A stretch of DNA of 63,276 bases, the filler included, from Olpidium bornovanus S191 (taxonomy: Eukaryota > Fungi > Olpidiomycota), in NCBI GenBank assembly GCA_017911155.1. It is 34 parts of 34 records of this genome, joined end to end, with 100 filler letters (N's around TTAATTAATTAA, not from the genome) between each part and the next. Parts side by side here need not be neighbours in the genome. Positions count along the whole stretch, not along the records: positions 10,190 to 14,782 come from JAEFCI010006613.1; 33 more parts are not named here. One strand, 5' to 3'. Shown one piece after another: positions 1 through 63,276 of the stretch. The notes beneath the pieces are model-generated. The model did not search any database and was not told where the DNA came from. It worked only from the letters and a program-made list of their open reading frames with translations. Position numbers and translations under genes: made by a program. Within the stretch, counting starts at the first letter, position 1. Each line of letters opens with the position of its first letter.

Positions 1-651
1 ACTGCTAGTCAGCGAACAGCGTATTGAACCCGATGCGTTTGACGAACCCGCACGCATAGGTTCGCAGTACGCGGCGTAACAACAGGCAAAGCACAACGTC
101 CCTGGCAGAACGGTGGTCATGTCCCTGGCAGGGGTGTTTCTAGTCGGCGGTCCGCTATTTTTCCTTTTTCTGGGCTTGATGCCAGAGCGCTGGGTGGTCG
201 CAGCTTTCAAGTGTTGCCGCAAAGAGCCACCGGGCGAAGAGAAGGAAGAGAAGGAAATCGGCGCCGACAGCGGAGTGGCGTGAGCAGGGTCTTGGTGCAG
301 ATGAAATGAATTAAAACAGACACCAGGGCGCGGGACTTTAGCACGGCGCAGGTGACCCCTCTCTTTAATAACAGCACACGCAGCACACGCCTCTGTTCAA
401 GGATAGAGCGCTTGTAGAAACCAGAAGCACCAATTGAAACGTCGTCCACTTTGGAAAATCTAAGCAGCGAGCTAGTTTTTCTTGGCTTTTTTTTAAAAAA
501 AAATTTATTTGTTTTTTTGGCTTGTGTGTCGGGAAAAGACAATCCACGTGATGACGTTCGACTCGCTTTAGTGCCTTCTTCTCTGGCCACCGGGCAGCGT
601 AACCAATTTGTGAACTGGTACGCGGTTACGGCGCGATCGCTTCCGCTCCTC

Positions 652-716
652 CGGTCGCGTCGGACGGTCGCGTCGGGCGGTCGCGTCGGACGGTCGCGTC
701 GGACGGTCGCGTCGGA
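652..716. repeat. Tandem repeat, 5 x 13 bp (CGGTCGCGTCGGA)
   Basis: Five consecutive units at 652, 665, 678, 691 and 704, with one A>G substitution in unit 2. Confidence 0.95.
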
Positions 717-806
717 CGAGAGTGGCGGGTGCGTTTCTGGGTGCTACGTCCCTTGGTTGGGGCCCCAGTGTGGATTTTGTAACTTTTTGCGTTGCGGCGT
801 CGTTTT

Positions 807-844
<38 letters not shown>

Positions 845-1033
845 CCGGCGTAAAAGAAACAGCCGTCGTTTTGGACCTAATCATGGGGGGGAGGGGGAGG
901 GGGCTGGCACTGGTGCAGGTGTGTGTGTCTGTTTGTGTGTGTGTGTGTGTGTGTTTGTGGGGGGGGGTGTGTGTGTGTGTGTGTGTTTGTGGGGGGGGGG
1001 GGGGGTTAATTAAGGAAAAGGGGCGTTTCGGGG

Positions 1034-1076
<43 letters not shown>

Positions 1077-1708
1077 GGTCCCGCCGAATCTAAAACGCGA
1101 CGCGCGCGCGGGCGCTTCCCCCCCTGCTTTTCAACGCCCGGCGGGGTCTGTCGCTCTCTGCCTGCGCCCTTGATTTTGCAGCGGGAGGAGTGAGAGACAG
1201 GCGGCCGCGCGCGCGGGCAGCAAAGCAAAATAGGGAAGAGAAAGGGAGAGGGGGGCGGAAGGGTGCCCGTGTGTGGGAGGGGACGCGGAGGCAATTCGCT
1301 TGTCCTCCGAAGAGTAGGTGGGGGGGGGGATATGGAGAGAGGCACGTATGCGAAGAGGACACGCGCTAATCCTGGCAGGCCGACCTGGTCGCGGGAACAT
1401 CGTGGAAGGGGTCCCCCAACTAGAAATTCAGATCTTTGGCCGCTGGGCTTTCCCCTCTGGCGTTGCGGCGACGGAACGACTCGCAAGAAACGATGGTCCC
1501 TTTTTAGGTAGCTGTTCCACGGGCGATTGTCCTCCACGCACAAGTGTGAAGAGGCACCCTACTGCATGCTTCCCATAAAACTGAAAAAAAACGCACCGGG
1601 ATGGCACCGCAAGGAAAAGGATGTATTTGCAATCGTCGCCTCTCCTGCTCTTTTTTCTACATGACCAGGAACAAGTAAAAAAACAAAAAAAACTACCGCG
1701 ACCCGAGC

Positions 1709-2207
1709 TTATTTGTGCTCGACCGCAACGACCTTGCCAAGCATAACCGCGGAATTGCCATCGAGGAACGCGATACGAGAAAGACCCTCGCAGTTCTGGA
1801 AGGAGTCGACGACGAGGGGCTGCATGGGCTCGAAGACAACCTCGGCGGCTTCGTTCGCCTTGAGCGAGTGCGGGGACTCGAGCTTCTTGCGGCCGGTCTC
1901 CTTGCCAATCTTCCATTTGATTTCCTTGATCCGGCAAGCGGAGCGACCGCACCGAACAAAGCCAATCGGGGAGTAGCCGGGCTTGACCTCTCCAGGGATG
2001 TCAAGGGTCTGGATCTGGGCAGTAAACGACTTGACAGCTTTGATCGTGGAGTCCTCCTTGTAGATCATCACGTCACCCACTCGAGGCATGTTCTGCTTGT
2101 CAAGGCCCTTGATATTCATGCCGATGTTGTCACCGGTAATTCCCTTGTCGATCTTCTTGTGGTGCATCTCGACGGTAAAGATCTTGCCGGCGCAGGCAGT
2201 CGCGGCG
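1709..2207 (-). CDS. EFL: Elongation factor-like GTPase (EFL), 3' exon (domains II-III)
   Basis: CAGKIFTVEMHHK..GDNIGMNIKGLDKQNMPRVGDVM..FTAQIQTLDIPGEVKPGYSPIGFVRCGRSAC..HSLKANEAAEVVFEPMQPLVVDSFQNCEGLSRIAFLDGN are EFL-type signatures, distinct from canonical EF-1alpha. CAG acceptor at 2208-2210, stop at 1709. 5'-partial. Confidence 0.92.
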
Positions 2208-2237
2208 CTGTGTTTTCCAACAGGTCAAAAAGTTCCG

Positions 2238-2337
2238 NNNNNNNNNNNNNNNNNNNNNNNNNNNNNNNNNNNNNNNNNNNNTTAATTAATTAANNNNNNN
2301 NNNNNNNNNNNNNNNNNNNNNNNNNNNNNNNNNNNNN
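2238..2337. other. Artificial contig-joining spacer N44-TTAATTAATTAA-N44 (first of 33 copies)
   Basis: Identical 100-bp blocks start at 2238, 3610, 5190, 6324, 7523, 10090, 14783, 16928, 18422, 20657, 22100, 25199, 27490, 29719, 31131, 32406, 33886, 35292, 36889, 38100, 39459, 40571, 41827, 43251, 45050, 46981, 48162, 49765, 54492, 55754, 56941, 58660 and 60651. TTAATTAATTAA puts stop codons in all six frames. Confidence 0.98.
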
Positions 2338-3251
2338 GCCAGGTCTTCCAGCAGCTGACGAGGCAAAGTTGACGAAAAATTGATGTAATACGAATCATAT
2401 AGACCCTTTGCTAGATCCTGCTCCGCGTGAATCACTTTCCCCAGTTAACAATTTCATGAAGGCGTGCGAGGGAATTTGGCATTCTTTTCCCCTCGCCCCA
2501 AGATGCCGTAAAAAGCACGCGGCAGGTTATTCCCCCGATGTTCGCCCACCTCTCCTACTCTTCTGATGTTCGCTGCTGTCGGCTCCACAAAGTATATCGC
2601 GGGTACGTCGGTGACAGGGACCCGAGCGGAGTCAAGGAGCCTACGTTTTGCAAGCAAAACGATTAGTCAACATCTAAGAAACAGAAAGGGTTTGCGATGC
2701 AGACTGGGAAGCGCCAAGCAAAAGGATCGACGCACATACGGACAGCACTTTCACAATCGGACGTACAGGTGTAACGTGACGCCGTTTTCACGCAAATCGT
2801 TCACCCGGAGAAGAGAGCTGACGACGTCCTGGCAATAGCGGTCAAAGACTAGCACCTTCCAGATCGGCTCCGATATTGCGGCGTGGTCGCCGGCGGCGCC
2901 AGCGTCCTGCGAGTCCGCGTTCAGGTTCAGCATGCGCAATACAGCCGCTGGAAAGTGGTAACCGGCGGTCAGAAAAGACTCCGTTCGTTCAAAAACTGTT
3001 CGCAGCAGGCATGCAGGCTCGACGGCCGCACCCTCACCAGCAGCTGCCTTACCAGTCTGCCGATCTCGCAAGGAAACGTCGGTTAAATCAGTCAGCGCGC
3101 TCGCGCCGCCCAGAAGCGCCGCGTCCGCGCCGGAGGCGGCCGCAGTGGGCATCCCCCCAACGGCTGGGGTAAGGGAGCCGCCAGCCTGCGACGAGCTCTG
3201 CCTGTTGTAGAGAGTGTGGTACGGCGACGTCGACCGAGCAGAGCTCGACAT
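2338..3251 (-). CDS. SLY1: Sec1/Munc18-family protein Sly1, 5' part (4 exons)
   Basis: Exons 3251-3053, 2947-2767, 2640-2550 and 2417-2338 have GT/AG ends and splice to SLRDRQT/AAVLRMLNLN..IWKVLVFDRYCQDVVSSLLRVNDLRENGVTLHL/LLDSARVPVTDVPAIYFVEPT../DLAKGLYDSYYINFSSTLPRQLLEDLA. Confidence 0.93.
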
Positions 3252-3464
3252 GGTTGCGCAAGTCTCGGGCGATACAAACAGCACTGCAGCCAGCGGCCTG
3301 TTTGTTAGCTTTCAACCGCGTCGGCAGCGGGGCGGTGCGAGAAAACTCGGCCAGGAACGGTCGGCTTTATCTGGTTCCCTCGGTCCGCGCGCCAGGACGG
3401 GGCTTCGACAGGAAAAGAAAATGTACGGGGACGCTCTTCCGCACAAGGGAATTGGCGGAGCCAA

Positions 3465-3510
<46 letters not shown>

Positions 3511-3880
3511 AAAAAACCGCATGAAAAAATGAAAAAGGATAAAAAACATGAAAAAACACAAAAAAAAAAGAAAAAATAGAAGACAAATCATAAAAAAAAG
3601 GGGGGAAGANNNNNNNNNNNNNNNNNNNNNNNNNNNNNNNNNNNNNNNNNNNNTTAATTAATTAANNNNNNNNNNNNNNNNNNNNNNNNNNNNNNNNNNN
3701 NNNNNNNNNCATGGTGAGCGCCACTGGTTCCCGGGAGGGACGATCGCTCCGCCTACGCACCCCAAACTTAAAGGAAAGGCAGATTATCATTGTGAGTCAC
3801 CCAACGCTTGGTTGCAGATCGAGGGCAAGTGCGGCCGACGAAATCGGCCTTTACCGTGCCGGCAAGGGAAGATTGCTCAC

Positions 3881-5005
3881 TTTGGCGGCAGTGTACACCG
3901 GGGCCGGCGCGAAAGGAAATAAGCCGGCCGTCGAAGCAACGTTGACGACTACACCTCCTGCCTTCGAATCGATGAACTGGAAGGCCAGGCGTGTCCCTTC
4001 GATCACGGCGGCGAGGTCAACGTTGAGGACATTGCGCCATTTTCCTGGTGGCGGCGGTGGGCGTTACAAACGGCCGTCACCAGATAGGCTCCCGTCACCG
4101 CTGGCGCGAACCGCGACCCGCGCTCTCACCGGCATCGTCGGTGGATAATCTCGTCTTCTCCGCGATCCCCGCGTTATTGACAACGACCTGTCGACAGTTT
4201 CGGGGCGACTTCAAGATTTCGGACTTCATCCGCGGCCCCCAAGGCCGCCACCCGCCGCGAGATCCGCCCGCCACCCACGTGTACGGCACCAAACTCCCGC
4301 AAGCCAAACTCGAAAAGACCGCGCAAAGCCGTAAAGTCCGTCACGTCGCAGGCTCGGAAAACGGCCGTCTTCGACCCCGCCCTGCGGCGACCACCGTTTG
4401 CGCCGGATGGGGGAGGGAGGGGCGGGGGTCGGGGAGCCGCGTTTGCGCGAAAAGGCTGGGCCTGAGACTTCGTTTTTTTTTTTCGCCGCGCGGCGCCCGC
4501 GGAGCTACGCCGCAGCGCGACGCCGGGGTGGACAGCACGGCGGTCGCGGCGGACCGCCGGGGCCCTTTTTTTCGTACCCGCGGTTCAGCGCGGACGCAAA
4601 CTCGGCTCCCCTCTGCTCGTCGATGTCGCCTAGAACGAGCTTCCCCCCTTTCGCCGCGACGCGCGCGGCGAGCGCGGTGCCGAAACCGCCGGTGGCTCCT
4701 GCCCCGGCAGCGGAGTGGGAAAAGGTGGGGGGTTGGGGGGGGGGGGGGGGAAGGGGGGGCGGGGGGGGGGGGGTAAGGTTCCCGGGGCGGCCGGGGGGGG
4801 AAAGCGCGGCGGGGGGGAGGAGGGGGGGGGGGGGGGGGGGGGGGGAAGAAGAGGAGGCGCGGTGGCGCGGTGTTAAGTTTCCCGGGACGGCCGGCGGGGA
4901 ACAGCGCGCGCGGGGCATTGCTGCGCCGGCGACGCGAACCGGAAAGCGGTCCTTTCTCGCGCGCGCACCGGTGATCAGGACAGTCTTGTTCTTGACGTCG
5001 TACAT
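3881..5005 (-). CDS. Classical short-chain dehydrogenase/reductase (15-PGDH-like), multi-exon, 3'-partial
   Basis: MYDVKNKTVLITG/ATGGFGTALA (Rossmann TGxxxGxG split by an intron), DVTD, VVNNAGIAE, VVVNVASTAG and catalytic YTAAK (YxxxK). Confidence 0.85.
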
Positions 5006-5289
5006 CGTGCGCGTGTGAACTTGGGGAGGACGGCGGGTTCCCTTCCGTCTCCGAAGGTTTTCTTCGCTCGGAGTTGCGTCGTGTGTCTCCCGAGCGGGCC
5101 CGGAAGTCTCCTGAGCATGGCCCACTTGGCACGCTGCGAAAATCCGGACGGTCGCCCGGTTGTCGGAGGTGAGTTTCGGGAATTCATGANNNNNNNNNNN
5201 NNNNNNNNNNNNNNNNNNNNNNNNNNNNNNNNNTTAATTAATTAANNNNNNNNNNNNNNNNNNNNNNNNNNNNNNNNNNNNNNNNNNNN

Positions 5290-6177
5290 ACAACAATATT
5301 TTGGAGGCCATAAAGGCGTGGCTGGAACCACTTCCGGATGGATCTCTCCCCTCTCTGGATATTGTTTCGCATCTTTTTGAGGTTTTAAACAAGGTGAGGT
5401 GTGTGCCATGAAACTTCATAATTTTCTTCCACTTATTCCGCCGTCATGTTTCATTTTTACTTGAACGCCAATGTCTGCTTCAGATGCCAATCATCACGGA
5501 CAACCTCCGGGAGTCAGGCCTTGGACGTGTGATTAAATTCTACACTTTGGTGCCCGAGGAGCGGATATCCAGCAAATTGCATCGGCAGGCCGAGCTCCTA
5601 GTGGCCAAGTGGACACGTCCGATCATGCAGCGGTCCGCAAACTACCGGGACCGCCACATCCGACGCGCCGATGAGGCGGCTGGTGCCAACACCAACAGCG
5701 GCCCCGCTGCGCAGGAAATGTCCTCGCCCAGTAGGCGTCCCAGCCAGGCGTCGTCTGGGAACCGGCCAGTGTCTGGAGGTTTTCAGTCGGCTGCCGTGGA
5801 CGTGTTTGCCAAGCGGCCTGCCCATAGCAGATCGTGGAAAGGCCTTCTCCCTCAGCCTGTCGCCCCGCACTACAGGGTTGCCCCGCCTAACCAAGTCGAT
5901 GAGGCGTTGGTCCGGAGGTCTCGGGTATGTAGTCGATTAGCTAGCGTGGGTTTTGGGTGTTTCTGGGGCTCTGTTTTCCCGGAGGTGCTGTTTTTTACCA
6001 CTTCCTTTTTTTGCGGGGGAATTTTTTTTTCTTTTTTCGAATTCGTTCCCCCCCGCCGGTTAACCCACAATTTGCCTTTGCTCGCTGCTGTAGGATGCTC
6101 ATGACCACAACAAGAGATACGACAAAATTATCCGCGGCTCGCAAGCGAAGAGCCACGGCCGACAGAAGGCGGGATGA
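5290..6177 (+). CDS. IWS1: Transcription factor Iws1/Spn1, C-terminal TFIIS-N-like domain
   Basis: NNILEAIKAWLEPLPDGSLPSLDI (5290-5393, GTGAG donor), then MPIITDNLRESGLGRVIKFY..AELLVAKWTRPI. Last exon about 6093-6177 ends in TGA. Confidence 0.88.
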
Positions 6178-6609
6178 ACGCTTGCCGACTTCACAAGCGC
6201 CCCATGGTTTGCTCCTCTGCGCTTGGTCGTTGTCCAGCTTACCAATTTCTCGGTGTTCCCTGTGGGAATTGCGTTCCCTTAATGTGTGGTATTTGTTTTT
6301 GGCGGTATTGTCACGTTGCTTATNNNNNNNNNNNNNNNNNNNNNNNNNNNNNNNNNNNNNNNNNNNNTTAATTAATTAANNNNNNNNNNNNNNNNNNNNN
6401 NNNNNNNNNNNNNNNNNNNNNNNGGCATTACTGCAACTCGGATATCACCGTGACGGTTGCCCCTCCAGCCACCCGAGGTTGACACGATATCAACAGCGAA
6501 GCCAATTCGCAAAATTTTCCGTCCGGCTGTGCCAACGGCAGGAGTCACGTGTCTTTGTCGCCGTACCTGCCCGGAGCGGAACCTTAACCGCGAGTGGCCC
6601 CAAGGCGTG

Positions 6610-6771
6610 CAAAATCTGTAAATACATGCTCCTGATAGCCACTTTAGTAAAATAATAGTGTAGTCGCTGTCCCTGCCGTGAGAACATCGTTACTTTTGTG
6701 GGTGGCCACAACGCATGCAAAAATCTGTAGATACATGCTCCTGATAACCCTTTAGCCTCAGTAATAGTGTA
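6610..6771. repeat. Imperfect direct repeat, 2 x about 53 bp, 109-bp period
   Basis: AAAATCTGTAAATACATGCTCCTGATAGCC...TAATAGTGTA (about 6611) versus AAAATCTGTAGATACATGCTCCTGATAACC...TAATAGTGTA (about 6720). Confidence 0.8.
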
Positions 6772-7457
6772 CGGAAGAATAGGCCTTGATGGGAAATCAC
6801 TTTTGCTTTTCGCTCCAGGCGTGCCAGCTTGGGTCGACCTGTGCCGTCGATAATATCACGACCACAAGCGTCGTTCAAGCCGCGTAATTCATTGAATTTC
6901 GAGAGACTCACATGGGAAGTTTGGTGTGAGCGCGGGCGAAGTAACATACCATCGCTGGAAGGGAGCGTGTAGAACACTCGTCGTCGGTGTGGTGTTCAAA
7001 CCTTGCTGGTTTCTTGTCTCACAAAATTATTCCGCGACGGATATGGCGCAAAACCGACGGAGCAAAGGAAAAAGCGCCGGCAATGCCGGAAGCCGGCAAA
7101 AAAGAAAAAAAACCAGTGAAGGAGTTTGGGGAAGAGATGGAGAAGCCGGCGGTTGACCATCCTGCCGATGCCGAACAAACGATGTGCGCCCGCGTCAGCG
7201 GAATTTATTATTATTTCTATAATTTTTTTTTTTTGTTTCGGCGAGCCTGTCGAAGCGCCTTTCAATGGTGGAAGAAAGCGAAGGTTTGGGAAGGACTCAG
7301 AATGCGCTGTAACTGTTCGAGGATTGGCTGAGGAGAGGGTTCCTTTCGTGTCCGCTCCTCGAAAAATTGGGGAACATCATACGCGAGGAGGGGCTGTGGT
7401 GCCCGTCGTCGGATGCGGCACGGAGAACGAAGGAAAAATATGGCACGCGCTCCTTCC

Positions 7458-7503
<46 letters not shown>

Positions 7504-8132
7504 CCGCCCCCGCCCCCCCCCCNNNNNNNNNNNNNNNNNNNNNNNNNNNNNNNNNNNNNNNNNNNNTTAATTAATTAANNNNNNNNNNNNNNNNNNNNNN
7601 NNNNNNNNNNNNNNNNNNNNNNGAAAGGAAAAAAAAGGGGGGGGGGGGGGGGGGGGAAGGAGAAAGCCGCTGCTCTCGACCCAGTGTCCCCCCACACTCG
7701 GGGGTGCACGAGAGCTACTGGTGTTGACGGAGGGGTAGCAGCCATCGTCGTTGACCCTGAACCACACTGACTTGTGCACGCGCGCACGCGCACGCGTCCA
7801 TAGACATTATCATGTCTCGCGTCACCGGCATCCCAAACAGCCCGTTTCCGACGCAGAATCTCACACGGCGCGAGGCACCCCCCCCCCGCGGCCCCTTCTT
7901 ACTTCGCGGTTTTGAGACGGGGTCGTAAACTGTTCGTTTGGATTTTTTTGCCGCTGCTGGGGAAAGGGTGGGAGGGGTGTGCCCGCGAGAGGCGTAATTA
8001 ACCTGCTCTCCGCGCCGGGCGGGTATTTTAGCCCCGGAAACGGGCTGTGTTGGCGGCAACCCCACCCCCTCCCCCGGCGCAAAAGGAAACAAACAACCCT
8101 TTTGTTTGTGGGGGGAGGCCGATCGGGTTGGC

Positions 8133-9341
8133 CTACTGAGCGCACGCCAGTTCGCCGGGCGCGGGCGGTGCGCGCCCGCCAGCCTCCTCTTGGTTCCCGC
8201 TCCGCGCCCGGAGCTCCTCGGAGTGCGCGCGCTCTCGCGGGTCTCGGCCTCCCGAGTCCGGTGCGCCGCTGCTCAGCGCGATGAGGTCGCCGAAGCTGAC
8301 GGCGCTGCGGAGCTCGACGAGCGGGAGGCGTCCTTTCGGCCCGCCCGACGCGACGCCCCCGGCGCGCGCCGACGACGCAGGGCCCAGCGGCGCGGCGGCG
8401 GCGGCGGCGGCCGGGCTCGCGACGGAATTTAGGCTCCGCGCGTCGGGCGGCCGGCCGCCCGGGTTCCGGGGGACGGCGGCGGCGGCGGCGGCGGCGGCGG
8501 CGTCCCTGGCGGCCGGGCCCCGCGGTCCGGGTAGGACCCCGTCCGACACGTCGACGTCGACGAACGCGCCGCCGCCTTCCGCGTCGGCGCGCGCCGCGTG
8601 CCCTCCTCCTTCCGCCGCGCCCGGCGGTTCTTCGCGCCCCGGGTTCCCGTCCGCCTCCTTCCCGAACAGCCGCCGCCGCCCCTCTGCGCCGGAGGAGCTC
8701 GAGCGCTCGCGGGGCTTGAAAGCGAAGTTCTCCAGGGCGGCGCCGAGGCTCTTCCGTCTGGAAGCTGCCGCCGCCGCGCCACTCGCACCCGGCGGGGCCA
8801 GGAGGGAACCGGCGGAGGCGGTGCCGAAATCGGCAGCCCCGTCCTTGGACCGGCCCCCGCTGCTGCCACCGCCGCTGAGGAACTCGGGTCGGGACTTGAC
8901 ACCCTTGCCCTTGCCCAGTTCCGACAGCCGCGCGGTGCTCTCGCGCAACTTGGCCGTCTTTTCGAGGGCCAGCGCCTTTGCTCTCGCAAACGCCGACGCG
9001 GGAGGCGGCACCCCATCCGGCCGGTGATGGCCGAGGCGGTCGGCGTCCGCGCCGCCGCCGCCGTCGACCGGTCCCACCAGTGACGACGCGGAGGCGCTGG
9101 AGGTGAAAAGCGTGGCCGGCACGTGGTCGGGGTCCGGCGGCGGGGAGCACGGGTTCTCGTGCGCACCCGAGCTCTGGCTCGGCGGCGGCGGCGCCACCGG
9201 GCTTGCAGGCGGCATCGTCCGACGGCCCCGCCCTCTTGAGGCTGGCGGCGTTTTCCCGCGCTCGCCGTCGCTTCTCTTCCCTTTTTTTTTTTTTTTTTTT
9301 TTGTGAGAATCTGCTCGAAGCCGGCTGGCGCGGACCTGCAC
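8133..9341 (-). CDS. Hypothetical low-complexity (Ala/Gly/Ser/Pro-rich) protein exon(s)
   Basis: Long GC-rich ORF with some ordered-looking segments (FARAKALALEKTAKLRESTARL, RRKSLGAALENFAFKPRERS). No family recognised; true boundaries unknown. Confidence 0.3.
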   Translation of the reverse strand: MQVRASRLRADSHKKKKKKKGKRSDGERGKTPPASRGRGRRTMPPASPVAPPPPSQSSGAHENPCSPPPDPDHVPATLFTSSASASSLVGPVDGGGGADADRLGHHRPDGVPPPASAFARAKALALEKTAKLRESTARLSELGKGKGVKSRPEFLSGGGSSGGRSKDGAADFGTASAGSLLAPPGASGAAAAASRRKSLGAALENFAFKPRERSSSSGAEGRRRLFGKEADGNPGREEPPGAAEGGGHAARADAEGGGAFVDVDVSDGVLPGPRGPAARDAAAAAAAAAVPRNPGGRPPDARSLNSVASPAAAAAAAPLGPASSARAGGVASGGPKGRLPLVELRSAVSFGDLIALSSGAPDSGGRDPRERAHSEELRARSGNQEEAGGRAPPAPGELACAQ

Positions 9342-10276
9342 GTGAGATCACGTGATGATTGAGCAGGTTACAGAGGGCGGGGGCCGTGAAATAAAAGAAG
9401 GTAACGCCCGGCCGGGCGGAAAGGAACGATAACGCTTGTACGGGATACACCCGAACAAGAACGGCCGTCTTCTCAACCGCCAACCGCGCGGCGCTCCTCG
9501 CCTTCGCAACTCCGTCGCCATCTCAAAGCTCTACCGCGCCATCTTTTTGCGTGTTGCGCTCCTCATTTTTCTCGTTTGGCCATCCTCAGACGTGTCCGCT
9601 TTTACCTGTGATCGCACTCCCTTGGGGGAAAGGGGGGGGGGGGGGGCGTTCCCCCTTTTCCAGGGGAGCCGTCCCAGCCCACCGGTGAATGGCTCATTGA
9701 AGAGCAGGTCGGAAGCCAGCGAACGCATCAGCGAGCACATCTGCTTCGGCAATCGTACCAGGGAGTTTGGCGAGCAACCCGGCGATGACGCCGCCTTCGG
9801 CAGGGGCGCCGGCAGGCGCGCGAGCTTTGGCAGCAAGCGGATCAGTTTTGGCGGCAAGCGCGCCAGTTTTGGTATTTTGGGATGTCGAGACGGCTAGCGT
9901 CAAGACAAGCGGCAACACTGCCAGTCCACAGATCAGGTCCACGCGGACGCCATGTTCCCCTTGATTTCCATGATTGCCTTTCTGACCCGCATTCGCGTCA
10001 CAGGCTAATTTCTACTGCCAAGGCCACTTCCAGCGGCGTCAAGGTCGTTTTTTTTTGATGCGAAAGCCTGCCTTCTCATTTACAACGGCNNNNNNNNNNN
10101 NNNNNNNNNNNNNNNNNNNNNNNNNNNNNNNNNTTAATTAATTAANNNNNNNNNNNNNNNNNNNNNNNNNNNNNNNNNNNNNNNNNNNNGAAAGGGGAGG
10201 GGGGGTTGGTCTGGTATGTAAACTGCGCATAAACGAAAAAATTTCCCGACCTGCTAAAACCCTGGCAACAGAATTC

Positions 10277-12209
10277 ATGCCCGCAGCGCACGCAGCTGCT
10301 GCGCTGACCGCATCCGCTGCGGCGCGCCGGCGGGCCCGCCACGCGGCTGCCGCGCTCCTGCCGCCCGTGCTGCCCTACCTGCCGCGGCATACCTGTCCCT
10401 TGCGGTCCGCGGTGTCCCCCTCCCTGCCGGAAGCAAACGCTGCCGCTGGTGTCCTTCCCGAGCCTTTCCCGGCCTCACACTGGAAAGCGACGCTGCAGCG
10501 CGGTGCGAAGTGCCTCCTGGTCCCGACGGAAGCGGCGGCGCAGGAACTGGTGGATGTCATCGGCCAGGAGCGGTTCAACGGCGCCACTGTCGTGAACCTG
10601 AACGCAGGTATGAGCGCCGTTGAGGCCCGGCGTTTTTGCTGCCGAAGCGGCGTATGCATTGAAACGTCAGGCCGTTGGTAGTCCGGTCCCTCGGAACCCT
10701 CAGAACGCCTGTTTGCGCCGTGCAGGTCCGGGAAACTTTGCGCGGTTCCTCTACAACAATACGGCTGCCAGGGTCGTTTGCGTGAACTTCGCCAACGTTT
10801 TCGACACGGAATTGCAAGTACGGCTGCGCGCTGCAAAAAGAGGAAATTTGATGTTTCTCGAGACGGAAGTCGTTTCGAGGGCGAAGGAGAACTCACGGCC
10901 CTGTTGCGCGTTTGTTTGACCCGCAGAACATGTGCGACGCGTCCAACGGTAGGATATCAAGCGTTGTCGCTAATCCTGTACATTACCTCAGGTGGCTCAG
11001 CGGCCCCTCGGACCTGGGCCACCTGGAACAACGCTCGTGGTCGGCAGGTACCGCGCGGACCCGCTTCGGTTTCTCTACAATTTGCCCGCCTGCCGCCTCT
11101 CACATGCTCATTATCATTTGTCCCAATGCGACTCCTTAGATCGACCGCCTTTACTCGTTTTGGGTTCGAATTTCACGAGCAGTGTTCACCACACGTGCTT
11201 CCTTTGCATCGGGTTGATGACCGAGAGATCGGGAGTTTGGAAATACGGCCGGGTGCCGCTCTACTTGATCGTACCAGACGTCAATGTTAGTTCGATTGCG
11301 GGGCAGTGCTTTCTTCGAAATGGGCGCCCGGGCGCACGAACTAAAATCTCATTGTAGCTCGTTCTGCTCGTTGCTTTAATGCACATGGTTATAGGACCTG
11401 CGCCGTCTGAAAGATGATCACGGCGAGACAGCCGGCAGCCGTATGCGGGATGTGCTTCCTTTCCGGATCCTCGACTACATCGCGGACATATCGATAAGGC
11501 CGATCAGCGCGGCCTTCCACAGAATCGGGAGTTCCAGAGCAGTTGTGAGTGGTTGTGCGGAATAAGTAATCGCTGGGTATGCGCCCTGCGCCCGGCCGCG
11601 TGTTCCTCAAGCTGTCAAATTGCTGCCGTCAAATGCTTTAGCAAAACATGTATTTGGTTTCCATCGAACCCAAGCCGATCACCATCGTTCCACGTCAGTT
11701 GGAAATGTGAATCCTTCGTGTGCGAATGCGACGTGGTGTTAATCCTGCGCCTGTTGGCCAAATGTATCTTATGCCTTCTACTCGCCCACAGAAGGAGCAG
11801 CGGGTGTACTACATTATGTCATGAAATCCTTGAATCGGACTCCAAAAAAGCCATTGAGGACTGCCATAACGTATGTCCGTCTTCCGCTTGTTCTTTGAGA
11901 TGATTTTACGTAGGCCGAACTTTCCCGCGAAGCCATCTCTCGCTCTTCTTAACAACTTGACTCTCCATCCTCTTCCCCTCCCCCCTTTCCTCCTCTTCCC
12001 CTCCTCACTTTCCTCCTCTTCTCCCCGCAAACGCGGTCTCACTCACATGCAGGTCGCTTGCCGCTGGTGCCGAGTACATCCTGAGCGACTTCAGCTCGTC
12101 GCCCCACATCAGGCCGATCGACCTGACAGTGGCCCAATTGGTGGAACTCGCCCGGCTGTACGACTGCTGGCCGTTCAGGCCGCCGCTGGAGAATGCGTTC
12201 CAGGAGTGA
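10277..12209 (+). CDS. MTF1: Mitochondrial transcription factor Mtf1 / mtTFB (KsgA-like methyltransferase fold), multi-exon
   Basis: Transit-peptide-like Ala/Arg-rich N-terminus. Spliced VVNLNAG/PGNFAR (SAM-motif remnant), WKYGRVPLYL, LHYVMKSL..PL, and C-terminal SLAAGAEYIL..IDLTVAQLVELARLYDCWPFRP typical of fungal Mtf1. TGA at 12207-12209. Confidence 0.8.
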
Positions 12210-13427
12210 CATCGAAGTGCCGGATAGCGAAGCCAGGCACAGTACCAGCAGTAGGTTGCGAGCAGCGTGATGCGTTATTGACGCCACTTCGCTCGGGAAC
12301 CAGATCTGCCGCTGTACACGCAAATAGACTCGACTCCGCGAAATTCGCCGTCGGTTAGGTTACGCACGCCGTGAGGTCGCAGATCTCCAGCACGACGCCA
12401 GCGGGGCCGCCTCGGATACAGTCGGAACAGAGAATCGCCGTTTAGAAGTGACGGCAATAAGCGTCTTCGCCAATAGCAATCGAGTTTGCGCTGCATATTG
12501 CTGGCTTTTATCACACACGCTCGAGAGCAACAGTGCAGGCGTGATTACGCGGTGCGAAGCGGCGGAATCCGGGCTGGAGTGGCGCTTTTTGAGCTGGCAG
12601 CGGCTAGCGCTGTTTTGCCGCAGGAGAGACTTAGATGCCAAATGTGTGTTTCCAGCGGCAAACGACCATTCGTTGGTGCTTGAGTCTCAGCGATCAACCC
12701 CGGCGGGGCAGCATAAACGACTCCTAAGCAATGCGTCACACCCGCCGAAGGCAGGCACGCGCCCTTCCAGCTCCGGATTGTTCCACAGGGCGGGCTGTAA
12801 GCCCCCAACGACCCTCGCCGCTGGGGAGGAGGTGTTTTGGCACGGGGGTTGGTGACAGCAGCGAAGTCCAGCGCCTGCGCACGGCGTGTTCTGTGGGCGT
12901 GGCGCCGCCGTCCGTTTTCCAGCCGAAATAAAAGAGCTCAGGCGAGAGAGACGCGGGGGGGGGGGGAAGGGGGGGGGGGGAGGGGGGGGGGGGGGGGGGA
13001 GGGGGGGGGAGAGAGAGAGAGAGAGGACACCCGCTGCTTGAAGGAACAGTCACGTGGGCCCGGCAGCCACGGGCGGAGCGAGAATAACGGATATGAAACG
13101 GGAACGCGCGCCGCAGGCAGAAACCTCCATTTCCCTGGACCGCCTGCGTGCCTCCCCCGCATCCGCTTTGACAAAAGACATAAACGTAACCAAAACAAGT
13201 TGCGGCTCGTTGAGCTAACGACGGAGGGGGGAGGCCCGTCGCCGTCGCCTGCTGACCCGTCCTTCTCCCCTGAAACCGCAGATGAGATGTTTTGATATGC
13301 GCTACACGCCACCCTCCGAAAATTAACACCCTGGATAAAATTATATTGGAAGGGGAAACAACAAAAGAAAAAAAAATCGTAAACGGTAGAGGAATCCCCG
13401 GGCGAAAATGCGAACACCCTGCTGCCG

Positions 13428-14684
13428 CTAAAAACGCGAGACCGGTTGCTGGGCCACTTCGTCTCCCGCGAAGCTGACCGACGACGGTCTCCGGTTCACG
13501 GACGTCGCGTGGGGCGCGTCTGCGTCCCAGCCGCGCGTCGCCTCGGCGAACGGCAGCACCATGTCCGGATCTCCCTCCGTGAGCGCCGCAGTCCTGATGA
13601 CCCCGCTGGCCCCGTCCAGGGCGGGTTGCAGGAACGGCGCTGCCTTCGATTTCCTTTTGCGCTCTCCGCCGGGCTTGTCTGCCGGCGAGGCGGCGGGCTT
13701 CCCCGACTCCGGCGGAGGGGGCGACGGCCGCAGCGTCGGGTCCCTCCAGCGGCGGTAGTAGCCGTGCGAGATCAGCAGGACCATCGACACGCCTGTCGTC
13801 GTGAACGTGATTATGATCGACATGTTCACGTCGAGCGGCAGCCCATACAGCCGGACCAGGAACCGGACGCTCAGGTCGCAGTACGTGGAGTCAATTGACA
13901 CGTTCCTGGTGGTCACCTCCAGGAGGAGGAAGTACTCCGGCTGGGAGTGGCGGTGCGGGTATACCCGGTGGCACGGGCTTCCGGACGCGCAGACCCAACT
14001 TTCGACAGTTAACAACGCGAACAGTCCCACGGAGGGTTGGGACGTGTAACAAATTTGTCAGATGTCCGGCATCAGCCGAGAGATCCCGCGTTTACCCGTT
14101 CCTTGTTTTCCTGTCCACTTACTGGACGTTGTTTTTGTCCAGTGACATTACCGGAGCGCCCGAATCCGGCGAGTAAGTCACGCCGTCATCCGCCGCGCCC
14201 CAGATCGGGGACAAACCCGAACCGATTGCGCTGGGATTGTACTTCACGATTTCGTCTGCCGAGAACACCGCGACTTCGTCCCTGCTGGCACCGCCTCCTA
14301 CGACGCGCATCTGGTAGTGGCCCAGGTACGGCGTCGAATTCCCTGCCACGAGGTCGTTGATCACAAACTCGGGTTGGAATGCTAGGGACACGAATGCCCG
14401 GGGTGGAAAGAGCGAAATGTCAGCGTTTCGCATCCTGGACGTTTAACACAGGGCTTCAATACTTTTCGCATCCGACCCCCCCCCCCCCTCCCGTGGTTCG
14501 ACGGGCAGCCGATAAGCGGGCGTTATGGTCGGTAGCATTCGCGCGCACTTGTCTCATAATATATGCACGGCACATCAGGGTCCGGAAGTATGCATCCGGT
14601 GAACATTTTGGGGTCCGGGGTGAATTCCATGCTGATTTTCGGCGGGCAGCCGCTGTATACGTTCATGACGTTGATGGTCTCGGA
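13428..14684 (-). CDS. CATSPERG: CatSper channel auxiliary subunit gamma-like protein, last 3 exons (C-terminal ectodomain, TM helix, cytoplasmic tail)
   Basis: Exons about 14684-14570, 14434-14123 (GTAAGT donor) and 13998-13428. YSGCPP..FQPEFVINDLVAGNSTPYLGHYQMRVVGGGASRDEVAVFSADEIVKYN..SPIW..DSGAPVMS../HWVCASGSPCH..PEYFLLLEVTTRNV..STYCDLSVRFLVRLYGLPL + TM is colinear with recalled human CATSPERG (GCPP..[87 protein letters not shown]). Confidence 0.85.
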
Positions 14685-15266
14685 CTATAATATATAAAAA
14701 ATTAAAGAGCGATCGTGGACGCGAACGCCGCATATGAGTTCCAAGTCCACGGCCAAAAAAAAGGAAAAAAAAAAAAGTAAAANNNNNNNNNNNNNNNNNN
14801 NNNNNNNNNNNNNNNNNNNNNNNNNNTTAATTAATTAANNNNNNNNNNNNNNNNNNNNNNNNNNNNNNNNNNNNNNNNNNNNCATGCGCAGCAGCTGGGG
14901 CAGCAAGCCCGGCCAATCCAACGCACCGTCTCCTCGTCTCCTCGGCCGTACTTTTGGAAGAACGGAGTCCGATGGCCCCAGACAAACTTCAGGCGGTCCG
15001 ACAAGGCGCAGAAGTGCGGTCGGGCGGTTTGCACCAAAAGGACGAGGTATACAATGCAGGATTCGAAAAATACAACAACGTCCTCGGCCCAGGCTCCGGG
15101 ATAATCGCTGTGAGGCGAGCACAAGAAAAGAGAGATGCCGACGACTTGGTGAGTAAAGTGGACGAAGCGACGATCGAGGCCCCGAACAACAAGAGACGAA
15201 ATTCAGAAAAAAAAAATAAGGAATACAGCGGTCTCCGATTAGCAGACGATTCGCCCGCAGAAGCAC

Positions 15267-16890
15267 TTACTCCCTGATATAACAGGCGTGCACCGCGTGC
15301 GGCAAGACTTCGTCGTTCAGCATTGTGTATTCGTCCTCGGTGATGTTCCCCGGGCAGTCCCCTCCAAACACGTTAGATCGGAACAGCCTACGGAGGAATT
15401 CCGCAAGCATCGAGCAGGGAATCCGTATGTCACCAACTGACGAAGTAACCGACGTGTGCGTTAATCGAACAGGAAACAAGGGGTGAGCAAAGTAGGCCAG
15501 GGAAACCAAACGACGAAAAGGCATATGACCTCCTTCCATTAACGGTGGAAAGGCGATGCCCGGTAAGGTCCACACCTTCCAGTTCCCGCACCATCCTCGG
15601 CCAGTCGGTCCGGAGATCTCTGATATGCGCGAGCTGCCTTCGAACGCCTCCACGATGGTATGAGGTGTGGAAGTTCCCCTCGGGTCTCGGGGCTTGGCCC
15701 CGCCCGCGGCCGTGCGCTTGGCGGTGCTGGGCCGCCGACACTGGCTGCAGGGTTGTACGCGTCCTCCGCGCTGTGGTGCGGAGGCGCCGCCTGTCGCGGG
15801 GCCTCTGCTGTACTTGCAGCTGCCTGATGAGCCTCCCCTTCTGGAGGTCGGCAACAAGCGGCGCGCCGTCCTCTTCTTCCTCGGTCGTCTCCCCAACGTC
15901 CTGCACTGACTGGTGCGACGGCTGCTCTTCCAGCTCCTCGCTTTCGACGGGATCCTCCTCGAGAACGTCATTCTCCTCCGTCTCGTCACCGTCCTCCTCC
16001 TCCGCGTCAGACGCGGGACAAGAGCGAAGCTCAGCGGACGACTCGGACGGCGAGCGTGCGGCTGCGATCCACTGCGCCGGCAATTCTTCCAAATCATCGT
16101 CGCTGCAGAGATCCGCGGGTTGCCCGTTCGGGGGGCTGGGCATCTCAGGAGTCGTGGCGCCGGAGCCCGCCGGAGACGCCGTACAGCTGGAGCCGCGCGA
16201 AGAGACCATCGCGACGTCAAGAGGGGAGGCACCGGGCGCCTCTACGCTGTGTCGCGTTCTGCAGGTGCCGTCGGGAAACTTCATGATGATTTGTTCGTCG
16301 TCTGCACCGGGACAGGCCGACGTTAAGTCACGGAATTGCGAAGTGTTGGGCAAACCCGGGAACCGAACCCAAAGGCGGTCGAGAAATGAGGCGAACAAAG
16401 CGAGACGACTTCGCCAAAACTGCAGCGCCGCTTGCGGGAGACGCGTGCGCAACCCACCTTGCTCGACAGGCCCACCCGGTGGTGTCGCCTCGCAGTCTTC
16501 GGCAGTCGTCGCACCAACACCCTCGACGTCTACACCGCCAGGCCCAGCCGGTGCGATGCATACGAAACCGCCGACGCGCGGGCTCCCGCTCCGCGCCGGT
16601 TCTTCCACTGGAAAGTCGGTGCCACCTGCCTGCGGCCCCATCCCAGCGTGGCGGTTCGGCGGGACCGGGGGTGGTTGAGATCCGAGTTGACCCCGCCGGG
16701 GTTCAGAGACACGGCCGCAGCTTGGAGAGGGGCGGGTGGGCCGGTAGGCGGTACGTCCGGCTTGCCGGAAGGCAAATCGCAGGTGGGAATGGGTGTGCGT
16801 GTGCGTGCTTGAGCGTCGGACGGCGACACGGGGCCCACTGCGACGCGCGGCGTTTTCGGGATCGCTTTCGCCCACGCGCGGGGCAGGCAA
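15267..16890 (-). CDS. Hypothetical protein with acidic low-complexity segment; overlapping ORFs, possibly frameshifted or repeat-derived
   Basis: ORFs 15430-16890 (acidic DAEEEDGDETEENDVLEED tract) and 15267-16232 overlap in different frames. No family recognised. Confidence 0.25.
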
Positions 16891-17027
16891 GGCGTAACAG
16901 GCAAAGACGGGGTGGGGGGGGGGGGGCNNNNNNNNNNNNNNNNNNNNNNNNNNNNNNNNNNNNNNNNNNNNTTAATTAATTAANNNNNNNNNNNNNNNNN
17001 NNNNNNNNNNNNNNNNNNNNNNNNNNN

Positions 17028-18036
17028 CATGATGCCAGCTACCGTGTGGAGAAGCTCGTCCGCGAATCCAACGCCAAGTGCGCGTCGGTGGCGCTTGGCT
17101 CGCCCGAAGGGTACGACATCGCTGACAAAGCGATTGCGGTGGCGGTCAGTGCAGGAACGTGGGTGCTGCTCAAGAACGTGCCCCTCGCAGCTTCGTGGCT
17201 GAATCAGCTCGGGAAGCGCCTTCACGGGTTGAATCCGCACCCACAGTTCAGACTCTTCCTCACCGTGGAGGTGAATCCTGGGGTGCCCTCCAACGTTCTG
17301 CGGATCTCGCGCGTCCTGATGTTCGAGCCGCCGCCTGGCATCAAGGCCAACCTGCAAGAGTCGCTCAACGGCCTTTCGCTGGCAAGGGTCAAACAACCGC
17401 CGAACGAGAGATCGCGGCTGTATTTCCTTCTGTGTTGGTTGCACGCCACGTTGCAGGAGAGGTTGCGGTACGTGCCGCTCGGCTGGACGAAGGCCTACGA
17501 GTATGATTCATCGGACCTCGACCTGGCGCTGGCGCTAGTCGACCAGCTGCTCGAGACGGTCGCCCAGGGGCGGGCGAATGTGAACCCGGAGTCTATCCCG
17601 TGGCGAGCGATCCGGACCCTTCTCTCGCAGTCGGTGTACGGCGGCAAGATCGATCACGAGTTCGACCTCAAAATCCTAGAAACTTTCGTTGGACACCTCT
17701 TTACGCCGCGGTCGTACGACGTAGACTTCTCGCTGCTCGCAGGGTCGAACCTCATCATTCCCGATGCCGTGAGGATTGACCAGTTCAAGGAGTGGGTCTC
17801 CGCCCTCCCGGCCCTTCAGCCGACGTCCTGGCTGGGGCTGCCGCAAAATGCCGAGAGGTTCCTCTTGGAGACGAAAGGTACGGGGCAAGATTTCGCGTGC
17901 CTTTTTCTCCACGTTCCTTTCGCGGCCTCTGACTCGGTTTACCGCCGGGGGTCTGCGTCGTCTTCAAAAAGGCATCGCCCTGCTCGCAAAACTCAAGCAG
18001 ATCTCCGCCGTAGACGATTTACCAGCGGTCGTTTAA
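17028..18036 (+). CDS. DYN1: Cytoplasmic dynein 1 heavy chain, AAA6 / C-terminal region (fragment)
   Basis: DASYRVE..VALGSPEGYDIADKAI..GTWVLLKNV.LA.SWL..FRLFLTVE..VLMFEPPPGIKANL..ERSRLYFLLCWLHATLQERLRYVPLGWTKAYE..VYGGKIDHEFD..SWLGLPQNAERFLL. Intron donor at 17879. Confidence 0.93.
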
Positions 18037-18521
18037 AATCGTAAGTTTTTTGAGTGAGAGGGATTCTCGCGACCAGTTCGACCCGGACCTCGGTCGGCCC
18101 GCTAAGCTGTCTTCTATTTCTCGGCGCATTTTCCAGGCTGCAGACACCTTGCATGATCGCGTGGCACGTTGTAAGCAACCATGTAACCGCATAGACAAAA
18201 GCACAGCAGGCTTCATCTGCAGAATAAACGCGTAAACCGCTCCGCTTCGACCAGGCCAGGAGATTTTGCCACCCGTTTGTCAGAGCGTTGTGCAGAGTGG
18301 CATGTGCGCACGGGAAAGCGGAAACTGCGGGTTGGCCCTTGATGTGCAAAGCGCGGTAGTTGCGGGGTAGTTTGCGGCCGCGTCCCCGTCGTTTTCCAGG
18401 GGGGATTCGAGACCGGGGCCGNNNNNNNNNNNNNNNNNNNNNNNNNNNNNNNNNNNNNNNNNNNNTTAATTAATTAANNNNNNNNNNNNNNNNNNNNNNN
18501 NNNNNNNNNNNNNNNNNNNNN

Positions 18522-19554
<1,033 letters not shown>

Positions 19555-20479
19555 GGCTGTGGGATGTGAGTGAGCGCGGGGAAGAGAGAGGCAGCGTGGG
19601 GGGGTTTGCGGAGGGGGAGGGAGGTGGGCGGGGACCGAGGTGGCGGGGGGAAGCGGGCGGATTTTCCCACCAGAAAAGAAACTCCTCAGACTCCCCCCCT
19701 CCCACACACACACACACACGCACCAGAAGAAAAAAATAAATGAGAAGAAAAAAATTCGCGTGGTCGTCGTCTGCCGGTTCCCGCCGCCGGCGAAAAAGGA
19801 ACGGTTCGGCGTCGCGGGGGCGGCGCCCGCCAAACCGTGGGGGCATTTTGCAACAAACTAACAAGCCGTACCGCAGAAAAAAATAAAACAAATGTCGCAA
19901 GCTGGCCCCCCCCCCCCCCTTGAAGCGCAGCCGGCAGCCGGGCTGCAGCATCACGTCGCACAAAACGCAGCAAAAACGCGTTGAGAGAGCAGCACTGGGA
20001 TGTTTGTGCGAAATCTGTCTCGGGTGCAGCCCTTTTGTCGTGGACGGGAGGGAGTCGCCGGTGGTCTCCGGTGCGCGAGATGCGGCCGCAGAGGAGAAAG
20101 AGCGTGCTGCTCGTTGCCGGCTGCGCGCCGGCAGCAAAACCTGAAAAAACAATGTGTACCTGAGAATTGTAACTCTGCAAGCACATCAGCACATCTTTTG
20201 TCATCTGACGTCATTGTCAGTACCCTTTCCTGGCTTGCTCGGGGATTGGCGAGGTAGAGTCAGGTCGGTCCGGTATGGCCGGATGTGGGAAGAGGCCGAG
20301 ATGGTCACAAAAAACGTTGAGTGCCGGGGTGGCGAGGCCGTTGGGTAAACTGTCCGCGAGGTTGTTTCCATCAATTTTCTCCGACTGGTTGATGCCGAAG
20401 TGGCGGCCCAGTTCATACCAACTGTGCACGAAGATTATGATAAGAAGGTTTAAGAGTTGACAGTAGGAAAGCAAGGGGA

Positions 20480-20656
20480 TTTGCGACTGTCTTGTGTTTA
20501 AGGCAAACGGTCAAGGCCGTCGTTGACTCCGGGAGCGAGATCACGGTTGCAGACGCGCAGTACTCCGGGAGCGAGATCACGGTTGCAGACGCGCAGTTGG
20601 CGGCAAAGGCAAAATGGTTTTTTGTGGCCCGCTCTAAAACTGGCAAATGTGCATGG
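20480..20656 (+). pseudogene. Retropepsin-like aspartic protease fragment carrying a perfect 36-bp tandem duplication (20526-20597)
   Basis: VKAVVDSGSEITVADAQ matches the retroviral/LTR protease D(S/T)G motif context. ACTCCGGGAGCGAGATCACGGTTGCAGACGCGCAGT occurs twice in tandem. Confidence 0.45.
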
Positions 20657-20819
20657 NNNNNNNNNNNNNNNNNNNNNNNNNNNNNNNNNNNNNNNNNNNN
20701 TTAATTAATTAANNNNNNNNNNNNNNNNNNNNNNNNNNNNNNNNNNNNNNNNNNNNCCCCCACGCAAAAAAAAAAAAAAAAAAAGGGTATCTTTCCCCCC
20801 CCCCCCCCCCACCCCCCCC

Positions 20820-20850
<31 letters not shown>

Positions 20851-21109
20851 AATCGCCGCCTTGTTCGGGGGAGAAAAAAGAAGGGAGAGGCGGCGGGAGG
20901 GATCCAACCGCCGCAGCCGTCCGTCCTCGCCTTCAAATTCAAAAAAAAAGAAACGGTCGAAAACACCCCGTAGTCAGCTCTCTTTTGCCCAGACTCTGCC
21001 CATTTTCCCCGCGGATTCTCCCCCGGTCTTCCCCCCCCCCCCGGTTCCACGCGGTCTTTTTTTCGAGACACACACTTCCCACTCTCCGACTTTGACTTTC
21101 CCTCCCCGT

Positions 21110-21960
21110 ATGGCGGTCGCGGACGTGCCGAAGATCGGGCGGTCCGCGGCTGCGGCGGCGGCGGCGGCGGACCGGGCCAAGGCGGCGGGGCCGAAAGCGA
21201 CGGCGGCGGCGCAGGGGGCCGGCCCGGACAGGGCGTCCAAGGGCCGGAAGGGTGGCGCCTCGAAGGCCGACAGGGCCGGAGCGGCGAAGGCCGGCCCGGG
21301 CGATCCCCGCGCCGCCTCCCCGGGCGACCCGGCCGGCCCCGCCGGCCCGGCCTCCGCCGCCGGAGGCGCCGCCCAAAACGGGGCGGCGCCCGGCGCCGAC
21401 GGCCGGGCCGGCCCGAACCGCAACGGCGGCGCCGCCGCCCAGAACGGCGACGCCCTCCCCGGCAGCCGCGGAGACAAGGACGCCGGGGGGGCCGCCGACG
21501 CCGCCGCGGACGAGGCGATCGAAGAGGAGGACTGGAGCGGCGAGATGAAACCGGCCGGTAAACCCACTTTTTTTTTTGTTCTTCTTCCTTTTTTTTTTCC
21601 GCTTGATTCCAAGGAAAAAGGTCATCCCCGGCCCTGCCTCTCTCTCCCCCGTCTTCGATTTCCCCCCGCCCCCCTGCCCCCGCCGTTCTGTTGACGACCC
21701 TCTTTCTCTCGGCAATTCCGGATATCTCTCTCTCTGTTTTTCTTTTTTTTTTTTCTTTGGCGACGCGTGCGCGCGCGCGCGCTCGGGCAGAGGAACCGGA
21801 GAAACACACTCCGTCCCAGCAGAGCTATCTCACGGCGTGCAGAGTGCTGGGCACCGTGCCCGTCTCGTACTTTCTCAAGCGGATAGAAAGCGCGAGCGTG
21901 GTCCTGAACCACCACGGCTTGGGGTCGAAAGGGGCGCAGGCGATCGCCGAGGCTTTGATG
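21110..21960 (+). CDS. LRRC74: LRRC74A/B-like leucine-rich repeat protein, 5' exons
   Basis: Exon 21110-21557 (Ala/Gly-rich), intron, then exon 21791-21960 YLTACRVLGTVPVSYFLKRIESASVVLNHHGLGSKGAQAIAEAL, matching recalled LRRC74A [41 protein letters not shown]. Confidence 0.75.
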
Positions 21961-22009
21961 GTGGGTGGGCTGCCCCTCGACAAAAGGGCGGTGGGAGGGC
22001 CGGTTTCTC

Positions 22010-22054
<45 letters not shown>

Positions 22055-22199
22055 GGGTTTTTTTTTTTTTTTTGTTTGGGGGGGGGGGGGGAGGGGGGGN
22101 NNNNNNNNNNNNNNNNNNNNNNNNNNNNNNNNNNNNNNNNNNNTTAATTAATTAANNNNNNNNNNNNNNNNNNNNNNNNNNNNNNNNNNNNNNNNNNNN

Positions 22200-23259
22200 C
22201 ATGGCTCGCCCCATTGCAGATCACGGCGCAGATTGAAATTCTCTGCCGTACCTGAGGATTGGCCATAATAATGGTTCGCATCAGTTCGGGATTAGACGTT
22301 AACGATCGCATCAAAGGCGTTTCCGATAGCTGGTCGCAATACGGCGAACGAAGCAAAAAAGTCCGGGATCACTACGTCAGCAAAGTGATAGAATCGCCTG
22401 GTGTGGAACTGTGGACATTTCACCTCCCACCGTACGAACCTGCCTCAACAATTCGTTGCGCCCACCAACCGGAGTCGACGTTGCTGCAGGCGCGCCCGCC
22501 TGATTCGACGCCTGCTCCTGTGCGCGGTTAGAAGCGACCTTCACCAGATGGATAGAGTCACCGTCCTTTATGCCTGCCAGCAGAGGGCGCAGGGCGCACG
22601 AAACAAAGATAAATCTATTAGTTCACCCGTGCCCAGACGCGTTGCCGCCCAGGTGCAGCAGTGAGTTTACCGTATTCACTGAGCAACCGGTCGCTATCCA
22701 GCGTTCGGCCGGCATAGACCAACTTCTGTTCGTCTGAAAACGAGGTTAAGGAGAAACGTCTGCCGGCCGTAAAATGCCGTTGGCAGCGGAACACGTCAAA
22801 TCCGCGGCCGTTGAAACCTTACCAGCAGTGCCGTTCGTCCGAGTTGCGATTTCGAGTTTGAGTTCGCTCACTAGTAGAAACGGAGAGTGAATATGGAGAG
22901 ATTCAACAGGGGTCGAGGGCCTGCCGTGCACCGCAGCGGAGGCAGGCATAGTGCGCTGGGCTACCTCTGGTCCGCTTAGGATCGAAGGTGAGCTCGACGG
23001 GGTCTGCGGCGACGCGACGTATCTTCACGGAACATTTTACCTCGCCGGCCATGGACGCCGGCCGAGGTCGACGCTCTTCCTCCCCCTGGTCGCCATCCTC
23101 GTCATCGTCGTCACCCCAATCCTGCGTTTTCGGGTCGAAGTCGCGCGCCTCGTCTGCGGCATAGCCTGCCCGGTCCCGCTCCTTCACGGGCACCTCCTCT
23201 CTCCGGTCTGTCGCTCCGTCAGCCCTTCCGCTCGCTGCCTCGTCGACGTTCCTCTCCAT
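22200..23259 (-). CDS. DSK2: Ubiquilin / Dsk2-like protein, 5' part (UBL domain + STI1 motif)
   Basis: Spliced UBL (VKCSVKI..VSELKLEIA..EQKLVYAGRTLDSDRLLSEY/GIKDGDSIHLVK) followed by LMRSLTSNPELMRTIIMANPQVRQ, the ubiquilin STI1 region. Confidence 0.8.
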
Positions 23260-25606
23260 AATTTCGTCCCTTTCTCTCTCTTGGTCAGCTGCCGTGAGAG
23301 CAAGCGCTCTTCGCCAAAACCCTGTGGTCTGTCGTTGAGCGTGAAGGATTCCCTCAAAAAAAAAAAAAAAAAAATCCCAACTAATTTTCTACTGAAATAA
23401 AGTACGTCAAAGTGGCGAAACTAGCGGTTACACGTGGGCTCACGTGATCCTGATTGTATAGGAAATCACTGCGCGGGACACACCATACCGCAAACAAGGC
23501 GCGTCGGTCGGATGCAGAGTCCAGGAGGGTCTGGGCCGACCGCGATCCACAACTGCGGGAGCATCCGATCCCAAAACACTTCCTTTGCCTTGTGTCGTGC
23601 CAATTCTTAGGTCGGAATCCGCGCCCACGATATCAAGCGTTGGAACCGCCGTGAGCGGTCGAACAGAACCGTCAATCAATGTGATACTAATACTATTACA
23701 TAATGTGTGTAATACGTGCGCTACGCTCTCCCGCGCAGGGCGTGCTGGCCTGAAGCGGAGCGGGTGGGTGGCTGGCCACCAGACTAGATTCATCATTTTG
23801 ACGTGCTTGTAAAAATACTAGTCTGCTTACGACTGCTTGGCGGCCTCGGTGAACATAATTGTACTATGTACTCTGACGGCAGAACGAGCTTTGTAGGCTG
23901 AAAGCAGAAGAATTGGCTTGGTCAACACCGAGGTGTGATGTATCCACAAGGCGGGTTAGGGCCCGGAGGATGGGTCGGGAAAACGGGACGTGCAGGCGCT
24001 GCCGCATTACGAGCGCAACTCAAGCGTTCTTGTCTACATCGGGCAACACGGTTTACGTGGAAACCGCAGGGGGGCTAAGGTCTGATTCGACGGTCCCGAC
24101 TGCATTTTTTTCTTCTCCCAATATCGCTGCCTCGGGGGCAGAGCGACCATTCGTCACAATTTTGCGCCCCAGCCCACGTCACCCTTCGGTTGATCGCAGC
24201 CTAAGCTTTCTTTTTATCTTGCGCCTTACGAAGAGCTCTAACGACTACAGAAATCCCGCCGTACGCGCAATTGAAAAGCCTATAACGCCTCCTTTCCCTC
24301 TATTCACTCAACGCGTCCGCACGCCCTTCCGTTCGACTGTTTGCTACCTCCTTTCTCCGTTCTATGAGAGGTTGCAGCTTTCGGCTGTGCCGAGCACATC
24401 CGGCGTGCCGGACAGGGTAGCGGCAACGTGCGCCTCATTTGCAATGAGGTGGTGCATCATGCGCCTAGGAGAGGCTGTCACCTCCATCGGCATGGATTGC
24501 TGGAAGGCCCAATAAAGCTATGCGCTGCATGCACAGTGCGCGTTGGCAGGAGACGCAGTGAGGCGAAGGGGAAGGACATTGTTGGGGTAGAATTGCGGGT
24601 GGGGAAAAACTGAAGTGGCTGAGATGCCTTTTAAACAGTTTGAAGGCGCTTGCGCAACACGACAAAAAAAGAGATGAGGGAGAAAGAGAATCCGGCGACG
24701 AACGACGGCAGCTTTGTGGGAGCTAGAGGAGCTGCGCATTAATAACGATTTGCGAGGGAGCTACGAATGTTGAAAACATTAAATCAATTAATAGTGCAAT
24801 ACAATGTTTTTGCAGCGACGACCTCCCGCATGACCACAGCGCCTTGCAACGGGACAAATGCCGGATGAGATGCGCCACCCCTGAACCAAATGGAGGAATT
24901 TGGATTGCGCCCCATGTGACAAAATGCAACCAGCAAAATGCAGGATCCTGGATCCCAAAAGAACTAGGGGGCTGGCACTGTTGTGGACAGGTGGATTGGA
25001 GGTCCAGGGGTGTAGAACACCATGGAAGTCCATAAAACAGGGGCTAGCGCCAGGAGGGGTGAGCGACAATTCGCGGCACATGAGTAGAATCCAGGATGCT
25101 AAGTCCTGGATGAGAGAAACGGGGAAGTGTTAGGGCCCATAGCTACAGAAGCGGAGCCGGAAGTGTAGGAGTGGGAGCGGGAAGCGGGAGCGGGGAGCNN
25201 NNNNNNNNNNNNNNNNNNNNNNNNNNNNNNNNNNNNNNNNNNTTAATTAATTAANNNNNNNNNNNNNNNNNNNNNNNNNNNNNNNNNNNNNNNNNNNNGA
25301 AGCAAGTCCCCCTTGCGTCTGCGCGCAAAAACTTAATTCTTTCTCTATTTTGGAGCGGGAAGCGCCGTTCGGCGGCCGCGATCGTCAACAAGACGACTCG
25401 GACTCTAAGGGCCCATGGAAGGCTGGGCCTATAAAACCCAACAGAAAGCGAAGCCAGATAAAATTGGGATTGCGGAAAATTGAACAGCCGTATTACGAAG
25501 TCAACTGAAAATCCGGTGTACGTCATCGGGCGGATAGCCAGTTTTCAGCTTGGTCGGGACAGAGGATTAAGGAAATAGGAAAAGGTGTGTAAGCGTTTGG
25601 ACGCTA

Positions 25607-51115: not shown

Positions 51116-52550
51116 AACATACTCTTCCAAAAATCGTCCAACTCCCGCGTTGCAAATTGTCATTTTATTGGCAGGCTGTAAGTCCTGGATAAAGCGTAAT
51201 TTTCCGTTTTTCTTTGGGACCGTAAACAATCTGTTAGCATATGGCCCATTTCCGCGTTTAATAACTTGTTTATGCAGTCGATCTCGTAAAAGTTCAAGCA
51301 ATTGGGCAAAATGCACTCGTAGCACAGGTATCGGTTTCAGGTTCCAGAGAACATGCGGCACAGTAAAAATTATCACAGGCGGGACGACCGTAGGGTCGAC
51401 ACACCCGATCTCCGATTTATCGAAAGCGAAAGCCCGACCGTGGTGACCAATCATGAGACAAAACTCAACTTCTTCTCTCTTGGTCAACATGCCGAATTTC
51501 CCTTGATTAATCCTGATCGAGTTTAATGTTGCTTCCATGAATGTATGGCCAATTACCTCGGCTGGGCGTAACCGCGGTTCTTTGCGAGCAAGCTGTATGC
51601 GGTCCCAAGCATCAGGTGGAAGCTCAACCGCCACAGATCGGACTTTTTTGTTAACCGTCTTGTACAACGTCTGGACCTGAGCGAATCGTTCATCACGACT
51701 GTCCATCTGGTCAATAAGTTTCAATTCCGAAACAAGTCTTTGTAATTCCAAAAACGCCCCAAGTGATTCCATTTTCACTTTCTTAATGCAAGTGGCAGAG
51801 GCGCGGTCAAGAGCTCCTTTCAGTATTTCAGCCGGTAATTCGATCGTACATTCCGACAGCTTGAGGTGACCCCTTTACACCAAGGATATCACAACGCATT
51901 AACGCCATCATTTTTCGACGAAGCCAACGTCGTCGAGCTCCACGCGGGGTGTGTATTGAACTGCTGACTGCAAGAGAGCTCAAAGGCCGCAATGACAGGC
52001 AAAAGACTTGTCCAGACATCAGTCCCTCTTGTGGGATTAACTCCTTCTCAGCGAAGGACAACCTGCGACAACCAACTCCTCCATGTCGACTGTCGCCGTT
52101 AAAAATCCCGACTCCCAGAATCAGCCTCCACAAGATTGCCATCCTCATCTCGCCTGTTCCTCATGTCCGGGCGTACGTCATTTATCGTCACCCGGTGTGG
52201 TTTTGGATGGGAAGACGAGTGTTGAAGATCTCCTGAGCACTGGCACGCCTTATAATATCACGTTTTGTACGCGCATCCGTGATCGTAAGGATTTTCGATC
52301 CATCATCTCGACAGTGCTGGTGTCGGGGAATATAACCCTTCCTCGAGGGGTTGCAGGAGGGCGGGATGGCTAGGGCCCTTGCTGCGGGGGATGCTAGCGA
52401 CAACAGCGTGCAGGACGTACCTCTCTCCCCTCCGGGACGCCCTACCGTGCTTTCCAGCATCCGTGCTGACCAACTCCCTTCGGTGGACCCTTCGAAGAGG
52501 GGCACGGCGCTCGGCTCTTCCGACTCTTCCCCTATTCCTCCTCTCTTTGC

Positions 52551-52716
52551 TGCCTCCGCCTCGTTCCAGGGAGCGCGCCGACGTCGTTCGTAGGCGACGC
52601 GGTTGCAAGGCAGCCGAAGGCGGGTGGGCTCGATGCCTCCGCCTTGTTCCAGGGAGCGCGCCGACGCCGTTCGTAGGCGCCGCGGTCGCAAGGCAGCCGA
52701 AGGCGGGTGGGTTCGA
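52551..52716. repeat. Tandem duplication, 2 x 83 bp
   Basis: TGCCTCCGCCTYGTTCCAGGGAGCGCGCCGACG...GCAAGGCAGCCGAAGGCGGGTGGG at 52551 and 52634. Confidence 0.88.
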
Positions 52717-54598
52717 ACTGTTTGTTTATTATTCCCTCGGGAGGTTTATGCACAAGGAAAAAGCGATGGAATGCTCTGTTGTTGTTAGGGGAGGGGGGGG
52801 TTTGACTACGGCAGGGCTCGCCCACTGCTCGGCCGCAGGCAACAGAGCGAAACCTTTTCCGACAGCCGCCCCCTCTCGCGGCACCAACCCTTGGTGGCCG
52901 GGAAAACAAATGACACATGCAAAAGCAAGGAAAAGGCGAAAAGAAATGACAAAGACGCAGGAGAGACCAATGGGAGGAGGGTAATTGTTTGTATGCCCCT
53001 CCCGTCCACTCCTCGACGTTCTCGCAAAACGTTCGGATCTCGTTGCTCTCGAGGATGATGTGTGGTCCAACGCGCTCTGGCTATCGTGAGCCAAATGTGC
53101 GAGCGGAAGCGATGGTGCGTGTAATCCCATTCCATGTGTCGTGTGCTAGTTCCTCTGTGGGTGCCAGTTCGCCGTCGTCAACGCGCCCACGACGGCCCCC
53201 GGCACCTCCCGACTCCTCGTGGAACTGTCCAATATTTCGGTGGGTCCAGAACCATCGCCCCTCGCGCGGGAGGTCGCTGGCCTTGCTCCCGTCGATGTAG
53301 CGACGCTCCTTGGGGTTGAACGGGCGGTCGCTGTTCCTGTCCAAGGCCGCCCTAAAATTTGTCGGCGAGTTTCGAGACTCGCGTTCGGACGCGAAGGCAT
53401 TGATGATCTGACGGTGCCCCAACATTTGGCGACGGAGGGTTGGCTTGACGTAAGCACGGTAACGATACACCATGAAAGAGAAGGCGCGGCGGCATCCTCA
53501 AGCCTGTCTGTCCAGGTGTTGTCCAACTCCCCCATGCTCTGCCTCCATTGTAAGAGTAAGCAGCGCGGACCAGCGGTGGCGCTCGGAGCGCTTGAGGGTT
53601 GCCAGCTGCTCCTGGTTCCAGCCGGAAAGTTTGCGACTCTGCCTTGTAGGAGCGGACCACACTTCCTGGTTAGAGATCCGGAATGGCTCGCGGCTTGTCC
53701 TGGTCGCAGGCGCCGACGGCGCTTTTCCGGGGCATGGCTCCGTCCCGGACGCGTGTGAACCCCGACGATTCCCGGCCGGCGGCTTTGTTCCCTGCCCCTT
53801 CTTCGCAAGCGAGGCGAGCGCGGCATGACCACGCGTCGAGCGTTCCCCGCCCTCCTCACTGGTGGCGCTTTTGGAATCCGAACAGGCCTCACTGTTACCA
53901 TCGTTGGCCGCTTTGTTGCCCCCGCTGTCGCCGTCGTTGCTATGGGCCTCCTCTAACCCTTTCTTGGCTTCCCTCCCAGTAGTGGCGGCACGTGCAGGCC
54001 TCGCACCCCCAGACGTCCTCGCGTTTGTGGGTCCCCCCCCTTCCCGCTCCCGCGGCAGTGGTCGACCTCATCCGCGTAGGCGGAGCGGGCGACTGCGGGG
54101 TCATGGTAGCTTTTCGCTTCGCCGGTTCTGGCTTGTCGGCGCCCGCACCTTGGGATTCCCCCACGTCCAACCTTGGTCCTTGGAGCTCGAGGACCACAGG
54201 CCTCTTCTGTAGCACCCGCGTTGCCGATGCTTCAGCCGCGCTCGTAGGCCACGGCAGCACAGGTATCCCCGCAGCCAGCGCCCTCTGCTCCGTGACTATC
54301 GCCTGTTTCCCGAAAAGCGCAGCAGCGGCGAAAAGCGCAGCGGCGGCGGCGGCGTAAAGCGGCGGCGGCAAAAAGCGCAGCGGCGGCGAAAAGGCGCAGC
54401 GGCGGAAAAGCGCAGCGGCGGCGGCCGGAAAGCGGCGGCGGCGAGCCGGAAAGAGGCGGCGGCGGCCGGAAAACAGTGGCGGGGGGCCGGANNNNNNNNN
54501 NNNNNNNNNNNNNNNNNNNNNNNNNNNNNNNNNNNTTAATTAATTAANNNNNNNNNNNNNNNNNNNNNNNNNNNNNNNNNNNNNNNNNNNNCCACCCC

Positions 54599-54674
<76 letters not shown>

Positions 54675-54958
54675 CGCCCCGGGCCAAGCGGGGAAAGACT
54701 GACAGCCGAACACGCGCGTGCGTCCGCAGGGCGGCGGGTTGCTCGCGGGTTCTCTCCGTTCCCCGGGGGCACAAGGGGGGGGGGAAGGCGCGCGGCGAGG
54801 GTGACGAGAAAGAAAGTGGATTCCAGGGGAGAATAGAGAGCACTTCGCCCGCCGATATTTACCCCTGAACTCCGCTCTATAAAACCCGGTAGAATCACGG
54901 AATAGACGAGCCCCGTAAAGCTCTCCTTCCCCCGAAAAAAAAACACGGGAATTCAACT

Positions 54959-55348
54959 GGTTATGAGCCCAACGGTTAGACTCCCCATCCAAAACGCCCA
55001 AAACCAAACCATGGAAGGCAGAGCCCACGCAACCATGCCAGGCGCGATGCAGACTCCGGAACTCCGCAAACAAACGCGAAGGAAGCACTATCGGCCTCTA
55101 CCGCAACCTCCAGGCAGTCCAGAGCAGCTTTGGACAGCGTCAAGATGCTCAGGGAGCGTCACCGGAAGGAGGAAGCAGAGCAGAGCCACATGGAGGAGCT
55201 GGAACAGCTGCGTCAAGAGCTGGCGCGCAAAAAAGCCAAAGCAGAACTAGAGCAAGCCCGCAGGATCCGCGCAGAAGCCCACGTGCGGGAAATGGAAGCT
55301 TGTACTGCGGCTAGGTTCGAATATTTGTATTCTCCACGTCAGGTCTGA
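54959..55348 (+). mobile_element. Ty1/Copia 5' end: primer-binding site GGTTATGAGCCC followed by a degenerate gag-like ORF
   Basis: GGTTATGAGCCC (54959-54970) is the reverse complement of GGGCUCAUAACC, the initiator tRNA-Met anticodon arm. Upstream TATA-like CTATAAAA near 54875, ATG at 55011 and a coiled-coil-like charged ORF follow. Confidence 0.6.
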
Positions 55349-55454
55349 GCGGGGCGCTGCAGGTAAGGTGACGAGGGCTAACGAGTACGATGAGAAAGGT
55401 ATATTTCCCTTGGGAGTCGGGATCGGAATCGGGGATGGAATTGGAGGGAGCCAG

Positions 55455-55663
55455 TGCTACGGGGCGGGAAGGGCGCTATGTATGTCCGTTGACCGGCAGA
55501 GCCCGTCCCTTCGTCCGCGCGGTCGCGAGCTTGGTCGCGGTTCCTCTTCCGCGCGGTCGCGGTCCCCGCGCGGGGTTCCGTGTTCGCACGGTTGCGCGCG
55601 GGGGCAGTCTCTTTTGCCAAGGGGGGGGATGTGGTTGGCGGTGGGGTACCGCGTGTGGCGTTG
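55455..55663 (-). mobile_element. Diverged relative of the solo LTR at 50316-51115 (opposite orientation)
   Basis: Three colinear blocks match the reverse complement of about 50729-50996: CTACGG..GGG.CGCTAT.TATG.CCGT.GAC; CTCTTCC.GCGCGGTCG.GGT..CC.CGCGGGG.TCCG; TTGGCGG.....CCGCGTGTGGCGTTG. Confidence 0.65.
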
Positions 55664-55901
55664 CTACTGGAGGGGGGCTATTCTATTGGTCGGGCCACGG
55701 GTCACGTGACCGTCCCGTCCCCGCCTCCGAGTCCTCCCCGCCGCCCGCTGCCGNNNNNNNNNNNNNNNNNNNNNNNNNNNNNNNNNNNNNNNNNNNNTTA
55801 ATTAATTAANNNNNNNNNNNNNNNNNNNNNNNNNNNNNNNNNNNNNNNNNNNNCATGATGCGGCACAAATGTGGGGCCAAGAAGCATCTCTGCTTCTTGG
55901 G

Positions 55902-55925
55902 CTAACCCTAACCCTAACCCTAACC
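55902..55925. repeat. Short telomere-like tract (CTAACC)4 = (TTAGGG)n
   Basis: Four consecutive units, about 50 bp from the contig start but internal. Confidence 0.7.
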
Positions 55926-55979
55926 GCAAAAAATAAAGGTCGTGCGCTAGTCACAAAAGAAAAAAAAACTAACCCCGGC

Positions 55980-56400
55980 CACAAATCCGGCGAGTCCCGC
56001 AAAAATAGGCGAATTCCGAGAATCCCTTGAACCCCCCCGAAATCGCGAATCCAGCGTATCCTCGCAAAACATAAAAAGCGAAAATCGCGAATCCCGCGAG
56101 TTCGCACAAAAAGTAGAGCGAATTCCCCCAATCCGTCTTTGCCTTGTGTGTTCTGCGCTGTGTACCGCGGCACGGTTTTAAACGTTGCCCATTCTCACCT
56201 CCCATCCTTCCTTCCTTCTTTCCTTCTTTCCGCGCCACCCGATTTGGGGGGTTAGGCGATGCGCGGGATTCGCAGATCCGCGGGATACGCATGTTCGCGG
56301 GGTTCGCAGATTTGCGGAATTCACAGATTCGTGGAAATCGATGATACGTGGGATTTGCAGGATTCACAGATTTGCGAGATTCGCCGATCAACGCTATTAT
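55980..56400. repeat. Region of short GCGAATCC / GGATTCGC motifs in inverted (fold-back) arrangement; possible MITE or TIR-transposon subterminal repeats
   Basis: Left half carries ATCGCGAATCC at about 56042 and 56083. Right half carries GGATTCGCAGAT, GGTTCGCAGAT, GGATTCACAGAT and GAGATTCGC at about 56267-56385. Confidence 0.5.
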
Positions 56401-58564
56401 TGACAGCAGCCAGGATCTTACGTTTTGTGTTTTTCCCTTTTTTCTTTTCATTTTCTTCGACAGCGGCCGACGTATGTTTTTTATCTTTCTCCTTTATCGT
56501 CGGCGACGTACGTTTTTTGATTGTTCTTTTTATTATAGTAGAGCATGACATAGTTTCTTTTTCTGTTTTTTGACGGCTGCTGGTGTTGGCAGTTCTTTGG
56601 ACTGCCGCCGGATTTTTTTTTGTTTGTGGAATTTGATGTGGGGCGGATGTCTTGCGGCATGTATTTCAATTTCGGGATTCGTTATCACACTCGCAAGAGG
56701 CTCAAAGATAAAAAAAATGTGCGGCCATGTCTTCATGCAAAGCCCTGTTTATTTTGGTGTCTACGGTAACCACGGTTACATAACGGCTGAGATCGATTAT
56801 ACGACGCTTAGGCAATGACATTGTAACAAAGTCAAATCTGCAAAACGATAATAACGATACGTTGGCGGTCAATCTAAATCTGAGAATACCATAAATTTTG
56901 GAATACTATGCATCTGCGAATCGCGGCTCGGGCCTCCTGGNNNNNNNNNNNNNNNNNNNNNNNNNNNNNNNNNNNNNNNNNNNNTTAATTAATTAANNNN
57001 NNNNNNNNNNNNNNNNNNNNNNNNNNNNNNNNNNNNNNNNCTATTTTATTTTGGAATGGCCTGGGCTTTTGCCAAAGCTGCCGTTGTTGTTTGTTACTGA
57101 GGAGACCAGCCTCGAATACGAAGATCGCGGAAATCGGCTTTCGGAATTGAAACTGCGGGGGTGGGGCGCGGGGCGTGGGGTAACAGGGGAAATCCGGGGC
57201 GTATGCTGCGACGGAATGACGCATCCTCCGTCCGACTTCGCACGGCTTCAAGCACGACTGGACTTCCTGCTTTTCCGCCCTCCATCCCCACGTGCTCGCG
57301 GAGCTCCTCGGCCACCCGCACCTTGCTGAACTACGCGCCACGGCGGGGCTTCCTCGTCAAGCGGCGGCGCCAGCAGCGGGCGGAAAAAAAGAGACCCCGC
57401 CCGTCCCCACCGCCGGCGAAGAAGCCGGGGGGCGGGCCCCGCCTCCGTGCGGGACCCCGTGCGCGAGTCGGCGGCACCGACGGTTCGGCCGGAGGCTTTG
57501 AGCCGCGCACGGCGCCGAAAAACCGCTCGGCCCCAGACGTGCCCGTCGTCCCTGCGGCTGCTGCCGCGGCGGCGCCAACCGAGCGAGCCGCCGCCGCCGC
57601 CTGCCCCAAAAGTCCGCAGCGCCTCGTCGTCCAGGCGGCGGCCGAGGAGCGACTCCAGGGAAAGCGCCTGTGGCCCCGGCGCCTCCCGCCGGCAGGCGGC
57701 CTTTGACAACGCCGGTAAGCCCCTTGACACCTGGAGGGGATTATTCGTTGGGTAGGTTTGGGACCAACAACAGGGCGAAAACACAGGGCGAATATATCAA
57801 CATTGACATTCGGCCGCCGCTGCTGTATTATACCTGCGAACTTCCCCTTCGGACCGCCACTGAATTCCCGCGAGCTTCCCTTTGGATCGCCGCCGTTCTT
57901 CCCAAAGCGGGGTCTTCAGGCACCGCCCGCGGGCGGTGATCTCCCTGCCGAGAAACTGCGGTGGCGGGCGCGTTGGGAGACGACCGCAGGGGGCGGCGGG
58001 AGAACAATGGGGGCCGGGAGGGGAGCAGCAGCGGCGACATGCGGTGCGCTCCGCCGCCTAACGGGGAGCCGTCGCGGCCGACGACGACGACGACGACGCA
58101 GCCAATGAGGACGGGCCCGGATGTCGGCGGACCGGGGGAGCTGCAATCCGGTCGCCGCCCGTTCGGCCGCCTTTCCCCTTTTCGACACCCGGCCGGTTTC
58201 GCCCGTGGCGTTCCCCCAGTTTATCGTGGTACATAATCCCGCCCACGTTCCTCAATCCGGCAAGAACCCCCGCGCGCAGCCGGCCGGCCGGCCTCCCTGA
58301 CCCAAACCCTCCCACCCCCCTGAAAACCCCCGCCCTGTGGCCCTGGCCTTCCCCTCATGGCGATTGGCACGGTGCGCGCTCAGCTGATCCGGGGCGGGCC
58401 TGTGTTGGCTTGCCCCGGCGAGGCAAAAGCTGCGGCGCCACCCTGTGCCCCGCTGCCCCGTGGATCACCCTCGTCCTGCACCGCCCCACTTTCGCACTCT
58501 GTTGTAAACGAGAGCTTGCATATGGAATTGCCGCGTGCGGAAGCTGCGCTGTTCCCGGAAATGG

Positions 58565-58659
58565 TACCCCCCGCGGCTTGACGTACGAGCGCCCGTAGAG
58601 GAAGTATCATACCCCCCGCGGCTTGACACGTACGAGCGCCCGTAGAGGAGGTAGTATCC
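58565..58659. repeat. Tandem repeat, about 45-bp period, 2 copies, truncated by contig end
   Basis: TACCCCCCGCGGCTTGAC(AC)GTACGAGCGCCCGTAGAGGA at 58565 and 58610. Confidence 0.85.
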
Positions 58660-59626
58660 NNNNNNNNNNNNNNNNNNNNNNNNNNNNNNNNNNNNNNNNN
58701 NNNTTAATTAATTAANNNNNNNNNNNNNNNNNNNNNNNNNNNNNNNNNNNNNNNNNNNNCCGCAAGTACTAGGTATCACACCTACTTACTTTTTCCCACC
58801 CCTCGTTACGCGTCTTTGTGTAAATTCCTCCCCCTCCTTACGTGTCAAAATCGAAACCCACCGTTGCCTCAGAGCCCATGAGGGCGCGGACGCATCGTCA
58901 ACACAAAAAGTCACGGCAGCCAGGCAGCTGGCAAAAGTCAAACTCCCCTCCCCCCTCGCAAGGCCGTGGATCTCGCTCCGGAGGTTCCGTCAAAAGTGCG
59001 GGAGTGCGAAATCGGGAACGGCGCAGCCGGGTTTGACCACCTGAATACGCAACCCTTCCCCCGGCCCCACCTGTCCAACAAAACGTGGCCAAGTGTTGTG
59101 CTTACCCTCGCTCCTTATCCCCGGCGTTCGGGCCGCGGGCACAAGCGGGAAAAAGCGTATATGCCCGAACAGTAACAAAAGCCGCCCTCTAACCCTCCTG
59201 CGCCCCTGCCAGCGGTGGCGCCTTGGCCGCAGCCGTTTCTGTTTCTTTCTGCGCCGCCGCTTGCTTCTGCCTCGCATCCCGCGATTCGTAACGTTCCCGG
59301 CGCTCTCGACGCAACTTCATGTACTCCAGCTTCGCTTGGTTTACCCGTTCCGGGTTGTTTCTGTGAGTCCCGCGGTTGCGACGAAAAAAAAAAAAGCAAA
59401 ACAGGAACGCCGATAGCGCGCCAGGAGCGGCGTAGAGAAGACGAGCCCGTGTTTGTCCGTTGGCGAGAGCAGAGCGTTAAGCTCGAATGAAAAAAAAATA
59501 AGATCCTCGACCGTTCGGCTGCGAAACTCCACCGGGGGTGGGGTGGGGGGGAAGGGGAAGGAGGTGGGACACGCCTCTGCCCGCCACAAATGACCCCCGC
59601 GCGAGTGACCCGGCGAACGAACTCAC

Positions 59627-60053
59627 ATTTGGCGTAAACAGTCGTCCATCTTTTCCATGGCGCGCTTGCAATTGAGGGGAAAGATGTGCTTCTCCGAACA
59701 CTCGCCGTATTCTTTGGGGTTACCGCGGTCGCCCGGAACAAGCGTCGCACGCAAAACAAAAAAAGGCATAACAGATAACACGTTCAGCACCTTCCGTTCG
59801 CGGCAGCGCCACGGGCCCTGGCCCCAACCCAAGTTGCGCTGGTCTCTGACTCTTGTCCCCTCCCGCACGCGCGCGCGCGCTTGCTTCTTCTTCTTCTTTC
59901 TCCCCGCGTCAGGGCGCACCCCTTCGCCCGCCCTCTCTCACCTCTCACGGCGTCCTTGCACTTCAAGTGCGCTTCCTCCCTTAACCTCTTCGTCAGCCCG
60001 TGGATCTCTCTCCTGGACAGGAAATTCATGTCGGTCGCGTTGCCCCCGTTCAT
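59627..60053 (-). CDS. CMC1: Twin-CX9C mitochondrial COX assembly protein, Cmc1-like (first 2 exons)
   Basis: Exons 60053-59942 and 59711-59627 (GTGAGA and GTGAGT donors) splice to LSRREIHGLTKRLREEAHLK-C-KDAVREYGE-C-SEKHIFPLN-C-KRAMEKMDD-C-LRQ, i.e. two CX9C motifs. Confidence 0.8.
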
Positions 60054-60489
60054 GGCGACGACGTTCGCCGGACCGCCAGGCCGCGCGCTTTGTCCCCGCT
60101 GCGCGTCTGCCCGCCTAGCCCCCCCGCCTTACTTCCCGCGGGCAACGAGCCTTGTCCGACGGCGCTGTCCGGCCCCGCGACTGGCCGCCGCCGCTGCCGA
60201 TTGGTGGGGTTTGGAGGAGGGGGGTGTGAGGCGGGGTGGGCGGCGGGGTCTGGTATTCTTCTTCTTCTTCTCTCTCTCTCTCTCTCTCTCGCGGACGCAA
60301 CGGCGGCTCCTCCCCGCCCGTGGGGAGAGGGGAGGGCGGCCTTTGCCGAGAGAGATCGCACGCAGCCTTTTGCTTTCCAGAGCCTTTCCCTTTGAGCAGG
60401 CAAGAGCGGGCGAATCGCAACACGCCCCGCCCGGCGAGCTTTCCGGCGACTCGTTTCTTTCTCGGGAGGCGTTTGCTCTCTCTCCGTTT

Positions 60490-60525
<36 letters not shown>

Positions 60526-63276
60526 CTCCCCTTCCCCGGGGCGGTCGACAAAACGCCCGCTCCCGCGCGCAGGCGCAGCAGAGCAGAGAGAGCGCAGCCG
60601 CTTTTGCCGACGGGCGAGACGGCGGCCTTTTCCCCACCGAGGCCCAGAAANNNNNNNNNNNNNNNNNNNNNNNNNNNNNNNNNNNNNNNNNNNNTTAATT
60701 AATTAANNNNNNNNNNNNNNNNNNNNNNNNNNNNNNNNNNNNNNNNNNNNAACACGCGTACGCGTCTGTCAATAAAAATTTCGTTACAGCCTGCTCAAGT
60801 TGTGCCTGCGCCTTTGCGCGTGATTGCCGAGAGTTGCTGGTGGATGTTGCGGGATGGCGGAACGTGTCGGGGGAAATATAGGGCTGGGCGTCACGTTACG
60901 CTGGCGGTCACCGCGTGAATCCCAGAAACCAAGCAGAAGGGAACATCCCAGAAAAACGTATGCATGCAGAAGCGACCGGAAGCGCATGTTAGTCATGCGG
61001 GCAATGCGCTCGAGATGTCCGCCGCAACATGCAACAAAAATCTCTAGTTTGCCCAGGAACTGAGGCACGCACGCTTTCACCAATCTTGGGGGGACAAATA
61101 GAGACCAGCGTCGATATTTATGGGCGGTATTTGCAATGACAAGGGAAGCGGCCGAGGTGATCTAAGGTGCTTAAGAGATTGCTTTAAAATGCTGCAACTT
61201 CCAAGCCCGCCTGTGTCGTAGTATAGTTATGATAGTTATGATAGTTAAAAACGAGACCGACCGCATCGACTGGCGCAGCAGCCGGGCCTTGTCCGCACGG
61301 ATCGCGGTCTTCGAAATGCAGCGCGTCCGCTGCTGGTCGTTCCCATGTTCGCTCGCGCGGCCGCGGCTTTCCCGGCCGACGGAAGCGCCGTCGGCCGTTG
61401 GACCGCACGCCTGCGGCAACCGGGTGCGCGACCGAGGATGATTGGTTGAGGGCTGTGGAGCGGATCAATTGCCCAGCACCCCCTGCGGGCCTGACAGCTT
61501 GTTCCTGCCACTTCCCTGTCGGCGATCGGAGTTCGTCCTGCGCAACGATTGATCCCTACACCGCTGGCATCTTGTCGAGAGCTATAGGACCGGCAATGTC
61601 TTCCTGCCGCCGTTGTTGTTGTCGTTGTTGTCATCCTTTCTCTGAGGAGAGTCAAAATCAATCTCACCACGTGCACTGGCAAGAGGGACTTTTGTTCACC
61701 GGCACACGTCTCGCCGCGTTTTAAGCCGTACCGGCGCACGCTTTAAACACTAGACGCAGCTTAAACTCAGCAGGCAATAACGGGAGCAACGAAGACCTTA
61801 CTCCTTGATTATTGGGCAACTGGGGAAGCCCATTCTGGGAAGACCTCGTGCGGCTGCTGCGTATGGTCAGTTCTTTACCGTTTCCTGCCCGTCTGCTGCA
61901 CGTGCGCCCCGAGAGTGATAAGTAAAGTATCGTTCAAACTAATTTAAGTAACTAAATTACTTTGGCATGTAATGTATTATTGGCATACCTGCCCGGGGCG
62001 GATCGCTGCCCAGTTCTTATTCTGCGGTAAGCGGTGCGCACCAGCTCACCCCGAGAACCGCGGTCATATCGCGCCTGTGTCGGGGTGGCCGGGGTTTGGG
62101 TTTCGCGTCAACCGGGTTCAAGACCTCTCGGCAGGATGTCACGGTCCTGCAGAGACCAGTCGGAGATACGGCGGAAGCTCGATGCGTGGCCCGTGAAAAA
62201 TTCGTAACACATTAATTCCGTGCTTTTATGAGACGCCAAGGTCGTCTTCATCGTCGTTGTCGTCATTGTTGGGGGAAATGGAATGTAGGTCTGTTTTGCT
62301 TTGGTGAACGAATTCACTGTGAGTGGACCAAGTGGGGGGGGAAGGGTGGTGATGTCCCCACCCGGTGTGGCTGGACAGCTGATAATGGAGCCGTCTCCGG
62401 CAGCAGGTCACCATGCGGTTCAACCTGTTTGCGTGCAAGTTCGCGCGTGCGGGCCGCGGCAGTCTTCCACCCCTCACCACGGCCCGAACTCTCTTTGATT
62501 TCGATTAACACCGCTTTCTCCACATCATGCCGCGCGGGCGAGAATGTAGCAATTTAACGAACGCGGTCCATTGTTCCTTTTTTTGCGAACTCGCTGAAAA
62601 GAAACCGCTGTTTCGTCGAAACTGCGGTAAAGCCAGTTTAGCCCTGACCTTCCCTCCAGGCTCGACTTTTTTCTCTTTTCGTCTTCTTTTGGAGAGCTCG
62701 GATCTGATTTTCTGTTTTTGGGGAAAAAGGAAACAAGGTTTGAAAAGGTTCTCGCCGTAGGCGGTGGGTTATGTATGCAGGGGACGCGGGGATGAGGAGA
62801 ACGCCCAAGGCTTCGGCGCCTTCCTTGCTTGACTGGCGATGCGGAGATGATCTATTTGATCAACTTAAAAGAAATCGCCGTTGCTTTGCCAGCAAACGGT
62901 GCTATCAAGACTTTGCCGGTCAACCCCGGCGATCCCTGGTAGGCAGCGCTTTGGCAAACAAATGTACACATTCGTCTGGCGATGTAACCTGCCGGGTGAG
63001 TTGTCAAGTAGACACCACAAAGGACGGAAGGGTGCACCATAATTCGCAAATTCCCTGTTCCGCTTCACACCGCACCTCTTGACCTGATGCCGCTGAAAGA
63101 GTGCAGATTGTAACCCCACAGAAACCGTCGGTAAACTCGCCACAACGGAAGCCCTTGCACCGCCGCACGGTGTTGTTTCCGATGCCTCTAGTGTTTGGCC
63201 GCCCGCGGCGTGGGGAAATGGGGCAGAATGCTGTAACATAACCGGTATCCTGTAACCTAACTTGTCTCCCTGCATG

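Follow-up and report, generated by a model that had tools for sequence, protein, structure and literature searches.

The question raised by this locus is whether a contig recorded for Olpidium bornovanus S191 carries a gene for a subunit of the CatSper channel, and, if so, what that gene may say about the flagellum of the zoospore. CATSPERG is a helper subunit of a flagellar calcium channel best known from sperm. Olpidium, a root-infecting zoosporic parasite and plant-virus vector, is the sister of all non-flagellated fungi. As blastoclads, chytrids, monoblepharids, and rumen fungi are already known to have CatSper gamma, its presence in a flagellated fungus would be no surprise. An earlier note, made from the DNA sequence of a stretch of 63,276 nucleotides joined from parts of this genome (the window hereafter), described a "sperm-type" gamma subunit on one of these parts and suggested that, if the host were Olpidium-like, the retention of CatSper would be placed close to the point at which fungi lost the flagellum. 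Here we take up the structure and family of the gene, its relatives, its likely role, and the origin of the contig in turn.

Structure and transcription of the gene

The piece analyzed (window positions 10190-14782, 4593 bases) carries two convergent genes; the features of the gamma gene are collected in Table 1. Splicing of exons A, B, and C gave 321 codons which, translated from the minus strand, contained no internal stop. Both introns were confirmed to the base by spliced contigs of the public RNA-like run X2. The three exons described earlier at 13428-14684, the last two joined across a GTAAGT..AG intron, were thus exact in their coordinates, lie on the minus strand, and agree with the X2 junctions. 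The X2 transcript contig departs from the genome at position 14684 and carries 255 additional letters unlike the piece, the final 30 of which, when their consensus was translated, were in frame and free of stops. Because the transcript continues past 14684, we concluded that this position is a true acceptor and that the gene extends upstream outside the contig. The acceptor is in phase 0, matching that of Sorochytrium. Word depth in X2 was 27-44 over the gamma exons relative to 16 over the neighboring gene. These results demonstrated that the 3' end of the gamma gene is real, spliced, and transcribed.

Table 1. Features of the gamma gene by window position
Feature	Window positions	Strand	Remarks
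Upstream intron, 3' part, cut at contig edge	14685..14782	-	AT-rich, ..TATAG acceptor
Exon A, 136 nt (45 codons + 1 base)	14549..14684	-	Ectodomain; GCPP and two more conserved Cys
Intron 1, 167 nt, GT..AG, phase 1	14382..14548	-	Junction 14381/14549 in X2 contigs
Exon B, 259 nt	14123..14381	-	CATSPERG_C first half; Pfam and phmmer
Intron 2, 124 nt, GTAAGT..AG, phase 2	13999..14122	-	Junction 13998/14123 in X2 contigs
Exon C, coding part, 571 nt	13428..13998	-	CATSPERG_C second half, membrane helix, tail
Predicted TM helix, single	13758..13823	-	Residues 191-212 of spliced peptide; RRWR next
Stop TAG	13430-13428	-	End of exon C frame
3' untranslated region	13118..13427	-	Unbroken X2 contig 13998 to 13118

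Three raw RNA runs (X17, X20, and X23) that carry the same species label yielded zero reads on the gamma gene or its neighbor and hence give no gauge of expression. A further X2 contig (14352-14578, depth 9) is unspliced, spans most of intron 1, and is one base short in a C/G run near 14476; it could be intron retention, pre-mRNA, or DNA in the run.

The convergent neighbor (10240-12812, plus strand) has eight exons separated by seven GT..AG introns of 92-182 nt, all of which are present in a single spliced X2 contig. The coding region, 10277-12209, encodes 375 residues, relative to 211 in the public model of the same span. Its single exons gave no Pfam match; on inspection by eye, the protein resembles a divergent rRNA-methyltransferase fold. 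Lying between the two transcript 3' ends, at 12940-13035, is a long G-run with single A breaks followed by (GA)n; no X2 contig crossed this stretch, and the repeat was skipped in read mapping.

Assignment to the CATSPERG family

The earlier note had proposed a search against the Pfam CATSPERG models, and this search, carried out with exons B and C submitted separately, supported the assignment. Exon B matched CATSPERG_C (PF22846) at profile positions 21-87 (E 2.8e-11, 44.1 bits) and exon C matched it at positions 104-178 (E 1e-12, 48.8 bits), relative to a gathering cut-off of 27.6 bits. As two separate exons exceeded the cut-off on successive parts of the profile, the match is far from chance. 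No other CatSper Pfam family was returned for the exons at E values up to 1. When the exons were compared by phmmer with the sequences of the PDB, exon B matched residues 921-981 of mouse CatSper gamma 2 (7eeb_F; also 9ubw) at E 1.2e-7 and exon C matched residues 1004-1078 of the same protein (7eeb_F; also 9ubw) at E 7.9e-10, so that the two matches are collinear on the gamma chain. With E values of up to 10 allowed, the gamma chains of 7eeb/9ubw were the only sequences found in the whole PDB, and the beta, delta, and epsilon chains gave no match.

An exhaustive HMMER search of 1.84 billion representatives, with exon C as the query, produced 95 hits, and wherever the source gave a gene name that name was CatSper gamma (Nematostella, Priapulus, Mobula, sea turtles, Latimeria). 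Hypothetical proteins or transcripts were hit in the fungi Sorochytrium, Blastocladiella, Catenaria, Cladochytrium, Quaeritorhiza, and Zopfochytrium, and outside the fungi in the holozoans Chromosphaera and Pigoraptor, in Chara braunii, and in Rhodelphis. As these other named sources say "hypothetical," their hits are no independent evidence for the family. The best-scoring full-length hit, P0002 (UniParc UPI00078A6C27, 1888 aa), contains the C-terminal domain and helix twice, in identical stretches, and falls amid animal sequences beside Priapulus in the tree; it looks like a duplicated or mis-joined model.

The motifs listed earlier were all present and in the order given: GCPP; FQPEFVINDLVAGNSTPYLGHYQMRVVGGG; DEIVKYN; WVCASGSPC; PEYF...STYC; and GLPL, followed by a hydrophobic helix. 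In an alignment of 25 homologues, the six cysteines of the peptide (residues 13, 31, 40, 135, 141, and 172) all fell in invariant or near-invariant cysteine columns. The GLP motif is conserved, and after it comes the sole strongly hydrophobic stretch, residues 191-212, with a best 19-residue Kyte-Doolittle mean of 1.84, which aligns with the membrane helix of all the homologues. The helix is followed by RRWR and then by a Pro/Ala-rich cytosolic tail of 107 residues; the outer side has three N-glycosylation sequons. We concluded that the 321 encoded residues comprise the membrane-proximal CATSPERG_C domain followed by a single membrane helix and a tail in the cytosol. When the 25-sequence gamma alignment was the query of a protein search, its own first sequence was the sole match and N-terminal fragments from Olpidium were absent; JGI metagenome contigs, scanned with exon C, gave no relative and no longer copy of the gene.

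Gene structure and closest relatives

The exon maps of three fungal gamma genes, those of Sorochytrium, Cladochytrium, and Zopfochytrium, were rebuilt from their genomic loci. The last three exons measure 136/259/571 nt in Olpidium, 136/229/577 nt in Sorochytrium, 139/253/676 nt in Cladochytrium, and 139/247/550 nt in Zopfochytrium. Placed on the protein alignment, all three Olpidium boundaries, namely the 14684 acceptor (phase 0) and introns 1 (phase 1) and 2 (phase 2), fell at the same codons in the blastoclad and chytrid orthologues of Sorochytrium and Cladochytrium, whose last three exons are the same as those of Olpidium, with identical intron positions and phases. All three boundaries also coincide with exon breaks of the sea anemone Nematostella. 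In Catenaria anguillulae (MCFL01000038.1) both introns are missing and the last 305 residues of gamma are encoded on a single exon; Catenaria has lost two introns that were kept in Olpidium, Sorochytrium, Cladochytrium, and Nematostella. The shared intron positions and phases are an independent confirmation of both the gene model and its orthology. The identification of the peptide as the C-terminal part of CATSPERG, as the earlier note had it, is therefore borne out by Pfam, by the gamma chain of 7eeb/9ubw, by the conserved cysteines, and by the conserved intron positions, and sequence, cysteine pattern, and intron positions all make the Olpidium gene an orthologue of the fungal and animal gamma genes. 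We infer from the relatives that some 13-14 more exons, encoding roughly 650-700 residues (the N-terminal, beta-propeller, and Ig-like domains), would lie upstream, off the contig. The gene neighborhood is not conserved, as the Olpidium neighbor was absent beside the gamma genes of Sorochytrium, Cladochytrium, and Zopfochytrium.

With mouse CATSPERG2 (7eeb/9ubw chain F), the Olpidium protein has in common the membrane-proximal C-terminal domain, the single helix, and the cysteine pattern; identity is about 35% or less, and the Olpidium tail (107 residues, Pro/Ala-rich) is longer and unrelated. The fungal orthologues, Sorochytrium KAL7746813.1, Catenaria ORZ33193.1, Blastocladiella KAI9152507.1, Cladochytrium KAI8808239.1, and Zopfochytrium KAI9325876.1, have the domain in common with it and belong to one gene-tree clade; its identity to them was 33-39% by HMMER over exon C and about 35% at most over some 200 tree columns. 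The Olpidium copy branches outside both the blastoclad group and the chytrid group. Chara braunii GBG73465.1 and a Rhodelphis limneticus transcript share CATSPERG_C with Olpidium and are distant in the tree. The Chara protein (BFEA01000184.1; L005 501-1649) is 382 residues long, contains little beyond CATSPERG_C, and has no introns in the region. As Chara and Rhodelphis carry the domain, the family is broader than "sperm-type" implies; that label, used in the earlier note, overstates the affinity to animals, since the Olpidium copy groups with fungi.

The deposited model and previous surveys

The deposited model of the gene (window 13428-13823, minus strand; L001 960-1355) is an open reading frame of 131 residues which starts from an internal Met within the membrane helix. 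The public protein (P0001) therefore consists of the membrane helix and tail only and does not contain the CATSPERG_C domain, so that domain-based surveys of the Olpidium proteome miss the gene. A like truncation of the gene model has been described for the Olpidium TPPP gene, and the public proteome of Olpidium as a whole is very incomplete.

A 2026 atlas of fungal flagellar proteins treats CATSPERG as specific to flagellated fungi and as lying beyond the minimal flagellum, and states that CatSper components were not retained in every flagellated fungus. Its CATSPERG accession table lists twelve fungal proteins, among them Allomyces KNE61002/KNE71993 and Catenaria ORZ33193, and contains no Olpidium entry (KAG54...). 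Judged by accession prefix, these twelve look like Allomyces, Catenaria, Gonapodya, several rumen fungi, and others, with Catenaria ORZ33193 alone confirmed. The atlas has no Olpidium CATSPERG because the deposited model holds the helix and tail alone. Its authors attribute the low Olpidium count partly to a BUSCO score of 27. In PMC5362262, citing Cai et al. 2014, the CatSper1-4, beta, gamma, and epsilon subunits are regarded as ancient in eukaryotes, with losses in particular lineages; the genomes surveyed included those of Allomyces and Thecamonas. The earlier statement that CatSper is patchily distributed outside animals and missing from non-flagellated fungi agrees with this literature (PMC5362262; 2026 atlas). 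In the literature searched, no paper other than the atlas source was found to name both CatSper and Olpidium. We concluded that the gene is a previously mis-annotated member of CATSPERG in a lineage where one is expected.

Proposed role in the zoospore flagellum

The outer part of CATSPERG, together with beta, delta, and epsilon, forms an extracellular canopy over the four pore-forming CatSper subunits; the canopy is made by the N-terminal, beta-propeller, and Ig-like domains (PF22840, PF15064, PF22851). The gamma subunit of mouse sperm belongs to a set of four single-pass subunits whose beta-propellers form the canopy over the CatSper1-4 pore. Neighboring channel dimers are joined in zigzag rows through gamma-gamma contacts, and channel assembly is thought to require the canopy as an obligate scaffold (PMC9205950, PMC13484710). 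The part of gamma encoded on the Olpidium piece corresponds to the membrane-proximal stem and membrane helix. We consider it likely, arguing from homology, that these are the last three exons of the O. bornovanus CATSPERG orthologue and that its protein is part of a CatSper channel in the zoospore flagellum. We propose that, in the flagellar membrane of the zoospore, Olpidium gamma would assemble with CatSper1-4 and anchor the canopy beside a pore subunit; external or pH/voltage cues might then open the channel to Ca2+, and Ca2+ entry would alter the flagellar beat. An altered beat could serve in turning, in chemotaxis to roots, or in encystment.

A true orthologue might also persist without a working channel, if this reduced, obligate parasite had lost some or all of the pore subunits and had retained gamma as a relic or in another membrane role. 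The short Chara protein gives this some substance, as it shows that the domain can exist in shorter proteins. However, the intact frame, the conservation of all six cysteines, the retained intron positions, and the abundant transcript argue for purifying selection. In the surveyed eukaryotes, moreover, the pattern of gamma presence and loss is that of CatSper1-4 (PMC5362262, citing Cai et al. 2014), and the atlas authors ascribe the low Olpidium count in part to the BUSCO score. We therefore regard a gamma without a channel as unlikely and favor the reading in which gamma belongs to a flagellar CatSper channel.

Origin of the contig

By record, the contig JAEFCI010006613.1 of assembly GCA_017911155.1 belongs to Olpidium bornovanus, and the "Olpidium-like" host suggested in the earlier note is in this sense the right one; the literature also gives the JAEFCI accession and the assembly as those of O. 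bornovanus S191 (PMC7865070, PMC9698843, supplement of PMC13358043). P0001, the public protein of 131 residues that matches the end of exon C exactly, was recorded on this contig alone. A coccidian or a choanoflagellate host, suspected from composition alone, was dropped in view of this record. The assembly (N50 about 2 kb, BUSCO score about 27%) was binned by tetramers and similarity filters from a 187-Mb metagenome of non-axenic zoospores washed off cucumber roots. Because it was binned from a non-axenic culture, contamination needed weighing: the contig might derive from another flagellated eukaryote, such as a soil chytrid, a holozoan, or another protist, which lived in the cucumber-root sand culture and passed the binning.

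In a maximum likelihood tree of the C-terminal region (44 rows, 233 columns), Olpidium fell in a clade with all the named fungal gamma sequences (88/91). In this full tree it paired with Pigoraptor, a long-branched holozoan (89/84), and the animals formed a separate clade (100/99). When Pigoraptor was removed, Olpidium was sister to blastoclads plus chytrids, in a fungal clade that was well supported (95/88). In AU tests, neither the grouping of Olpidium with fungi (p 0.245) nor its grouping with animals (p 0.10) was rejected, so that the tree by itself does not decide the origin of the contig.

Foreign origin would accord with the derivation of the assembly from a binned metagenome, with the pairing with Pigoraptor, and with the unrejected placement on the animal side. 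Against this, the pairing involves a long branch, without which Olpidium joins the fungal clade and with which a clade of fungi plus Olpidium is not rejected (p 0.245). The sequence falls within neither the chytrids nor the blastoclads, and an ordinary soil chytrid contaminant is therefore unlikely; a position outside both groups would also fit a separate fungal phylum. The best PDB match of the neighbor's last exon, although weak (E 0.078), was the yeast mitochondrial transcription factor Mtf1 (1i4w), a fungal mitochondrial factor, at the matching C-terminal position. Moreover, the same sequence recurred almost unchanged in runs from six other studies, which carry one organism label, and in a soil metagenome, as expected for a common root parasite. 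On this evidence a source other than Olpidium is rather improbable, and we hold with high confidence that the contig is truly from Olpidium.

Finally, a decaying pseudogene fragment or a chance resemblance is highly improbable: the gene is visible only in part and one X2 contig is unspliced over intron 1 (14352-14578), but the 321 codons are open, two independent matches exceed the Pfam cut-off, the cysteines and intron phases are conserved, and the spliced transcripts are deeper than the unspliced piece.

Implications

The finding fills the Olpidium CATSPERG gap in the 2026 survey of fungal flagellar proteins, and it shows that the absences reported for the Olpidium genome are partly annotation artefacts. 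If the assignment to a flagellar channel is true, the fungal lineage nearest to the loss of the flagellum still keeps a CatSper channel. Retention of CatSper up to the loss of the flagellum would be an attractive evolutionary reading, for which the evidence is the C-terminal third of one subunit. Whether Olpidium keeps a complete, expressed CatSper channel which steers the zoospores that find roots and carry plant viruses is, in our estimate, an evenly balanced matter; if it does, the channel would provide a defined molecular handle on zoospore guidance. The gene allows one to ask whether the steering of the zoospores of a root parasite and virus vector uses a sperm-like Ca2+ channel.
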